NCBI GenBank assembly: GCA_963779765.1
Contig: CAVZZP010000002.1
Span: forward strand, 904,247-968,246
Length of the DNA: 64,000 nucleotides
Reading direction: 5' to 3'
Source: an uncultured Alphaproteobacteria bacterium
GTDB taxonomy: Bacteria; Pseudomonadota; Alphaproteobacteria; Rhodobacterales; Rhodobacteraceae
The position numbers were made by a program, and so were the translations under genes. Each line of letters starts with the position of its first letter. Within the stretch, counting starts at the first letter, position 1. The notes under the pieces were generated by a model, which searched no databases, was not told the origin of the DNA, and saw only the letters and a list, made by a program, of their open reading frames with translations. Shown here piece by piece: positions 1 to 64,000 of this stretch.

Positions 1-999
1 GCGTGGTGGCTTGCTTTCTTCAGGTCTTCCAGCTCGTGTCGTCGGTCTCGTGGATCGAAGGTTTCGCGCACGACAGGCCGGGACACCAATTTACCAAGGC
101 CCCCCGCATCCTCGCCCCCCTCGCCGCCCTTCTGCGCAAGCGAGGCGCTCGGACGCAGATCGGCTCGACTTCAGCGCGGTCCATCCTGGACTCCGTGGCG
201 ACGCGGATCGACGAAGCCCGCGACATCACCCGCTACCTTGGAAACCTTCTGATCTTCCTCGGCCTTCTCGGTACATTCTACGGCCTCGCCACGACAGTGC
301 CCGCTGTCGTCGACACCATCCGGTCCCTTGCCCCACAAGAGGGCGACACCGGCGTGTCCGTCTTCGAGCGGCTCATGGGCGGCCTCGAGAGCCAGCTTGG
401 TGGCATGGGCGTGGCCTTTGCCTCGTCGCTTCTGGGCCTCGCCGGATCGCTTGTCGTGGGTCTCCTCGAACTTTTCGCGAGCCACGGTCAGAACAGGTTC
501 TACCGCGAATTGGAGGAGTGGCTGTCTGGGATCACCAGGCTTGCCTTCGCTGGCGAAGAGGGTGGCGGTGCGGACCATGGCGCCATTGCGCAGCTGGCCG
601 AACTGATGGCCGAGCGTCTGGACGCGATGCAATCCTTCTACACGGACGCGGCAGACCGCCGCGAAGCCGCCGAGTTCGAGGATCGGAGATCTGGCTGCGG
701 CGGTTGAAGGCCTGTCGACGCAACTTGCCGCCAACAATGACACCTCGCGCCTGGTGGAAAGCCAGGAGCGCCTCGCGATGGCGCTGGAAGGCTTCGCCAC
801 CGAAGGCACGGGCGGCGCCGGGGCTTTCGACCCCGAAAGCCGCATGAGGCTGAGATCGATGGACGTTCAGATGCTGCGCATCCTCGAGGAGATCTCTGCC
901 GGCCGCCAGGAAAGCATCGGCGAACTTCGTGCGGATCTCGCGCAACTGACAAAGGCGGTCCGCCTCAGCGGACGGCGGTCCGAAAGCGGCGGGGTCTGA
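1..999 (+). CDS. MotA/TolQ/ExbB-family proton-channel protein; 5' end outside the window, one frameshift near 675
   Basis: ORF 3..707 has LIFLGLLGTFYGL and GMGVAFASSLLGL transmembrane motifs. It continues in another frame (IGDLAAAVEGLSTQL...RSMDVQMLRILEEI) to the stop at 999. Confidence 0.85.
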
Positions 1000-1002
1000 C
1001 GC

Positions 1003-3151
1003 ATGGCCTTGTCGCGACGCTCTAGCGGAAGACAGATGTCGGCCACGATCTGGCCGGGCTTCGTCGACGCCATGACGGCGCTTCTTCTGGTACTGATGTT
1101 CGTGCTCACGATCTTCATGATCGTGCAGGGCGTGCTGCGAGAGACGATCACCGGCCAGGAAAGCGAACTGGACAAGCTGGCCTCCGAGGTCACGGCGCTG
1201 AGCCAGGCGCTTGGTCTGTCCCAACAGCAGACGGCGCGGCTCGAGGACGACATTGCCGCACTCCAGTCGGAAAGCGACAACCAGACAGCGCTGATCGCGA
1301 ACCTGACAGGCCAGGTCGACGCCCAGTCACGCACTCTGGCCGAGCGCGACGCCGCCATCGCAAGCTTCGAGGAACAAGTGGCGACCCTTCTCGCTCAGCG
1401 CGACGACGCGCGGGCCGAGGGCGAGCGCCTGTCCGCGACGGTCGAGGACCTGGAAGCCGCGCGTGCAAGGCTGATCAGCGATCAGGAAGCAATGCAACTC
1501 GCCTTGGCGCAGGCTCGCGACGAGATCGACGCGCAGGCCGAGGAGGCCCGTCTTGCGGCCGCCCGCCGCGAAGCACTGGAGGCCTTGACTGCCGATCTGC
1601 GGGCCGAGGCCCAAGAGCGGGAGACGTCACTTGCCTCAGCCCTTGCGGCCCTGACGGCAGCCGAAGCGCGTGAAGCGGAATTGACGACGGTCGTCGAAGA
1701 CGCCGAACGCGTCCAGGCGGAACTCGACGCGACCGAAGCCGCACGTCTTGCCGAAGCGGCCGCGGCCGAGACTTCTGAGGGCAAGACTAGCCGAGGCACA
1801 AGCGGCGCTCACCGATGAGGAGAAGGCCCGTCTGGCCGAGGCCGCGGCGGCGGAGGCCCTGCGCGAGAGGTTGAAGACGGCCGATGCCGAGTTGACCGCG
1901 ATGTCGCTTGCTCTGGAGGAACAGCGGAAAAAGGCAGAAGATACATTGACGCTTCTGGCGGCCGCCAACTCCGTCGAGGAAGAACTCGACGCCAAACTCG
2001 CCGACGCCCTGATCCGAATGGAGGCGGCCGAGGCCGGCTTAAGCGAAACGGAACTTGCGGCGACCGACCTCGAAGACAGGCTGGCGCTGCTTCAGACCCA
2101 GAACGACACGGCCACCGCCGAAATCCAGACGCTTCGGACGAGGCTGTCGGAGTCCGAAGCTCGTGTTGCCCAGATGGACGCCACTTCCGGCGAGCGCGAC
2201 ATGCAACTGGCCGCGCTGATGACAGAACGCGACGCGCTTCAAGCGGAAGTAGACGCTTTAAAGGCGGCGAACGTCGATACTTCGACATTGAGAGAGCGTC
2301 TGGCTGCCGCCCTTGCCGCAAAGATCGCCGCCGAGAACGCCGGAATCGAGCAGATGACCGAAGCGGAGCGTCAGGCTACGCTTCTGTCCACCGCCCGCAA
2401 GCAACTGGCAGAAGAAGAGGCCGTCTCGGCCGACGCGCAACGCGAGGTCGAGGCGCTGAACCAGCAGGTCGCCACTCTGCGGGCCGAGCTTGACGGGCTC
2501 CAAGGCCTTCTCGACAGCGCTGCCGAGCGGGACAGCACGTCGAAAATCCGGATCGAAAACCTCGGCACACAGTTGAACCAGGCGCTGGCCCGCGCCGCCG
2601 CCGAGGAGAAGAAGCGCGCCGAACTCGAAGCCGCCGAAGCTGAAAGACTGCGCATCGAAGCAGAGCGGCTTACCAGCGAAGTTGCCGACCTTGCCGACTA
2701 CCGCTCGGAATTCTTCGGCACGCTGCGGCGATTGCTTGGCGACCGAGAAGGTGTGCAGATCGTGGGCGACCGCTTCGTCTTCTCGTCCGAAGTCCTTTTC
2801 GAAAGCGCGTCGGCGACGTTGTCCCCCGCAGGACGATCGTCGATCGCACAGGTCGCGGGACTTCTCGCGGATGTCGCGGGCGACATCCCTGCCGGAATCG
2901 ACTGGATCATCCGCGTCGATGGTCACACCGACGACGTGCCCCTGTCCGGGGGCGGCGCTTTCACCGACAACTGGGAATTGAGCCAGGCTCGGGCTCTATC
3001 TGTGGTGAAGTACATGACCGAAGCGCTAGGCTTCCCGCCCGAACGCCTGGCCGCAACAGGATTCGGCGAATACCGTCCCGTTGATCCCGCCGATACGCCC
3101 GAGGCGCGCGCGGCCAACCGCAGGATCGAACTGAAGCTGACAGAACGGTAG
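1003..3151 (+). CDS. MotB/OmpA-like peptidoglycan-binding protein with a very long coiled coil; frameshift near 1771
   Basis: N-terminal WPGFVDAMTALLLVLMFVL TM helix with conserved Asp, Ala/Glu-rich coiled coil, C-terminal VDGHTD...NWELSQARA...NRRIE OmpA domain. Split over ORFs 1003..1818 and 1748..3151. Confidence 0.88.
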
Positions 3152-3277
3152 GCCGCTTGCGGCCTGGTGCGGGACTGCGACAGCCTTTTGTGTCCCAGTG
3201 CTGAAACAGTGTGTTCAGCCCGAACCAGCCGAGAATCGCGTTAACCTTGTCGTTGGGGCGGCAAGTATCGGTGCGAC

Positions 3278-3904
3278 ATGGGTTTTCTGGCCTTTCTGTT
3301 CCGTCCGCTGACGCGAGCGCCTTCGCGTCGTGGTCCACCCGACATCGTCGTGCGCGACGTTGTTCGGAATACGCCGACAAGGCCACGCTCCACTCCGACG
3401 TCTCGGGCGGTCACCGTTCCCCGAACGGAGTTCAAGCTCTCCGCTGCATCGCCATACCCGCGCCGCGAAGAGCGTGCGATGCGAGCGCATGCGGTGGCGG
3501 CGCATGCGCGACGGAATGGCCCACACCTTTTCAAAGGCAAGTGCTGGGTCATCGACGGCGACACGATCGTCATCGACAGTGTTCATATCCGGCTGGCGGG
3601 GATCGATGCGCCGGAACTGGATCATCCGTGGGGCTTGAAGGCCAAGTGGGCACTGGTGGCTCTCTGCAAGGGCCAGATCGTGACAGCCAAGGTCTCGGGA
3701 GATGTGTCGCATGATCGTTTGGTCGCCGTCTGCACCCTTCCCGACGGACGCGACCTGGCCGAGGAGCTGGTGAAGCAAGGCCTGGCGCTGGATTGGGCAG
3801 CCTTCTCGGGCGGCAGGTACGCCTGCCATGAGCCAGACGGCGTCCGCAAACGGCTGTGGCGAGCCGCGGGCCGCCAGAAGGCCGAACCGCGGCGTCTGCA
3901 CTGA
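3278..3904 (+). CDS. Thermonuclease (SNase) family protein
   Basis: VIDGDT...IRLAGIDAPE...RLVAVC...LVKQGLA motifs. Confidence 0.85.
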   Translation: MGFLAFLFRPLTRAPSRRGPPDIVVRDVVRNTPTRPRSTPTSRAVTVPRTEFKLSAASPYPRREERAMRAHAVAAHARRNGPHLFKGKCWVIDGDTIVIDSVHIRLAGIDAPELDHPWGLKAKWALVALCKGQIVTAKVSGDVSHDRLVAVCTLPDGRDLAEELVKQGLALDWAAFSGGRYACHEPDGVRKRLWRAAGRQKAEPRRLH

Positions 3905-3905
3905 C

Positions 3906-5213
3906 CTAGAGTTTTCGGATCTTTAGCCGGGTGATGCGGTTTTCCCGTCGGTCGAGGATCTCGAAGCGGAAACCGTGGAATGAGAAGACCTGTCCCTTGA
4001 CCGGGATCGTCTGCGCCTCGTGGATGACGAGGCCGGCAATGGTGTTCGCCTCGTCGTCCGGCAGCGTCCAGTCCATCGCGCGATTGATGTCGCGGATGGT
4101 CATGGCGCCGTCGACAAGCACGTCTCCGGCTTCGGTCCGACGGATCGGGTGGTCTTCGTCGATGTCGAATTCGTCGGTGATCTCGCCCACGATTTCCTCG
4201 AGAATGTCCTCCAGCGTCAGAAGCCCCTGAAGCGTGCCATATTCGTCGACCACCAGCGCAAAGTGAGTGGCGCGTCGCAGGAACTGCCGCATCTGATCGT
4301 CCAGAGTGGTCGTCTCGGGCACGAAGTATGGCTCCATCGCGACGTCCATGACGTCGAAGCCCTCGAAGGGTTCTGTATTCGGTTCGATCGCGGCGTAACG
4401 GGCGTAGATGGCACGCAGCAGGTCCTTGGCGTGGAGGACGCCGATGATGTTCTCCTGCTCGTTGCGGAAGATCGGCAACCGCGTGTGCGAGGAATTCAGG
4501 CAGATCTCGAGAATTTCCCGCGGGGGCAGATCGGCATCGATCATCGCGATCTTCGAGCGGTGAAGCATGATCTCCTCCACCGTCCGCTCGCCAAGGTCGA
4601 GCGCGCCCAGGATGCGATCCCGGTGCTCTTTCTCGAGGACGCCTTCGGAATGGCCGAGTTGCAGGGCGCCCGCGATCTCTTCGTGGACCGACAGGATACG
4701 GCTGTCCGGGTCGACCCGGACACCGACGACGTAGAGAAGGCCGCGCACGATAGCCCGGACGGCCCCCACGATTGGAGCGAGAAGGAAGATCACCGCCTGG
4801 ATCGGTCGCGAAACCCGGGCGGCGGCCGTCTCGGCGTTCGAGATGGCGTAAGTCTTGGGAAGGACCTCGGCGAAGATCAGGACGAGAAGGGTCATAACGA
4901 GAGTCGCCAGCGCCACGCCGCTATCCCCGAACGCGCGTGTGAAAAGAGAGGTGGCAAGCGATGTCGCCGAAATGTTGACGAGGTTGTTCCCGAGAAGGAC
5001 CGAGCCGATCAGCCGTTCGCTGTCCTCGGTGATGACCAGCGCACGCTCGGCACCCCGGTCTCCCTTCTCGGCGCGGGACTTCAGCTTGCCGCGCGAGGCA
5101 GCGGTCAAGGCCGTCTCGGATCCCGAGAAGAAGGCCGACATGACGAGAAGAAGCAGGATCGCCCCGGAGACGATCCAGTAGGTGACGTCGAGGGGCGTCG
5201 CTGCGCTGTCCAT
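3906..5213 (-). CDS. HlyC/CorC (CNNM-CBS-CorC) Mg/Co transporter
   Basis: SAFFSGSETAL, FAEVLPK, VVDEYG, TLEDILEEIVGEITDEFD motifs. Confidence 0.93.
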   Translation of the reverse strand: MDSAATPLDVTYWIVSGAILLLLVMSAFFSGSETALTAASRGKLKSRAEKGDRGAERALVITEDSERLIGSVLLGNNLVNISATSLATSLFTRAFGDSGVALATLVMTLLVLIFAEVLPKTYAISNAETAAARVSRPIQAVIFLLAPIVGAVRAIVRGLLYVVGVRVDPDSRILSVHEEIAGALQLGHSEGVLEKEHRDRILGALDLGERTVEEIMLHRSKIAMIDADLPPREILEICLNSSHTRLPIFRNEQENIIGVLHAKDLLRAIYARYAAIEPNTEPFEGFDVMDVAMEPYFVPETTTLDDQMRQFLRRATHFALVVDEYGTLQGLLTLEDILEEIVGEITDEFDIDEDHPIRRTEAGDVLVDGAMTIRDINRAMDWTLPDDEANTIAGLVIHEAQTIPVKGQVFSFHGFRFEILDRRENRITRLKIRKL

Positions 5214-5284
5214 CTGCCTTTGCGTTCCCTGGAATTTCCGTTCTTATGAGGCTTGGACCACGCGCGTTCAAGGGAGAGCAGGCC

Positions 5285-6091
5285 ATGCGCATCACGGATT
5301 TCGGGCGCATCTCCGGGCCGGTGGCCCTTTTTGGCGGGCCGTATTCCAACCTGCAGGCGGCCGAAGCCTTCTTGAGCAAGACACATGGCCTTGCGGCGAT
5401 CTGCACCGGCGACGTCGTTGCCTATGGGGCGGATGCCGCCGCCACCGTCGCCCTGGTGCGCGAAGCGGGCGTGCCGGTCGTGGCCGGAAACTGCGAGCGC
5501 CAGGTGGCGCAGGGTGCAGAGGATTGCGGTTGCGGGTTCGAGACCGGGAGCGCCTGCGATCTGTTGTCGCGCAGCTGGTATCCCGCGGCACTCGAGGCTT
5601 GCGACGCGACGGCACGGGCGTGGATGGCCGACCTGCCCGACATTGGCGTCTTCGAGCAGGGCGGGCGACGCTATGCCGTGATCCACGGGGGCGTGACTGA
5701 GATTTCGCGCTTCATCTGGCCATCATCGCCGGAGGCGCATTTCGCGAACGAGATCGAAGCAGTCGAGGCCGTCGTGGGGACCGTCGACGGGATCGTCGCA
5801 GGCCATTGTGGTATTGCGTTTCAGCGGCGCGTCGCGGGGCGACACTGGATCAACCCGGGCGTCATCGGCTTGCCGCCGCACGACGGGCGTCCTGAGACGC
5901 GATACGCCATTCTCGATGCCGGAGAGGTCGTGATACACCGATTGTCCTATGCGTACTCGGAGTCGCGGGCCGCGATGGAACAGAAGGGACTGACCCAAGG
6001 CTATGAACGGACGCTCGAGACCGGCATCTGGCCGTCCGAGGACGTCCTGCCGGTGGAAATGCGCCGTCAGCCGTCCGCGGCCAGGGGGTGA
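5285..6091 (+). CDS. Calcineurin-like metallophosphoesterase with Cys-rich insert
   Basis: CTGDVVAYG, GNCE, HGG, GHCG and NPG motifs; ATG at 5285 follows a GGGAG RBS. Confidence 0.8.
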   Translation: MRITDFGRISGPVALFGGPYSNLQAAEAFLSKTHGLAAICTGDVVAYGADAAATVALVREAGVPVVAGNCERQVAQGAEDCGCGFETGSACDLLSRSWYPAALEACDATARAWMADLPDIGVFEQGGRRYAVIHGGVTEISRFIWPSSPEAHFANEIEAVEAVVGTVDGIVAGHCGIAFQRRVAGRHWINPGVIGLPPHDGRPETRYAILDAGEVVIHRLSYAYSESRAAMEQKGLTQGYERTLETGIWPSEDVLPVEMRRQPSAARG

Positions 6092-6996
6092 TGGTCGAGT
6101 ACGAGATCCTTCAGCCTGTCTTCCAGCACATGGGTGTAGATCTCGGTCGTCGAAATATCGGCATGGCCCAGAAGCGTCTGGATCGCACGTAGATCAGCCC
6201 CTCGCGCAAGAAGATGTGTGGCGAAGGCATGGCGGAGGGTATGCGGCGTGACCTTGGACGGCAGCACCCCGCCCGCAACGGCAAGTTCCTTGATGAGCAG
6301 GTAGAAACGGTGCCGCGTCAGGTGCCCTTCCTTGCCCCGCGACGGAAAGAGGAAGCGCGAGCCGGGCGTCCCCTTTTCGATGCGAGCGGTCTCCGCGGTC
6401 TCGTCACGAAGTACCAGCCAGGCGGCCAGAGCCTTGCGCGCTGGCGGCGAGAGGGGAACCATCCGCTCCTTCCCGCCTTTTCCGCGGACGAGCAGGACTC
6501 GCGGGTCGCCCCGAGCCGCGGAAACGGGAAGCGAGACGAGTTCACTCACGCGCATACCCGTGGCGTACAGAACTTCTACGAGGCAGGTATTCCTGGTTCG
6601 GTCAGGCAGGCCGCCCATTGCGCGGGCCGCTTCGAGGAGGCAGTCGACCTCGGCCTCGGTCAGGATCTTCGGCAATCGCTTCTCTTTCGCCGGACCCTTG
6701 ATGCGGATGGCGGGATTGTCGGTGCGCCAGCCTTCTTCGAAGGCGAAACGAAAGAATTGCCGGATCGCGGACAGGCGGCGCGCGCGGGTCGCCCGGGACA
6801 GGCCCTGCGCCTCGAGGTGAATGAGGTAGCTCTCGATCTGGTCCTGGCTTGCCTCGAGCGCAGCGGTCCCGCGTCCCTTCATCCAGCCGGCGAATTCCTT
6901 GAGGTCGCGTGCATAGGCCAGCCGCGTGTTCAGCGCCGCGTCCAACTCGGCCGCCTGTGCATCCAGGAAAGCCGAGATACGGTGTTCGATGCTCAT
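6067..6996 (-). CDS. xerD: Tyrosine recombinase XerD
   Basis: LYATGMRVSEL, GKGGKER, HTLRHAFATHLL, LLGHADISTTEIY motifs; no mobile-element context. Confidence 0.92.
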   Translation of the reverse strand: MSIEHRISAFLDAQAAELDAALNTRLAYARDLKEFAGWMKGRGTAALEASQDQIESYLIHLEAQGLSRATRARRLSAIRQFFRFAFEEGWRTDNPAIRIKGPAKEKRLPKILTEAEVDCLLEAARAMGGLPDRTRNTCLVEVLYATGMRVSELVSLPVSAARGDPRVLLVRGKGGKERMVPLSPPARKALAAWLVLRDETAETARIEKGTPGSRFLFPSRGKEGHLTRHRFYLLIKELAVAGGVLPSKVTPHTLRHAFATHLLARGADLRAIQTLLGHADISTTEIYTHVLEDRLKDLVLDHHPLAADG

Positions 6997-8543
6997 GCTG
7001 CCCCCTCCATAAGGACGAGTTCGACCGCCACCTGTCTTGCCAGCGCCTCAAGCCCCAGATGCCGCAGAAGAGCGAGCGATTGCGCGGTCAGGTCGGGATT
7101 GCCGGACGCGCCGTCCATGAGCTGGGCGACCGCGCGCAAAAGCGCCTCTCCCGCGCGGCTGTCTTCGACAAGTGCCTTGTATGCCTCGCCGGGGCCGAGC
7201 GTCGAGAGACCGCGCAATGCGGCGCGGTCGAGGGGTGCCAGGCCCGGCGGCGTCCCCCCCTGCCCTGTGGCTAGTTCCAGTAGAAATTTGTCTTCACGCG
7301 ATTGAGTGGCGAAGCGCGCAGCGATGTCTGGGCGTGCAGCCAGAAGTGCGATCTCGAATGCCACATGCGCCGCCGGTCCTGTCAGATCGAGCGCGGAAAG
7401 CCGAGGCGCGGCCCAAGCCGCAAAACCTGGCGCATAGCCACCTTCGGCCGCGGCCTCGAAGGCGTCCGGCAGAGTTTCCGTGACCGCGTCGACGTCCTGC
7501 GCACGAATGGCCTCGTCCGCTGCGTGCAGCTTCGCCACGCGGTCCCAGACGCCACCGGATGCAGCCGCCTTGCGTTCGGAGAAGACGCCCAGGAGCGCGG
7601 ACACCGACATCGCATCGACCGCAGCCAAGCGTTCGGCCGCGCGGACACGGGCCTGCCAGCCCACGGTGTCGGTCAGGTCGGCGGCGGTGAAGGCGACGGG
7701 GAGCCTGTCGGTCGGAATGCGCTCGCCCACGGCTTCGTAGATTCGAAACTGCAGAGGTGTGGGAAGCGAGGGTGCCGGGGGAATCGGCTCGCCTTCGAAA
7801 AGCTCGGGGTCGAGGAAGTGACGCATGAGCGCATCCTCGTCGTCGCTGAGCATCCCGAGTGCCTGAGCATTTCCAAGTGTCAGGGCGGCGACATCCCATT
7901 TGCCCAAACGCGCGAGGCAGAAGATACGCGCCATGTAGGTCGGCGAAATATCCGGGGTCTCATCGATGTCGCGGCAGGCGTTGGTTTCGGTCCCCTTCAG
8001 AAGGGCGATGTCGAAGGCCCGGCGAAAGCGCTTGGCTTCGAGCGCACCGGCTTCCCGGATCAGCGCGTCGGCGGCATCGAGATGGCCCATGCTCAGAAGG
8101 CGGTCTATCCGCGCCAGATAAAGGCTGTCGTCGACCATTGCATCCACCGGCGGGTCCAGTCGGACGACCATGAGATCGCGCAAGAAGCGATGCAGCGACG
8201 GAGGACCGGAGGCACCGTCAGGCAAGGTCGATATGGCGCGGGCAAGATCGGCGGCCGAAGAGCGGCCCCAAATGTCCCGCGACAGTCCCAGGGTGCGTGC
8301 ATCGAGAAGGCCGGCCCGGTCCGGTCCGGCCGCTTCTATCGGAGCGACGGCGATAACGGGCGGCAGGCTTGCAGGCGCCTCCTCCGCCGGAACGGCGACC
8401 GTCTCGGGCAAGTCAACAGAGTCGGACAGCCAGTCGATGGCCGAGAGGGGCGCGTCCTCGGCTGCCCTCACCACCGTCCCGGCCAAAAGCGCCGCGACCG
8501 CAAGGACGGCGCCGCGGGCTACACTTCGGCCGTCAGTTGCCAT
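6993..8543 (-). CDS. Conserved exported hypothetical protein upstream of xerD
   Basis: Signal peptide followed by PLSAIDWLS; long ORF coupled to xerD by an ATGA overlap. Confidence 0.75.
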   Translation of the reverse strand: MATDGRSVARGAVLAVAALLAGTVVRAAEDAPLSAIDWLSDSVDLPETVAVPAEEAPASLPPVIAVAPIEAAGPDRAGLLDARTLGLSRDIWGRSSAADLARAISTLPDGASGPPSLHRFLRDLMVVRLDPPVDAMVDDSLYLARIDRLLSMGHLDAADALIREAGALEAKRFRRAFDIALLKGTETNACRDIDETPDISPTYMARIFCLARLGKWDVAALTLGNAQALGMLSDDEDALMRHFLDPELFEGEPIPPAPSLPTPLQFRIYEAVGERIPTDRLPVAFTAADLTDTVGWQARVRAAERLAAVDAMSVSALLGVFSERKAAASGGVWDRVAKLHAADEAIRAQDVDAVTETLPDAFEAAAEGGYAPGFAAWAAPRLSALDLTGPAAHVAFEIALLAARPDIAARFATQSREDKFLLELATGQGGTPPGLAPLDRAALRGLSTLGPGEAYKALVEDSRAGEALLRAVAQLMDGASGNPDLTAQSLALLRHLGLEALARQVAVELVLMEGAA

Positions 8544-8667
8544 CCAGAACAACCGGCTGGCTCACGTCCGTCTGCTGTGGCGAGAGATCGCCGAGATAGG
8601 CATAGCCCAGCACTGCCGTGCCAACGAGGACAGCCAGAGTAAAAAGGATCTTCAGCAGTCGCAGCAT
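8533..8667 (-). CDS. Small single-pass membrane protein (44 aa)
   Basis: MLRLLKILFTLAVLVGTAVLGYAYLGDLSPQQ...; overlaps the start of the next gene. Confidence 0.7.
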   Translation of the reverse strand: MLRLLKILFTLAVLVGTAVLGYAYLGDLSPQQTDVSQPVVLDGN

Positions 8668-8774
8668 TCTCACAAAACCTTCTGCCTCTGCCCCGAACAC
8701 AAGGGGTCTTTGCCGCGTGAACACGGTTCTTTCCCGATTTATAACTGGTCTTTTCCGGAAGATCACGCCATTCA

Positions 8775-9362
8775 GTGCGGCGGACCCGGAATGTTGCTCA
8801 GGACGCTGCCGAATTGCCATCGCGGCTGAAGAAAACCATCGCCCTTGTCGGGATGATGGGCGCGGGCAAGACCGCCATCGGCACGGCGCTCGCGCGGCGG
8901 CTGGACGTCCCGTTTCTGGACAGCGATGTCGAGATCGAACGCGCGGCCAATCAGAGCATCGCTGAGATCTTCGCGCGCGATGGCGAACCTTTTTTCCGTG
9001 AACGCGAAACGCAGGTCATCGGCCGTCTCCTCGAAGGTCCGCCAAGCGTCTTGTCGACCGGCGGCGGTGCGTTCCTTCGCGCGCAGAACCGCGAGATGAT
9101 CTCGACGCGCGGAATATCGGTCTGGCTGAGGGCGGAACTGGACCTGCTGTGGCAGCGGGTGAAGCACAAGTCGACGCGGCCGCTTCTGCGGACGCCCGAT
9201 CCCAAGGCGACCCTGGCCGCGATCCAGGCCGAACGCGACCCGGTCTATGCCATGGCTGACGTGGTCGTCGACGCCAATGCAAGCTACAGCATCGAGGACA
9301 TGACAGAACGCGTCCTTGCCGCCTTGAAAGCACGACCCGACGTTCTGGAGCCGCTGTCATGA
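8775..9362 (+). CDS. aroK: Shikimate kinase
   Basis: GMMGAGKT P-loop, GEPFFR, STGGG, RPLL. Confidence 0.95.
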   Translation: MRRTRNVAQDAAELPSRLKKTIALVGMMGAGKTAIGTALARRLDVPFLDSDVEIERAANQSIAEIFARDGEPFFRERETQVIGRLLEGPPSVLSTGGGAFLRAQNREMISTRGISVWLRAELDLLWQRVKHKSTRPLLRTPDPKATLAAIQAERDPVYAMADVVVDANASYSIEDMTERVLAALKARPDVLEPLS

Positions 9363-10471
9363 CCGACACCATCAGGGTTCCCTTGGGCGAGCGCGCCTAC
9401 GACGTCCGCATCGGGCGCGGCCTGATCGCGCGCGCTGGCGCCGAGATCGCTCCCCTTCTGGCCCGCAAGCGCGTGGCCGTTCTGACGGACGAAACCGTGG
9501 CCGAGGCGCAGGGCGCCGCGCTGGAGGCCGGGTTGGCCGACCATCAGATCGTCTCGACAACCCTCGCTCTTCCGCCTGGTGAGGCGACGAAGAACTGGGC
9601 CAATCTTCAGCGGACAGTGGAGTGGCTCTTGGCCGAGAGGATCGAACGCCGCGATGTCCTCGTCGCGCTTGGCGGCGGGGTGATCGGCGATCTCGGAGGT
9701 TTCGCGGCGGCAATCCTGCGACGGGGCATCCGGTTCGTGCAGGTGCCCACCTCGCTACTTGCGCAAGTCGACAGCTCGGTCGGCGGCAAGACGGGGATCA
9801 ATTCACCGCAGGGCAAGAACCTTGTCGGTGCCTTCCATCAGCCGTCGCTTGTCCTTGCCGATATCGACGCGCTCGACACCCTGCCCCGCCGCGACTTCCT
9901 GGCTGGCTACGGCGAGGTTGTGAAGTACGGTCTTCTGGGGGACGCCGGGTTCTTCGACTGGCTTGAGGCGAGCGGGCCTGCGCTGGCCTCGGGTGACCGC
10001 GATCTGCGCGCAAGGGCTGTGCGGCGGTCGGTCGAGATGAAGGCCGAGATCGTCGCCCGCGACGAGACCGAGCAGGGAGACCGTGCGCTTCTGAACCTGG
10101 GCCATACCTTTTGTCACGCGCTCGAGAAGGCAACTGGTTATTCCGATCGGCTTCTTCACGGCGAAGGTGTCGCAATCGGTTGCGCGCTGGCCTTCGAACT
10201 GTCTTCCCGTCTCGGCCTTTGTCCGCAGGAGGAACCGAGCCGCGTACGCCAGCATCTCCGCGAGATGGGGATGAAGGTGGACCTGTCCGACATCCCGGGC
10301 GAGCTTCCGGACACCGAAACTCTCATCGGCCTGATGGGTCAGGACAAGAAGGTCATCGACGGACGCCTGCGTTTCATTCTCTCCCGCAGGATCGGACAGA
10401 CCTTCGTGGCTGACGACGTCCCGGCCGACGTCCTGCGTGGCGTGTTGAGCGACGCTCTCGGCGTCCGCTGA
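9359..10471 (+). CDS. aroB: 3-dehydroquinate synthase
   Basis: GGGVIGD, PTSLLAQVDSSVGGKTG, LNLGHTF, HGEGV. Confidence 0.97.
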   Translation: MTDTIRVPLGERAYDVRIGRGLIARAGAEIAPLLARKRVAVLTDETVAEAQGAALEAGLADHQIVSTTLALPPGEATKNWANLQRTVEWLLAERIERRDVLVALGGGVIGDLGGFAAAILRRGIRFVQVPTSLLAQVDSSVGGKTGINSPQGKNLVGAFHQPSLVLADIDALDTLPRRDFLAGYGEVVKYGLLGDAGFFDWLEASGPALASGDRDLRARAVRRSVEMKAEIVARDETEQGDRALLNLGHTFCHALEKATGYSDRLLHGEGVAIGCALAFELSSRLGLCPQEEPSRVRQHLREMGMKVDLSDIPGELPDTETLIGLMGQDKKVIDGRLRFILSRRIGQTFVADDVPADVLRGVLSDALGVR

Positions 10472-11364
10472 TGCCCGACATCCGCGACATGCAGCTTCTC
10501 GCGGCTCTGGCCCGGCACCGCCACTTCGCTCGCGCCGCGGACGAATGCGGTATTTCGCAGCCCGCCTTCTCCGCGCGCATCAGAAACATGGAACTTGAGC
10601 TGGACGTCCAGATCGTGCGGCGCGGGAACCGCTTTCAGGGGTTCACCGATGAAGGCGAGATCGTCCTGAAATGGGCGCGGCGTGTTCTTTCAGATGCGGA
10701 TGGGCTGAAGCAGGAGCTGGAACTTGCCCGTGGCAAAATATCGGGTCGGCTTTCGGTCGGCGTAATTCCGACCGCGCTTGCCTTCGTGGCACCCTTGCCT
10801 GCGCGTCTGCGTGCCCTTCATCCCGGAATTTCCATGCAGGTCTTCTCGCTGACGACGGCGCGGATCCATCAGGGTCTCGAAGATTACTCGCTCGACGCCG
10901 GCGTCGGATACCTTGACGGGCCACGGCCGGCCACGCTCGCTCCGGCAGAACTGTTGTACGAGGAACGCTACGTCCTGTTGGCGCCGACAGAAATCGCCCC
11001 CCGCTCCGGTGGGGACGTCACCTGGGCCGAAGCGGCCGGATTGCCTCTGTCGATGCTGACGCGGGACATGCGGAACCGCCGCTTTTTGGACGAGGTTTTC
11101 GAAGCTCACGTCGGACGTGCCCCGCAACCCGTGCTGGAAACCAACGACCTCACGACGCTTCTCACCCAAGTCGAACGCGGCGCGTCTGCAGCCATCGTCC
11201 CCGAGGTTCTGGCCGACAGACTGTCGCCCCCGGAGAATGTCGTACGGCTGCGATTGACCGATCCGGACATAACCACGCCGGTCGGCCTTCTTTTGACAGA
11301 TCGCGACCCTCGTCCGCCCGCAGTCAACGCGCTGGCGAACCTGTTCAGGGAGGCCGTGCGATAG
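10471..11364 (+). CDS. LysR-family transcriptional regulator
   Basis: HFARAADECGISQPAFSARIRNME HTH and a substrate-binding domain. Confidence 0.92.
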   Translation: MPDIRDMQLLAALARHRHFARAADECGISQPAFSARIRNMELELDVQIVRRGNRFQGFTDEGEIVLKWARRVLSDADGLKQELELARGKISGRLSVGVIPTALAFVAPLPARLRALHPGISMQVFSLTTARIHQGLEDYSLDAGVGYLDGPRPATLAPAELLYEERYVLLAPTEIAPRSGGDVTWAEAAGLPLSMLTRDMRNRRFLDEVFEAHVGRAPQPVLETNDLTTLLTQVERGASAAIVPEVLADRLSPPENVVRLRLTDPDITTPVGLLLTDRDPRPPAVNALANLFREAVR

Positions 11365-11457
11365 CGTCAGGCGAAGATGTCTTCGGGCATTGCGATTTGA
11401 GTTAACGACCGTTCGAGGCTTTGTGTCCTTTCAGATAAGAACGAAAGGACCAACGAG

Positions 11458-11625
11458 ATGACCTACATCACCTTCACTTCATCGCATCTGGCCGAAAGAA
11501 CTGGCCGTCGCAGCCTCGCGGGCACGATCGTCCATGCCTACTGGTGGGCTCAGTCCGTGGCCCGCGCCTACGCCCGCACCAACGATGTTGTGCGGAGCGT
11601 CTCCGAGACTGCGAAGATCATCTGA
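11458..11625 (+). CDS. Small ORF (55 aa) absent from the ORF track, weakly DUF1127-like
   Basis: GAAAGGA RBS, then ATG 11458 MTYITFTSSHLAERTGRRSLAGTIVHAYWWAQSVARAYARTNDVVRSVSETAKII, stop 11623-11625. Confidence 0.55.
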   Translation: MTYITFTSSHLAERTGRRSLAGTIVHAYWWAQSVARAYARTNDVVRSVSETAKII

Positions 11626-11645
11626 AGACGCTCCACGACGAGAGG

Positions 11646-12044
11646 TCAGGCAGTCGCTGCCCGGTTGCGGCCATTGTCCAGCGCGAAGGCTCCCGGACCC
11701 GCAAAGACAAGATAAAGAAAGACGAAGCTGAACATGATGGCGAGTTCGCCGCCGTTCTGCACGGGATAAACCGAGCTAGGCGCATGGAACATCCAGTATG
11801 CGACGGCCATCATCCCCGACAGGACGAAGGCCACAGGACGCGTGAAAAGCCCGAGGATCAGAAGGATGCCGCCCACGAGTTCGAGGATGCCGCCAAGGCC
11901 GAAGAGCGAGAACAGTTCCGGCTGCGGCATCTCCATTGCCGGAAAGCCAAGAAGCTTCTGGGTGCCGTGCTGAAGGAAGAGAAGGGCCGCGACGATGCGG
12001 AGAAGACCCAGCACCTGCGGGGCGTATCGGTCGAGTGTCGTCAT
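11646..12044 (-). CDS. DoxX-family membrane protein
   Basis: LLRIVAALLFLQHGTQKL...GLFTRPVAF...GPGAFALD. Confidence 0.9.
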   Translation of the reverse strand: MTTLDRYAPQVLGLLRIVAALLFLQHGTQKLLGFPAMEMPQPELFSLFGLGGILELVGGILLILGLFTRPVAFVLSGMMAVAYWMFHAPSSVYPVQNGGELAIMFSFVFLYLVFAGPGAFALDNGRNRAATA

Positions 12045-12177
12045 GGTAAAGGGTCCTAGCTTGAATGAAGAGGCCTGATCAGCCGTGCGGCATTCAACCT
12101 AAACACTCTTCGCGCGAGTGAAATGTGCGATTTCAAATAGAACCTGTGCGATATACGCAGGACGTCCGGTGCGGAAC

Positions 12178-12672
12178 TCAGAAGGGGATTTCGTCGTCCA
12201 AATCCTGCGTCGAGGGGGAGCGACCGCCCTGATCGCCGCCTCGGTCGTCGTGGCTGCCGCCACCGCCGCCATAGCTACCACGGTCTTCGTCATAGACACC
12301 GCCACCGCCGCCGCCATCGCTGCGCCCGTCGAGGAGCGTCAGTTCACCCCGGTAGGGCCGAAGCACGACCTCGGTCGAATAGCGGTCCTGGCCGGACTGG
12401 TCCTGCCACTTCCGGGTCTCGAGCTGGCCCTCGATGTACACCTTCGAGCCCTTCTTCAGGTATTGCTCGGCAATGCGCGCCAGGGGTTCCGAGAAGATGG
12501 CGACCGAATGCCACTCGGTCTTCTCGCGCCGCTCGCCGGAGTTGCGGTCCTTCCAGTTTTCGGAGGTGGCGATGCGCAGGTTGCAGACCTTGCCGCCGTT
12601 CTGGAACGTGCGGACCTCTGGGTCGCGTCCCAGATTGCCTACCAGGATGACCTTGTTCACCGAACCCGCCAT
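12178..12672 (-). CDS. ssb: Single-stranded DNA-binding protein
   Basis: [15 protein letters not shown]; Gly-rich linker; DDEIPF tail. Confidence 0.98.
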
Positions 12673-12771
12673 GTCACGCCTCCATCGAATCTGAACAGCC
12701 TTTGGCGGACCCTAACTGCCGTGCCCTTGGTTAACAACGGATGAAAGCCCGAGAAGGCCGGCTGCCGCTGG

Positions 12772-13773
12772 TCAGGAAATGTCCAGTTCGACCGACACAG
12801 GGAAATGGTCGGAGGCCATCAGCAGCGCCTCCCGCAGTTCCGGCAACTCGTCACAGATCGGATCGTCGAAAGGGTGCCAGATTCGCCAGCTCCGCGCCTT
12901 GTCGCGAAGGTCGGGCGACACCATGACGTAGTCGAGTAGAGTCTGCATCCACCGCTTTCGGTCCGCCATCCAGAAGCGCGCCGACGCCGGAAGGAGGCCG
13001 CCCACGGGGCGCCTTATCAACGCCTCCGCATGAGCGTCGTAGAGCCGGAGTTCCCCTTCCTGCCCCATCACGATCTCGACGCCCGAGCGACCGAACAGCT
13101 TTTCGTACTCGTCGAGACCCGGGCCGTCATTGAAATCGCCGAGAACAATCAGGGACTGGCCTGCGTCGAGATGATCCTCCACACGCTCGCGGAGCCAGAT
13201 GCACTGGGCCAGTTGCTTGCGCCGGTTGTCGATGGCGATGCGCATGGCATGGTCCGGCCGCCGCGCGCCGTGTGGCGCCTTCGACTTGGCATGGACCCCG
13301 ATCATCCTCAGGGACGTACCGCCCCGCGTCGTCACAAGAAGCTCGAGCGGCGGCTTGGACCAGCGCACTCTTTCGGGCTCGGCATCGACATCGAGGTCTA
13401 TCGCATACTCTTGGTCGAACCGGGGAGAGCCGATGGGGTCATGGACTGCCGTCATCACCTCTGGATCGAAGAGAAGGGCGATTTCCTGCTGCGTCTCGTT
13501 GGCGAACCCGATCACCGCACGTGTGGTTCTAAGGTTCATCGTCCGCGCAAACTCCTCCAGCGCCGCAACGCCATCCTTGCGGCGATGGCTGTCAGGCGCC
13601 TCGATCACCATGATCGCATCGGCGTCAAGCGCGGTGAAAACAATGCCAAGCGCCTCGATCTGCTGGTGCCTGCGAACGTCGTGACGGCCTGACCAGCCGT
13701 GATCGTCGAGAAGCCGTCCGCGGTCGTCGAAGAGGTTCGAGAACCACTCGACATTGTACGTGGCTATGCGCAT
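12772..13773 (-). CDS. Endonuclease/exonuclease/phosphatase family protein
   Basis: IATYNV, HAKSK, GDFND, LDY and SDH motifs. Confidence 0.9.
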   Translation of the reverse strand: MRIATYNVEWFSNLFDDRGRLLDDHGWSGRHDVRRHQQIEALGIVFTALDADAIMVIEAPDSHRRKDGVAALEEFARTMNLRTTRAVIGFANETQQEIALLFDPEVMTAVHDPIGSPRFDQEYAIDLDVDAEPERVRWSKPPLELLVTTRGGTSLRMIGVHAKSKAPHGARRPDHAMRIAIDNRRKQLAQCIWLRERVEDHLDAGQSLIVLGDFNDGPGLDEYEKLFGRSGVEIVMGQEGELRLYDAHAEALIRRPVGGLLPASARFWMADRKRWMQTLLDYVMVSPDLRDKARSWRIWHPFDDPICDELPELREALLMASDHFPVSVELDIS

Positions 13774-14453
13774 CAGGCCCGGCCTTCGCGGATCTCTTCC
13801 CAGGCACGGTTCACGACGACGAGGCGCGCCTCGGCCAGCTTGACGGCCTCCTGCGGCACGCCGCGCGCGATCATCCGGTCAGGATGTGCCTCGCGGACTA
13901 GTGCCCGCCAGGCCTTGCGGACGTCTTCGACCGGCGTTCCCGGATCGACGCCCAGGACTTCCCAGGGGTCGGGCTCGCAGTCGGGCACGAAGCGTGCGCG
14001 AAGGCTTCGGAACGCACGGTCGGACACTCCGAAGATACCCGCGACGCGAGACAGGAAATCATCCTCGGCGGGGTGGTAGTCGCCGTCGGCGACAGCGATG
14101 TGGAAGAGACCCTCAAGAAGATCGGCAAGCGGCCCTTCTGCGTTACGGAACATCGCCGCGACCCGCGTCGCATAGACGTCGAAGCCCGCTACGTCCTGTC
14201 GCGCCAGATTGAACACGCGCGCAGCGGCGGCCTCGTCGGCGGCGGCGATCGTGAAGACCTCGCGAAACGCAGCGACTTCGTTGCGGGTCACACGGCCATC
14301 GGCCTTGGCCATCTTCGCGCCAAGCGCAATCACGGCGATGGTAAAGCCAACGGTGCGTTCGGGCGGCGTCCGCAGGCGATCAAAGACCGCCGACAGACCC
14401 TCGCCCGACCTCAGGGCTCCGAGGGCCTGTGTGATGCGTGTCCAGATCGACAT
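13773..14453 (-). CDS. djlA: DjlA-like co-chaperone (TerB + J domain)
   Basis: AKMAKADG TerB motif; J domain with HPD. Confidence 0.88.
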   Translation of the reverse strand: MSIWTRITQALGALRSGEGLSAVFDRLRTPPERTVGFTIAVIALGAKMAKADGRVTRNEVAAFREVFTIAAADEAAAARVFNLARQDVAGFDVYATRVAAMFRNAEGPLADLLEGLFHIAVADGDYHPAEDDFLSRVAGIFGVSDRAFRSLRARFVPDCEPDPWEVLGVDPGTPVEDVRKAWRALVREAHPDRMIARGVPQEAVKLAEARLVVVNRAWEEIREGRA

Positions 14454-14463
14454 GCGGGGCACC

Positions 14464-14967
14464 CTAGTCGCTGGCGTCCCCTGCGTCACCCAGCCATTTC
14501 CGCATCAGGATCAGGTCCATCCAGCGCCCGAACTTGAAGCCGACCGAGGGAAGCCTCGCGACCTCCTCGAAGCCCGCGCGGGCGTGGAAGGCCAGCCCCG
14601 CCGGGTTCTCGCCCGAGACGCCGGCCCACATCGAGCCCACGCCCCTGCAGTGGGCGTGATCGAGCGTCGCCTCGATCAAAAGGCGCCCGGTTCCCTTCCC
14701 CCGCGCCTCCGGTGCAAGGATGATCGAGTGCTCCATGCTGCGCGCATAGCCGGGCCCTTTCCGAAGCTGATCGTAGGAGACGAAGCCCGCGATTCGGCCC
14801 ACATCGTCCTCGGCAACAAGAAAGCAGGGTGCGGCGGTGATGGCCGCGATGATGTCCGTCTCGGTCTTTTCGACCGACGTGAACGTCACAGCCGTGTCGC
14901 GGATGATCGGGTTCTGGATCGCGAGAATGGCGGGCGCATCCTCTTCCCGGGCAGGCCGTATGATCAC
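14464..14967 (-). CDS. GNAT acetyltransferase (phosphinothricin acetyltransferase-like)
   Basis: RGKGTGR acetyl-CoA motif, VGFKFGRWMD. Confidence 0.88.
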   Translation of the reverse strand: MIIRPAREEDAPAILAIQNPIIRDTAVTFTSVEKTETDIIAAITAAPCFLVAEDDVGRIAGFVSYDQLRKGPGYARSMEHSIILAPEARGKGTGRLLIEATLDHAHCRGVGSMWAGVSGENPAGLAFHARAGFEEVARLPSVGFKFGRWMDLILMRKWLGDAGDASD

Positions 14968-15590
14968 GCAAGGATCCTGTTGCCCTCGGGCGTCGCGATG
15001 GTCGCGATGAGACGCTTCTCGGGTCCTTCACGAAGCGACACGCGGTCGACGGAATGAAGCGCGGGAAACGCCGCAAGAAGCTTGTCGGCCTCTGGGTGGA
15101 ACACGTCGAGGCGTGTCAGACGGAAACCGTGGTCCGGAAGGCGGTTTGCCGGGTGAAAGCCTTCGGGCCATTCGATCAGCGCCGGCATGGCGTCGTCGAA
15201 GGGGAGCCGGCCGAAATCGGTGACGCCCATCCACCAGTGAATGTCGCCCCGCGACATCTCCATCACCTTCCCGCTTCCCGTCGGAGCGGCGGCCAAAGCG
15301 TTGTCCAGGTGATCGGTTCGGCAGATCCAGTTGGTCATCCGCGGCGCGCCTGAGAAGACATCGAGGTTGAACCAGCGGCGATGCTGAGGGTTCGGAGCGT
15401 CCGGATCCACCGCGATCACTTCGAGATATGTCCGGTCGCCGAGCGACAGAAGGCGATTGTGCGTGCCCATGTAAGGATGTTTGCCGCCCGGCGAAAGCGT
15501 CGCCCCCAGGACCGCCTCGACATAGGCAGTACCCTCGTCGAGCGTGCGTGCGACCACCGCGACGTGGTCAAGGGCTAGGTGGAATCGCAT
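14964..15590 (-). CDS. VOC / glyoxalase-like protein
   Basis: LDHV, GGKHPYMGTHNRLL, YLEVIA. Confidence 0.87.
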   Translation of the reverse strand: MRFHLALDHVAVVARTLDEGTAYVEAVLGATLSPGGKHPYMGTHNRLLSLGDRTYLEVIAVDPDAPNPQHRRWFNLDVFSGAPRMTNWICRTDHLDNALAAAPTGSGKVMEMSRGDIHWWMGVTDFGRLPFDDAMPALIEWPEGFHPANRLPDHGFRLTRLDVFHPEADKLLAAFPALHSVDRVSLREGPEKRLIATIATPEGNRILA

Positions 15591-15668
15591 GGCGAGTTCA
15601 TTGACGCGTGAAACCTTCGTCTAGCAAGCGAAATTCATTCCACGACATGTTTCCGCGCGTGACTTCGC

Positions 15669-16121
15669 TCAGGCGCGTTCGTCCTTCGGCGAGTCCATGA
15701 CAACATAGGTGGTCAAGGATCTCACCTGCGGTAGCGTACCCAGAACGTCCGAATGCAGCGTCTTGTAGGATGCAAGGTCCGCCGTCTCGACCCGAAGCAG
15801 ATACTCGACCGTGCCGGTGATGTTGTGGCATTCGCGGACCTCCGGCGCCCGCGAAGCCGCTCTCTCGAAAGCCTGCTGCGCCGCCTTGGTATGTTCCGAA
15901 AGCCCAACCGCCACATAGGCCACAAAGCCGCGGTCAAGCGCCGCTCCGTCGAGCACTGCGCGATAGCCACGGATCACGCCGCTGCGCTCGAGCTCCTGCA
16001 CGCGGCGGAGACAGGCAGAAGGCGACAGGCCGACACGCTCCGCAAGCTCGGTGTTCGGCAGGCGCCCGTCAGCCGAAAGAACCTGCAATATTCGCGTGTT
16101 TATGGCGTCCAGTTTGATCAT
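15669..16121 (-). CDS. Lrp/AsnC-family regulator
   Basis: LAERVGLSPSACLRRVQELE...ECHNITG. Confidence 0.93.
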   Translation of the reverse strand: MIKLDAINTRILQVLSADGRLPNTELAERVGLSPSACLRRVQELERSGVIRGYRAVLDGAALDRGFVAYVAVGLSEHTKAAQQAFERAASRAPEVRECHNITGTVEYLLRVETADLASYKTLHSDVLGTLPQVRSLTTYVVMDSPKDERA

Positions 16122-16193
16122 TCATTGCACAAGTTAAAGCTTCGCGGGGATCTTCGCAACCGAATGCTTATTGAACTAGTGTACCATTGCTGC

Positions 16194-16781
16194 ATGACAC
16201 CTGACATTCTTCTCGCCCTCGCCGGCTTCGCTCTCGTCACCTCGATCACACCGGGGCCGAACAATCTGATGTTGATGGCGTCGGGCGCAAACTTCGGTTT
16301 TCGTCGCAGCGTGCCTCACATGCTGGGCATCAGTCTCGGCCATATGCTGATGATGGTGCTTATTGGCCTGGGCCTGTTTCGTATCTTCGAGGCGTTCCCG
16401 GTGCTGCATTTGGCGATGAAGGTCCTGGGCGCCGCGTATCTCCTTGCACTCGCCTGGAAAATCGCGCGCGCCGCGCCGCCCGAAGCGTCCGAGGCGTCGG
16501 GCAGCCCCATGAGTTTCATGCAGGCGGCAGCCTTCCAGTGGGTCAACCCAAAGGGATGGTTCATGGCCCTGACGGCAATGACCGTCTACGCCCCGCCCGA
16601 CAGCGCCATCGCGGTTCTCGCGGTGTCCGCCGTCTTCGCTCTCGTCAACCTGCCCTCGGTCAGCCTCTGGACCCTTCTCGGGCGCGAGGTGAAGCGCCTT
16701 CTGACAAGTGCCGCTCGACTTCGCGCGTTCAACTGGACGATGGCCGCGCTTCTTGTCCTGTCGCTGACGACGATCCTCTAG
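16194..16781 (+). CDS. LysE-family amino-acid exporter
   Basis: ITPGPNN, FQWVNPKGW; divergent from the Lrp gene. Confidence 0.92.
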   Translation: MTPDILLALAGFALVTSITPGPNNLMLMASGANFGFRRSVPHMLGISLGHMLMMVLIGLGLFRIFEAFPVLHLAMKVLGAAYLLALAWKIARAAPPEASEASGSPMSFMQAAAFQWVNPKGWFMALTAMTVYAPPDSAIAVLAVSAVFALVNLPSVSLWTLLGREVKRLLTSAARLRAFNWTMAALLVLSLTTIL

Positions 16782-17263
16782 GTGAGCAGACGCCAAAACG
16801 TCCAGAGCGTGGCGAGGACCGTCGGATAGAAGCTCGCGGCGAAGCCGAAGGCCCGGAGCGGCGGCGAGAGGTGGTATCCGATCCAGAACGCCAGCCGTGC
16901 AATGCCGAACGCGACACCAAGAACGACGGCCGTAACCCCGCCGAGCCATGACGCCACGAATGGCCACAGAAGCAGGGCGAGGACGCATTGTTCGATCGTG
17001 TTAGTCAGAACGCGCTGATCGATCTCGGCACCTGAGCCCGGAACGAAGGGTTGACCGTCGATGCTGGCGTCGTCGAAGAAGCGCCGCTGCGCGATGCGTC
17101 CGACGATCAGCATCAGGAAAAGTCCGGCCGGCAGGAATGCGTAGATCAGCGCAATGTTCAGAGGCAGGAAAGGCTGCGGACCGTAGGACGGACCGATCAC
17201 GACGCCCACGGACCAGAGCGCGCCGGCCGCCATGCCGATCAGGATCCTGCCACGCCTACCCAT
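16778..17263 (-). CDS. MAPEG-like membrane protein
   Basis: RVLTNTIEQ, ARLAFWIGY; GGAGG RBS before ATG 17263. Confidence 0.75.
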   Translation of the reverse strand: MGRRGRILIGMAAGALWSVGVVIGPSYGPQPFLPLNIALIYAFLPAGLFLMLIVGRIAQRRFFDDASIDGQPFVPGSGAEIDQRVLTNTIEQCVLALLLWPFVASWLGGVTAVVLGVAFGIARLAFWIGYHLSPPLRAFGFAASFYPTVLATLWTFWRLLT

Positions 17264-17278
17264 CACAATCCTCCAGGC

Positions 17279-17331
17279 TTCTTCTGTCCCTAAGTACTCT
17301 GGGGTAGCGCGAGGGGGCAACGCCCCCTCGC
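17279..17331. repeat. REP-like palindromic intergenic element
   Basis: TTCTTCTGTCCCTAAGTACTCTGGGG followed by perfect 10-bp stem GCGAGGGGGC-AAC-GCCCCCTCGC (17309-17331); only one copy in this window. Confidence 0.5.
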
Positions 17332-17366
17332 CAAAGGCGACGGCCCCAGGCCGGCGCAACGTGGCG

Positions 17367-19482
<2,116 letters not shown>

Positions 19483-19557
19483 GGGCGGTGCTCCTTCGGC
19501 AGGATGCCCCTTCGGTTTTGGCGCGGGGCACATATATTCTTCTGGAACGGAGACGAC

Positions 19558-20013
19558 ATGAACAAGTCTATCGCCTTGAGGAGTATGGCTTTGCTCGCCG
19601 CCGCCTGGGGACTTTCAGCAGCGGCCCAGGACACGGCCGCCGAGCGCTGGCAGACAGCGCCGGAGGTTGTTCTAGAGGCGTCGGACCTGACGCTCGAGGA
19701 GTTCGAGTGGATCGCGCGGCCGATCGTTGTCTTCGCTGACTCTCCCGCCGACCCGGCGTTCCGGCAGCAGATGGAGTTCCTCGCCGAGCGGCCCGCGGCG
19801 CTCGTCGAACGTGACGTCGTGGTCATCGTCGACACGGATCCTTCGGCGCAGACTGCGATCCGCAAGACCCTTCGGCCCCGCGGCTTCCAGATGACCCTGA
19901 TCGGAAAAGACGGTCGCGTGGTTCTGAGAAAGCCTTTCCCCTGGCATGTCCGCGAGATCACGCGGTCCATCGACAAGCAGCCCATCCGCATACAGGAACT
20001 TCGCGGGGAATGA
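19558..20013 (+). CDS. DUF4174 exported protein
   Basis: Signal peptide; RPIVVFA...LIGKDG...IDKQPIR. Confidence 0.8.
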
Positions 20014-20065
20014 CGTCGCGGCCCCGCTGCCGCGGGGCGGTCCGGCGCGTATGACCTGACTGGTG

Positions 20066-20626
20066 TCACCAGAACCTCCACCAAGGCTTACTATGGTTGC
20101 CAATCGGCAGTCCGAGGCGCGGCAACTCGCCGGACAGACGCATCAGGCCGACAGGCGGACCGTCCAGGGTGTCGATGCCGGTGATTTCCCGAAAGACGTT
20201 GGCAGGGATCGCGGCATCGACGTGGCACATCTCCCCAGCCTTGCCCGCCCCCAGGTCGGAGCGAAGCCGCTCGAGGCTTACGGGAAGTCTGCCAGCGACC
20301 GTCAGGCCAGTGTCATCGCCAGTGAAGCACGCGCTCCAACGCTCGGAGCCATCCTGGTGAAACCGCACCGTCTTCGTCTCGGTGTCGACCGCGAGTTCCA
20401 GAACGAGGATCGGGCTGGTCATCGAAAGGAGGTCATAGTCCGCCGCGCTGTACGCATCTTTCGCGTCCAGATTGCTCCAGACGAGGAAGTGGTTTCCGAT
20501 GTCGACCGCCGAAGCGGGTCCGGCGCCATCCGGGTCCGGCGTTGCCGTCAGCACGACGCCCGCTGCGGACAGCAACGCCTGAGCCGTGTCCGCGGGGGTG
20601 GCGACGAGAGTGACAGTTCTCTCCAT
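20066..20626 (-). CDS. Hypothetical protein with C-terminal KPWWRFW
   Basis: ATG 1 nt after the pccA stop; 186-aa ORF. Confidence 0.6.
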   Translation of the reverse strand: MERTVTLVATPADTAQALLSAAGVVLTATPDPDGAGPASAVDIGNHFLVWSNLDAKDAYSAADYDLLSMTSPILVLELAVDTETKTVRFHQDGSERWSACFTGDDTGLTVAGRLPVSLERLRSDLGAGKAGEMCHVDAAIPANVFREITGIDTLDGPPVGLMRLSGELPRLGLPIGNHSKPWWRFW

Positions 20627-20627
20627 C

Positions 20628-22628
20628 TCACTCGAATTCCATGATGACGTCGTCGACCTTTAGGCTGTCACCCGCAGCAGCGTTGATTTTCACCACGACG
20701 CCCTTCTTCTCGGCACGAAGGATGTTCTCCATCTTCATCGCCTCGACCGTGCAAAGCGACTGGCCTTCCTGCACCTCGTCCCCCTCCTCGACGTCGATCT
20801 TCACGATCAGGCCCGGCATGGGGCACAGAAGCAGCTTCGAGGTATCGGCCGGCGTCTTCTCCGGCATGCGCGCCGCCAGTTCCTGCTGCCTTGGTGTTCG
20901 GATCGTCACCGAGAGGTCGGCGCCGCGAGAGCGGACGCGGAAGCCGTGGGTGTGTTTGCCGACCTTGAGGATCAACGGGTCGCCATTCACGCTGAGGCGG
21001 GAAAGCGGCTGTCCTGGCGTCCAATCGCTTTCGACCCGCATCGTGGCGCCATCGTCGAAGGTAACCGTCGATCCTGCGGGGTCGGCGTCGATGCGGACCG
21101 CGAACGTCTCGCCCTGAAGCTGCGCGATCCAATGATTGCCCACGCGCCGCTCATGGTTCCCCATGCGGCCCGAGATGCGGGTTCGCCGGATTTCGGCTAC
21201 ACGGTTCATCGCCGTGGTGGCGGCGGCGAACCGGCGGAGGTCATCGCGGCCGAGTGTCACCCCACCGAAGCCCTCGGGGTATTCTTCGGCAATGAATGCG
21301 GTGGTCATGTTGCCCGACACGAACTTGGGATGGTCCATCACGGCGGCGAGGAAAGGGATGTTGTGACCGATGCCCTCGACCTCGAAGGCATCGAGGGCGG
21401 TGCGCATCTCTTCGATCGCCTCGCCCCGGGTGGGCGCCCAGGTGCAGAGCTTGGCGATCATGGGATCGTAGAACATGCTGATCTCGCCGCCCTCGAAGAC
21501 ACCGGTGTCATTGCGGACGGCCCGCGTCTTTTCGGAAATCTCCTCGGGCGGACGGTAACGCGTCAGTCGGCCGATGGACGGGAGGAAGCCGCGATACGGG
21601 TCCTCGGCGTAGAGCCGCAACTCGATGGCCCAGCCATTTATGCCCACGTCCGCCTGAGTGATCGATAGAGGTTCACCCGCCGCAACGCGGATCATCTGCT
21701 CGACAAGGTCGACCCCGGTGATGAGCTCGGTCACTGGGTGTTCGACCTGGAGGCGCGTGTTCATCTCGAGAAAGTAGAAGTTGCGTTCGCCGTCGACGAT
21801 GAACTCGACGGTGCCTGCGCTGGCGTATCCGACGGCGTGAGCAAGTGCGAGTGACTGCTCGCCCATGGCGCGTCGCGTGTCCTCGTCGAGGAAGGGTGAC
21901 GGCGCTTCTTCGATCACCTTCTGGTTCCGGCGCTGGATCGAGCACTCCCGCTCATTTAGATAGACGCCGTTTCCATGGCTGTCGCACAGCACCTGGATTT
22001 CGATGTGCCGGGGCTGTGTAACGAACTTTTCGATGAAAATGCGGTCGTCGCCGAAGGAATTCGCGGCCTCGTTCTTCGAAGATTGGAACCCCTCGCGCGC
22101 CTCCTGGTCGGTCCAGGCGATCCGCATTCCCTTGCCGCCCCCGCCCGCGCTGGCCTTGATCATCACCGGATAACCGACCTGTCCCGAGATCTGCACCGCC
22201 TCGTCCGCGTCGGCGACCAAGCCCATATAACCGGGGACCGTCGAGACACCCGCCTCCTGAGCGATCTTTTTCGACGTGATCTTGTCGCCCATAGCCTCGA
22301 TCGCGCGCTTGGGCGGACCCACGAAGGCGATCCCTGCGTTATCAAGGGCAGCGGCGAACTTCGGGTTCTCGGACAGGAAACCATAGCCTGGGTGCACCGC
22401 TTCGGCGCCGGACGCGTGAATGGCATCCATGATCCGGTCGATGACGATATAGGACTGGTTCGCGGGCGACGGTCCGATGTGCACCGCCTCGTCCGCCATC
22501 CTGACGTGAAGTGCGCCCTCGTCCGCGTCGGAATACACTGCGACCGTAGCGATGCCCATCTTGCGTGCGGTCTTGATGACCCTGCACGCAATCTCGCCTC
22601 GGTTGGCGATCAGGATCTTCTTGAACAT
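20628..22628 (-). CDS. pccA: Propionyl-CoA carboxylase alpha subunit
   Basis: KILIANRGEIA, GGGGKGMR, FLEMNTRLQVEH, biotin site EAMKM. Confidence 0.96.
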   Translation of the reverse strand: MFKKILIANRGEIACRVIKTARKMGIATVAVYSDADEGALHVRMADEAVHIGPSPANQSYIVIDRIMDAIHASGAEAVHPGYGFLSENPKFAAALDNAGIAFVGPPKRAIEAMGDKITSKKIAQEAGVSTVPGYMGLVADADEAVQISGQVGYPVMIKASAGGGGKGMRIAWTDQEAREGFQSSKNEAANSFGDDRIFIEKFVTQPRHIEIQVLCDSHGNGVYLNERECSIQRRNQKVIEEAPSPFLDEDTRRAMGEQSLALAHAVGYASAGTVEFIVDGERNFYFLEMNTRLQVEHPVTELITGVDLVEQMIRVAAGEPLSITQADVGINGWAIELRLYAEDPYRGFLPSIGRLTRYRPPEEISEKTRAVRNDTGVFEGGEISMFYDPMIAKLCTWAPTRGEAIEEMRTALDAFEVEGIGHNIPFLAAVMDHPKFVSGNMTTAFIAEEYPEGFGGVTLGRDDLRRFAAATTAMNRVAEIRRTRISGRMGNHERRVGNHWIAQLQGETFAVRIDADPAGSTVTFDDGATMRVESDWTPGQPLSRLSVNGDPLILKVGKHTHGFRVRSRGADLSVTIRTPRQQELAARMPEKTPADTSKLLLCPMPGLIVKIDVEEGDEVQEGQSLCTVEAMKMENILRAEKKGVVVKINAAAGDSLKVDDVIMEFE

Positions 22629-22732
22629 GCTCGGTCTCCCCCGAGAGGCGCCAGGCGACGCCCCGTGCGTTCTTTAATTGCCGTGACCGGCCGTGCCGAA
22701 GCGTGACTTAAACGGTCTTCGCGCGATGGTGG

Positions 22733-22775
22733 AAAAACAAAGGTCCGCTGCGTCGCAATCGGACGGCAGCGGACC
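22733..22775 (-). terminator. Hairpin with T-rich tail between the lipoprotein gene and pccA
   Basis: Minus strand GGTCCGCTGC...GCAGCGGACC followed by TTTGTTTTT. Confidence 0.6.
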
Positions 22776-22814
22776 CTGCAATGTTTGGGGCGCGCAGGCC
22801 CCTTCGTCAGTACG

Positions 22815-23015
22815 TCAGAAGTTGTTCGACACGGCGCCAGCGGCGCCGCCGATGACAGCGCCTTCGATGCACTTGCCGTTGACGAAGACTTCGCCAGCGA
22901 TGCAGCCGGCGGCCGCGCCCACGGCAGCACGCTCGAGGTCGCTGTTGAGTTCGTCACAGGCCGTGAGGCCGGCGAAAGAGAAAGCGGCAAGGGCGAGAAC
23001 GGTTTTCTTATGCAT
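22815..23015 (-). CDS. Small glycine-zipper lipoprotein
   Basis: Lipobox LTAC; AAVGAAAG...GAVIGGAAGA; AGGAGG RBS. Confidence 0.8.
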   Translation of the reverse strand: MHKKTVLALAAFSFAGLTACDELNSDLERAAVGAAAGCIAGEVFVNGKCIEGAVIGGAAGAVSNNF

Positions 23016-23264
23016 GATGTGGTGCCTCCTGATCGGGGTTGTTGGTCTTCCAACCCAGCAAAGGCCTCATTTGGTTCCCGATAGGCAATAACAATCGCAT
23101 CGGCACCGGCGCAATCGGCGATGGGCCGCGCAAGACACGAAGGTCCGACCGGTAAATTCCGGTCGGACCCGCGTGAAGGGGAAGGGTAACGGTTTTGACA
23201 AAGCGAGGCGCCGTGTCTGCTGGAGGGTGACGCCTCTTCCCCGACTGTGCACGAGACGGAAATT

Positions 23265-23284
23265 ATCGCAAAGCCTTTTGCAAA
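23265..23284 (-). promoter_or_regulatory. PccR (ScfR) operator
   Basis: Minus strand TTTGCAAA-AGGC-TTTGCGAT against the R. sphaeroides PccR motif TTTGCAAA-N4-TTTGCAAA. Confidence 0.7.
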
Positions 23285-23337
23285 ATCGCTGTCTCGACCG
23301 GCGACTCTCCGCCAACCCATGGGAAATGCGGGCGAAA

Positions 23338-23697
23338 TCATGCCACCCAAGTCCCGTCGAAGGCATCTGGGAAGGCTGCGCGAGCGCGAGGCTCGTCGAT
23401 CTTTAGAAGAGCCTCATAGCTTTCGGGGTCGAATGGATCCTCGGCTGGAATCACCTCCCGGCCGAAAAGCCAGGACAAACGGCCCGCATCCAGATTGCCG
23501 CGCTCAAAAGGTTCAGGCCCGAAATAGTCCCAAAGACACGCCATGAACGCCGCGTCCGCCGAGCGGTCGGACGTCTTGCGGTCCGCGTAACGTTCGCGAC
23601 GGATCAGGGGGGTGACCCCTTTGGGGTTGCCGCGCCGTATGGTGAACTGGAGGTCCGTTCCTGGGAAGCGACCGGGAAATCCCCTGTGCTTCAGCAT
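23338..23697 (-). CDS. Conserved hypothetical protein of the pcc cluster
   Basis: MLKHRGFPGR...FERGNLDAGRLSWLFGREV; GGAGG RBS. Confidence 0.75.
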   Translation of the reverse strand: MLKHRGFPGRFPGTDLQFTIRRGNPKGVTPLIRRERYADRKTSDRSADAAFMACLWDYFGPEPFERGNLDAGRLSWLFGREVIPAEDPFDPESYEALLKIDEPRARAAFPDAFDGTWVA

Positions 23698-23738
23698 GGG
23701 CCTGCCTCCATCCTTGCGGACCCGGCAGAAACCCTAGA

Positions 23739-23762
23739 CCGGACGCCGTGAACGGCGTCCGG
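23739..23762. terminator. Perfect 10-bp hairpin downstream of the small lipoprotein gene
   Basis: CCGGACGCCG-TGAA-CGGCGTCCGG; no U-tract, so possibly an mRNA-stabilising element. Confidence 0.5.
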
Positions 23763-23778
23763 CCGAAGAAAGTACTGA

Positions 23779-23901
23779 TCAGTACTTCGACATCGTGGGT
23801 TCTTCCATGACCGGGGTCTCGACCATGACTTCCTCTTGCTGAGCGCAAGCGGCGACGATGGTGAAGAGGCCGATGGCCAGGATGGTTTTAGTGATCGACA
23901 T
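23779..23901 (-). CDS. Small lipoprotein (40 aa)
   Basis: MSITKTILAIGLFTIVAAC lipobox, acidic tail; AAGGAGG RBS. Confidence 0.78.
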   Translation of the reverse strand: MSITKTILAIGLFTIVAACAQQEEVMVETPVMEEPTMSKY

Positions 23902-24141
23902 GACTGCCTCCTTCGATCCGTCGAGGCCGAGTTCTGAGCCCGGCCCCTGAAAGTGTCCCGCATCCCACAAGGAGAGTACGAGGCGATATCAACCGACCGA
24001 ACACGCCCAACCAATGCCGGCGAGGCGTTTTCGGCGGTTAGGTGCTGATTAGCGCATTTTATTCTGCCGACGCCAGCCCTTCCGAGCGGGGCGGAAGAAA
24101 ACCGCCTCATGTGGCACGAATACAGCACGAAGCCCGTCGTA

Positions 24142-25674
24142 TCAGAGAGGAATGTTGTCATGTTTTTTCCAAGGGTTCGTCAGCCGTTTGGTGCGCAGGG
24201 ATGCAAAGGACCGACATACCCTCCGGCGTGTCGAATGTGGCATGATGACCTCGTCGATGAACCCGCGTTCCGCAGCGCGGAAGGGGTTCGCGAAATTCGC
24301 CTCGTACTCGGCGGCGCGCGTCTTGATCTTCTCGGGGTCTCCGAGCTCGGAACGGTAGAGGATCTCGGTCGCTCCCTTCGCCCCCATGACGGCGATCTGA
24401 GCCGTGGGCCACGCGTAATTGAAATCGCCACGTAGATGCTTCGACGCCATGACGTCGTAGGCGCCCCCATACGCCTTGCGCGTGATAACGGTAACCTTGG
24501 GGACTGTCGCTTCGCCATAGGCGAACAGCAGCTTCGCGCCGTGCTTGATGACCCCACCATATTCCTGCGCGGTTCCGGGCAGAAAGCCCGGCACGTCCAC
24601 GAAGGTGAGGATCGGGATCTCGAAGGCGTCGCAGAAGCGGACGAAACGCGCGGCCTTCCGGGAGCTATCGATGTCGAGAACGCCGGCCAGCACCATCGGC
24701 TGGTTCGCGACGATGCCTACGGTCGTGCCTTCCAGCCGAATGAACCCGGTGACGATGTTGGCCGCGAAATCCTTCTGGATTTCGTAGAAGTCGCCCTCGT
24801 CCGCAACCTTCAGGATCAGCTCCTTCATGTCGTAGGGCTGGTTAGGGTTCGCCGGGATCAGAGTATCGAGGCTGTCTTCGACCCGCTCTGGATCGTCGAA
24901 GAATGGGCGGGTCGGGGCCTTGTCGCGATTGTTGAGCGGCAGGAAATCGAACAGCCTTCTGATCTCAGCAAGCGCCTCGACATCGTCCCGGAAGGCGCCG
25001 TCGGCGACGCTGGATTTCTTCGTGTGGGTCGAGGCGCCGCCAAGTTGCTCGGCCGTCACGACCTCGTTCGTGACCGTCTTCACCACGTCGGGACCGGTGA
25101 CGAACATGTAGGACGAATCCTGCACCATGAAGATGAAGTCGGTCATGGCCGGAGAATAGACCGCGCCACCTGCGCAGGGGCCCATAATGACGCTGATCTG
25201 CGGCACCACGCCCGACGCCATGATGTTGCGCTGGAATACTTCGGCATAGCCCGCGAGGCTCGCCACACCCTCTTGGATGCGGGCGCCGCCCGAGTCGTTG
25301 AGTCCGATCACGGGCGCGCCGTTCTGAAGCGCCATGTCCATGATCTTGCAAATCTTCTGCGCGTGCGTCTCGGAGAGCGACCCGCCGAAAACGGTGAAGT
25401 CCTGGCTGAAGACATAGACCATGCGGCCGTTGATCGTGCCCCAGCCCGTCACTACGCCGTCGCCCGCCGGCTTCTGCTTCTCCATTCCGAAATCCGTCGC
25501 CCTGTGGGTAACGAACATGTCGAACTCTTCGAAGGACCCCTCGTCGAGAAGAAGCTCGACCCGCTCGTGCGCCGTCAGCTTGCCCTTGGCGTGCTGCGCC
25601 GCGATGCGCGTCTCGCCGCCACCCGCACGAGCCTGAATGCGCCGCGCCTCGAGCTGGGCAAGAATATCGGACAT
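24142..25674 (-). CDS. pccB: Propionyl-CoA carboxylase beta subunit
   Basis: [46 protein letters not shown]. Confidence 0.97.
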
Positions 25675-25736
25675 GAGCTTCCTCCTGAGGTCGTCGCCTG
25701 CACCTACTTCGCCGCGATCATCGAGAGAAGTGAAAA

Positions 25737-25784
25737 TTTGCAATATTTGCGAAAGGATCGACGCAAAAATTGCGAATGTGCGAA
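25737..25784. promoter_or_regulatory. Cluster of PccR-type TTTGCrAA half-sites upstream of pccB
   Basis: TTTGCAAT 25737-44, TTTGCGAA 25746-53, TTGCGAA 25770-76, TGTGCGAA 25777-84 in an AT-rich patch. Confidence 0.7.
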
Positions 25785-25828
25785 GCTTGGGGCGTCAAGT
25801 GGACAAGCTGAACTGTCCGGTCTAGATC

Positions 25829-27049
25829 ATGGCCATGACAACCCGACCCGTGGTGCGGTTTCTCGACCGGACTACTCCCCCGCATGTTGTGACCCTCGTT
25901 CTCATGGCCGGTCTCGGAGCCATGAACATGAGCGCGTTTCTCCCCTCGCTTACCCACATGGCCGAGCATTTCGGCACAAGCTATCAGGTGATGCAGCTCT
26001 CTGTGCCGCTCTATCTTGCGGTGACGGCGGTGATCCAGGTGGCGATCGGCCCCATCAGCGATCGCTATGGACGGCGCATGGTCACGCTGGTCTCGCAGGG
26101 CATCTTCGTCTTCGCGATCCTCGGATGCATTGTCGCACCGACCGTCGAAAGCTTCCTTGTGTTCAGAATGCTGTCAGGTGCCGTCGCCGTAGGACTCGTC
26201 CTTTCGCGCGCCATCGTCCGCGACATGGTCAGTCAGGACGAGGCTGCGTCGATGATCGGCTATGTCACCATGGGCATGGCACTTGTCCCGATGGTCGCGC
26301 CGATGATCGGAGGTGCGCTGGACGAAGCCTTCGGCTGGAAGTCGGTATTCTGGTTCCTGCTCGTCGCGGGCGTGGCCATCTGGGCGCTTTGCCTGACTGA
26401 CCAGGGCGAAACTTCGGCAGGTGGCGGCGTGTCGTTCCGCAAGCAGGTCCGCGACTATCCCGAGCTTCTGACCTCGCCCCGCTTCTGGGGTTATGTCTTC
26501 GCAGCCGCCTTCGCCAGCGGATCGTTCTTCGCATTCCTTGGCGCCGCCCCCTATGTCGCGTCCGAGATCTTCGGGCTGTCGTCGTTCTGGTCTGGCTTCT
26601 GTCTGGGCGCGCCGGCCATCGGCTATGCGCTTGGCAACTATCTCTCCGGGCGCTTCTCCGTTCGCTATGGCGTCAACTGGATGGTGAAGATCGGCGCATC
26701 CATAGCCTCGGCGGGCCTCGGCGTCGCGTTCGTCCTGACGGCAATAGGCTTCAACTCCGCCTTTCTCTTTTTCGGTTTCTGCACCTTCGTCGGCCTTGGC
26801 AACGGAATGGTCATTCCGAACGCCAGCGCCGGGATGCTGTCGGTCCGCCCGCACCTTGCAGGAACGGCCTCGGGCCTTGGAAGCGCGATCATGATCGGCG
26901 GAGGCGCGGCCTTGTCGGTGCTCTCGGGCCTCGTCATCCAGGGCGGCGGGGGAACGGTCGAGCTGCTTGCAATCATGTTGACCTCGGTCGTCCTCGGTCT
27001 TGCCTCGATCCTCTACGTCATCCGCCGCGAGCGTGCGATCCTGGTCTGA
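25829..27049 (+). CDS. Bcr/CflA-family MFS efflux transporter
   Basis: GPISDRYGRR motif A, RAIVRD, about 12 TM segments. Confidence 0.92.
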   Translation: MAMTTRPVVRFLDRTTPPHVVTLVLMAGLGAMNMSAFLPSLTHMAEHFGTSYQVMQLSVPLYLAVTAVIQVAIGPISDRYGRRMVTLVSQGIFVFAILGCIVAPTVESFLVFRMLSGAVAVGLVLSRAIVRDMVSQDEAASMIGYVTMGMALVPMVAPMIGGALDEAFGWKSVFWFLLVAGVAIWALCLTDQGETSAGGGVSFRKQVRDYPELLTSPRFWGYVFAAAFASGSFFAFLGAAPYVASEIFGLSSFWSGFCLGAPAIGYALGNYLSGRFSVRYGVNWMVKIGASIASAGLGVAFVLTAIGFNSAFLFFGFCTFVGLGNGMVIPNASAGMLSVRPHLAGTASGLGSAIMIGGGAALSVLSGLVIQGGGGTVELLAIMLTSVVLGLASILYVIRRERAILV

Positions 27050-27061
27050 GCGCTGGACAGG

Positions 27062-27091
27062 TTTGCGGATTTGCTAAATGGTCTTTGCAGC
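27062..27091. promoter_or_regulatory. Putative PccR autoregulatory sites
   Basis: TTTGCGGA, TTTGCTAA and TTTGCAGC immediately upstream of the pccR ATG. Confidence 0.55.
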
Positions 27092-27111
27092 TTTTAAGAC
27101 GCTGGACGCAG

Positions 27112-28506
27112 ATGGCGACACACAAACTTTATGCCGGCGCGAAACTTCGCGAGACACGCACGCGGCTCGGCCTGACGCAGAAGGCCTTCTCCGAACGGCT
27201 CGGGGTGTCCCTGCCTTATCTCAACCAGATGGAGAACAACCACCGTCCCGTTTCGTCCGCGGTGATCCTGGCTCTGGTTCAGGAGTTCGGCTTCGACGTC
27301 AACGAGTTGGCCGTCGGCGAAGGCGAACGCATCGTCACCGACCTGCGCGAAGCTCTGGCCGATCCGATCTTCAAGGACAGCGCGCCGCCGCAGGTCGATC
27401 TGCGCCTCGTGGCATCGAACGCGCCCGCGGTCGCCCGGGCTTTCCTGACGCTTCACCGCGCCTACGTTCAGGCGCAGGAGAGGCTGGCGTCGCTCGATGC
27501 CGCGCTCGATCAGGATGGTGTTCGTCCAGGCGCATCGCCTTGGGACGAGGTGCGCGACTTCTTTCACTACTGCGACAACTACCTCGACGCCGTAGACCGG
27601 GCCGCCGAGCGGTTCGCGGGCGTCCGCCCTGCAGAACACGCCATCACCGAAGCACTGGGCACCCTCGGGATCGAGGCGCGGGACACAGAAGAGCCGAAGC
27701 TTGTCCGCCGCTACGATGCCGCGACGCGAACCCTCTGGCTGTCGTCGCGCGCTACGGGCGCGACCCGTCGGTTCCAGGCGCTGCACCAGATCGCGCTGCT
27801 GACCCAGGGCAATCTGATAGAGGCAACGCTGGACCTAGCGCGGTTCCAGTCCGACACCGCGCGTGAAATCGCCAAGATCGGGCTCGCCAACTATTTCGCT
27901 GGCGCGGCTCTGATGCCCTACGGTGCATTTCTGGCGGCGGCGCGTGAGACGAGACACGACATCGAACTCCTGGCCCGACGCTTCGGGGCCTCGCTGGAGC
28001 AGGTCGGGCATCGGCTGTCGACGCTGCAACGGCCCGGAGCGAAGGGTGTGCCCTTCTTCTTCGTTCGCGTCGATCAGGCCGGCACCATCACCAAGCGGCA
28101 CTCGGCAACGCGGCTTCAGTTCGCGCGTTACGGCGGCGCCTGCCCTCTGTGGAACGTCCATCGCGCCTTCGAGACGCCGGGCCGATGGCTGCGGCAATTG
28201 GCAGAGACGCCCGACGGCGTGCGCTACCTGTGCCTGTCCCGCGAGATATCCCAGAGCGGATCCTCCTTCCGCGCGCCCGTGCGCCGCTTCGCCATCGGTC
28301 TGGGATGCGAGGTCAGCCATGCGGCCGAAGTGGTCTATTCCGACGGACTCGACCTGTCCGACGCGGAAAGTTTTGAGCCGATCGGAATTTCGTGTAGAAT
28401 TTGCGAACGTCGGAACTGCCACCAGCGGTCGGTACCGCCCCTCGAGAGCGAGCTGACCATCCGGCACGACCGGCGGCACACGCTGCCCTACGAGGTCGCC
28501 GGATAG
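27112..28506 (+). CDS. pccR: Short-chain fatty acyl-CoA regulator (ScfR/XRE family)
   Basis: N-terminal HTH (YLNQMENNHRP), HRLSTLQRPG, GGACPLWNVH, CRICER..CHQR; next to pccB. Confidence 0.92.
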   Translation: MATHKLYAGAKLRETRTRLGLTQKAFSERLGVSLPYLNQMENNHRPVSSAVILALVQEFGFDVNELAVGEGERIVTDLREALADPIFKDSAPPQVDLRLVASNAPAVARAFLTLHRAYVQAQERLASLDAALDQDGVRPGASPWDEVRDFFHYCDNYLDAVDRAAERFAGVRPAEHAITEALGTLGIEARDTEEPKLVRRYDAATRTLWLSSRATGATRRFQALHQIALLTQGNLIEATLDLARFQSDTAREIAKIGLANYFAGAALMPYGAFLAAARETRHDIELLARRFGASLEQVGHRLSTLQRPGAKGVPFFFVRVDQAGTITKRHSATRLQFARYGGACPLWNVHRAFETPGRWLRQLAETPDGVRYLCLSREISQSGSSFRAPVRRFAIGLGCEVSHAAEVVYSDGLDLSDAESFEPIGISCRICERRNCHQRSVPPLESELTIRHDRRHTLPYEVAG

Positions 28507-29280
28507 ATGCTTTCCACGCTCGTCTCGCTCGTCGCCACCAGCTACGTCGCCTGGTACATCGAGCGCTACGAAAAGATGGCAGTCTATCCTTTCGACAGCA
28601 CCTATGCGACGCCGGATGCCTCAGGCGAACCGCGGCTGCGGGAAACCTGGGTGGAGACTGCGGACGGAGCCCGGCTGCTGGTCTGGCGCGCTGATCCCGC
28701 GCCGGCAAAGCCCACGATCCTCTACCTCATGGGCAACGCGGGCGGCTTGCGGGAGCGGTCGGATCGGTTTCGTCGTTTTCTCGACCGAGGTTTCGGCATC
28801 GTCGCACCGGCATATAGGGGCTCCTCTGGATCGACCGGGCGGCCGGAGGAAGCCGTGCTGGTCGCCGATGCACTGGCACTTGCCCGGTCCGAAGCCGGGC
28901 CGCTCGTGCTCTACGGTGAAAGCCTCGGCGCGGCGGTCGCCATTCGGGTCGCGGCGGAGGGCGTAGGGCGGCGACTGATCCTCGAGGCGCCATTCACGTC
29001 GGTGCCCGACCTTCTTCACGCACAGTATCCCGAAGAGGACCTCTCACATCTTGTCACGCAAAGATGGGACAGCCTGGCCACCATCGAACGTGTGACCCTG
29101 CCGCTTCTGGTCGTCCACGGCGACCGCGATCATCTTGTGCCATTCGAAATGGGACGTCGGATCCATGACCGCGCGGGTTCGCAGGAGAAGCGCTTTCTCA
29201 AGGTTGCCGGCGCGGGTCACTCCGGCCTCTGGACCATAGACACGCAACTTGCGCTGTTCGACTTCCTATCCCAGGACTAA
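28507..29280 (+). CDS. Alpha/beta hydrolase (ABHD13-like)
   Basis: YRGS, GESLG nucleophile elbow, HGDRD, GAGH. Confidence 0.87.
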   Translation: MLSTLVSLVATSYVAWYIERYEKMAVYPFDSTYATPDASGEPRLRETWVETADGARLLVWRADPAPAKPTILYLMGNAGGLRERSDRFRRFLDRGFGIVAPAYRGSSGSTGRPEEAVLVADALALARSEAGPLVLYGESLGAAVAIRVAAEGVGRRLILEAPFTSVPDLLHAQYPEEDLSHLVTQRWDSLATIERVTLPLLVVHGDRDHLVPFEMGRRIHDRAGSQEKRFLKVAGAGHSGLWTIDTQLALFDFLSQD

Positions 29281-30026
29281 CGGTTCGACCGCTGGATCAC
29301 CTCCTCGACCGCGCGACGGATCATCAGAAGACATTCGGGCGTCGAAAAGCGGTGGTCGGCGTCCTTGACGAGCGTCAGCCGCATGTCCGGGCCACTGGCG
29401 TGCTCGAGAAGGCGAACCGCGGTCTCGGTCGAAACTGCTGTATCTGCGGTGCCCTGAAGGAAGCGAACCGGAAAAGGCAGTGACAACGGATCGCGCAGGA
29501 CCAGCCTTTTCTTGCCATCCTCGATAAGCTTGCGGGTGATGACGTAGGGGCTGTCGTCGTATTCGGACGGTCGCTCGACCTTGCCCTCTGCCAGAAGCGC
29601 CGCTCTTTCTGTCTCGTCGAATGTCGCCCAATAACCTTCCTCGGTGAAGTCGGGTGCTGCGGCGATGGTGACAAGACCGGCGACACGCGCCGGAATGGTT
29701 CGGGCTAGAAGAAGTGCGATCCAGCCTCCCATGGACGACCCCACGAGGACCTGCGGCCCATCAGTCATCGCTTCGACGATGGCGCGCGCGTCTTCGGTCC
29801 AGTCGCCGATGGAGCCGTCGAGGAAGTTGCCCGACGACATCCCGTGCCCGGAATAATCGAAGCGCAGGTAGGCCCGGCCCTGCTGCCGCGCCCAGGCTTC
29901 GAGGTCCAATGCCTTCGTCCCTTCCTTGTCCGACTTGAAGCCGCCCAGGAAGACGACACCCGGACCTTCGCCCGGGGTCTGGTCGTAGGCGAGGCGTCGA
30001 ACATTGTGGTCGAAGGTTTTGGGCAT
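29277..30026 (-). CDS. Alpha/beta hydrolase (ABHD10-like)
   Basis: FDYSGHG, GSSMGG, AAAPDFT, DHRFS. Confidence 0.9.
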   Translation of the reverse strand: MPKTFDHNVRRLAYDQTPGEGPGVVFLGGFKSDKEGTKALDLEAWARQQGRAYLRFDYSGHGMSSGNFLDGSIGDWTEDARAIVEAMTDGPQVLVGSSMGGWIALLLARTIPARVAGLVTIAAAPDFTEEGYWATFDETERAALLAEGKVERPSEYDDSPYVITRKLIEDGKKRLVLRDPLSLPFPVRFLQGTADTAVSTETAVRLLEHASGPDMRLTLVKDADHRFSTPECLLMIRRAVEEVIQRSNR

Positions 30027-30082
30027 CGTGTCTCCTGCCGTGGTCGCGCGCAGGCTAGCCGACACCGCTCGGGATGCAACCG

Positions 30083-31366
30083 TCAGCCCTGTTGGACCTC
30101 GTCCAGAGTGAGGGCCAGGGCCGCGCCGCCGAGGCTCATGGCCGTGAAAAGCGCCAGCGTCCATTCCGGTCCGAACGTCGAGGCGAGAGCGCCGAAGAGC
30201 CCCGAACCCAAAAGGACGATCCCGATGACGGTATTCGAAACTGCCGTGTAGTCGGCCCGCGCGTCGTCCTGTGCCATGTCCACCAGATGCGTGGAGCGAC
30301 CCTGCCGCACGCCGTTGTAGGCCAGCATGAGAAGGAACAGGACAGCGGCCGCGGCCCAGGCCTCGTCGATCATACCCACGCTCGTTAGGACGAGGGTCGC
30401 CGCCAGGGCGGCCGCGGCGGCCACACCGGAGAAGACGAGAACAAGCCGGCTCGACCGATCCGACAAGCGGCCCCAGACATAGCCCGAAACGAGCGACGCG
30501 CCCGCCGAAGCAAGGACTAGCGCCCCGAGGCGTCCAACCGTGCCGCCCTCCTCCTGCCCCGCCAGAAGCACGATGTAAGGTGGTGCAAGGGCCGTGCCGG
30601 TCAGAAGCCCCCGTGCTGCGATGAAGCGGCGAAGTTGCGAATCCTTCAGGGCCGAAAAGGCAGCGAACACCGACCTGTCGTCCGATGTTGTCTCGCTTTC
30701 CTCCTCGCGCAACGTGGCGAAGACAAGGGCCGCGGCGAGCCACAGGACGGCTGCAAAAAACAAGGCGCCCGTCACCACGGCCTCGCGAGACGCCAAACCC
30801 GTCATCAGAACCACAGCGAAGATGAGAATACCCGCAGACGCCACCGAACTTGCCAGTCCCGTTGCCGTACCGCGTCGCGTCTTGCCGACGGTCTTTCCGA
30901 GCACGTCCTTGTAGGCCACCGAGCAGACCGACCGGGCCAGCGCCAGAACGGCCAGGCAGCCTAAGATGGCGACGCCCGCCCCCCGACCCTCCAGCATCAA
31001 CGCGGCGACCCCGATGCCGAGCGCGGCCAACCCTTGCACTGCACTGCCCGCGGCCCAGGCCCACTTTCGTCGCCTGAGTGCGTGGATGCGAGCGGCCGTG
31101 AAAAGCTGCGGTAGCAACGAGCCCGCCTCGCGCACCGGAACCAGAAGACCGACCCAGAACGACCCCGCGCCGAGATGGGTGAGAAGCCAGGACAGCACGA
31201 GCTTAGGATCGATCAGCCCGTCCGCCGTCTTGGTCATGGAAAGCGACGCTGCGTGGCGCAGGAAATTGCCGGCTTCCGTCCGGGACGCGGCGGAGTCGAG
31301 GCCGCCGTCCGATGTCGTGTCGGCCAGGGTCTCGTATATCTCGGTCGTCAGGGGGGTCTGCGTCAT
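30083..31366 (-). CDS. MFS transporter
   Basis: [23 protein letters not shown], many TM helices. Confidence 0.87.
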
Positions 31367-31413
31367 GGGTGAGATACGCACGACGCCGCAGAGGGTTCAA
31401 TTTCCGTCAGCCG

Positions 31414-31495
31414 TTGACACGACGCCCCCGGTTCGCCATGTCCGATGCGACATACCCGCAATCGGGCGTTCCGTGGGCGCCAAACCGACGAGGAG
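31414..31495 (+). promoter_or_regulatory. thrS promoter and leader (TTGACA -35, anticodon-like hairpin, GAGGAG RBS)
   Basis: TTGACA 31414-19; stem GGCGT/GCGCC with 7-nt loop TCCGTGG (31465-31481); RBS 31490-95. Confidence 0.55.
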
Positions 31496-31505
31496 CATAA
31501 GGCCG

Positions 31506-33491
31506 ATGGCCCAGATTTCCCTGACATTCCCCGATGGCAACTCGCGCTCCTATGCGTCAGGCGTGACGCCTGCCGAAGTGGCCGCCGACATCTCCTCCTC
31601 GCTCGCCAAGAAGGCGATCAGCGCCAAGATCGACGGCCGCCACTGGGATCTTCAATGGCCGATCGACGGCGACGCCGCCATCTCGATCCACACGATGAAG
31701 GACGACGCCCCGGCGCTGGAACTGATCCGGCACGACCTCGCCCACATCATGGCCCGGGCGGTGCAGGAGATCTGGCCCGACGTGAAGGTCACGATCGGCC
31801 CCGTCATCGAGAACGGCTGGTACTACGATTTCGACCGCGCCGAGCCGTTCACGCCAGAAGATCTGGGGCGTATCGAAGCGAAGATGAAAGAGATCATCAA
31901 CGCGCGCGATCCGGTCCGCACGGAAGTCTGGTCGCGCGCCGACGCCATCGCGCACTACGAGGCTTCGGGGGAGAACTACAAGGTCGAACTGGTGAACGCG
32001 ATCCCGGACGACGGCCAGCCGATCCGCATGTACTGGCACGGAGACTGGCAGGATCTCTGCCGAGGGCCGCATCTTCAGCACACGGGCCAGGTTCCCGCCG
32101 ACGCGTTCAAGCTGATGAGCGTGGCAGGCGCCTATTGGCGAGGCGACTCGTCTCGCCCGATGCTTCAGCGCATCTACGGCGTGGCGTTCCGCAACCGCGA
32201 CGACCTGAAGGCGCACCTGACGATGCTCGAGGAGGCCGCCAAGCGCGACCACCGGCGGCTGGGGCGCGAGATGGACCTCTTCCACATGCAGGAAGAGGCG
32301 CCGGGCCAGGTTTTCTGGCATCCGGACGGATGGACGATCTACACCACCCTTCAGGACTACATGCGCCGAAAGCAGCGCGCCGGCGGCTACCGCGAGATCA
32401 ACACGCCGCAGGTCGTCGACCGCAAGCTCTGGGAGGCCTCGGGCCACTGGGAGAAGTATCAGCACCACATGTTCCTGGTGGAAGTCGACGAAAGCCGCGA
32501 CGGCGAGAACGACGACGCCTCCGCCGTGAAGAACCGCGACCAGACCCGGGTCAACGCCCTGAAGCCGATGAACTGCCCCTGCCACGTTCAGGTCTTCAAC
32601 CAGGGACTGAAAAGCTATCGCGACCTGCCCTTGCGACTGGCCGAATTCGGCTCGTGCAACCGGTTCGAGCCGTCCGGCGCGTTGCACGGCATCATGCGGG
32701 TCCGCGGCTTTACGCAAGACGACGCCCACATCTTCTGCACCGAGGATCAGATCGAGGAGGAATGCGCCCGGTTCATCGCCTTTCTGGCGAACATCTACCA
32801 GGAACTCGGCTTCGACGATTTCGAAATCCGCTTCGCCACGCGGCCTGCAAAGCGGGTCGGCACCGAGGAGAGCTGGGACTACGTCGAGGGCGCACTGGAA
32901 AAAGCGATCAAGGCCGTCGGCCGCGACTATACGCTGGAGCCGGGGGACGGGGCCTTCTACGGGCCGAAGCTGGACTTCTACCTGACCGACGCGATCGGAC
33001 GCGTCTGGCAATGCGGAACCTTCCAGGTGGACCCCAACCTTCCCGAGAGGCTGGGCGCCGGCTACATCGCGGCCGACGGGGCCCGGCACCGGCCGTTCAT
33101 GCTACACCGCGCGACGCTAGGCTCGTTCGAGCGGTTCATCGGCATCCTGATCGAGAACTGGGAAGGCAAGCTGCCGTTCTGGCTGGCGCCTCGCCAGGTC
33201 GTTGTCGCGTCGATCGTATCCGATGCGGACGACTATGTCGCGAAGGTGGTACAGAGACTGACCGCCGCGGGCGTCCGGGCAGAGGCCGACACGCGGAACG
33301 AGAAGATCAACTACAAGATCCGCGAGCATTCCGTCGGGAAGGTGCCGGTCATCCTCGCCATCGGACAGCGCGAGGTCGAGGACAACACTGTGACGGTCCG
33401 GCGCCTCGGCACGAAGGAGACATCGACGGTGGCGCTCGACGCAATTGTGGAAGAGCTGAGGCTCGACGCGCTGCCGCCCGATCTGCGGTGA
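31506..33491 (+). CDS. thrS: Threonyl-tRNA synthetase
   Basis: [37 protein letters not shown]. Confidence 0.98.
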
Positions 33492-33499
33492 ACCGCCCC

Positions 33500-33526
33500 G
33501 TCAGGCCGCGCTTGTCGCGGCCTGAC
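33500..33526. terminator. 11-bp hairpin at the convergent thrS / GGDEF-EAL junction
   Basis: GTCAGGCCGCG-CTTGT-CGCGGCCTGAC. Confidence 0.45.
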
Positions 33527-35534
33527 CGCGACCGCGATACGTCAGGTCGGCCAGCCAGTCCGCCGCAGGTCGCGGGTCCCCGTAGAGAGCACCTTGCGCA
33601 ACGCCGCATCCTCTGTCCCGCAATACCAGCGCCTGGCTGTCCCGCAGCACTCCGTCGACGGTCAAATCGATGCCGAGGGTTCGGGCAAGATCGACAAGGT
33701 TCGAGAGGATCACGCGGGACCTGGGGTTCCGCTCGATATCTTCGACGAGGGCGGGTGCGATCTTGATCTCGTCGACCGCGATCTTTCCCAAATGTCCGAG
33801 CGAGGAAAAGCCGGAGCCGAATTCGTCGATGGCGATGCGGCAGCCCGTGCGTCGCAGCGCGGTCGTTATGCATTCGAAGTCCGCTGCACCGTCCAGCCCG
33901 ATGGTTTCGCTGATTTCGACGGTCAGCTTCGCGGGATCGAAGCAATGACGTGCCAACGCATCGGCCACCGCATCCGCCCCGGCGCCACCCCGAAAGCCGA
34001 GGGCGGACACGTTGACGCTAAGCGCAAAATCAGTGCGTCGCCTCCGGTTCCAGTCCGATACGATGCCAATGGCGCTATCCAGCACATATCGGTCAAGATC
34101 GAAGATCAGCCCGGTGTTCTCGGCCGCACGGATCAGGTCGGACGACGGGACAGACCTGCCGCGTCGTTTCCAGTGGACGAGCGCTTCGAAGCCGAGACAT
34201 TCACCCGTGGCCATTCGGATCTTGGGCTGGAAATGAACGCACACCACGCCAGCGGCAAGGGCGGGAGGCAAGTCTTCTGCCAGGGTCGACCGGTCGAAGA
34301 CCTGCGCCTCGAACCGGCTTTCGTAGAACGTGAACTGCGAGCGGCCCCTCGATTTCGCGACCAGCAAGGCGAGGCTCGCCACCCGCATCAGTGTCTCGTA
34401 ACCGATGTCACCTTCCTCGGTGAGCTGCGACTGCGTGACGATGCCCAGGCTGACCGAAGGCACCACGGTGACGGCGCCCTTCGTGACTGGCTCGCCGCAG
34501 TTGGCGACCAACCCACGGCTCAATTCATCGAGTACGCTGCTCTCTTCGGTCGGTATGCAGAGGGCGAACCGGTCGCCCCCTGTCCGCGCCGCAAAACCGC
34601 CGACCCTGTTCGCAGCTTGCGCGACACGATGCCCGGTCTCGCGGATGACGGCGTCGCCGAAGGCCTGACCGCGACAGTCGTTGATGCCTGCGAAGTCATC
34701 CAGATCGACGACGATGAGCGCGATCGGTCTGGCCGCCGTCAAAGCCGCGGTAAGAAGATCCTGAAACCGGACGCGGTTCGGAAGCCCGGTCAGCGCATCG
34801 AAGTGTCGCGCCCTATCGGCGGCCTGTTCCGCGGACGAACGGGCATGACGGGCGCCCACCTCGCGTCGAAGGACGACGAGCGCCAGTGAGCCGGCCGCCA
34901 CGACCATTGCAAGGAGCACCGCAATGGCGGAGGCCAAACGCCTCATCATCGACACGCTGTGATCCAGCGACCCGACATTCACGTCGATGAGCGTCGCAAG
35001 CAAGTCCCCCATCCGCTCATGGGCGTCGTTGGCCGTTCTGGCGAGGCCTTTGGCCGACGCCGCGTCTATTCGCGGCGAGCCTGCACCATCGACGACTTGC
35101 AAGAGGCGCTCGACGGACTGCGCCACCAAGCGGGCCCTTTCCCTCGCCTTCCCTATGGTCTGCGTCAGGGCGCGATCATCATCGGACAGCGCCGTCAGCC
35201 TGGAGAGGTGAGTGCGAACCGTGACGAGATCCGCCGCAAGTGGATCGTCTGCAAATGTCGCGCCGGCGACCCCCGTCTCGGCGATGCGGTCCAGCGTGAA
35301 CAGGAGGTCGGCACCCAGAAGAATCTGGCGATCTCCAAGCTGCGCTCGGTCTAGCGAAAGTGATTGAACGGATGACATGAAGGTGTAAGCGACTGGCGCG
35401 ACGGCGAGTAAGAGAAGCGCCAGCGCGATCCTGAGGCCGCCCTGCGTGGTGAGAAAGTCCGCTATCCCGTTGTCGTGGGGTCTGTGCGGCCTCAATGACC
35501 GCCCATCCCATAGTCGCGCAAGATATTGTCCCAT
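33501..35534 (-). CDS. Membrane-anchored GGDEF-EAL protein with degenerate motifs
   Basis: Two TM helices; DALTGLPNR, GGDRF, FEALVHW, IDEFGSG, VDGV; start could also be 35585. Confidence 0.85.
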   Translation of the reverse strand: MGQYLARLWDGRSLRPHRPHDNGIADFLTTQGGLRIALALLLLAVAPVAYTFMSSVQSLSLDRAQLGDRQILLGADLLFTLDRIAETGVAGATFADDPLAADLVTVRTHLSRLTALSDDDRALTQTIGKARERARLVAQSVERLLQVVDGAGSPRIDAASAKGLARTANDAHERMGDLLATLIDVNVGSLDHSVSMMRRLASAIAVLLAMVVAAGSLALVVLRREVGARHARSSAEQAADRARHFDALTGLPNRVRFQDLLTAALTAARPIALIVVDLDDFAGINDCRGQAFGDAVIRETGHRVAQAANRVGGFAARTGGDRFALCIPTEESSVLDELSRGLVANCGEPVTKGAVTVVPSVSLGIVTQSQLTEEGDIGYETLMRVASLALLVAKSRGRSQFTFYESRFEAQVFDRSTLAEDLPPALAAGVVCVHFQPKIRMATGECLGFEALVHWKRRGRSVPSSDLIRAAENTGLIFDLDRYVLDSAIGIVSDWNRRRRTDFALSVNVSALGFRGGAGADAVADALARHCFDPAKLTVEISETIGLDGAADFECITTALRRTGCRIAIDEFGSGFSSLGHLGKIAVDEIKIAPALVEDIERNPRSRVILSNLVDLARTLGIDLTVDGVLRDSQALVLRDRGCGVAQGALYGDPRPAADWLADLTYRGRGQAATSAA

Positions 35535-35555
35535 CCCGCATTGTTCATCGATCAG

Positions 35556-35574
35556 GACTAAGGTTCGGTTAGTC
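35556..35574. promoter_or_regulatory. Perfect palindrome GACTAA-N7-TTAGTC (CtrA-like spacing)
   Basis: Between the divergent GGDEF-EAL and DUF2282 genes. Confidence 0.45.
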
Positions 35575-35711
35575 GCCTTTATCACTTTATTTCAAAACCT
35601 AACGTCCTCGTCATACACGCAGGCGTGAGTGGAAGTTGAACGAGAGCGACGACAGCCTCGCGAGTGTCGCACATGGCGACAGCATCATTTCAAAAACAGG
35701 ACACCAAATTC

Positions 35712-36020
35712 ATGTCGCAAACCACAAAAGCACTCGCCGCCGCTGGCGCTCTCGCCGCCGCCTTGACCGCCACGCTGTCGGTCCCCGCACACGCACAAGC
35801 CAAGGAGAAGTGCTTCGGCGTCTCGCTCGCCGGCAAGAACGACTGCGCCGCCGGTCCCGGCACCACCTGCGCAGGTACCTCGACCGTCGACTACCAGGGC
35901 AACGCCTGGACGCTCGTCGACGCCGGCACCTGCGCCGAGATCGAACTGCCGGAAATGGCGGACGGCTCCGACCGTATGGGATCGCTCGAAGCGCTCGACC
36001 GCGACCTGCCGCAAAGCTGA
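35712..36020 (+). CDS. DUF2282 bufferin-type RiPP precursor (BufA1-like)
   Basis: Sec signal, then [24 protein letters not shown]...GTC (4 Cys). Confidence 0.9.
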
Positions 36021-36028
36021 CCAACCCC

Positions 36029-36054
36029 GGCGGCGTCCCGATCGGGGCGCCGCC
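36029..36054 (+). terminator. Hairpin after the precursor gene
   Basis: GGCGGCGTCCC-GATC-GGGGCGCCGCC; no U-tract. Confidence 0.5.
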
Positions 36055-36077
36055 TCACACATCCTTCGAAGAATCCG

Positions 36078-36939
36078 GTGATGCTGAACTCCGCCCTCCG
36101 CAAGGACCGACTGCCCCAGGCTCCGGGCGTTGGTTACAAGCCCCAGCACTTCGCCCAGATCCTTGAGAATTCAGGTGCAGTCTCATGGTTGGAGATCCAT
36201 GCCGAGAACTACATGGGCGACGGCGGACGGCCGATCGCGCAACTCCGTCACCTCGCCGAGCGGTTCCCGGTCTCGGTTCATGGCGTCGGGTCTTTCGATC
36301 GGTGGCGAAAGCAGGCTGGATGCCGAACATCTTGAACGGCTGAAACGACTCATTGGCTGGCTTGAACCGGCGTCGTTCTCCGAACATCTTGCCTGGTCGA
36401 CCCATGACAGCGCTTTTCTGAACGACCTTCTGCCCCTGCCCTACACCGCCGCCACGCTGAATCGCGTGTCCGATCATGTCGACGAAGTGCAGGACGCCCT
36501 GGGTCGACGAATGCTTCTCGAGAACCCTTCGTCATATCTGGCATTCGCCGACAGCACCTGGGGCGAGACCGATTTTCTGGCAGAGGTCGCCCGGCGTACC
36601 GGATGCGGCTTGTTGCTTGACGTGAACAACGTCTTCGTTTCGGCGACCAACCTGGACCTCGACCCAGTTGCCTACATCGAAGCCTTTGCGCTGGCCCTGG
36701 TGGGCGAAATCCATCTGGGTGGTCACGCAGAGGATGCAGACGATCATGGCGCGCCTCTTCTGATCGACAGCCACGGGCACCCTGTCGCCGATCCGGTGTG
36801 GGACCTTTATTCTCGCGTCATCGCGCGATGCGGAGCCCGGCCCACGCTGATCGAGTGGGACAACGACGTGCCGGAATGGAACATCCTCGCCGCAGAAGCG
36901 GACCGCTCGGCAGCAATCCTCTCACAGGTGGCTGCATGA
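36078..36939 (+). CDS. DUF692 multinuclear non-heme iron oxidase (MNIO, BufB-like); frameshift near 36291
   Basis: EIHAENY, SVHGVG(L)SIG, SEHLAWS, LENPS, LLDVNN, EIHLGGH, DSH, IEWD. Confidence 0.9.
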
Positions 36940-37691
36940 TCCCCGACCAGGCGCTGCTTCACCGGTCCATCGTCGATCCTGCCGAGCCGAGGCCCGCAGG
37001 TTTGATCGACAGCGTCGGACGCCCGGCGGGACGACGGTTCGATGTCTACCGCAACAACGTGACCGTTTCACTGATCGAAGCGATCGAGACGGCCTTTCCC
37101 ATCCTGCGCAAGCTCGTCGGAGACGAGAACTTCAGGCACGTCGCGCGCGCCTTCCTGCGCAGTCATCCGCCCTCTTCCCCCCTGATGATGTTCTACGGCG
37201 ACGGGATGCCGGACTTCCTGTCCGAGTTCGAGCCGACAAGGCACCTCGGATACCTGCCGGACGTAGCCCGGCTCGAACTGGCGATGCGGCGAAGCTATCA
37301 CGCGACGGACACAACGCCCCTCGCTCGCGCCCGGCTGGAAGCACTCGAGCCCGAGACGCTCTGGACGACGTACCTCACTCTCGCGCCCTCGACGCAGGTG
37401 GTCCGCTCCATTTGGCCGCTTCACGCGATCTGGCGATACAATGTCGAGACGGGCGCGCCTCGGCCCAAGCCGTCGCCTGAAGACGTGATAATCCTGCGTC
37501 CCGATTACGATCCCGTGCCGCATTGTCTCTCCCCGGGCGGAGCGACCTTCGTGGACGCCCTCCGCTCCGGGCGGGCTTTCGGCGAAGCCAGCGACGCCGC
37601 CGCCGAAGACGCACCATCCTTCGACCTTTCCGCCACCCTGACACTTCTTCTTGCAGGCGGAGCAATCACAGGCATCGGAGACCTGCCATGA
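36936..37691 (+). CDS. DUF2063 partner protein (BufC-like)
   Basis: [18 protein letters not shown]; ATGA coupling to DUF692. Confidence 0.88.
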
Positions 37692-38278
37692 TCCAAGGTA
37701 TCATCACGTTGCACGACCGCGTCTTCGGCAGTCTGGAGAAGGCGACAGTTCCGGTGATGACGACACTGGCCCGGTTTCTCTTCGCCGCGATTTTGCTCGT
37801 CTATTACTGGAAGTCCGCCCTGACCAAGCTTGGGGACGGTCCGGTGGGCCTCTTGGCGCCTTCCGCCGGCGCCTACGCCCAGATCTTCCCGAGAACCTTC
37901 GAGGCAGCAGGCTATGACGTCAGTCAACTCGGCGCTCATCATTGGGCCATAGCAACGCTTGGGACATGGGCAGAACTGGTCCTGCCGCTTCTGCTACTGC
38001 TCGGCCTGTTCACGCGACTGGCGGCGCTCTCGATGATCGGTTTCGTCGTGGTGCAGACTCTGACCGACCTCTTCGGGCACGGCGGCATCGCGCACGATGG
38101 CACGCTTGGGGCGTGGTTCGACGGGATGCCCGACTCCATTGTTCTGGACCAGCGCGCGTTCTGGGTCTTCGCGCTTCTCTATCTCGCCTTTCGGGGAGGC
38201 GGTCCGTTGTCGCTCGACCGGCTCCTCAGAAATGCGACTTCGGCTCGTCGGGACGCCCTGCCGCAAGCGCAAGGATAG
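37688..38278 (+). CDS. DoxX-family membrane protein (BufD-like)
   Basis: LARF...ELVLPLLLLLGLFTRLAA...GGGPLSLD. Confidence 0.88.
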   Translation: MIQGIITLHDRVFGSLEKATVPVMTTLARFLFAAILLVYYWKSALTKLGDGPVGLLAPSAGAYAQIFPRTFEAAGYDVSQLGAHHWAIATLGTWAELVLPLLLLLGLFTRLAALSMIGFVVVQTLTDLFGHGGIAHDGTLGAWFDGMPDSIVLDQRAFWVFALLYLAFRGGGPLSLDRLLRNATSARRDALPQAQG

Positions 38279-38591
38279 CGGCCAGGCCGCACATCGATGC
38301 GGGAAAGATGGTGAGGAAGTTGTCGAAGGCCATGAATATCCCGATGGATGCCGCCCCAAGTGCGAGTCCGGCCCAGAGCGCGCGATAGGGCGCCATCGCC
38401 GCCCCTGCGATGGCGAGAAGGGGAGCGACCACGCTCATCCCGCGCAGTAGGTTCACGTTCTCCGGCAGGGCCGTCAGTTCCTGAAGACGTTCGAAGCGGT
38501 AAAGCGCCTCGGTCCAGCCGAAGCTGACCATGCCCATGATGAGGGCGAGGATGCCTCCGATCATGCCGAGGGCGGCGGCGGCGTTTCTCAT
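38226..38591 (-). CDS. Hypothetical 4-TM membrane protein
   Basis: MRNAAAALGMIGG...; AAAGGA RBS; hydrophobic. Confidence 0.7.
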   Translation of the reverse strand: MRNAAAALGMIGGILALIMGMVSFGWTEALYRFERLQELTALPENVNLLRGMSVVAPLLAIAGAAMAPYRALWAGLALGAASIGIFMAFDNFLTIFPASMCGLAAILALAAGRPDEPKSHF

Positions 38592-38638
38592 CTTTCGCGT
38601 CCTTTCGTCCGCTGAAGCACGTAGTCGCGCGTCACACG

Positions 38639-38968
38639 CTATCCAAGATGCGCCGCTTTTGCCGCGGTGTCCCAGCCGAGCGTCAGGACATCCCCTCTAC
38701 GGATCACCGGCCGCTTCATCAACGTCGGGTGCGCGGCGAGAAGCGCCTGCGGATCACCGGCGCGCTCCGCCTCCGACAGACCCCGCCAGGTGGTCGAACG
38801 GCGGTTCACCAGATCGTCGCCGAACGCCTGGTGGAGGGCCGCGATCTCGTCACCCGACAGAGGCGCCTCGCGCACGTCGCGGAAGGTCACGTCCAGCCCT
38901 GCCGCCCGCAGGGACTTGTCTGCGGCGCGACAGGTATCGCAGGCCTTGAGCCCGAATATGCAGACCAT
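38639..38968 (-). CDS. ArsC/Spx/YffB-family protein
   Basis: CDTC motif, NRRSTTWR, PTLMKRPV. Confidence 0.9.
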   Translation of the reverse strand: MVCIFGLKACDTCRAADKSLRAAGLDVTFRDVREAPLSGDEIAALHQAFGDDLVNRRSTTWRGLSEAERAGDPQALLAAHPTLMKRPVIRRGDVLTLGWDTAAKAAHLG

Positions 38969-39142
38969 CGCTCACGTCCTCCTTTCACCATTCTTTTTCT
39001 TGTTTTTTCGCGAAAGATCCCCAAAGTCGATGCCGCATCAACGTCAGGACGCCCAGCCCGACCAAGAAGGCACATGTCCCGCCAGCGATGCTCGAACCGA
39101 CCGCTGGTCATTCCGGCGCATATACTACCGAAGGAAGAGACA

Positions 39143-39349
39143 ATGCCGACAGGCACCGTAAAATGGTTCAACACCACCAAGGGTTTCGGGTTCATCGCCC
39201 CTGACGGGGGCGGCAAGGACGTGTTTGTCCACATTTCCGCCGTCGAGCGGGCCGGGATGACCGGGCTCGCCGACAACACGAAAGTCCAGTACGAGCTGAT
39301 CGAGGGCCGGGATGGCCGTCAGTCGGCGGGCGATCTCAAGGCGATTTGA
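39143..39349 (+). CDS. cspA: Cold-shock protein
   Basis: GTVKWFN..KGFGFI..DVFVHISA. Confidence 0.95.
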   Translation: MPTGTVKWFNTTKGFGFIAPDGGGKDVFVHISAVERAGMTGLADNTKVQYELIEGRDGRQSAGDLKAI

Positions 39350-39380
39350 CGGTGCCGCGGCCCCACGCGGGCCGCGTGCC

Positions 39381-39782
39381 TCACGAAAAGAGCGCGCGGG
39401 CGGCCCAGACGCCCGCCGCTGCCGAAACCCCGGTCAGGACCGTGCCCCAGATCCAGTCCGTGATGACCATGCGAGGCGTCCAGTCCTCGAGCGTTGCGTA
39501 GTTCGTCATCTCGTAGGTGCCATAGGCCACCGCCCCCAGAAGCGCGCCCTGCCACAGCGCGCGCATCACATCGCCGTCCCGCAACGCCGGAACCGAGACG
39601 AGCGCGAGCAGTCCGCCCACGTAGAACAGGTAGAACAGCGCCGCCGCGCCGAGGCGCGGGCTGTCCAGCACGGCATTTCCGAGCGCCGAACGGAAGAGCG
39701 GCGCGATGACCGTATTCAGCATGATGGCGTCGAGGACGAGGAAGATGCCCGCCGTGATCAGGTAGAGCGTAAGGGTCTGCAT
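39381..39782 (-). CDS. DUF2177 membrane protein
   Basis: YGTYEMTNYAT...DWIWG. Confidence 0.85.
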   Translation of the reverse strand: MQTLTLYLITAGIFLVLDAIMLNTVIAPLFRSALGNAVLDSPRLGAAALFYLFYVGGLLALVSVPALRDGDVMRALWQGALLGAVAYGTYEMTNYATLEDWTPRMVITDWIWGTVLTGVSAAAGVWAARALFS

Positions 39783-39804
39783 CGGACGAACTCCTTTAAC
39801 CCTC

Positions 39805-39830
39805 TACGCTCGGGATCGACGGTCGGATCC
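39805..39830 (-). promoter_or_regulatory. RpoE (ECF11)-type promoter for the DUF2177 gene
   Basis: Minus strand GGATCC-N16-CGTA. Confidence 0.6.
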
Positions 39831-39834
39831 CTTT

Positions 39835-40233
39835 CTAGCGGCTGACGGAGCCGAGAACCGGGCGGGGGTTCAGGGCACCCGAGGCGCCGCAGGCCAGGTC
39901 GACGCTTTCGCCGCCATAGACCTCGACCCTCTGCCAGGCCTCGCCACCCGAGGTGCGGGCGCTGACGATCCAGTCGCCGTCCTCGAGAGCGATGACCAGC
40001 GGGCGGCCGACCTGGCAGCGCCCGACCTCGCGGCCTTCGACGAGGATGACGGGCGATGTGGCGGCCTGCGAGAAGAACTCGACGTCCGAGGGCCGCGTTA
40101 TGGTCAGCGTGTTCCGGGCCAGGGCCGAGAGTTGCGCGGGCGTCGGGTCCGCGCCCGTGGGGCCGACCTGGGCGGTGCCGATGAAGCAGCCCGGCAGGGC
40201 GAGGAGAAGCGGGAGGGTCAGGAGGCGTCGCAT
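39835..40233 (-). CDS. Hypothetical lipoprotein
   Basis: MRRLLTLPLLLALPGC lipobox; small beta-rich domain with two further Cys. Confidence 0.7.
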   Translation of the reverse strand: MRRLLTLPLLLALPGCFIGTAQVGPTGADPTPAQLSALARNTLTITRPSDVEFFSQAATSPVILVEGREVGRCQVGRPLVIALEDGDWIVSARTSGGEAWQRVEVYGGESVDLACGASGALNPRPVLGSVSR

Positions 40234-40308
40234 GAATTTAGGGTAGGACGGTTCGCCCGGTCGGACAAGGCGCCCCGGGATCAAAGCCTCGTGGTTTCCG
40301 CCCGTCTC

Positions 40309-40605
40309 TCAGATCGAGAAGACGACCTCGCCCGAGCGCGGCTCGGTCACGCCGAGGTCGCCGCCCAGATCCTCGAGCGTCTCGCGGAAGCTGTCGAGCG
40401 TCGCGATCATCTTCGGCCGGGCGGCGGACAGCGCGTCCATGCTCTCCCACTCGCCGACGACGAGATAGTCGCGGTCGCCGGTCTTCACGATGCGAAAGCT
40501 CTTCATGCCCTCGAAGTCGTCGCGCCGCCGCGCCTCGTGCGCCGCGAGGAACGCACCCTCCTGCCCCGCCTTCACCTTCATGCGGACGATGTTCATGGCT
40601 GTCAT
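40309..40605 (-). CDS. Dimeric alpha-beta barrel (ABM-like) protein
   Basis: MNIVRMKVKAG...VGEWES...RPKMIATLD; GGAGG RBS. Confidence 0.75.
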   Translation of the reverse strand: MTAMNIVRMKVKAGQEGAFLAAHEARRRDDFEGMKSFRIVKTGDRDYLVVGEWESMDALSAARPKMIATLDSFRETLEDLGGDLGVTEPRSGEVVFSI

Positions 40606-40666
40606 GTTCGGGTCCTCCCCCAAGGTTTCCCGGCGGGAAGCGTAGCATGGATCGGGCGCAAATTTC

Positions 40667-41467
40667 CTAAAGTATCACATCCGCTGAAACATCATATCCA
40701 GCCGCTTTCATCTCTTTCACGACTTCAAACTGCCACATGCCGCGATCATCAAGATCTGTGTATAGGACGCCAAGGATATCAGACGGCTCCTCTAGAATCT
40801 TCCTTAAGGACACAAACTCTATCGCGTCTCGAAACTTTCCAACAAAATAACCTAGCTCAAGTATCACATTCTGTCTCGCGCGAGGCATTAGTCTCGCATC
40901 CTCCAACTTCTCAGCACTCTTTCCACCTATGTCATCTGCTGTCATCAGAATAATTGCAAATCCGACCTGTGAGCTTTGCTCGAACTTTTCAATAATTGTT
41001 CTACCCTTGTTCGGCTGCTCTCTAAGAATTATTGCCTGAAGGCCCAATTTTTCAATCAGCCTAGCTAACTTCGCAATTCTCACTTCGTCATGCCCATGAA
41101 CAATAAATATCTGATCGCCCACGCCGAACTGCCCTAGTGCGGCCGCCTCATGAACAAAGGAAGAATCCTTCTTGCTTGGCAAGAGTTCCACAAGTCTGTT
41201 GAGTATTCCCATCGCTCTGTCGCGATTTGCTCGCCTCAACTCCCTAGGTCTTCCAACATAAAACGTGTAAGAATCCTCCCATTATTGGCAAAATAACTTC
41301 CAGCACCTGACGCGTAGATTGCTTCCAGCGTATCCCTAGTTGTTTCGTACCACCAAGTCAGGAGCATCCGCGTTTTCAGGGCAGTCCTGAAGAGTAGAAA
41401 TGCGTTCAAGTATGCGAGCGCGAGCTTCCTCTGGCGAAACCAAGAGATCTGAACAATCAAAATCCAT
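40667..41467 (-). CDS. AT-rich TIR-domain protein (Cap12/Pycsar-type TIR, PF10137-like) with about 4 indels as sequenced
   Basis: IFIVHGHDE, IILREQPNKGRTIIEKFE, FAIILMTADD, RARQNVILELGYF, EPSDILGV. Reconstructed start ATG 41467 MDFDCSDLLVSPEEARARILERI. Confidence 0.8.
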
Positions 41468-41471
41468 CCAA

Positions 41472-42370
41472 TCACCCCCTCAAACTCCCGCCACTCCCCC
41501 TTGCTCATGCCGGAGGTCTCCTGCGTGACCTCCTCACCCTTCAGCATCCGCCGCAGGCAATCAAGCGCCTTGCCCCGACAGCGTTGCCCCGCCCAGCCGG
41601 TAATCCTCGAAGGCCCCGTAGGCGTAGGGCACCCAGTCCTTCACCAGCCGGCAGATCTCCTCGGCGTAGACGCGGATCTCGTATTGCGCGTGGGCGTCGG
41701 CGCGCAGGCGCAGGAAATGGAAGAGGTTGTGGAGGTCCACCTTCCAGTACCATTGCGTGTAGATGTTGGCGGGCAGGTTCATCCGCGCCAGTTCCCGCGC
41801 GAGGCCCTGCTGGCCCTCTTGCCCGATCATCTCCTCGTAGTGGTCATAGGTCCGCGCCGCGTCGCCCTTGAGGTACTCCAGCACCCGCGCCGCCTCCTCG
41901 CCCGACAGCGCCTCGCCCCGGCCCTGGTTGTTGACGGTGGATTGCGCGGCCAGATCCTCGGGCCGGGGGATGTAGAACTCGCGGTCGAGGATCGAATAGC
42001 GGGCGGAGTATTCGTTCACGTTGGCGGTGCGGTGGCGGATCCACTGGCGGGCGACGAAGACGGGGAGCTTCACGTGCAGCTTCACCTCGCACATCTCGAA
42101 GGGGGTCGAGTGCCAGTGCCGCATCAGATAGCGGATCAGCCCCTCGTCGTTCGACACGGCCTTGGTGCCCCGGCCATAGGACACCCGCGCGGCCTGGGTG
42201 ATCGCGGCGTCGTCGCCCATGTAGTCGATGACGCGGACGAAGCCGTGATCCAGCACCGGGTAGGCGGTGTAGAGATGCGCCTCCATCCCCTCCGACACGG
42301 CGCGCAGCGTGGGGCGGCTTTGCGTGCGCAGGGCGTCGATTTCGGCCTGTTGCTCGGGGGTCAGGGGCAT
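41472..42370 (-). CDS. thyX: FAD-dependent thymidylate synthase; frameshift near 41575, exact stop uncertain
   Basis: [38 protein letters not shown]; C-terminus [28 protein letters not shown] in the next frame. Confidence 0.95.
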
Positions 42371-42402
42371 GGGGGTCTCCGTTCGGTCGATGTCGCAGGA
42401 CC

Positions 42403-42449
42403 GCACCTTATCTTGGGGGAGGCCTTACGTGAACCACAATATGCCGGTG
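42403..42449. promoter_or_regulatory. Tandem NrdR-like boxes upstream of thyX
   Basis: gcaCCTTATCTTGggg (42403-18) and ccaCAATATGCCGgtg (42434-49), each 8/10 to core CWANATNTWG, 31 bp apart. Confidence 0.62.
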
Positions 42450-42555
42450 CGTTCGTTCCGCGTCCGGGATCAATTCCGCCCATCCCCGCCGCCCGCTGTT
42501 GACATCGCCAGCGGGGCGCGGTGTCTGGTCTGACAGGCACGGGAAGGATGGTTCG

Positions 42556-43911
42556 ATGCGCGCGTTCATGGGTATTCTGGCAGCGGTGATGTTCTGCGCA
42601 ACGGGCGTTCCGGCGCAGGAAGCGACCCGCTCGGCCAGCGTCGCCGAAGTGCGCCTCGCCGCTCGCGCCGCGGCGCTTCAGGGTGATTTCCGGGCGGCGG
42701 ATGCTCTTTCCTCAACCCTTCTTGCGCGCGATCCGAACGATGCCGAGGCCCTTCTGATCCGCGCCGTGGTGGCCCGCGCCGCGGGACAGCCCGCCGCGTC
42801 GGTCGAGGCCGCGACGAAAGCCTACGGACTTCTCGACGAGGACGGCAAGCGCTTCGACGCCGCGATGCTGGCCGCCGAGGGCCATGCCCGACAGGAACAG
42901 TTCACGCGCTCGCAACTCTGGCTGCGCCGGGCCGATCAGGTCGCGCCGAATCCGCAGGCGGAGCAGCTCGTTCAACGCACCTACGGCCAGGTCGCCGCGC
43001 GCAATCCCCTGTCGGTGCAGCTGTCCTTCTCTCTCCAGCCGTCGAACAACGTGAACAACGGGGCCGAGACCACGGTGATCGAGATCGGCGGCCTGCCCTT
43101 CTCTCTCGACGACAGCGGCCGGCAGCTTGGCGGCTATGAGGCGTCGACCGGGGTATCGCTGTCCTTTCGCCTGGCCGAGGACAGGACGCACCGGACCGAT
43201 GTCCTGGGCGAGTTATATTTCCGCAAGGTCTGGCTCGATTCCGACGCGAAGGCCGAAGCGCCGGATGTCGAGGGGTCGGACTTCGACTATGGCGTCGCCA
43301 TCATCGGCCTGCGCGAGACGCGCCTTCTCTGGCCGGACCTCGGACCGACGCAACTGACCGGCCTCCTGGGACAAAGCTGGTATGGTGGCGACGAGCAGGC
43401 TCGCTGGATCGAACTTCAGGGCGCGCAATTGTTCAAGCGGTCCGACACGCTGGCCTTTCGTCTGGGCGCTACGGTCCGTGACGAGACGCGCATCGGAGAC
43501 GCGATCAACGACTCGCTTTCACTCGGGTTGTCGGGCGACGTGATCTTCGCCGGGGACGAAGGCCGCACGACCTCCTTCGGGGCGACGATCAAGAGCTACA
43601 ACTCCGATTCCGCGACGATCGACGGCATGGCCTACGGGTTGAAGGCCAGCCACAGCTTCGGCACCATCGGCTCTGTCCAGCCCTCGATCCGCGCCGCCAT
43701 CGAGACGCGCGATTTCGAGAAATGGAGTTCGACGCCGGGCGGCCGTCGCGACGACAGCCTGTCGCTCGGCCTCAATGTCGTCTTCCCCGAGGTCAGCTAC
43801 TACGGCTTCCTGCCGCAGCTTTCCCTGAACGCGCGTCGCGTCTGGTCGGACGTCGGCATCTATGATCGCAATCAGTTTTCCGTGGGCTTCACGGCCGTCT
43901 CGCGCTTTTAG
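42556..43911 (+). CDS. TPR + beta-barrel outer-membrane protein (Slam/DUF560-like)
   Basis: Signal peptide, TPR-like helices, PSNNVNNG, alternating beta strands, terminal Phe (VSRF). Confidence 0.7.
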   Translation: MRAFMGILAAVMFCATGVPAQEATRSASVAEVRLAARAAALQGDFRAADALSSTLLARDPNDAEALLIRAVVARAAGQPAASVEAATKAYGLLDEDGKRFDAAMLAAEGHARQEQFTRSQLWLRRADQVAPNPQAEQLVQRTYGQVAARNPLSVQLSFSLQPSNNVNNGAETTVIEIGGLPFSLDDSGRQLGGYEASTGVSLSFRLAEDRTHRTDVLGELYFRKVWLDSDAKAEAPDVEGSDFDYGVAIIGLRETRLLWPDLGPTQLTGLLGQSWYGGDEQARWIELQGAQLFKRSDTLAFRLGATVRDETRIGDAINDSLSLGLSGDVIFAGDEGRTTSFGATIKSYNSDSATIDGMAYGLKASHSFGTIGSVQPSIRAAIETRDFEKWSSTPGGRRDDSLSLGLNVVFPEVSYYGFLPQLSLNARRVWSDVGIYDRNQFSVGFTAVSRF

Positions 43912-43978
43912 GCGCGCGCCCCTCGCCTTCCCGCCTCCCCTGTCCTAGGTTTCCCGGCGAATGGAAAAGGAGACGGAC

Positions 43979-44407
43979 ATGGGTATCGAATACCTGCACA
44001 CCATGGTGCGCGTGAAGGACCTCGAGGCGTCGATGGCTTTCTTCGAGCTTCTCGGACTCGAAGAGCGCCGGCGCATCGAGAACGACAAGGGGCGCTTCAC
44101 GCTCGTCTTCATGTGCCCGCCGGGTCAGGAGAACGCCGACGTCGAGCTGACCTACAACTGGGACGGCGATGAGGGGCTTCCCTCCGACGGCCGGCATTTC
44201 GGTCACCTCGCCTATCGCGTCGACGATATCTATGCGCTTTGCCAGAAGCTGAAGGACGCAGGCGTCACGATCAACCGACCGCCGCGCGACGGGCATATGG
44301 CGTTCGTCCGCTCGCCCGACAATGTGTCGGTCGAATTGCTTCAGAGAGGCGATCACCTTGAGCCCGCCGAGCCTTGGGCAAGCATGGAAAACACCGGGCA
44401 TTGGTGA
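43979..44407 (+). CDS. gloA: Lactoylglutathione lyase (glyoxalase I)
   Basis: YLHTMVRV, ELTYNW, FGHLAY, FVRSPDNVSVEL. Confidence 0.9.
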   Translation: MGIEYLHTMVRVKDLEASMAFFELLGLEERRRIENDKGRFTLVFMCPPGQENADVELTYNWDGDEGLPSDGRHFGHLAYRVDDIYALCQKLKDAGVTINRPPRDGHMAFVRSPDNVSVELLQRGDHLEPAEPWASMENTGHW

Positions 44408-45126
44408 CCGACGGTCGAACGCGGCGACGTCTCTGTCTGGGCGTCGCCGCAGCCACATTCTTGGTGTCTCACGCCGCTGACGCGGCCTGTCGACTGTCGC
44501 TCGCGCTGGCGTTGGATGTGTCCGGATCTGTTGATGCGACAGAATACCGGCTACAACTCGACGGTCTTGCCGAGGCACTGACCGATCCCGATGTCGTGCA
44601 GGCCCTTCTCGCGATACCTGAGGCACCTGTCGCACTCTTCGTCTTCGAATGGTCCGCATCCGAATATCAGCGCACTCTTCAGGATTGGATCCTCCTCGAC
44701 GATCCGGCCCGGATCAACTCGGTCGCCTCCGGGCTCAGAGCCTGGAATCGAGGGGCTTCACCGCAGGCGACGGGTCTCGGGGCCGCGATGGCGCACGGCG
44801 CCGCCCGGCTTGCCGAGGGGCCTCGGTGCGACCAGGCCACGCTGGACGTCTCGGGGGACGGCGAGAACAACGACTGGCCGACGCCCGAAGCCCTTCGGTC
44901 CTCGGGTTCCATCGAGGGTCTCAGGATCAATGGACTCGTCATTGCCGAGGGCGACGAGACGGCGGCCTCCCTGTCGGCCTACTTTCGGGCCCGCGTCATT
45001 CAGGGGCCCGATGCTTTCGTCGAGGTCGCGCGTGGGTTCAGCGACTATTCACGCGCCATGCGCCGCAAACTCCTGCGTGAAGTGCAGGGGCTGCCCGTCG
45101 CAATGATCGGCGAAATGGCTCAATAG
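44404..45126 (+). CDS. DUF1194 (vWA-like) exported protein
   Basis: LALDVSGSVD MIDAS motif, LDVSGDG, RKLLRE. Confidence 0.87.
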   Translation: MTDGRTRRRLCLGVAAATFLVSHAADAACRLSLALALDVSGSVDATEYRLQLDGLAEALTDPDVVQALLAIPEAPVALFVFEWSASEYQRTLQDWILLDDPARINSVASGLRAWNRGASPQATGLGAAMAHGAARLAEGPRCDQATLDVSGDGENNDWPTPEALRSSGSIEGLRINGLVIAEGDETAASLSAYFRARVIQGPDAFVEVARGFSDYSRAMRRKLLREVQGLPVAMIGEMAQ

Positions 45127-45617
45127 ATGTAGCGGATCTGCTCGCTCCAGAACCGCTCGATCCGGTTCAGGCCGTCATTTATGGCGCAGATCGCGGAGCC
45201 GCCGATGACCGCGTCGTCCGACATGGTCTCGGCATGGCGCTCGAAGAGGTCGGAGACGACCTTGTGAACGTCGCGCCCCTTGTCGGTCAGGCGCACGCGG
45301 ACGGACCGACGGTCGATTTCGCAACGCTGGTGATGCATGAAGCCCATATCGACGAGCTTCTTCAGGTTGTAGCTGACGTTCGAGCCCTGGTAGTACCCGC
45401 GCGACCGCAGTTCGCCAGCCGTAACCTCGTTGTCGGCAATGTTGAACAGCAGCAGGGCCTGAACGGCGTTGATTTCGAGTACACCGAGGCGTTCGAATTC
45501 GTCCTTGATTACGTCGAGGAGAAGGCGGTGCAGACGCTCGACCATCGACAGGGTGTCGAGATAGTGCCTGCCATAGGCGGGGACCAGTTCCTGGCTCAGG
45601 GGCTGATGCATACTCAT
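45120..45617 (-). CDS. MarR-family regulator (LdtR-like)
   Basis: VERLHRLLLDVIKDEF, RGYYQGSNVSYNLKKL. Confidence 0.9.
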   Translation of the reverse strand: MSMHQPLSQELVPAYGRHYLDTLSMVERLHRLLLDVIKDEFERLGVLEINAVQALLLFNIADNEVTAGELRSRGYYQGSNVSYNLKKLVDMGFMHHQRCEIDRRSVRVRLTDKGRDVHKVVSDLFERHAETMSDDAVIGGSAICAINDGLNRIERFWSEQIRYIY

Positions 45618-45694
45618 ACCGTGACTCCGCGCAATCCTCTGCTCGACGTGCAGAAGTCATCGAAAAATCCCAAGATACCGTTAAATCAAAAGGG

Positions 45695-45943
45695 TCAGGC
45701 CCGTGTCAGGCGCGCGATGAGAGGCAGAAACCGCTCAGGCGCTTCACCCTGCCCGCTGACCCATTGGTACAGGTCCTGGTCGTTCTCGGCGAGGAAGTCC
45801 TCGTAGAGATCGAGTTCGCTGTCCTGCAGCCCGGCACCTTCGGCATCCCAGAAACGACCCAGGATGAGATCCATCTCCTTGGTGCCGCGCCTCCAGGACC
45901 GAACAGTCAGACGACGAAGGCGAATGTCGCGCGTTTCGCTCAT
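45695..45943 (-). CDS. sdhE: Succinate dehydrogenase assembly factor 2
   Basis: RSWRRGTKEMDLILG, ENDQDLYQW. Confidence 0.92.
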   Translation of the reverse strand: MSETRDIRLRRLTVRSWRRGTKEMDLILGRFWDAEGAGLQDSELDLYEDFLAENDQDLYQWVSGQGEAPERFLPLIARLTRA

Positions 45944-45945
45944 GC

Positions 45946-48098
<2,153 letters not shown>

Positions 48099-48102
<4 letters not shown>

Positions 48103-49178
48103 TCGGCCGCCATCGCCACGGCCTCGGGCGCAACCGTGAACGGCAGGAACGCGGCCGTAAATCCGGGGCCAAGTGCGCAGGCAACCATCTGGCCGGTGCG
48201 ACCCTCTTCCAGGACGGCCTTCAGGACGAAGAGAACCGTCGGCGCCGACATGTTTCCCGCCTGCCGCAAGACCTCACGCTCGGCCTGAAGCGACCCTTGT
48301 TCAAGATGAAGGGCCCCTTCGATGGCATCGACCACCTTTGCGCCGCCGGGGTGACAGACGAACCTGTCAACGTCCTCGGCACGTAGCCCGGCCGCTGTCA
48401 GTGCTTCTGCGGTAGCGGCTGCAAAATTCTCGGTCACGAATTGCGGAATCGACCGGTCGAAGATGACGCCAAGACCGGTGTCGTCGACGTCCCATCCCAT
48501 GATCGCCAGCGTGTCGGGCCAGGTTTTCTGAATGCCCCGCCCCAAGGTCACGACCCGACCCGAGGATACATCGGTCGAGAGGCAGGCACCTGCCGCGCCA
48601 TCGCCAAAGAGAACGGTGGCGATGATGTCGGCTTTCTGAAGCCGGTCGGTCCGGAACGACAAAGTGCAGGTCTCGACCACGACCAGAAGAACGCGAGTCC
48701 CCGGCTGCGAAGCGGCGAAGGTGCGCGCGACAGAAAGGCCCGACACGCCGCCTGCGCAGCCCAGACCGAAGACGGGGACGCGCATCACGTCTTCTCGAAA
48801 GCCCATCCGCTTGGAAGCCTGCGCCTCGAGCGTCGGCGTGGCGATGCCGGTTGAGGACACCGTGACGATGCAGTCGACGTCCGACGCCCGCCAGCCGGCA
48901 TCCTTCAGCGCACCCTCGGCAGCGTCGATGAAAAGCTCCACGCCGCCCTCCATGTACCGCGCATTGCGGTCCGCCCAGGCATGGTCGTCCGAGAACCACT
49001 CGAGCGGCACCACGGAGCGGCGCGTCTCGACGCCGGACGTGGTGAATGTCTTGAACAGCCGGTCGAACTGGGGGTAGCGCGGACCCAAGATTTCCTTGGC
49101 GCGTTCCTGCACGATCGTTTGAGGCAGCTCGTGCGGCGGAAGAGCTGTCGCAAGGCCGTGTAGGAATACGTCTGTCAC
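48099..49178 (-). CDS. Type III polyketide synthase (SrsA/BpsA-like)
   Basis: Catalytic triad GLGCAGG, CHPGG, GNMSAP; LFGDGA; GPGF. Confidence 0.93.
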
Positions 49179-49308
49179 TGTGGTTCTCCGGGACTTCAAC
49201 TCATTTGATATAGCTCTCTGGAACGACAGGTCATCTGCTACGGGGTCATCTGGTCAAACGGTGACGCGACTGTTACCGATTCCGCATCCGACAACGGGGG
49301 ACAAAAGC

Positions 49309-49722
49309 ATGTCAGGCGAGCTTCCCGAGTTCTATTTCCGCATTCGGGACGGTGGCGCCGTCGTGTTTCGCGTCGAGACCGAGACGCGCATGCGGCGTAT
49401 CGAGATGACGCAGATCGCGGTCGTCAACACCAAGAACGGAGAGGTGAAGGCGCACGGCACACACGAGCTGTCGTCTGCGGAGGATGCCGCGATCCGCGAC
49501 TGGCTCGCCGAAAGGCAGGCTCTTCTTGCCCGGAGGGAGGTCGACGACATCCTTCGCACGGTGGATCGTCTGAACCTGACTGCGACCTGGGCGCAGCAGC
49601 GCGCAACGCCGGAGGAGTTGGACCAGGTTTCCGACGCGCTGCTTTTGGCGATGCACGATCTGCGGGCAGTTCTGGTGCGGAAGAAAGCAGACAAGCTCAA
49701 GGCGAACGAAGCAGCCGAATAG
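49309..49722 (+). CDS. Conserved hypothetical protein
   Basis: LPEFYFRIRDGGA...LLAMHDLR; GGGGA RBS. Confidence 0.75.
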   Translation: MSGELPEFYFRIRDGGAVVFRVETETRMRRIEMTQIAVVNTKNGEVKAHGTHELSSAEDAAIRDWLAERQALLARREVDDILRTVDRLNLTATWAQQRATPEELDQVSDALLLAMHDLRAVLVRKKADKLKANEAAE

Positions 49723-49723
49723 G

Positions 49724-50203
49724 TCAGTCGCTCCACCGCGTCACGTCGCCCGTAACGCCTTTCCACGCGCCCTCCGTCAGCTCGCGCCCAAGAACGCGGT
49801 CGGGGTTCGTCGGCGGGGGCATCACGACCCCGTCAAGCTTCTCGAATCCGAAGCGGCTGTAATACGGCGCGTCGCCGACAAGCATCACCCTGTCCCAGCC
49901 ATGGGCGCGGTCCAGCGTGCTTTCGATCAGGAAGGCGCCCAGCCCTTCGCCCTGGTGGGTCGGGTGGACCGCGACGGGACCGAGAAGAAGCACGGGCCAG
50001 TCTGAAACCCGGACGGGCCAGTAGCGGATTGCGCCCGCCACGATACCCGCCTCGTCCCGCGCGACGATGCAAAGCTCGGCCACCGGCGGGATTCCGTCGC
50101 GCAATCTGTAGGATGACAGCGCTTCCCGGCCCGGAGCGAAGCAGAGGTCGTAAAGCGATTCGACCTCCCACCAGTCTTCCTTCCGTTCCCGGCTGAGTTC
50201 CAC
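49724..50203 (-). CDS. GNAT acetyltransferase (YhbS-like)
   Basis: LLGPVAVHPTHQGEGLG, LVGDAPYYSRFGF. Confidence 0.88.
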   Translation of the reverse strand: MELSRERKEDWWEVESLYDLCFAPGREALSSYRLRDGIPPVAELCIVARDEAGIVAGAIRYWPVRVSDWPVLLLGPVAVHPTHQGEGLGAFLIESTLDRAHGWDRVMLVGDAPYYSRFGFEKLDGVVMPPPTNPDRVLGRELTEGAWKGVTGDVTRWSD

Positions 50204-50280
50204 CTGCCCGTCCTGCCCTTTTCGGCTGGCCCCGCGCCTAACACATGCGCTAGGTCGGAACAAACCTGATTGGAGCCCGC

Positions 50281-50889
50281 ATGTTCTACCGTCCCGAGGA
50301 AGGTCACGGTCTTCCGCACAATCCGTTCAACGCTATCGTGACGCCTCGCCCGATCGGCTGGATTTCGACGCGCGGCGAGGACGGGTCCGAGAACCTGGCA
50401 CCCTATTCCTTCTTCAACGCCGTCGCCTACGTGCCGCCGCAGGTCATGTTCGCCTCGACCAGTGCGAAGGACGACCGCGACGGCACGAAGGACAGCGTGT
50501 CGAACATCCGAGAGACCGGCGTTTTCTGCGTGAACATCGTCGAATACGCGATGAAGGACGTGATGAACCGCACCTCCGGCCCCTGGCCTAAGGAGGTCGA
50601 TGAGTTCGAACTGGCCGAGATTGCACGGACCGAATGCGAAACGATCGCCTGCTCGCGCGTCGCTGCCGCACCGGCCTCGCTGGAATGCCGGCTGACGGAC
50701 ATCGTCCCGTTGCGAGGTGAGGCGAATTTTCTGGTCTTGGGAGAAGTGATCGGCGTTCACATGCGGGACGACTGCATCAGGGATGGCCGCTTCGACGTGC
50801 TGACGTTTCATCCCCTGACCCGGTTGGGCTACCGCGATTATAGCCAGATCACCGAGCTATTCTCGCTGACGCGGCCGGGCGAAAAGTAG
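50281..50889 (+). CDS. Flavin reductase family protein
   Basis: PRPIGWIST, NLAPYSFFN, KDSVSNI, RLGY. Confidence 0.9.
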   Translation: MFYRPEEGHGLPHNPFNAIVTPRPIGWISTRGEDGSENLAPYSFFNAVAYVPPQVMFASTSAKDDRDGTKDSVSNIRETGVFCVNIVEYAMKDVMNRTSGPWPKEVDEFELAEIARTECETIACSRVAAAPASLECRLTDIVPLRGEANFLVLGEVIGVHMRDDCIRDGRFDVLTFHPLTRLGYRDYSQITELFSLTRPGEK

Positions 50890-50892
50890 GGT

Positions 50893-51321
50893 TCAGTTCG
50901 TCTTCTGGCGCGGGATGAAAGGCAGAGGCAGCGCGGGCACGCCGTCTTCGATCAGCTTTCGCGCTTCCTCGGGCCGGGCCTCACCGTGGATCGACCGGCT
51001 TGGCTTGTCGCCCAGATGCATTGCGCGCGCTTCTTCCGCGAAACGGGTGCCGACGTAGTCCGAATTCTTCTCGACATGCGCCTTAAGGGCCTTGATCGCA
51101 TCGGCCACCTCGGGTGCATTGGTCATCGGCTGCGCGGGTGCGGCGGCCGCCTTGCGGGCCGGCGTGACCTTTGGAGACATTAGGTCCTTGTCGACCTCAA
51201 CCGACGAGCAGGAGGGGCAGGTGACCAACCCGTCGCGCTTCAGCCCGTCGAACGCGTCGTTCGACTGGAACCAGCTTTCGAAGCCGTGGCCGTTGCCGCA
51301 TCTGAGGGCGAACCGGATCAT
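50893..51321 (-). CDS. DUF1178 zinc-ribbon protein
   Basis: C..GHGFESWF...CPSC...YVGTRFAEEAR. Confidence 0.88.
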   Translation of the reverse strand: MIRFALRCGNGHGFESWFQSNDAFDGLKRDGLVTCPSCSSVEVDKDLMSPKVTPARKAAAAPAQPMTNAPEVADAIKALKAHVEKNSDYVGTRFAEEARAMHLGDKPSRSIHGEARPEEARKLIEDGVPALPLPFIPRQKTN

Positions 51322-51396
51322 CGTTCCCTGTCCAAGGTTTCCTGCAAGATCAGGTAAGAAGATTGCCGTTTCTTTGCAATCTCCCGCCGCGACGTT

Positions 51397-53419
51397 TCAT
51401 GCCACAAGTCCGCGTCCGCGCAACAGCGCCTCCGGCCCCGGCATACGCCCGCGAAAGGCGATGTAGAGGTCTGCGGCGTCGCTCGAACCGCCTGCTGACA
51501 GGATGTGCGCTTCCAAAAGTTCGGCGATCTTCGGATCGAAGGGGTCTCCCGCCTCGAGAAATGCCTCGAAGGCGTCGGCATCCATCACCTCGGACCACAT
51601 GTAACTGTAGTAGCCGCTGGAATAGCCGTCGCCCGAGAAGACATGCGCGAAATGCGGCGTCGCGTGACGCATCGGGATGGCGCGTGGCATGCCGAGCGCG
51701 TCCAGCACCTCGGCCTGCCTCTGCATCGGGTCGGCCGGTGCGGGACCGGAGTGAAAGTCCAGATCGACGAGAGCCGACGCAATGTACTCCACCGTCTGAA
51801 AACCCATGTCGTAGGTTGCCGTCGCCAGCACTTTCCGCAACAGCGCCTCGGGCATCGGCTCGCCGGTCTCGGCGTGGGTCGCGAATTCGGCCAGCACGTC
51901 CGGAACTTCAAGCCAATGCTCATACAACTGGCTCGGAAGCTCGACGAAGTCGCGGGCGACAGAGGTGCCCGAAATGCTTTCGTAGGTCACGTCAGACAGC
52001 ATCTGGTGCAGCGCATGGCCGAACTCGTGGAAGAGCGTCCGCGCGTCGTCGTAGGACAGGAGGGCGGGCCGGCCCTCCGAGGGTTTGACGAAGTTGCAGA
52101 CGTTGATGACGACGGGCGCCACCTCCTCGTCCGTCCGGCTCTGGCTGCGCAAGGCCGAGCACCAGGCGCCGGACCGCTTGGAGCCGCGCGCGAAGTAATC
52201 CCCGATGAAGACAGCCAGGTGTCGGTCGTCCCGCGTGATCTCCCAGGCTCGGGCGTCCGGATGGTGCAAGGGCACATCGATCGGCGTGGCTTCGATCCCG
52301 AAAAGCCGGTGCGCCACGGCGAAGGCCGCCTCGATCATTCGGTCCAGTTGGAGATAGGGCTTCAACTCGGCCTCGTTCAGGTCGTGTTCCGCCGCGCGAC
52401 GCTTCTCGGAGTAGTACCGCCAATCCCACGGCTCCAAGGGCCCGGCAATACCGTCGGCGTGAAGCATTTCCGTAAGGCGCTCGCCGTCTCGGTCCGCCGA
52501 CGAACGGGCATGGGTCCAGACCTCCATGAGAAGGTCGCGCACCCTCTCGGGCGTGCCGGCCATTTCGGTCTCGAGCTTGTAGGCCGCGAAGCTGTCATAG
52601 CCCAGAAGGCGGGCGCGCTCGTCCCGCAGCGCCAGGATTTCGGCCGCGATGGCCCGGTTATCCGTCGGCCCGCCATTCGCACCCCGGCTCGTCCAGGCGC
52701 GCCACGCCTTCTCGCGCAGCGCGCGGCTCGGAGAGAACTGCAGGAAGGGCACGATAAGCGAGCGCGACAGCGTGACGACGGCACCTCCCTTGCCCTTTTC
52801 GTCCCCGGCGGAGCGGGCCGCCGACGCGAGGAAGTCGGGGAGCGCTTCGAGATCTTCTTGGGACAGAGACATCGACCAGTCACGCTCGTCGGCGAGAAGG
52901 TTCTGCGTGAACTGGGTTCCGAGGACCGCAAGCCGTTCCTTCACCACCTTAAGCCGGTCCGCCGCCTCGCCTTCAAGCCGAGCGCCGGACCGGACGAAGC
53001 CCCGATGCGTCAGCATCAGGACGCGCGTCTGCTCGTCGGTCAGCTCCAACTCGTTTCTGGCCTCCCACAGCGCCTCGATGCGTTGGAACAAGGGGCGGTT
53101 GGCGGTGATCTCGGACGAATAGACCGCAAGCTTGGGGCTGAAGGACCTCTGAAGCGCCTCGCGGGCGTCGTTCGAGGATGTCGAGGCAAGGACGTAGAAC
53201 GCCGACATGACCTTCGACAACTTCCGGTCGGCAAGCTCCAGCGCTTCGATAGTATTACCGGAAGGACGGCGGCTCGGGGTTCGTCGCGATCTTCGCGATC
53301 CTTGCTCGGGCGTCCGTCAGCGCGGCCTCGAAAGCGGGGTCGAAATCCTCGTCTGCGATGCGGTCGAAGGGGGGAAGACCGAACGGAGTGGTCCAGTCGT
53401 CGAGAAGGGCATTCGTCAT
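51397..53419 (-). CDS. dcp: M3 peptidyl-dipeptidase Dcp; indels near 53250-53310
   Basis: HEFGH zinc motif, DFVELPSQ, GYYSY; N-terminus MTNALLDDWTTPFGLPPF in an offset frame. Confidence 0.92.
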
Positions 53420-53471
53420 GAGAAACTCCTGTCCCCCATAGCTAGGAGGCGACGTGCCGATGATCCAGAGC

Positions 53472-54515
53472 TCAATTCCCGGTCCCGCATACCCGGCAGT
53501 CGCTGCGTCGCTTCACGCCGATGGTGCGGACCTCGGCATAGAGCGCGTCGTAGATCATCAGGCGACCTCGAAGCGGCTCGCCCGCCCGCGCGATCAGTTT
53601 GACCGTCTCGACGGCCATCATTGCCCCCAAGACACCCGGCAACGGTCCGAGGACCCCCCCCTCCGCGCAGGACGGAGCAAGGCCGCTCGCCGCAGGTTCA
53701 GGGAAGACGCAGGTATAGCAAGGCGCGTCGCGCGCGGGATCGAAGATACTGATCTGACCCTCCCACTGGCTGATGGCGGCCGAGACCAGGGGCTTGCCCA
53801 GGGCGACCGCGACCTCATTCACCAGATAGCGCGTGGCGACATCGTCCGTGCCGTCCAGGATTACGTCGTAGTCGTCGAAAAGCTCGGATGCGATGTCGCC
53901 GGTAAGGCGTCGGTGATACGGTCGGACCACGACATGCGGATTCTGCGCAAGCATCGCCTCCCGTGCGGAAAAGACCTTTGGCATCCCGACCCTCGCATCG
54001 GTGTGGATCACCTGCCGCTGGAGGTTGGAGTTGTCGACCACATCGTGGTCGATCACGCCGATGGTTCCCACGCCAGCCGCCGCGAGATACTGAAGCGCAG
54101 GCGCCCCTAGCCCGCCCGCGCCGATGACGAGGACGCGCGCCTCCTTCAGCCGCTTTTGCCCCGGACCGCCGATTTCGCGCAGGACGATGTGGCGGGCGTT
54201 GCGCTCCAATTCGGTCGACGTGGCATCGTGCGCCGGCGACACGGCGTCCGAGGCAGCGGGTCGTGCGCGGTTCCTGAGACGGCGAATCCAGGCCGCGTAG
54301 AGACCTGCGGCAGCGGCTGCCGCTCCGAAGATCAGCCAGACATCCGCGCTTCGGCCCGTTGCCAGCCGCAGAGGATGCTCGTCCGGCAATAGCAGGTGAA
54401 AGCCGAGGACAGCGACATAGAGCGCGATCATCAGGCCGATCCGGCGCGCGCGGGGCACCTTGAGGAACGCGCCGAGAACCCAGAGGGCGGCTGCCAGGGC
54501 GAGAACCAGTACCAT
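53472..54515 (-). CDS. moeB: MoeB/ThiF adenylyltransferase with N-terminal TM segments
   Basis: GAGGLG, SNLQRQ, CYTC and CRVC zinc motifs. Confidence 0.87.
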   Translation of the reverse strand: MVLVLALAAALWVLGAFLKVPRARRIGLMIALYVAVLGFHLLLPDEHPLRLATGRSADVWLIFGAAAAAAGLYAAWIRRLRNRARPAASDAVSPAHDATSTELERNARHIVLREIGGPGQKRLKEARVLVIGAGGLGAPALQYLAAAGVGTIGVIDHDVVDNSNLQRQVIHTDARVGMPKVFSAREAMLAQNPHVVVRPYHRRLTGDIASELFDDYDVILDGTDDVATRYLVNEVAVALGKPLVSAAISQWEGQISIFDPARDAPCYTCVFPEPAASGLAPSCAEGGVLGPLPGVLGAMMAVETVKLIARAGEPLRGRLMIYDALYAEVRTIGVKRRSDCRVCGTGN

Positions 54516-54980
54516 CAGCGCCGCCCAGTGGAGCCGAAGCCGCCCGATCCCCTCGCCGTGTCCGACAGCGCTTCGGCAATCTCGAACCTTGCCTGCACCA
54601 CGGGCGCGACAACGGCCTGTGCAATGCGGTCACCATGTCCAATGTGGACGGGCGCATCACCAAGATTGACCAGAATAACCCCAAGCGGCCCGCGATAGTC
54701 GCTGTCGACGGTGCCTGGCGCGTTCGGGATCGACAGGCCATGCTTCAGAGCGGCCCCCGACCGGGGACGGACCTGCAATTCGAAGCCGTTCGGCACCTCC
54801 ACCATGAGGCCGGTCGGAACAAGCCGCCGTTCTCCGGGGCGAAGAGTCACGCCCGCGCGATCTTCGTCCGGAAAATTGGCGCGAAGAATCCGCTCCCGCC
54901 GCCCCTTCCGTCTCGTAGGCTGGCAGCGGCAGTGCCGTGTCGGCCCCCGGCAGCCAGTTCATCCGCACGACCGGGGTCAT
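54515..54980 (-). CDS. dut: dUTPase; frameshift near 54890
   Basis: [41 protein letters not shown]. Confidence 0.93.
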
Positions 54981-56173
54981 GCCAGCGCGTCGGCGATGCG
55001 AGCGGCGAGACGCCTCGCCACCTGCTCCTTGGTGGCGCGGGGCCAGGCTTCGGCCCCGGTGTCGTCGATGACGGTCACGGCGTTCTCGGTCCCGCCCATG
55101 ATTCCGGTCGCGGGAGAAACGTCGTTCGCCACGATCCAGTCGCATCCCTTGCGAACGCGCTTGGCGGTGGCGTTGGCGACCACGTCGTCCGTCTCGGCGG
55201 CGAACCCGACTACGAGGCGGGGTCTGCCCTCACTCATCCGCGAAACCGTCGCCAGGATGTCCGGATTCTCGTCCAGCGAAAGCGAGGGCGGAGATCCGCT
55301 TCCGTCCTTCTTTATCTTCGACCCCGAGGACGAGGACACGCGCCAGTCCGCCACGGCCGCGGCAAAGATAGCGGCATCGGCGGGAAGAGCTGCCTCGACC
55401 GCTTTCAGCATCTCGCGCGCCGTCTCGACCCGGACGATCGAAGCGCCCGCTGGCGGTGGTGTCGTGGCGGGTCCGGTGATGAAGGTCACCTTCGCCCCAA
55501 GTCGGACGAGCGCCGCCCCTATGGCCGTTCCCTGCGCGCCGGACGAGCGATTGGCGATGTAGCGAACCGGGTCGATCGGTTCGTGCGTCGGCCCCGAGGT
55601 GACGAGAATGTGCCGGCCGGACAGCGGGCCATTCCCCAGCCTGGCGACGATCGCGTCGAGTATCGCCATCGGCTCTGCCATCCGTCCGGGTCCGTGTTCT
55701 CCACAGGCCATGTCGCCCTCGTCGGGACCGACGTGGGCGATACCGTCCGCCTTCAGCGTGGCGAAGTTTCGCTGGGTGGCGGCATGCAGCCACATCCGTA
55801 CGTTCATCGCGGGCGCGATAAGCACCGGAGTGTCGGTCGCCATAAGCACGGTCGACGCAAGGTCGTCGGCGTGCCCCTGCGCCATCTTCGCCATCAGGTT
55901 CGCCGTGGCCGGGGCGACAACAAGCAGATCGGCGGAGCGCGACAATTCGATGTGGCCCATCTCGGCCTCGTCGGTCAGGTCGAAGAGGTCGGTGAAGACC
56001 TTCTCGGCGGCGAGGGCCGAGGCCGAGAGCGGGGTGACGAATTCCTGTGCCGCGCGGGTCAGGACCGGGGTCACCGATCCGCCTGCCTTGCGAATGAGAC
56101 GGATCAACTCAAGCGACTTGTAGGCCGCGATGCCACCGCCGACGATCAGGAGTATGCGCTTGCCGTACAGCAT
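54977..56173 (-). CDS. coaBC: Phosphopantothenoylcysteine decarboxylase/ligase
   Basis: GGIAAYK, PAMN, MACGE.G.GRM, DPVRYIANRSSG, GFAAET. Confidence 0.96.
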   Translation of the reverse strand: MLYGKRILLIVGGGIAAYKSLELIRLIRKAGGSVTPVLTRAAQEFVTPLSASALAAEKVFTDLFDLTDEAEMGHIELSRSADLLVVAPATANLMAKMAQGHADDLASTVLMATDTPVLIAPAMNVRMWLHAATQRNFATLKADGIAHVGPDEGDMACGEHGPGRMAEPMAILDAIVARLGNGPLSGRHILVTSGPTHEPIDPVRYIANRSSGAQGTAIGAALVRLGAKVTFITGPATTPPPAGASIVRVETAREMLKAVEAALPADAAIFAAAVADWRVSSSSGSKIKKDGSGSPPSLSLDENPDILATVSRMSEGRPRLVVGFAAETDDVVANATAKRVRKGCDWIVANDVSPATGIMGGTENAVTVIDDTGAEAWPRATKEQVARRLAARIADALA

Positions 56174-56261
56174 GGGTCCGCCTTTCCGGACCCAGTGTTA
56201 GGGGGACGCATCAGCAGGGGCAAGATGCAGGGCAGAACTGCACGCTTCATGTGTCGGAGCG

Positions 56262-56288
56262 AAAAAAAGAGGCCGGCGTGAGCCGGCC
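56262..56288 (-). terminator. Rho-independent terminator of rpoH2
   Basis: Minus strand GGCCGGC-TCAC-GCCGGCC-TCTTTTTTT. Confidence 0.85.
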
Positions 56289-56316
56289 GAGGGGGATACG
56301 AGGGATGTAAGCGTAA

Positions 56317-57189
56317 TCAGACAAGAAATCCGTAGACTTCGCGGGATTGGGATTCGAGGTTCTTGCGCATCTTCGCGAAGGCCGCAGCCTCCAACTGGCG
56401 AACACGCTCTTTCGACAGTCCAAGCTCGGCACCGAGGCTTTCGAGCGTGCGGGGATCTTCGCGAAGCTTCCGCTCGCGGACGATGAAGCGCTCGCGATCG
56501 TTCAGCGCCGAGAGGGCGTGCACCAGCCAACTCCGCAAAGTCTGAATATCGCGAGTCTGTTCGACCGTCTCGGCTTGCCGCGCGGTCTCATCCTCCAGCG
56601 TCTCGATCCACTCGCGCCCCTCGTCGTCAGCGGACTGGGTCGCGTTCAGCGAAAAGTCGGAGCCCGAAAGGCGCCCTTCCATCATCTCGACATCGTGAAG
56701 CGGGACGCCAACTTCCTTGGCGATCATTTCGCGCATCCGGTGGCGGTCGGGCAGATCTCCGCGACCTGCCGCCTCTCGCTCGATGCGGGCCTGAACACGG
56801 CGCATGTTGAAGAAAAGGGACTTCTGCGACGACGTCGATCCGGTGCGCACCATCGACCAGTTGCGCATGACGTAGTCCTGGATCGAGGCTTTGATCCACC
56901 ACACGGCGTAGGTCGAGAAACGCACACCACGATCGGGGTCGAATTTTTCGGCCGCCTTCATGAGACCGAGACCGGCCTCTTGAATGAGATCGTTCATAGG
57001 AGCCCCATAACGGCGGAACTTTGCGGCCATCGAAATGGCAAGCCGCATATAGGCATTGATGAGGCGGTGAAGGGCTTCCACGTCGTGTTCATCACGCCAG
57101 GCGTAAGCGAGCCGAAGCTCGGTTTCGGCATCGAGAAGCTCGGCCTTCATGGCCTTGCGCGACAGCGACTGGTCTATCGTTGTATCCAT
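56317..57189 (-). CDS. rpoH2: Sigma-32 family factor RpoH2 (RpoHII)
   Basis: RFSTYAVWWIKA, RpoH-box variant NWSMVRTGSTSSQKSLFFNMR, SKERVRQLE. Confidence 0.92.
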   Translation of the reverse strand: MDTTIDQSLSRKAMKAELLDAETELRLAYAWRDEHDVEALHRLINAYMRLAISMAAKFRRYGAPMNDLIQEAGLGLMKAAEKFDPDRGVRFSTYAVWWIKASIQDYVMRNWSMVRTGSTSSQKSLFFNMRRVQARIEREAAGRGDLPDRHRMREMIAKEVGVPLHDVEMMEGRLSGSDFSLNATQSADDEGREWIETLEDETARQAETVEQTRDIQTLRSWLVHALSALNDRERFIVRERKLREDPRTLESLGAELGLSKERVRQLEAAAFAKMRKNLESQSREVYGFLV

Positions 57190-57215
57190 GGCGCTCTCCT
57201 TGATTGCCTTCTCGT

Positions 57216-57241
57216 TACGACACTGGCTCTCAGTCGGATCA
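57216..57241 (-). promoter_or_regulatory. RpoE (ECF11)-dependent promoter of rpoH2
   Basis: Minus strand TGATCC-N16-CGTA upstream of the AAGGAG RBS. Confidence 0.8.
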
Positions 57242-57342
57242 ATTCGCCGGAGCGGCATCGGTTCCACGTCAGGGTCGATCTACGACGAAAGAACGAGTTT
57301 CTGGCGGGACGCACGGGCATCCGTCTCTGCCTCGGATCAACG

Positions 57343-57358
57343 TTAATCCGGCCTTAAC
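57343..57358 (+). promoter_or_regulatory. CtrA full binding site upstream of comM
   Basis: TTAA-TCCGGCC-TTAAC, a perfect TTAA-N7-TTAAC. Confidence 0.8.
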
Positions 57359-57398
57359 GGCGAACGCCGACAACTTGGGCGAAACCGGTCGGGACAGC

Positions 57399-58910
57399 AT
57401 GGTCGCCCAAACCTACACCGTCGCCTTCGAAGGCATCGACGCCCGGCTGGTGCAGGTTCAGTGCGCATTGTCGCCGGGCGTTCCGCACTTCTCGCTGGTC
57501 GGCTTGCCCGACAAGGCCGTCAGCGAGGCGAAAGAGCGTGTGCGCGCGGCTCTCAACACCCTCTCGATCGCGCTTCCACCACGACGGATCACCATCAATC
57601 TCTCACCGGCCGACCTGCCGAAGGAAGGGTCGCATTTCGACCTTCCCATTGCGCTCGCACTTTTGGCGGCCATCGGCATCCTGCCAACCGACGCTGTCGA
57701 GGGACTGGTGTCGCTTGGGGAGTTGTCGCTCGACGGGATGCTGGTCCCCGTGGCGGGAGCACTTCCGGCGGCGCTTGCCGCTGCAGAAGCCGGGCGCAGC
57801 CTGCTCTGCCCCGAGGCTTCAGGCGCCGAAGCGGCTTGGGTCGGTGACACACCCGTCGTGGCTCCGCGGGATCTGGGCGCAGCTATCCAGCACCTGACGG
57901 GCGCGCGACCGATCGACATCAGCGTACCGGGCGAAGTCTCGGCGCAACCGGCCGGTCGCGACCTGTCAGAAGTGAAGGGTCAGGAGCGGGCAAAGCGGGC
58001 GCTGGAAATCGCCGCCGCCGGGCGCCACCACATGTTGCTTGTCGGACCGCCCGGGTCCGGCAAGTCGATGCTCGCGGCGCGTCTCCCCGGCATCCTGCCC
58101 GATCTCAGCCCCGAAGAGGCGCTCCAGACCTCCATGGTGCATTCACTTGCGGGACTAATTCAGGACGGCGGCATCTCGCGCCGGCGTCCCTTTCGCGCGC
58201 CGCACCACACCGCGTCGATGGCCGCCATAGTCGGCGGCGGTAAAGGTGCCAAGCCGGGCGAAATCAGCCTCGCCCACAATGGCGTCCTCTTCATGGACGA
58301 GTTCCCCGAGTACACCCGAGGTGTGCTCGAAACGCTGCGCCAGCCGATCGAGACGGGCGACGTCGTGGTCGCCCGCGCCAACGCGCATGTGCGATACCCT
58401 TGCCGCTTCCTGCTGATCGCCGCGGCAAACCCCTGCAAGTGTGGACACCTTGCCGACGCCGCCCGCGCCTGCAACCGCGCGCCGAACTGCGGCGAGGACT
58501 ACATGGGTCGAATCTCGGGGCCTCTGATGGATCGGTTCGATCTGAGGGTCGATGTGCCGCCCGTGTCCTTCCAGGACCTCGACTTGCCCTCCGACGGCGA
58601 ACCTTCTGCCGTGATTGCCCGTCGCGTCGCCGCGGCACGGGCCGCACAGGCCCGGCGCTTCGCGGATCATCCCGAGGTCACCGTCAACGCCGATGCCGAG
58701 GGAACGCTGCTTGAAGCCGTCGCGACACCTGATCCCGAGGGGCGCGCCCTCTTGCTGACTGCGGCTGAGCGGGTCGGCCTCTCGGCGCGGGGCTATCACC
58801 GGGTCATCCGCGTCGCCCGGACCATCGCCGACCTTGACGGCAGCGACGACGTCCGCAAGCCTCACGTGGCCGAAGCGATCAGTTTCCGGATCCCGAACGC
58901 GGCGGGCTGA
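57399..58910 (+). CDS. comM: YifB/ComM Mg-chelatase-like AAA+ ATPase
   Basis: NLSPADLPKEGSHFDL, GPPGSGKS, RAPHH, LAHNGVLFMDE, SGPLMDR. Confidence 0.93.
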   Translation: MVAQTYTVAFEGIDARLVQVQCALSPGVPHFSLVGLPDKAVSEAKERVRAALNTLSIALPPRRITINLSPADLPKEGSHFDLPIALALLAAIGILPTDAVEGLVSLGELSLDGMLVPVAGALPAALAAAEAGRSLLCPEASGAEAAWVGDTPVVAPRDLGAAIQHLTGARPIDISVPGEVSAQPAGRDLSEVKGQERAKRALEIAAAGRHHMLLVGPPGSGKSMLAARLPGILPDLSPEEALQTSMVHSLAGLIQDGGISRRRPFRAPHHTASMAAIVGGGKGAKPGEISLAHNGVLFMDEFPEYTRGVLETLRQPIETGDVVVARANAHVRYPCRFLLIAAANPCKCGHLADAARACNRAPNCGEDYMGRISGPLMDRFDLRVDVPPVSFQDLDLPSDGEPSAVIARRVAAARAAQARRFADHPEVTVNADAEGTLLEAVATPDPEGRALLLTAAERVGLSARGYHRVIRVARTIADLDGSDDVRKPHVAEAISFRIPNAAG

Positions 58911-59817
58911 GCCGGGTCTCGACAAAGGTTGCGACGTGCCGAAGCGCCTCGCGCGCTTCCGGCACCCAGCCATCGAGCATCTGCCACACGTGCGGAGCGT
59001 CCGGCCATGTCTCGACCGTCACGTCCGTACCTGCCTCGCGCAAGCGCTCAGCCAGGCGTAGCGTGTCATCGCGCAGGATCTCGGTCTCGCTGACCTGTAG
59101 GAGGACGGGCGCCCCATTGCCGGCCTTGGCGAAGAGGGGCGACACCCGAGGGTCCGAGGGATCGGCGTCCGCCAGCACGAGGTTGACAAGCTCGCCCGCC
59201 CGATCGGCCGGAAGCAGGGAGTCGTGCTCGGCGTTTTCTTTCAGGGACGGGCCATTGAGCGAAAGGTCCGTCCACGGCGAGAAGGCAAAGGCGCCACGCG
59301 GCGCATCCTGCGGGTCGAGTGCGGCGCAAACGGCGAGCGCCAGGCCGCCACCTGCACTGTCGCCTCCGATGATCCAAGGCGTGCCCCTGAGAGCGCGTGC
59401 CGCGCTTAAGGCGTCCTGGAAGGCCGCCGGAAAGGGATGCTCCGGCGCGAGACGGTAGTCCGGCATCAGTACGCGCCGCCCGCTGAGGTCCGCCAGACGC
59501 GCCATCATCGCCCGGTGCGTGCGCGAACTCCCGGCCACATAGCCGCCGCCGTGAAGAAAGAGGATTACACCCTCGCCAGTCAGTCGCCTGGGGCAGATCT
59601 CAAGCGTGGGCACGCCCCCGAGGTCGATCCTGTGCTCGTCGTGACGCGGGCCGTGCAGGAAGATGCGGCAGGCCAACTCGAGGTCACGCCGCGCCGCCTC
59701 GGGGGTCCTGGTGCGAGCCAGGAGTGGACGCACGACCCGCCGCAGCACGCGATTCAGGATCGCGAGCCGCAGGCTTATTCGCCGCGCGTCATCCTGCGAG
59801 GCGGGCTTCAATGGCAT
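58879..59817 (-). CDS. HSL-family esterase/lipase; start uncertain
   Basis: [25 protein letters not shown]. Confidence 0.88.
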
Positions 59818-60727
59818 CCCAGATCGAGCCGGCGGCGTTGATCCCGTCGAACCGCTCCAGTTCCTGAAGTCCCGTGGGCGAGGTCACGTTGATCTCGGTC
59901 AGGTAGTCGCCGATCACGTCGATGCCGACGAAGACCTGCCCCTTTTCCCGCAGAAGCGGCCCGATGGCGGCGCAGATATCCTTGTCCCGCGCCGTCAGTC
60001 CAACCTTCACGGCCTTGCCGCCGACATGGAGGTTCGACCGCGTCTCACCCTCGGGAGGGATGCGGTTGATGGCGCCGATGGGTTCACCGTCCACCAGGAT
60101 GATGCGCTTGTCGCCGTTGGACACGTCGGGGATGAACTTCTGCGCGATCAGGGGTTCGCGGGTCATGCTGGCGAAAAGCTCGTGCAGCGAAACGAGGTTG
60201 CGATCATCGGGCGTCATACGGAAGACGCCCGCGCCGCCGTTGCCATAGAGCGGCTTCAGGATGATGTCGCCGTGCGCCTTGCGGAAGGCGCGGATCGCGT
60301 CGAGGTCGCGGGCGATCATCGTGGGCGGGGTCAGACCGGGAAACTGAAGGACGAGGAGCTTCTCGGGGAAATTCCGCACCCAGAAAGGATCGTTCACAAC
60401 GAGCGTGCGACCCCCGATCCGCTCGAGGATGTGGGTCGTCGTGATGTAACCCATGTCGAAGGGCGGATCCTGTCGCAGCCAGACCACGTCAAACGTCGCA
60501 AGGTCGACCGTCGCCTCCTGGCCGAGGGTGAAGTGGTTTCCCTTCTCCCGACGAACCGTCAGGGGCCAGCCGCGCGCGGTCACGCGGCCTTCGTTCCATG
60601 CAAGCTTGTCGGGGTGGTAATAGAACAACTCTGCCCCGCGCGACTGTGCTTCCTCGGCAAGACGGAACGTGGAATCGGCGTCGATGTTGATCGAGCCGAT
60701 CGGGTCCATCTGGATGGCGACCTTCAT
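59789..60727 (-). CDS. gshB: Glutathione synthetase
   Basis: [37 protein letters not shown]. Confidence 0.97.
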
Positions 60728-60794
60728 TGCGTGTCCCCCTAGGTGCGCGGCTGTTTTCGCGCAGGACGTGGCGAAGGGCAATCGGGGAATGGGT

Positions 60795-61187
60795 TCAAGT
60801 CAGCGAGACGTTCTCGACGACGACGATCCGTCCCATGCGATCCACGAGCGCAAGATCGACTCGGGCGCAGGCAAGGCCGCCCTCGTGGGTGGCGAGCCAG
60901 GCTTCGGCCGACGAGCAGATGCGGGCGAGTTGGGTGCCCGAAAGACGCAGGGCGGCTTCGTCGTGCGTCTCCGCCTTCTTGACCTCGACGAAGACAATGT
61001 CGTCGCCCTGCACGCAGACGAGGTCGATCTCGCCACCGGGCCCTCGCCATCGTCGCGCGACGACTTTGCACCCTAACTCTTCGTAGTACCGGGCCACCCC
61101 GTCTTCGGCGGCGATCCCGTCCTCATAGCTCGCGCGCCCGGTTTGGCGCCGTGCGTCGAGAGGAGGGGGAAGGATGTCGAACGACAT
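60795..61187 (-). CDS. yraN: YraN-family protein
   Basis: GIAAE, GEIDLV, FVEVK. Confidence 0.88.
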
Positions 61188-61221
61188 GCGAGCAAGGTGG
61201 CGCACAAGGCTTTACGCCGTG

Positions 61222-62082
61222 CTAATCCAAGTCGAATCCCAGCCCCATCTGATAGAGATCGCGCCGAGATACACCGAAACGGTCGGCCACCTCGCGCGCG
61301 GCCTCCTTCAAGGGCTTTGACGCCAGCGCCTCCTTCAGGGCACCGGCAAGATCCTCCTCCGAGGCTTCGGTCGTGCCCTCGCCAATGCAAAGCACGATCT
61401 CGCCTCGCGGCGGATCGGCTACGGCTCCTTCCGCCAAGCTGTCCAGCGTTCCGCGCCGCGTCTCCTCGAACTTCTTCGTTATCTCCCGGCAGAGCGCGGC
61501 CGGGCGGCTTCCGCCCAGCACCTCGACCGCGGCTGCAAGTGTCGCGGCGACGCGTTTCGGACTTTCGTAGAGGACGAGCGTCCCCGGTGCCTCCGACAGC
61601 TCCGCAAGGAAGCGGCGACGTGCTCCAGCGGCGCTGGGAGGAAACCCGGCGAAGGTGAACCGATCCGACGGCAAGCCAGCGATGGTCAAGGCCGCCACGA
61701 CCGCCGAAGGCCCTGGCGCCGTCGTCACGGGAAGACCTTCCGCGATGGCGGCGCGCGCAAGCACGAATCCCGGATCGGCGACCAGAGGCGTTCCCGCCTC
61801 GGAGGCATAGGCGACCGAACGGCCCTCCCGGAGAAAGGCCAGGAGACGCGGCCGCGCTTCGGGGCCATTGTGGTCGTGGTAGGCGACGATCCGCCGCCCG
61901 CCAAGCGGGATGCCGTGGATCTCCATCAGGTGGCGCAGGGTCCGCGTGTCCTCGGCGGCAAGCACCTCGGCGTCGCGCAGGATGTCCAGCGCGCGCAGGG
62001 TGATGTCCCTGGCATTGCCAAGGGGGGTCGCGACGAAGTAGAGACCCGGCGCAAGGACGGCCCGCCCGTCACCGGCACTCAC
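61222..62082 (-). CDS. rsmI: 16S rRNA C1402 2'-O-methyltransferase
   Basis: VATPLGN, AEDTR, SEAGTPLVADPG, YESPKR, REITK. Confidence 0.95.
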   Translation of the reverse strand: MSAGDGRAVLAPGLYFVATPLGNARDITLRALDILRDAEVLAAEDTRTLRHLMEIHGIPLGGRRIVAYHDHNGPEARPRLLAFLREGRSVAYASEAGTPLVADPGFVLARAAIAEGLPVTTAPGPSAVVAALTIAGLPSDRFTFAGFPPSAAGARRRFLAELSEAPGTLVLYESPKRVAATLAAAVEVLGGSRPAALCREITKKFEETRRGTLDSLAEGAVADPPRGEIVLCIGEGTTEASEEDLAGALKEALASKPLKEAAREVADRFGVSRRDLYQMGLGFDLD

Positions 62083-62161
62083 CGCCTTGCCCGCGATTTA
62101 CTTGGCCCTGGGTTTTGCATAGGGTCGCGCCGTCCTGTATCCGCCCGAGGAGAGAAAGCCG

Positions 62162-63337
62162 ATGGTCGCCCTTTTGACGCTCCGCCGCAAGGTTCTGACC
62201 GCGCTAGGCGCCGTTGTGGCGCTTGCGGTTCTATCCGCCTGCGACGTCAACATGTCGGGTGGCGGCGGCGGTCCGATCCTCAACAACACGCGGGCGGTCC
62301 CGGTTGCGCTGCTGATTCCCAAGTCGTCGCCGAACGGCGCGGCCGTGGCGCAGTCGCTTGAAAACGCGGCCAGGCTTGCCGTTCAGGATCTGGGCGACCG
62401 CGTCGATATCGACCTCAAGGTTTATGACACGGCGGGCACGCCGGCGGGCGCGGCTGCGGCTGCCAGGCAAGCGCTGGACGACGGCGCGCAGATCTTCCTC
62501 GGCCCCCTCTTCGCCGAGGCGGCGAACGCCGCGGGCCAGGTCGCCGCATCGAAGGGCATCAACGTCCTCAGCTTCTCGAACAACGCCACGATCGCGGGCG
62601 GAAACGTCTATATCCTCGGCACGACCTTCCAGAACACGGCGGACCGTCTGGTCAGCCACGCCGCGCGTGCCGGCAAGGGCTCGATCTTCGTCGTGCATGC
62701 GCAGGACCCGGCCGAAGTGCAGGGCGCCGACGCCATCCGCCGCGCCGCTTCGGCAAGCGGGGCGCGTATTGCGGGCGTGGCCTCCTTCCCGCTGTCGCAA
62801 CAGGGCGTCATCGACACCATCCCGTCCATCGCATCGCAGTACCGTTCATCGGGGGCGACCTCGGTCTTCCTCACGTCCGGGAACTCCGGCGCCCTGCCGT
62901 TCCTTGCAGAGCTTCTGCCCGAGAACGGCATGGACGCGGCCTCGGCGCAGCTCATCGGCCTCCAGCGCCTCGACGTGCCGTCCAGCGCGCTGTCGCTGAA
63001 GGGCCTGCAGGGTGCGTGGTTCGCGACGCCTTCGCCGGCGCTCGTCCAGCAGTTCAACTCGCGCTACGCGGCAGCCTACGGCTCGCAGCCGAACCCGGTC
63101 GCAGGACTTGCCTACGACGGGCTGGCGGCAATCGGCGCGCTTCTCGCACAGGGACGGTCTGACGCTCTGACAGGGTCCGCCCTGACGCAGGGCGCGGGAT
63201 TTGCGGGCGTCTACGGTCCCTTCCGTTTTCTTGGCGATGGTACGAACGAACGGGGCCTCGCGGTCGCGCAAATCCAGAACAATCAGGTGATCGTGATTGA
63301 CCCCGCCCCGAGAAGCTTTGGCGGCGCCGGCTTCTAG
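62162..63337 (+). CDS. Penicillin-binding protein activator (LpoA-like lipoprotein)
   Basis: Lipobox LSAC; periplasmic binding fold (LGPLFA, LAYD, RGLAV); divergent from rsmI. Confidence 0.82.
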   Translation: MVALLTLRRKVLTALGAVVALAVLSACDVNMSGGGGGPILNNTRAVPVALLIPKSSPNGAAVAQSLENAARLAVQDLGDRVDIDLKVYDTAGTPAGAAAAARQALDDGAQIFLGPLFAEAANAAGQVAASKGINVLSFSNNATIAGGNVYILGTTFQNTADRLVSHAARAGKGSIFVVHAQDPAEVQGADAIRRAASASGARIAGVASFPLSQQGVIDTIPSIASQYRSSGATSVFLTSGNSGALPFLAELLPENGMDAASAQLIGLQRLDVPSSALSLKGLQGAWFATPSPALVQQFNSRYAAAYGSQPNPVAGLAYDGLAAIGALLAQGRSDALTGSALTQGAGFAGVYGPFRFLGDGTNERGLAVAQIQNNQVIVIDPAPRSFGGAGF

Positions 63338-64000
63338 GCCCGCGGACGCTCCGGACCCGCACGGGTTCGACCGGATCGGCCTGACCCCCGTCGGCATCTT
63401 CGACGGCGAGACGGCGTTCGAAGCCATTCGCACCGAGTCGCACGGAGGCTCGGCCAAGGACGTGCGCGCTGCGGCCGTCTCAGTCCTTCGAGACCGGATC
63501 AGCGCCGGGCGCGAGGCCATCGCCGCCGCGCTTGAAGCTCATCCGCTTCAGTCCCGCCCAGCCACGCGGGCCTACTGCTACCTGACAGACGGCGTGGTTC
63601 AGACGGTTTTCCGCGCAGCCGAAGCCTGGCTGCACCCGAACCCGAACCCGACCGAGGGCGAGCGCCTGGCGCTACTTGCGGTCGGCGGCTACGGGCGGGG
63701 AGAAATGGCGCCGTTCTCGGACGTAGATCTTCTGTTCGTGATGCCCTGGAAGGTCACGCCCTGGGCCGAGAGCCTGATCGAGAGCATGCTCTACATTTTC
63801 TGGGATCTGCACCTGAAGGTCGGCCATGCGACGCGCAGCATCAAGGAATGCGTGAGGCTTGGACGCGAGGATTTCACCATCCGCACCGCGCTTCTGGAGC
63901 ATCGCTACATCATCGGCGACACCAGTCTCGCCGCCGAATTCGACCGCAAGCTTCGCTCGGACCTGTTCCGGAACACCGCGCCGGAATTCGTCGAGGCGAA
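63318..64000 (+). CDS. glnD: [Protein-PII] uridylyltransferase, 3' end outside the window; start approximate
   Basis: AVGGYGRGEMAPFSDVDLLF, LYIFWDLHLKVGHATR; the frame stays open to the window end, so it is missing from the ORF track. Confidence 0.92.
   Translation, partial: MAAPASRPADAPDPHGFDRIGLTPVGIFDGETAFEAIRTESHGGSAKDVRAAAVSVLRDRISAGREAIAAALEAHPLQSRPATRAYCYLTDGVVQTVFRAAEAWLHPNPNPTEGERLALLAVGGYGRGEMAPFSDVDLLFVMPWKVTPWAESLIESMLYIFWDLHLKVGHATRSIKECVRLGREDFTIRTALLEHRYIIGDTSLAAEFDRKLRSDLFRNTAPEFVEA

Follow-up and report, generated by a model that had tools for sequence, protein, structure and literature searches.

The window, a 64,000-nucleotide stretch of DNA from an uncultured member of the Rhodobacteraceae, carries on its forward strand a thrS gene (31506..33491) for a threonyl-tRNA synthetase (ThrRS) of 661 amino acids. 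The encoded protein has the Pfam domains TGS, tRNA_SAD, tRNA-synt_2b (the class II core) and HGTP_anticodon and can be aligned end to end with E. coli ThrRS (1QF6; E = 2.5e-199), which identifies it as a full-length bacterial ThrRS with all four bacterial domains. Upstream, thrS shares an intergenic region of 139 bp with a divergently oriented gene for an MFS-type transporter (30083-31366, reverse strand), whose promoter must overlap or abut the -35 region of thrS. Within this region, on the strand of thrS, lies a short leader with a 17-nt hairpin, which a first-pass annotation had read as a mimic of the anticodon arm of tRNA-Thr.

The coding sequence of thrS itself looks mosaic between 32256 and 33150 (codons ~250-550). 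Residues 1-250 and ~600-661 are 90-100% identical to those of a genome from the same genus (L002). Residues ~250-550, however, are 84-96% identical to a ThrRS from another genus (L010), as against 58-92% to L002. A 12-residue insertion near residue 330 is common to the window ThrRS and L010, and in a ThrRS tree the window groups with L010 and not with its genus mate. This pattern suggests recombination within the catalytic core of thrS.

Anatomy of the thrS leader

All the leader features described here are on the forward strand. The hairpin (31465-31481) consists of a 5' arm GGCGU (31465..31469), a 7-nt loop UCCGUGG (31470..31476) and a 3' arm GCGCC (31477..31481), the arms having been read from the sequence and confirmed in a covariance-model alignment; its inner pair is U.G. 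According to loop statistics from 79 leaders, the loop corresponds to tRNA positions 32-38, with the anticodon-like CGU (31472..31474) at positions 34-36 and at -34 to -32 from the A of the ATG (31506). Downstream, a spacer of 8 nt, AAACCGAC (31482..31489), which is essentially fixed in length and more than 90% conserved in most columns, leads to a Shine-Dalgarno sequence GAGGAG (31490..31495) placed 10 nt before the ATG. The 3' end of the hairpin is thereby separated from GAGGAG by 8 nt and from the ATG by 24 nt. The 5-bp stem and 7-nt loop claimed by the first-pass annotation were found exactly, and its position for the CGU and its 8-nt gap to GAGGAG agree with ours. On the 5' side, the hairpin is preceded by a conserved C/A-rich segment, ACAUACCCGCAAUCG (31450..31464), in which AACCG is nearly invariant among the aligned relatives. 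This segment is predicted to be unpaired, RNAalifold having returned no pairing here.

The predicted thrS promoter combines a -35 box TTGACA (31414..31419), assigned by consensus and present as TTGAC in relatives, with a predicted -10 hexamer CATGTC (31437..31442) at a spacing of 17 nt. In 77 of 79 relatives the conserved AACCG has a TTGAC 40-53 nt upstream of it, and when these 77 leaders are anchored on TTGAC, position +24 is C in 57 and position +25 is A in 71. A strict sigma-70 scan of the window leader gave no promoter match. From the positions of the conserved -35 and -10 signals, the element is expected to lie inside the transcript: transcription of thrS is predicted to start near 31449-31452, giving a leader of ~55 nt, and the mimic hairpin would begin ~15 nt from the predicted 5' end of the mRNA.

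Genes for aminoacyl-tRNA synthetases are often controlled by T-box or attenuator-type leaders, which in this case would sense uncharged tRNA-Thr or Thr codons, and a uORF motif acting as an attenuator before cysS has been reported for Rhodobacterales (PMC8632094). The thrS leader, however, is not built in this way. Its loop holds the anticodon NGU and not a Thr codon, it is only ~55 nt long, and it has neither a uORF nor an AUG. A terminator scan of the window leader found none, and there was no T-box or other Rfam match at E values up to 10. Given this anatomy, we regard a T-box or attenuator as effectively refuted.

The first-pass annotation had also placed a second hairpin just upstream, at 31442-31465. 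A hairpin does fold there in the window's genome (31440-31467, -14.5 kcal/mol, z = -4.0), but its conservation stops at the genus, its 5' half being variable in other genera, and its 5' arm overlaps the predicted -10 box and start site. We therefore rejected it as an analogue of domain 4 of the E. coli thrS operator, which requires two hairpins for a dimeric ThrRS repressor. Since this second hairpin lies outside the conserved element, a two-hairpin operator of the E. coli type is excluded. An alternative 5' hairpin, CCCG/CGGG, that would compete with the mimic stem was also rejected: it has only 4 bp, its CCCG half degenerates in divergent members, in which the mimic is kept, and it is not predicted by RNAalifold.

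Folding predictions for the window's own copy of the mimic hairpin were unremarkable. Folded alone, it is predicted to gain two extra pairs (U.G and C-G) that leave a CGU triloop (z = -1.4). In an 81-nt context its stem forms with a probability of only 0.08, compared with a mean of 0.56 for 79 relatives, and the whole thrS intergenic region folded no better than its shuffles (z = -0.1). Thermodynamic support for the mimic hairpin from these models is thus unconvincing. Judged by a criterion chosen post hoc (five or more stem pairs around a 7-nt loop that has GU as its positions 4-5), such a hairpin turns up in only 0.47% of 20,000 dinucleotide-shuffled versions of the 60-nt leader, and the window hairpin, taken alone and without its relatives, would be rather weak evidence, modest at best. 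The case for the element is therefore made by comparison with relatives, and not by the folding of the window's copy.

Distribution of the element

For this comparison, thrS loci were fetched from 40 related genomes and their leaders were read. A near-identical block, made up of ACCCGCAACC, the hairpin, AAACCGAC and GAGGAG, recurs in ~19 genera of the Rhodobacteraceae (alignment A2), and from this alignment we built the covariance model R1. Exactly one match per genome was obtained with R1 in 137 of 151 Rhodobacteraceae genera, and the matches that we inspected all lie directly upstream of thrS. One genome that was negative with R1 (G127, locus L103) carries the hairpin on inspection, and four R1-negative genomes were also without a detected thrS N-terminus; with the first added and the four set aside, the element is present in ~138 of the 147 genera in which thrS could be detected. 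A locus from an unpublished genome (L252 of G197) was excluded from the sequence analyses, and that genome enters only the tallies for other alphaproteobacterial families. Identity between genera is 91% in the 34-nt core and 30% in the adjacent upstream promoter spacer.

Outside the family, R1 gave nothing convincing in 149 other alphaproteobacterial families, where there were two marginal matches (E ~0.006), both on contigs other than the one with thrS. We also scanned named genomes for the exact pattern, which occurs in at least 120 stretches; 76 of 80 fetched among the matches listed adjoin thrS directly, and the thrS-adjoining matches among those listed come from Sulfitobacter, Ruegeria, Paracoccus, Rhodobacter, Roseovarius, Jannaschia, Loktanella, Tabrizicola, Celeribacter and other Rhodobacteraceae or Paracoccaceae. 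The remaining 4 of the 80, from unrelated phyla and in MAGs of Planctomycetales, Terracidiphilus, Hydrogenophaga and Steroidobacter, were rejected as chance matches because both the flanks and thrS are missing there. No recurrent hairpin with a 7-nt NGU loop was found in 41 thrS leaders without the motif, drawn from basal members of the family, from its sister family and from 27 further families of Alphaproteobacteria. On a ThrRS tree, 20 of 22 motif-bearing rows fall on one side, the other two being long-branch exceptions, and the 12 motif-less rows, the sister family included, fall on the opposite side. This arrangement fits a history of one gain and two losses of the motif.

Several individual loci may be described here. 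One genome (G073) has two thrS loci (L257:217-284 and L258) with 85% DNA identity, both behind the full leader motif; the pair could represent either paralogues or a mixed assembly. A complete Rhodobacteraceae thrS leader was also found on a contig labelled as a Marinobacter MAG (L150, JBEDTR010000011.1), together with a ThrRS N-terminus 81% identical to the window's, and this contig is probably mis-binned. A basal member without the canonical motif (L023, genome G021) has a hairpin GCCGUUC/GAACGGC 32-60 nt before the thrS ATG, with a 12-nt loop that holds CCGUAAG and with CGU again at -34 to -32, while another locus (L018, G017) has AUUCGUU within an 11-nt loop; these two hairpins may be chance or divergent mimics. 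Finally, locus L231, from another alphaproteobacterial family, has a 5-bp hairpin GCAUU/AAUGC with the exact tRNA-Thr(CGU) loop UUCGUAA ~100 nt before the thrS ATG. No tRNA gene was found at this site, and since the hairpin lies upstream of a CTTGACA box, it is probably outside the transcript.

Variation of the loop, flanks and stem

Variation within the element was followed in alignment A3, which comprises 82 leaders from different genera, the most divergent matches included, aligned by covariance model. As these leaders are related by descent, its row counts overstate their independence. All 82 rows have G35 and U36 in the loop, and position 34, the wobble position, takes C, U, G or A among the aligned leaders. 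Among 79 leaders the loop is 7 nt long in 71 and 8 nt in 8, the extra base of the latter being inserted in the 5' part; of the 71 seven-nt loops, 70 have a pyrimidine at position 33 and 67 a purine at position 37. NGU anticodons are found in tRNA-Thr only. In the window's genome, the anticodon loops of tRNA-Thr read UUGGUAA, UUCGUAA and UUUGUAA, and G35 and U36 are the only anticodon bases that the three have in common. The leader loop UUCGUAG, common in relatives, is one base away from the UUCGUAA of tRNA-Thr(CGU). The first-pass annotation had cautioned that the U33 and A37 of a true tRNA loop are absent. This is correct for the window's UCCGUGG, but relatives often have both bases, in the loop UUCGUAG, and the E. 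coli operator loop itself has G37. In genome G000, ARAGORN made two odd 'tRNA-Thr' calls, at 1484185-1484280 (96 nt, AGU) and 90565-90645 (81 nt, CGU), which have no normal tRNA sequence and are probably false positives.

The same loop and flanks could in principle belong to a conserved cis-acting RNA hairpin whose partner is something other than ThrRS, the likeness to a Thr anticodon being incidental; such a hairpin might act as a 5' stabilising stem-loop, as a ribosome standby or enhancer element, or as a site for another RNA-binding protein or a small RNA. The flanks AACCG (5') and RAACYGAC (3') are as conserved as the loop GU and would be unneeded by a mimic, and the mimic stem does not resemble in sequence the anticodon stems of tRNA-Thr in this genome. 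Positions 33 and 37, moreover, partly covary as a pair, being pairable in 57 of 71 leaders (C-G in 32, U-A in 19 and U.G in 6), so that the free RNA may be a triloop and not an open 7-nt loop. Against a different partner, the element is single-copy and stands before thrS only, its loop fixes exactly the two bases that all tRNA-Thr anticodons share and leaves the wobble base free, and both loop and position match a proven ThrRS site, that of E. coli; a generic stabiliser, besides, would need no invariant loop. On this evidence we consider it unlikely that the element serves a partner other than ThrRS.

Other roles for the loop and flanks were tried and rejected. Neither a pseudoknot of the loop CGU with the ACG before the Shine-Dalgarno sequence nor an anti-Shine-Dalgarno role for the loop sequence UUCC showed covariation with the loop variants. 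The direct repeat of AACCG in the two flanks was rejected as a mimic of Thr codons or of the CCA end, as its 3' copy varies (ACC, ACU, ACA, AUC and others).

The stem is paired in 99.8% of the cells of A3, one leader having a C.C mismatch, and RNAalifold, run without an imposed structure, returned only the mimic helix. The first-pass annotation had made its proposal depend on the loop GU and the stem being conserved in relatives, and both are. The outer pair has undergone double changes, from G-C to U-A once and from G-C to A-U once. The other stem changes are of C to U or of G to A and give G.U or U-A pairs, three of them leading to G.U, and 59 rows have U.G as the inner pair, 21 have C-G, and 22 switches from U.G to C-G were counted. 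The covariation that had been suggested as a check is seen in these two double compensations and in the changes to G.U, but because the stem is so strongly conserved, true covariation rests on few events.

Changes of this kind also bear on the possibility that the element works as DNA, with the inverted repeat GGCG-N9-CGCC just downstream of the transcription start as the site at which a dimeric transcription factor would block RNA polymerase or make it pause. Indeed, GGCGC-N7-GCGCC is a near-perfect palindrome, it would lie at ~+15 to +32 of the predicted transcript, where repressors can act, and the compensatory changes in the outer pair preserve the palindrome too. However, the commonest form of the element, in 59 of 82 leaders, has at the fifth position a T that breaks the DNA symmetry and yields U.G in the RNA, and the three further changes produce G.U on the sense strand only. 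The invariant bases of the loop and flanks are asymmetric as well, and the fixed 8-nt gap to the Shine-Dalgarno sequence points to a role at the level of translation. We therefore regard a DNA operator as an improbable explanation.

Comparison with known systems and interpretation

ThrRS recognises both tRNA-Thr and the E. coli operator via the anticodon loop (PMC9976931; PMC11088916), and in E. coli it represses the translation of thrS at an operator in the leader, with tRNA-Thr competing (PMC11088916; PMC3858243). This operator comprises domains 1-4 and is represented by structure 1KOG (PMC11088916, PMC9976931, PMC3858243); it has a split ribosome-binding site, and its upstream single-stranded segment is U-rich (PMC3858243). 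In the thrS leader of E. coli K-12 (L102), a 7-bp hairpin with a closing U.G pair forms domain 2; its loop is UUCGUGU, in which CGU occupies -33 to -31. A change of CGU to CAU switches control in E. coli to MetRS. The Rhodobacteraceae element likewise belongs to the thrS 5' leader and lies beside the Shine-Dalgarno sequence, and it too has a U.G-closed hairpin, whose 7-nt loop holds CGU at positions 34-36. Of the 7 loop positions, 5-6 agree between the UUCGUGU of E. coli and the loops of the window (UCCGUGG) and its relatives (UUCGUAG or UUCGUGG). In the window CGU stands at -34 to -32, which bears out the earlier claim of a similar distance to that of the E. coli mimic hairpin. In both systems an unstructured segment lies upstream of the hairpin, and the four-domain architecture of ThrRS is common to E. 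coli and the window.

The two systems nevertheless differ in several respects. E. coli has two hairpins, whereas the Rhodobacteraceae have one, without counterparts of domains 3 and 4: RNAalifold returned no further conserved helix that could serve as the second anticodon-arm-like hairpin (domain 4), which in E. coli is connected through the single-stranded domain 3 and lets the ThrRS dimer bind symmetrically, the sequence upstream of the core has only the 30% identity given above, and ~15 nt are predicted 5' of the hairpin. The leader is ~55 nt long here and ~160 nt in E. coli, the stem has 5 bp and is, together with its flanks, unrelated in sequence to that of E. coli, and the Shine-Dalgarno sequence is a strong GAGGAG here but weak in E. 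coli. Unlike in the E. coli operator, the flanks of the Rhodobacteraceae element are nearly invariant, and its 5' segment is conserved, G-poor and unpaired, the upstream segment of the E. coli operator being U-rich. Since the element was not found in the 149 other alphaproteobacterial families, independent origin appears likelier than shared descent with the E. coli operator. Mimics in the mRNAs of yeast aminoacyl-tRNA synthetases (AspRS, HisRS and others) offer a further parallel, in that a synthetase tunes translation by binding an anticodon-like mRNA element (PMC6542539, PMC9976931), as ThrRS putatively does here. The yeast mimics are, however, eukaryotic, have other architectures and involve other enzymes (PMC6542539, PMC9976931).

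Taking together the anatomy of the leader, its thrS-specific and single-copy conservation, the tRNA-Thr-like pattern of its loop and its likeness to domain 2 of E. coli, all of which are directly supported, we propose that ThrRS represses its own translation through the anticodon-arm mimic, with tRNA-Thr competing. We give this reading, in which the binding of ThrRS is inferred from sequence and from analogy, a probability of roughly 0.6. The thrS mRNA would start ~15 nt before the 17-nt hairpin, the loop of which would present Y33-N34-G35-U36-R37 and so resemble the tRNA-Thr anticodon arm. Once there is more free ThrRS than uncharged tRNA-Thr, the C-terminal anticodon-binding domain of the enzyme would bind the leader loop as it does the tRNA. 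As the hairpin is only 8 nt from the Shine-Dalgarno sequence, the bound enzyme would then keep the 30S subunit off the start site, lowering its own translation. tRNA-Thr would compete for the same site, and repression would be relieved.

The near-invariant flanks go beyond what simple anticodon mimicry accounts for. By analogy with E. coli, the G-poor 5' segment is possibly the upstream half of a split ribosome-binding site, and either flank may provide extra contacts with ThrRS that compensate for the missing second hairpin. More tentatively, a minimal one-hairpin ThrRS operator might have evolved in the Rhodobacteraceae independently of the enterobacteria, a single mimic with invariant single-stranded flanks being enough for the dimeric synthetase; we hold this to be possible, with the odds somewhat against it.

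Autoregulation of ThrRS by tRNA mimicry is a textbook case, which to our knowledge is known essentially from E. coli. Rfam 15 has no family that matches the leader element, giving chance matches only at E up to 10, and a literature search of incomplete coverage found no description of a thrS leader motif in the Rhodobacteraceae; the main text of the structured-RNA surveys from the Breaker laboratory that cover Rhodobacterales contains no thrS motif, although one of these surveys reports the cysS uORF motif for the order. The principle is thus known from E. coli, and what is apparently new is the use of one hairpin in a short leader and its independent origin. The covariance model offers a clean means of annotating a cis-regulatory RNA that is absent from Rfam.

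If our reading is true, the element would constitute a second and architecturally simpler case of ThrRS autoregulation by mimicry. It would also be a natural test of whether one anticodon-arm mimic suffices for a dimeric synthetase and of what the invariant flanks add. The family in which the element is fixed is ecologically dominant in the sea and in soil and includes the roseobacters, Paracoccus and Rhodobacter, and the conservation of the element is so high that a result obtained in any one tractable member would extend to well over 100 genera.

What the first reader, a model, noticed from the sequence alone, without database searches (positions are those of the whole stretch)
40667..41475. 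AT-rich orphan TIR gene grafted onto the thyX 3' end
Seen: an ~800-bp patch of low GC (hand counts 24/60 at 40801-60 and 23/60 at 40981-41040, against 46/60 at 39841-900). It encodes a Cap12/Pycsar-type TIR with the putative catalytic Glu (NVILELGYF) and a helical N-terminal region. Its ATG (41467) sits within or a few nt after the last thyX codons. No cyclase, STING/cNMP domain, integrase or flanking repeats are present. Known: this TIR class acts as an NADase effector in CBASS/Pycsar, activated by oligomerisation. Inference: a single-gene, horizontally acquired defence cassette in a variable slot after thyX. About 4 indels in 800 bp is far above the window average and suggests low read support (only some strains carry it) or real decay.
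Basis: partly seen in the sequence, partly recalled or inferred. Interest (0 to 1): 0.72.

Follow-up and report, generated by a model that had tools for sequence, protein, structure and literature searches.

The report
Stand-alone TIR defence gene behind thyX
An 821-base AT-rich insert right behind the essential thymidylate-synthase gene thyX carries one foreign gene for a probable NAD-destroying TIR "suicide" enzyme of a catalogued but untested anti-phage candidate family; related bacteria hold other toxin or defence genes at the same spot, and the gene's four frame breaks look more like sequencing errors than decay.

Summary
Window 40648-41468 is the lowest-GC stretch of the window (46.7% against 64.3%). 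On the minus strand (ATG 41467, stop 40667) it encodes a helical N-terminal domain plus a CAP12/Pycsar-type TIR (PF10137, E 3e-31) with the catalytic Glu. The protein belongs to PADLOC's single-gene candidate PDC-S35 (E 6e-60), which has not been tested; this scan has met the family repeatedly on other DNA.

The insert is the ORF and almost nothing else. No cyclase, sensor, integrase or flanking repeat accompanies it.

The site is a real variable slot. The only congener holds an unrelated low-GC 467-aa gene there. About 14 of 20 related genera hold other low-GC cargo (RES, PIN, HicAB, Panacea, unknowns). Three further genera hold diverged TIRs of the same family.

Four frame breaks are confirmed, as two net-zero pairs, about 50 times the window's frameshift rate. 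I lean about 2:1 to assembly artefact. There is no substitutional decay (46 of 51 conserved columns kept). Essential thyX is itself frameshifted about 100 nt away. The assembly is error-prone. Two breaks sit at GANTC sites. No reads were available to settle it.

Verdict: a new member of a known, untested kind in an interesting slot.

The parts
40648..41468 (-). Low-GC insert (821 bp, 46.7% GC), bounded by the breakpoints of homology with the congener G001 and other relatives
   Evidence: Contigs of relatives in public runs stop aligning at 40647 and 41469.
40667..41467 (-). PDC-S35-type gene: helical N-terminal domain plus CAP12/Pycsar-type TIR, about 266 codons. ATG at 41467-41465, TAG at 40669-40667. 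As assembled it must be read A-B-A-C-A over three frames.
   Evidence: tblastn of P0001 and P0002 covers residues 3-266. Pfam and PADLOC hits. Frame map.
41357..41365 (-). Frame break 1: one extra base, frame A to B. Frame A then meets stops at 41336-41338 (TAG) and 41282-41284 (TAA).
   Evidence: The frame-B stretch LTWWYETTRDTLEAIYASGAGSYF aligns to P0001 residues 37-71, E 7e-9.
41276..41280 (-). Frame break 2: one base missing at a G run, frame B back to A. It lies 1-5 nt from a GANTC site (41271-41275).
40826..40834 (-). Frame break 3: frame A to C. It is either +2 (a GA duplication in CGAGAC) or -1.
   Evidence: The frame-C stretch RDRVCVLKED aligns to P0001 residues 214-223, E 9e-5. The spacing GKLGRxRVC has no gaps in 37 homologues.
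40793..40796 (-). Frame break 4: frame C back to A (-2 or +1), on a GANTC site (40795-40799). Between breaks 3 and 4 the assembled frame stays open but replaces about 13 residues of the strand after the catalytic helix.
40856..40858 (-). Codon of the putative catalytic glutamate (E of NVILELGYF)
   Evidence: The column is invariant in 37 homologues (E204 of P0001). It aligns with the Glu of NVVFEFGLF in Cap12 structures 9lmq and 7un8.
41472..42373 (-). thyX (PF02511). It is frameshifted at about 41572-41578 by one extra base in a G run. After correction, the conserved tail ...GEWREFEGV has no in-frame stop until 41236, unless the G5 run 41475-41479 is over-called by one; thyX would then end at TGA 41472-41474.
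   Evidence: Contigs of relatives lack one base at 41568-41578 (table 4). No thyA was found in the genome.
40309..40623 (-). Downstream core gene (ABM-domain monooxygenase-like), the right flank of the slot. It is conserved in G001.

Best explanation
The patch is a horizontally acquired one-gene cassette encoding a PDC-S35-type protein.

Architecture. By homology the protein has three parts: a five-helix N-terminal domain of about 100 residues, a flexible linker, and a Cap12/Pycsar-type TIR domain with the catalytic Glu.

Proposed mechanism (inferred, not shown). The protein is a self-contained abortive-infection switch. The N-terminal domain holds the TIR domain apart until a phage-derived cue arrives. 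The TIR domains then assemble head-to-tail as in TIR-STING filaments, form composite active sites, hydrolyse NAD+ and stop growth of the infected cell.

Position and expression. The cassette sits between the thyX stop codon and the downstream core gene. It has no promoter or terminator of its own. Its ATG is a few bases from the thyX end, so it is probably transcribed from the thyX promoter and translationally coupled to thyX. The same slot is a family-wide landing place for promoterless low-GC toxin or defence genes.

State of the gene. As assembled, it cannot make the full-length protein, because four frame breaks and two in-frame stops interrupt it. I judge these breaks more likely (about 2:1) to be errors of an indel-prone assembly than real inactivation.
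For: Identity
- PF10137 at E 3e-31.
- Five PADLOC PDC-S35 models, best E 5.9e-60.
- 7856 homologues, mostly 260-300 aa with the same architecture.
- PDB profile hits to Cap12 9lmq and 7un8 and to PycTIR 8jsj across the catalytic segment.
- In the AlphaFold model of the closest full-length homologue (pLDDT 84), helices span residues 13-96, the linker is disordered at 104-112, and the TIR domain's best Foldseek matches are TIR-STING 9lmq and 7un8.
- CAP12/Pycsar TIRs act as NADases on oligomerisation (bioRxiv 10.64898/2026.04.30.722052).

Foreign origin and slot
- The GC drop.
- Different cargo in the congener at identical breakpoints.
- Low-GC cargo of other families behind thyX in about 14 of 20 genera.
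- The three best homologues within the family also sit behind thyX.
- None of 60 metagenome loci of the family is next to thyX.

Co-expression
- No promoter-like site upstream of the gene and no terminator-like site anywhere in 40200-42600.
- In the relatives whose junction I read, cargo starts lie from overlapping the thyX stop to 5 nt after it.

Artefact reading of the breaks
- 46 of 51 columns that are at least 90% conserved are kept, and 4 of the 5 misses lie inside the shifted stretch.
- thyX is the only thymidylate synthase found. It carries a frameshift about 100 nt away, yet its tail differs from G001's by one residue.
- Six conserved genes in the window carry single-base insertions. 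The assembly scores 86% complete in only 4 contigs.
- Two of the four breaks lie within 5 nt of the patch's only three GANTC sites.
Against: - No member of PDC-S35 has been shown to defend against phage. The family is a 'guilt-by-embedding' candidate, and no paper mentions PDC-S35.
- NADase activity, the trigger and the role of the N-terminal domain are all inferred.
- The break density is about 50 times the window's frameshift rate. The breaks also differ in kind from the six others: they come in compensating pairs and include missing bases or 2-nt events, whereas the others are lone +1 insertions.
- A second thyX-slot TIR (G307, a 99%-complete assembly) is also split over two frames, so real inactivation of such genes does occur.
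- The WIN branch in the tree is long, 1.16 against a median of 0.36.
- No reads of the source could be laid on the region.
Confidence: 0.7

Rival explanations
1. The gene is a real, recently inactivated pseudogene. A toxic NADase gene, grafted onto a constitutively needed gene, was knocked out by indels in this strain.
For: - Four breaks in 0.8 kb against 0.1 per kb elsewhere.
- The breaks differ in type from the assembly's other frameshifts.
- The G307 slot TIR is also frame-split in a high-quality assembly.
- Related TIRs are toxic even at leaky expression.
Against: - There is no loss at conserved residues outside the shifted stretch, and no nonsense substitution in the ancestral frames. From general knowledge of bacterial pseudogenes, four neutral indels would normally come with tens of substitutions.
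- The adjacent essential thyX is frameshifted too, with an otherwise intact tail.
- Two breaks sit at GANTC sites.
Confidence: 0.3
2. The cassette is not an immune gene. It is a selfish or addiction-type toxin cargo, like the HicAB, RES and Panacea modules in the same slot of relatives, and persists because it is wedged against an essential gene.
For: Slot cargo in relatives is dominated by toxin-antitoxin-type families. The cargo has no own promoter. PDC-S35 is untested.
Against: No antitoxin-like partner exists in the 821-bp insert. The family was nominated because it is embedded in BREX, DISARM or type I RM systems. TA modules themselves often act in defence, so the two readings overlap.
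Confidence: 0.15
3. The TIR is a signal-producing enzyme of Thoeris type, or the effector of a CBASS or Pycsar system whose partner lies elsewhere in the genome.
For: TIR domains can make signalling nucleotides. PF10137 TIRs are effectors in CBASS and Pycsar.
Against: The protein has no STING, SAVED or cNMP-binding domain. The N-terminal domain is a helix bundle without a match. No cyclase or ThsA-type gene is adjacent. Stand-alone TIRs were explicitly set apart from signalling systems in the Thoeris survey.
Confidence: 0.03
4. thyX and the TIR gene form a read-through fusion, because thyX has no stop at the expected place.
For: After correction of the thyX frameshift, the frame stays open to 41236.
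Against: The read-through frame matches the TIR protein only over the short stretch that is itself frame-shifted. In all relatives thyX ends 2-4 codons after ...EF(E/Q)G(V/M). One over-called G in the G5 run would restore a TGA 4 nt before the ATG.
Confidence: 0.03

Closest known systems
PADLOC phage defence candidate PDC-S35 (Payne et al., bioRxiv 10.1101/2024.01.29.577857)
   Same: All five PDC-S35 models match, best at E 5.9e-60. The architecture agrees: a single gene of about 265 aa with a variable helical N-terminus and a C-terminal PF10137 TIR.
   Different: Here the gene sits behind a housekeeping gene rather than inside an RM, BREX or DISARM system. It is frame-broken as assembled. The family itself has no experimental support.
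Cap12 / TIR-STING of CBASS (SfSTING, PDB 7un8; 9lmq)
   Same: Same TIR subtype (PF10137), the same ...R.NV..E.G.F.G... catalytic segment, and the best structural match. Probably also the same activation by filament-forming oligomerisation and the same NAD+ hydrolysis.
   Different: No STING domain and no CD-NTase gene are present. The sensor is an unrelated helix bundle of about 100 aa, so the trigger cannot be a cyclic dinucleotide made by a partner cyclase.
PycTIR of Pycsar (PDB 8jsj)
   Same: The same TIR family by profile search (E 6e-5).
   Different: No cNMP-binding domain and no pyrimidine cyclase are present.
Integron gene cassettes
   Same: Promoterless, mostly single-ORF, low-GC cargo of toxin or defence type. 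It is inserted in one orientation at one fixed site and expressed from an upstream promoter.
   Different: No attC-like structure is present: only 19 nt follow the stop codon. No integrase lies nearby, and there is one cassette rather than an array.

Membership tests
Pfam PF10137 CAP12/Pycsar effector TIR domain | Match to the family profile above its gathering score | tested here: met
   108.3 bits against a cut-off of 24.7, covering profile positions 1-118 of 119.
Pfam PF10137 CAP12/Pycsar effector TIR domain | Conserved catalytic glutamate in the helix after the third strand | tested here: met
   NVILELGYF is present. The column is invariant in 37 homologues and aligns with the corresponding Glu of 9lmq and 7un8.
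Pfam PF10137 CAP12/Pycsar effector TIR domain | NAD+ hydrolase activity on oligomerisation | not testable with these tools
   This needs an enzyme assay. It is known for TIR-STING and amoeba TirC.
PADLOC PDC-S35 | Match to the PDC-S35 protein models | tested here: met
   PDLC05005 at E 5.9e-60, plus four further PDC-S35 models.
PADLOC PDC-S35 | Single-gene system: full-length N-terminal domain plus TIR, with no obligatory partner | tested here: met
   P0001 aligns over residues 3-266 when the three frames are followed. The insert holds only this ORF.
PADLOC PDC-S35 | An intact open reading frame | tested here: inconclusive
   The assembly shows four frame breaks and two stops. Indirect evidence favours sequence error. 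No reads were available.
PADLOC PDC-S35 | Protection against phage | not testable with these tools
   The family is an untested candidate.
CBASS (Cap12 effector) | CD-NTase cyclase gene, and a cyclic-nucleotide sensor domain (STING or SAVED) on the effector | tested here: not met
   The protein has no Pfam domain other than the TIR. The neighbours are core genes shared with G001.
Pycsar (PycTIR effector) | Pyrimidine cyclase gene, and a cNMP-binding domain on the effector | tested here: not met
   The PADLOC PycTIR model matches only weakly (E 0.0046, TIR part only).
Thoeris | ThsB-type TIR with an adjacent ThsA-type effector | tested here: not met
   No adjacent effector gene. The TIR is of the PF10137 type, which a published tree places in a different clade from ThsB TIRs.
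Integron cassette | attC recombination site at the cassette's 3' end and an intI integrase nearby | tested here: not met
   Only 19 nt lie between the stop codon and the conserved flank. No inverted repeat brackets the insert. Apart from a GGDEF/EAL insertion, the window is collinear with G001.

The most novel reading that the evidence does not exclude
In this alphaproteobacterial family, the few bases between the thyX stop codon and its GC-rich terminator or REP-like hairpin may be a dedicated acquisition site. Promoterless, AT-rich, ORF-sized toxin or defence cassettes (TIR, RES, PIN, HicAB, Panacea and unknowns) would be captured there by a mechanism that uses neither an integrase nor attC sites. 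Immunity genes would thereby be expressed from, and translationally coupled to, a nucleotide-pool-controlled essential gene. On this reading the TIR here is one exchangeable module of that system.
Probability: 0.25. Interest if true: 0.7.

Novelty: new member of a known kind. Interest (0 to 1): 0.4.

Why it matters
The gene itself adds one more, poorly conserved member to a very large family of stand-alone TIR proteins. That family is catalogued as a defence candidate but has never been tested.

The context is the more useful part. An essential dNTP-synthesis gene carries, in many genera, a tightly abutting, promoterless slot. The slot is filled with different NAD-targeting or RNA-targeting toxins.

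If the cargo really rides on the thyX transcript, defence expression would follow nucleotide demand. That idea is testable by RT-PCR and by phage challenge in culturable relatives.

There is also a practical lesson. In this indel-prone assembly, frame breaks cannot be read as pseudogenisation without reads.

Tried and rejected
- Read support. The look-up of sequencing runs listed no run with more than 22% of the sampled words and no RNA holder. Laying four runs gave zero depth over 40661-41415; only the flanks are covered, by relatives. Coverage and expression therefore could not be tested.
The contexts of the closest metagenome homologues P0001 and P0002 remain unknown.
- Error rate in low-GC DNA. 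The genome has only 18 low-GC islands and one rRNA operon, with no repeated copies to compare.
- Rfam: no RNA family in the locus.
- Flanking repeats: only short, imperfect chance-level matches.
- N-terminal ORF pieces gave no Pfam or PADLOC hit on their own.
- The congener's 467-aa cargo has no Pfam or PADLOC match.
- Literature: nothing for 'PDC-S35', one unrelated paper for 'COG4271', and nothing on a thyX hotspot.
- Integron, CBASS, Pycsar, Thoeris and ThyX-TIR fusion readings were considered and rejected (see membership tests and rivals).
- The tree is a quick one with weak support (84) for the clade holding the four slot TIRs. I draw no conclusion on one versus several acquisitions.

Full report
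**1. The observation**

The region 40648-41468 is a sharp compositional island. It has 46.7% GC, against 68.2% and 66.5% in the 1-kb flanks and 64.3% for the window. It is the lowest-GC 800-bp stretch of the 64 kb, more than 6 sd below the mean.

On the minus strand a 190-aa ORF (40667-41239) matches Pfam PF10137, 'CAP12/Pycsar effector protein, TIR domain'. The match has E 3e-31 and covers the whole profile. The ORF contains NVILELGYF.

The neighbours are as follows:
- thyX (PF02511) immediately upstream;
- an ABM-domain gene, a lipoprotein-like gene and a membrane protein downstream.

No cyclase, STING, SAVED or cNMP domain and no integrase is present.

**2. What the gene is**

All five PADLOC models of the single-gene 'phage defence candidate' PDC-S35 match, the best at E 5.9e-60. 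CBASS and Pycsar TIR-effector models match only weakly.

PDC systems are genes found embedded in BREX, DISARM or type I RM loci. They were added to PADLOC as untested candidates (bioRxiv 10.1101/2024.01.29.577857). No paper in the library mentions PDC-S35.

A search of 5.8 billion proteins returned 7856 significant relatives. Most are 260-300 aa, all carry PF10137, and many are called 'predicted nucleotide-binding protein containing TIR-like domain'. Identity to the window's ORF is 58% at most among the 120 listed.

In an alignment of 37 of them, the N-terminal 100-140 residues are variable. The C-terminal 150 residues are strongly conserved, with 23 invariant columns that include the Glu of ELGYF.

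A profile of this alignment finds three solved structures: Cap12/TIR-STING 9lmq and 7un8, and PycTIR 8jsj. In each the match runs across the catalytic segment.

I folded the closest full-length homologue (P0001, 266 aa), which is 46% identical to the window's gene over its whole length. The AlphaFold model has mean pLDDT 84. It shows five helices (residues 13-96), a linker that is disordered at 104-112, and a TIR fold. The best Foldseek matches of the model are the TIR domains of TIR-STING. The helical domain finds nothing.

**3. The frame breaks**

tblastn of P0001 and P0002 covers residues 3-266 in one nominal frame, but with two stops and two stretches that do not match. A three-frame map resolves this:
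- Residues 1 to about 36 are in frame A, starting at ATG 41467.
- The next 30 or so residues (LTWWYETTRDTLEAIYASGAGSYFANNG) are in frame B, BLASTP E 7e-9 against P0001.
- The gene returns to frame A at about 41278.
- It moves to frame C for RDRVCVLKED, E 9e-5.
- It returns to frame A at about 40795.

So there are four breaks forming two net-zero pairs: +1/-1, then either +2/-2 or -1/+1.

The effects differ:
- Between breaks 1 and 2, frame A carries two stops (41336-41338 and 41282-41284).
- Between breaks 3 and 4, frame A stays open but mistranslates about 13 residues next to the catalytic helix.

**4. Error or decay?**

The window is collinear with the only congener (G001, about 90% identity) apart from this island and one other insertion.

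I translated G001's genes and searched them against the window. Six conserved genes are split over two frames, each by a single extra base in G000. They lie near 679, 1774, 18757, 27092, 41578 (thyX) and 53261. The other 37 genes are intact. Together with 86% marker completeness for an assembly of only four contigs, this marks an indel-prone assembly with about 0.1 frameshift per kb.

Four breaks in 0.82 kb is about 50 times that rate (P 1.6e-6). The breaks also differ in kind from the other six: they are paired and not all +1. Taken alone, this would suggest real decay. A second slot TIR (G307, from a 99%-complete assembly) is likewise split over two frames, so real inactivation does occur.

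Four observations point the other way.

(a) There is no substitutional decay. Of 51 alignment columns that are at least 90% identical in 120 homologues, the window's ORF keeps 46. Four of the five misses lie inside the shifted stretch, and the fifth is L to V. Intact homologues keep 45-51. From general knowledge of bacterial pseudogenes, substitutions outnumber indels several-fold. Four neutral indels without a single hit at about 47 constrained codons, and without a nonsense substitution, would be unusual.

(b) thyX is the only thymidylate synthase found, since no thyA was detected (note the 86% completeness). It carries an extra base about 100 nt from the island, yet its 33-residue tail in the shifted frame differs from G001's by only one residue. 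Contigs of relatives in public runs lack one base there (table 4). After that correction thyX still has no stop, unless the G5 run 41475-41479 is over-called by one. The patch of bad sequence therefore extends into a conserved, GC-rich essential gene.

(c) The island has only three GANTC sites, and breaks 2 and 4 lie within 5 nt of two of them. Two of the six other frameshifts fall in GAGTTC or GACTTC, where removing one T gives GANTC. GANTC is the CcrM methylation motif of Alphaproteobacteria, and methylated motifs are a known source of systematic nanopore indels; both statements rest on my own knowledge. This link was noticed post hoc and is only a hint.

(d) Net-zero pairing does not discriminate between random errors and random mutations.

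I put artefact against real inactivation at roughly 2:1. Reads would settle it. However, no public run holds the island, and depth is zero over 40661-41415 in the four runs laid.

**5. The slot**

In G001, homology with the window stops at exactly 40647/40648 and 41468/41469. Between these points lies a different 1.46-kb low-GC stretch encoding a 467-aa protein without any Pfam or PADLOC match. Its start overlaps the thyX stop.

A contig from a third relative (run X2) also diverges at 41469 into AT-rich sequence.

I fetched the thyX-downstream region of 20 further genomes (18 of the same family, 2 of other families in the class). About 14 show a 0.8-1.5-kb patch of 40-52% GC that begins at the thyX stop. 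The cargo differs between genera:
- RES-domain proteins in two genera;
- a PIN_12 protein;
- a SocA/Panacea antitoxin with an unknown partner;
- HicA plus HicB;
- four proteins without a match.

Where I read the junction, the cargo start codon lies from overlapping the thyX stop to 5 nt after it.

The thyX tail ...GEWREFEGV is conserved at the nucleotide level up to the junction. The right edge often abuts GC-rich palindromes of REP or terminator type.

A search of 401 genera of the family with the TIR ORF found homologues in only 10. The three best (55%, 50% and 48% identity) also sit directly behind thyX. None of 60 metagenome loci of the wider family has thyX nearby. The thyX association is thus a property of this bacterial family's slot, not of the TIR family.

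In a quick tree the four slot TIRs fall in one weakly supported subclade, mixed with metagenome proteins. I do not decide between one and several acquisitions.

I confirmed the slot but did not test the NrdR boxes.

**6. Mechanism**

Shown here:
- the domain architecture;
- the conserved catalytic residues;
- the TIR-STING-like fold, seen in a homologue;
- the absence of partner genes;
- the absence of predicted promoter or terminator signals between thyX and the gene.

Inferred from what is known of Cap12/Pycsar TIRs:
- activation by oligomerisation;
- NAD+ hydrolysis;
- growth arrest of the infected cell.

Inferred from position: expression on the thyX transcript with translational coupling.

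The trigger and the role of the helical domain are unknown. I propose autoinhibition and sensing by that domain.

**7. Novelty and score**

The scan has met PDC-S35 members repeatedly on other DNA: in prophages, in a satellite, next to RM or Hma systems, and once inside a pyrimidine operon. The gene is therefore a new, sequence-isolated member of a known but untested kind.

The recurrent, promoterless low-GC cargo slot on the thyX stop codon is the more interesting aspect. I found no paper describing it. I score interest at 0.4.

Noticed in passing
window 679, 1774, 18757, 27092, 41578, 53261: Six conserved genes are split over two frames by a single extra base relative to the congener G001. 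Together with 86% completeness in 4 contigs, this marks an indel-prone assembly, so any 'pseudogene' call in this genome needs reads.
   Followed up: partly
window 33792-35543: A second difference from G001: a 1.75-kb stretch of normal GC holding most of a 694-aa ORF whose sequence I read as GGDEF/EAL-type (no domain search run). It is absent from the congener at the syntenic site.
   Followed up: no
L040 (G307) 1209-1947: The TIR gene behind thyX in another genus is also split. The N-terminal 82-aa ORF and the 183-aa TIR ORF are in different frames, in a 99%-complete assembly.
   Followed up: partly
L019 (G014) and L034 (G013), first ORF after thyX: Two genera carry RES-domain proteins (336 and 342 aa, with a Cys-rich N-terminus) in the thyX slot. 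RES toxins also target NAD+ (from my own knowledge, not tested here), so at least two unrelated NAD+-consuming effector types would use the slot.
   Followed up: partly
right edge of the cargo in L018, L019, L021, L023, L029, L034, L040, L041: GC-rich palindromes of REP or terminator type directly follow the cargo. G010 and G014 share almost the same GCAA(A/G)CGTAGGGTGCGTGCT(T/G)GCACGCAC element. They may be the original thyX terminator or a recombination target.
   Followed up: no
window 41472-41480: After correction of its frameshift, thyX has no in-frame stop at the junction. A TGA (41472-41474) becomes in-frame only if the G5 run 41475-41479 is one G too long.
   Followed up: partly
window 40795, 41271; also 679 and 1774: Frame-breaking indels tend to lie at or next to GANTC (CcrM-type) motifs. 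This hints at methylation-related basecalling errors.
   Followed up: partly
L013 (G001) 3360-4763: The congener's slot cargo is a 467-aa low-GC protein with no Pfam or PADLOC match: an uncharacterised candidate toxin or defence gene.
   Followed up: partly

Follow-up and report, generated by a model that had tools for sequence, protein, structure and literature searches.

Our analysis suggests that in Rhodobacteraceae the promoter of thyX, the gene for the flavin-dependent thymidylate synthase, carries a conserved, paired NrdR-type operator, and that the TIR-domain gene behind thyX in the genome studied here is promoterless cargo at the thyX stop codon, which would be coupled to the operator by the position of its slot. 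This combination is the best explanation we have for the locus, and we hold it with moderate confidence. Its proposed link to defence comes from a gene architecture that recurs across the family.

The window, i.e. the whole stretch of 64,000 nucleotides that was analysed (G000:C2:904247-968246, with G000 the window genome), belongs to a marine Silicimonas species, and the sister genome is that of Silicimonas algicola DSM 103371 (G001). The family is named in the GTDB sense; the NCBI taxonomy places the species in the Paracoccaceae. The window assembly is 86% complete and comprises 4 contigs. The features on which the argument turns are as follows (window coordinates):

40309..40623, minus strand: ABM-domain gene, the first conserved gene past the slot, 43 nt beyond the TIR stop.
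40648..41468, no strand assigned: low-GC insert between thyX and the ABM-domain gene (GC 0.44-0.50, flanks 0.65-0.70).
40667..41466, minus strand: cargo gene of the PDC-S35 family; helical N-terminal domain followed by a TIR domain of the CAP12/Pycsar type (PF10137, 3e-31).
41470..42370, minus strand: thyX, flavin-dependent thymidylate synthase (Pfam Thy1, 4.6e-56).
42403..42418, minus strand: proximal NrdR-type box, CCCCAAGATAAGGTGC in thyX sense and GCACCTTATCTTGGGG on the plus strand.
42419..42433, minus strand: linker of 15 bp, holding the putative -35 hexamer TTCACG (42428-42433).
42434..42449, minus strand: distal NrdR-type box, CACCGGCATATTGTGG in thyX sense and CCACAATATGCCGGTG on the plus strand.

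The start codon of thyX is the minus-strand ATG at 42370, and alignments with homologues begin at residue 1. As no thyA was found in the window genome (86% complete), thyX is probably its only thymidylate synthase. The product of the gene divergent from thyX (42499-43911, plus strand) is a secreted protein that has a TPR match below threshold and possibly an outer-membrane part. Rfam searches of 40000-43000 returned no riboswitch or other known RNA.

According to the initial annotation, no terminator is evident between thyX and the TIR gene. The actual situation is stronger than this claim. The two genes lie on the same strand with no gap, and the TIR start codon at 41466 overlaps the 3' end of thyX, which leaves no intergenic DNA and thus no room for either a terminator or a promoter. 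No terminator-like site was found at the junction, nor between the TIR stop and the ABM-domain gene. The cargo ATG is preceded by GAGGGGG within the last thyX codons, and the TIR gene is perhaps translationally coupled to thyX. A promoter inside the thyX coding region is conceivable, and the search of the thyX 3' part returned no promoter-like site. Because there is no room for a promoter of its own, the TIR gene is most likely transcribed from the thyX promoter, and it would then inherit any NrdR control of thyX.

What had been called a TIR cassette is one single low-GC gene. Its 190-aa TIR open reading frame matches the PADLOC family PDC-S35 (5.9e-60) over profile positions 78-260 of 264 only. 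When the upstream DNA is read in three frames, the N-terminal part is recovered and matches intact homologues of 266-267 aa piecewise, which, together with the profile match, accounts for the full length of the family and includes the conserved glutamate. This residue (E205) is invariant in the alignment. The gene contains two frameshifts, near 41350-41360 and 41275-41281, and has no intact frame in the assembly. In an AlphaFold model (pLDDT 85), the closest intact homologue has an N-terminal domain of about 100 residues, predicted with confidence, and a TIR domain, and the best fold match of the latter is the TIR domain of TIR-STING (9lmq). PDC-S35 is one of 145 defence-candidate families (bioRxiv 10.1101/2024.01.29.577857), with thousands of homologues across phyla.

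A third frameshift affects thyX itself. The ThyX proteins of relatives have about 301 aa and end in the same conserved tail of 16 residues as the window protein. In the window, the thyX frame is broken at 41561 by a 1-nt indel relative to G001 in the G-run at 41573-41576, the tail is found in the following frame, and the junction contains no stop in the thyX frame. A further open reading frame (41236-41547), implied between thyX and the TIR gene by the initial map, is rejected as a gene, because this indel shifts the conserved ThyX tail and the start of the frame is that displaced tail. The G5 run is also present in relatives with intact genes, and its length therefore lends no support to restoring the thyX stop by deletion of one G.

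The frameshifts bear on the strongest of the alternatives, namely that the TIR gene is an inactivated remnant, or is driven by an unseen internal promoter, so that the operator has no defence consequence in this strain. We consider this unlikely. It would account for the missing thyX stop at the junction and for three 1-nt frameshifts (one in the thyX tail, two in the TIR gene) within 330 nt (window 41250-41580), a higher density than in the syntenic DNA next to it, where 5.1 kb contain seven indel sites relative to G001, four of them single-base. Because of this clustering, the cargo may be dead in the window genome. However, two of the three frameshifts lie in G-runs, and the second ribonucleotide reductase (RNR) gene of this incomplete assembly is also broken, which fits sequencing error; moreover, the lack of a promoter-like site in the thyX 3' part speaks against the internal promoter. 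The second RNR gene (G000:C1:732301-735668) is spread over several frames, contains in-frame TGA codons and is either a pseudogene or an assembly error.

Turning to the promoter, two NrdR-like boxes had been described 33-79 nt upstream of the thyX ATG, at a distance of 31 bp from start to start, and both are found exactly there. NrdR sites consist of two 16-bp boxes and a linker of 15-16 bp (PMC13584703, PMC12051234), and the thyX pair, with two 16-bp boxes and a 15-bp linker, follows this canonical spacing. Conserved positions of an NrdR box are C4, A6, A8, T9, T11 and G13, of which C4 and G13 are essential and A6 and T11 important, and at least 63% AT is required between C4 and G13 (PMC13584703). 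The distal thyX box retains C4, A8, T9, T11 and G13 and has G in place of A6, and the proximal box retains C4, A6, A8, T9 and G13 and has A in place of T11 and G at position 12. This amounts to 5/6 conserved positions per box, and to 9/16 and 10/16 matches to the consensus acaCwAtATaTwGtgt. Neither box has lost the essential C4 or G13, and the AT content between these two positions (5/8 and 6/8) barely passes the published limit. Each box has lost one of A6 and T11; mutation of A6/T11 in both boxes lowers the affinity 4- to 20-fold (PMC13584703). We infer TTCACG and TAAGGT as the promoter hexamers of thyX, the former assigned on account of its 17-bp spacing to the latter. The proximal box would then overlap the -10 hexamer TAAGGT (42405-42410), and the distal box would end just 5' of the -35 hexamer. 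The gene downstream of the pair is thyX and not an RNR operon, and NrdR is encoded and intact in the window genome.

Judged by the window genome alone, the box pair exceeds chance only moderately. With position weight matrices built solely from the nrdJ boxes of relatives, the thyX boxes obtain weak scores of 2.6 and 2.9 bits, and their sum ranks 13th among 7.5 million genome positions, with nrdJ ranking 1st. A scan by the literature rule retrieves about 14 tandems genome-wide, the thyX and nrdR promoters included, against about 8.6 expected, and 10/12 or more key positions are reached by 1% of control windows. The thyX pair has 10/12 key positions with C4 and G13 intact, and the same is true of the nrdJ operator of the window genome; the candidate pair that the rule scan places upstream of nrdR (G000:C2:444290-444337) likewise reaches 10/12, counted by hand. 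The nrdJ-only matrices give too low a score to plausible sites, among them the candidate operators upstream of nrdR in relatives (-10 to +4.5 bits), and were therefore not taken as sole criterion. Single near-perfect boxes (6/6 key positions) occur at G000:C2:1522211, C2:357747, C2:1478983 and C4:11375, upstream of genes that were read by eye as gyrB, recJ, ccrM and guaB from their first 50 residues. Binding at these boxes is doubtful because they have no partner at 31-32 bp, and the four genes were not counted as regulon members.

The evidence from the single genome is thus modest, and the comparative evidence is strong. In 56 of the thyX promoters from 80 named Rhodobacteraceae genomes, at least 10/12 key positions are found together with a 15-16-bp linker, compared with 4 of 400 control windows, so that the conservation in relatives on which the NrdR proposal depends is indeed there. 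A stricter literature rule is satisfied by 18 of the 80, against 0.002 expected per window. In most promoters of the 10/12 survey, the distal box starts 74-87 nt 5' of the thyX ATG, and the distance is fixed relative to thyX, not relative to the divergent gene. The distal element conserved in 63 relatives, nnACnnnATATnGnGG, aligns with the distal box of the window, and the proximal consensus of the relatives is CCnCnAGATATAGTnn; A6 is missing from the distal thyX box family-wide.

A second line of evidence links the thyX boxes to other candidate NrdR targets. The nrdJ promoters of 15 genomes of the same family carry a tandem of ATACGTCAnnTTGTGn and, 31-32 bp downstream (start to start), CCACnAGATnTAGTGG, and the thyX promoters of the genomes surveyed for nrdJ share a footprint of CATATnGCGG followed about 31 bp on by AGATATAGT. 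When this footprint, built from 11 genera with the window genome left out, is compared with the nrdJ tandem, the two match only in the predicted register, with a score of 16.6; the null maximum is 4.9 +/- 1.2, and none of 5000 column permutations reaches the observed score. Both boxes add to the match, the spacer does not. The nrdR promoters of relatives (L080-L103) have a comparable pair with GCGG at its end, after which come TATAGT and a perfect DnaA box, TGTGGATAA. If this arrangement is real, nrdR transcription would be tied to both NrdR and DnaA.

These comparisons speak against the next alternative, which we judge to be rather unlikely, and according to which the boxes are mere promoter elements (a -10 and an upstream element) that resemble NrdR boxes, or decayed remnants that are no longer bound in Silicimonas. 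The low matrix scores, the loss of T11 and the G at position 12 in the proximal box, the change of A6 to G in the distal box, the roughly 14 equally good tandems genome-wide against about 8.6 expected, and the frequency of 10/12 matches in control windows would all fit this view, and part of the conservation could be promoter conservation, since the proximal motif doubles as -10. However, the distal element is conserved although it lies upstream of any sensible -35, and in the two Silicimonas species both boxes are identical except for the first base of the distal box, whereas the spacer and the upstream DNA have diverged. Tateyamaria has the same AGATAAGGTG variant, and the nrdR-upstream pair of the window genome scores no better than the thyX pair. 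As far as sequence comparison can tell, the boxes of the thyX promoter behave as a conserved paired NrdR-type operator across Rhodobacteraceae. In this family thyX is very probably a member of the NrdR regulon, and the Silicimonas site is a weaker variant of the family's thyX operator.

The position behind thyX is a recurrent slot. At the identical place in S. algicola lies another low-GC gene, of 467 aa and without a family match, and synteny resumes at the ABM-domain gene. If an insert is defined as DNA at least 10 GC points below baseline directly after the thyX stop, 34 of the 76 usable loci from the 80-genome set have one. The first cargo open reading frame is co-oriented with thyX in 32 of 33 cases, and 17 cargo genes start at -3 to +16 nt from the thyX stop, several of them with overlapping stop and start codons. 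In a survey of 20 genera, RES-domain genes, a Panacea-domain gene followed by a 233-aa open reading frame, HicAB, a PIN_12 gene and several unknowns were found in the slot. Among 33 cargo proteins, six match PADLOC defence or candidate families (E<=1e-5), namely AbiP2 (5e-161), AbiJ (twice), PDC-S35 (twice, with other N-terminal domains) and PDC-M28C, and a seventh has a marginal restriction-enzyme match. Pfam domains among the cargo include PIN_12 and an HSDR_N-type domain, in addition to the RES, PIN, HicAB and Panacea domains, and about 20 of the 33 proteins have no match. An enrichment of defence genes downstream of thyX had been put forward as a check, and the inserts, the PADLOC matches and the toxin-antitoxin cargo together bear it out. 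Most of the single-gene cargo (L060:160-1563 in S. algicola, L062:159-1253, L064:4504-5964 and about 20 open reading frames in L105-L184) has neither a Pfam nor a PADLOC family and may represent defence or toxin genes not described so far; unknown proteins of 467, 364 and 486 aa are among this cargo. Given the unrelated cargo in the slot of other genomes, we reject the idea that the TIR-like enzyme is functionally linked to thymidylate metabolism.

In genomes with an insert, strong GC-rich hairpins are found 3' of the cargo and not 3' of thyX. At the junctions we saw no integrase and no att-like, attC-like or direct repeats; the right flanks vary, and GC-rich hairpin repeats occur in some of them. 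GC-rich palindromic repeats such as GCCCGGCATCGC(T/C)GGGCAGCGCC and GTAGGGTGCG...CGCACC(C) recur just 3' of the cargo or of thyX (after cargo at L109, L117, L121 and L173; also at L110, L136 and L176), and may act as terminators or recombination substrates. Searches for the thyX-TIR junction in phages and plasmids gave thyX homologues only. Rhodobacter phage RcPescado (L202, gene 53) and 23 related Rhodobacter capsulatus phages carry thyX followed by a DNA methylase. The phage thyX has just 76-77% nucleotide identity with the host-type gene, and cargo delivery by recombination with phage thyX was set aside on this ground.

The initial annotation had taken the arrangement further and proposed that a defence effector borrows a nucleotide-sensing promoter instead of having its own sensor. 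Of this interpretation, the conserved operator, the junction with no room for a promoter or terminator and the slot enrichment stand, and the idea of an adaptive borrowing of a sensor is weakened. That effectors sit behind an NrdR-controlled thyX promoter in order to be derepressed and armed by a phage-driven fall in dNTPs seems to us quite improbable: dozens of genomes do combine a conserved operator with co-oriented, abutting cargo that includes abortive-infection genes (AbiP2, AbiJ, PDC-S35), but low-GC cargo is absent after nrdJ (about 0/18) and nrdR (0/15) in the family, its presence does not track box quality (26/63 vs 8/17), some of it is ordinary toxin-antitoxin (HicAB; the Panacea-domain antitoxin and its neighbour), as in G007, where the pair is preceded by TTGACA-like repeats, thyX is needed in every growing cell, so that cargo would not be off before infection, and phages of the group carry their own thyX, which makes the sign of the dNTP change on infection uncertain. 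The absence of cargo after nrdJ and nrdR implies that the slot belongs to thyX in particular and is not a general feature of NrdR-controlled operons. That the TIR gene lacks a sensor of its own is also unlikely for a two-domain family with a conserved, confidently modelled N-terminal domain and such a wide distribution. A related idea, in which the thyX stop is an operon-embedded cassette site that keeps promoterless Abi and toxin genes behind the NrdR operator, so that a drop in dATP raises thymidylate synthesis and effector dosage together, would imply a nucleotide-pool-gated tier of immunity and turn the unannotated part of the cargo (roughly 60%) into a list of new single-gene defences; we regard it as a long shot.

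Together, these data favour a model in which operator and cargo meet at thyX by way of the slot. Given a proximal box that overlaps the putative -10 and a distal box immediately 5' of the putative -35, a NrdR tetramer loaded with ATP and dATP would bind when dATP is plentiful and lower thyX transcription, and would release the promoter when dATP falls. NrdR is known to bind DNA as a tetramer that carries both ATP and dATP, whereas the form with ATP alone does not bind (PMC12051234; PMC9110341). The PDC-S35 TIR gene would be a horizontally acquired single-gene cargo placed exactly at the thyX stop codon. Such cargo may land, or be retained, in a permissive slot inside the operon and would inherit the regulation of thyX as a by-product. 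This is the most economical reading, and the coupling is best read as a consequence of slot position, not as a dedicated phage sensor.

If the model is confirmed, thyX would provide a case of a canonical NrdR box pair at a gene other than an RNR, with conservation at the level of a bacterial family, and dATP/ATP sensing by NrdR would extend from dNTP reduction to dTMP synthesis. Control of thyX by NrdR would make physiological sense in organisms that have no thymidylate synthase besides ThyX. The thyX stop would be a compact, integrase-free slot in an essential operon for Abi-type, toxin-antitoxin and unknown genes, and would provide a “guilt by slot” handle on new single-gene defences in marine Rhodobacteraceae, as well as a natural test of whether the dosage of a defence gene is tied to the nucleotide pool. 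In the literature searched, we found no paper linking NrdR with thyX and no precedent for a cargo slot at the thyX stop codon.

A 2025 preprint reports paired NrdR boxes at RNR operons only for E. coli and P. aeruginosa, describes single boxes at topA in Pseudomonas and dnaA in Shewanella, and suspects most other putative boxes of being false positives (bioRxiv 10.1101/2025.03.28.645925). The thyX site resembles the RNR operators (E. coli nrdAB/nrdHIEF/nrdDG, S. coelicolor nrdRJ/nrdAB) in its two partly palindromic 16-bp boxes with a 15-bp linker, the C4 and G13 residues, the AT-rich core, the placement over a promoter (here a putative one) and the presence of the repressor gene in the genome. 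It differs in that the regulated gene would be thyX, and in that A6 is lacking from the distal box throughout the family and T11 from the proximal box in the window genome. Like the single boxes at topA and dnaA, it is a candidate extension of the NrdR regulon to genes of DNA metabolism; unlike them, it has a canonical pair that is conserved in most of 80 species.

As for the cargo, the TIR domain belongs to the same PF10137 subfamily as those of CAP12 (TIR-STING) and Pycsar TIR effectors, with the conserved glutamate in NVILELGYF, but the gene has no cyclase partner, and its product has neither a STING nor a cyclic-nucleotide-binding domain; instead, it has an unrelated N-terminal domain of about 100 aa. 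The slot, in turn, is reminiscent of the core defence hotspots of P. aeruginosa (cDHS, PMC10250203), E. coli (PMC10121019) and P2/P4 (PMC9122126), which likewise combine a fixed site, flanked by conserved genes, with varied low-GC defence and toxin-antitoxin cargo. Unlike these hotspots, the thyX slot has no visible integrase or att-like repeat and usually holds a single gene of about 0.6-1.4 kb that is almost always co-oriented, abuts the stop codon of an essential metabolic gene and probably lies within the transcription unit of that gene.
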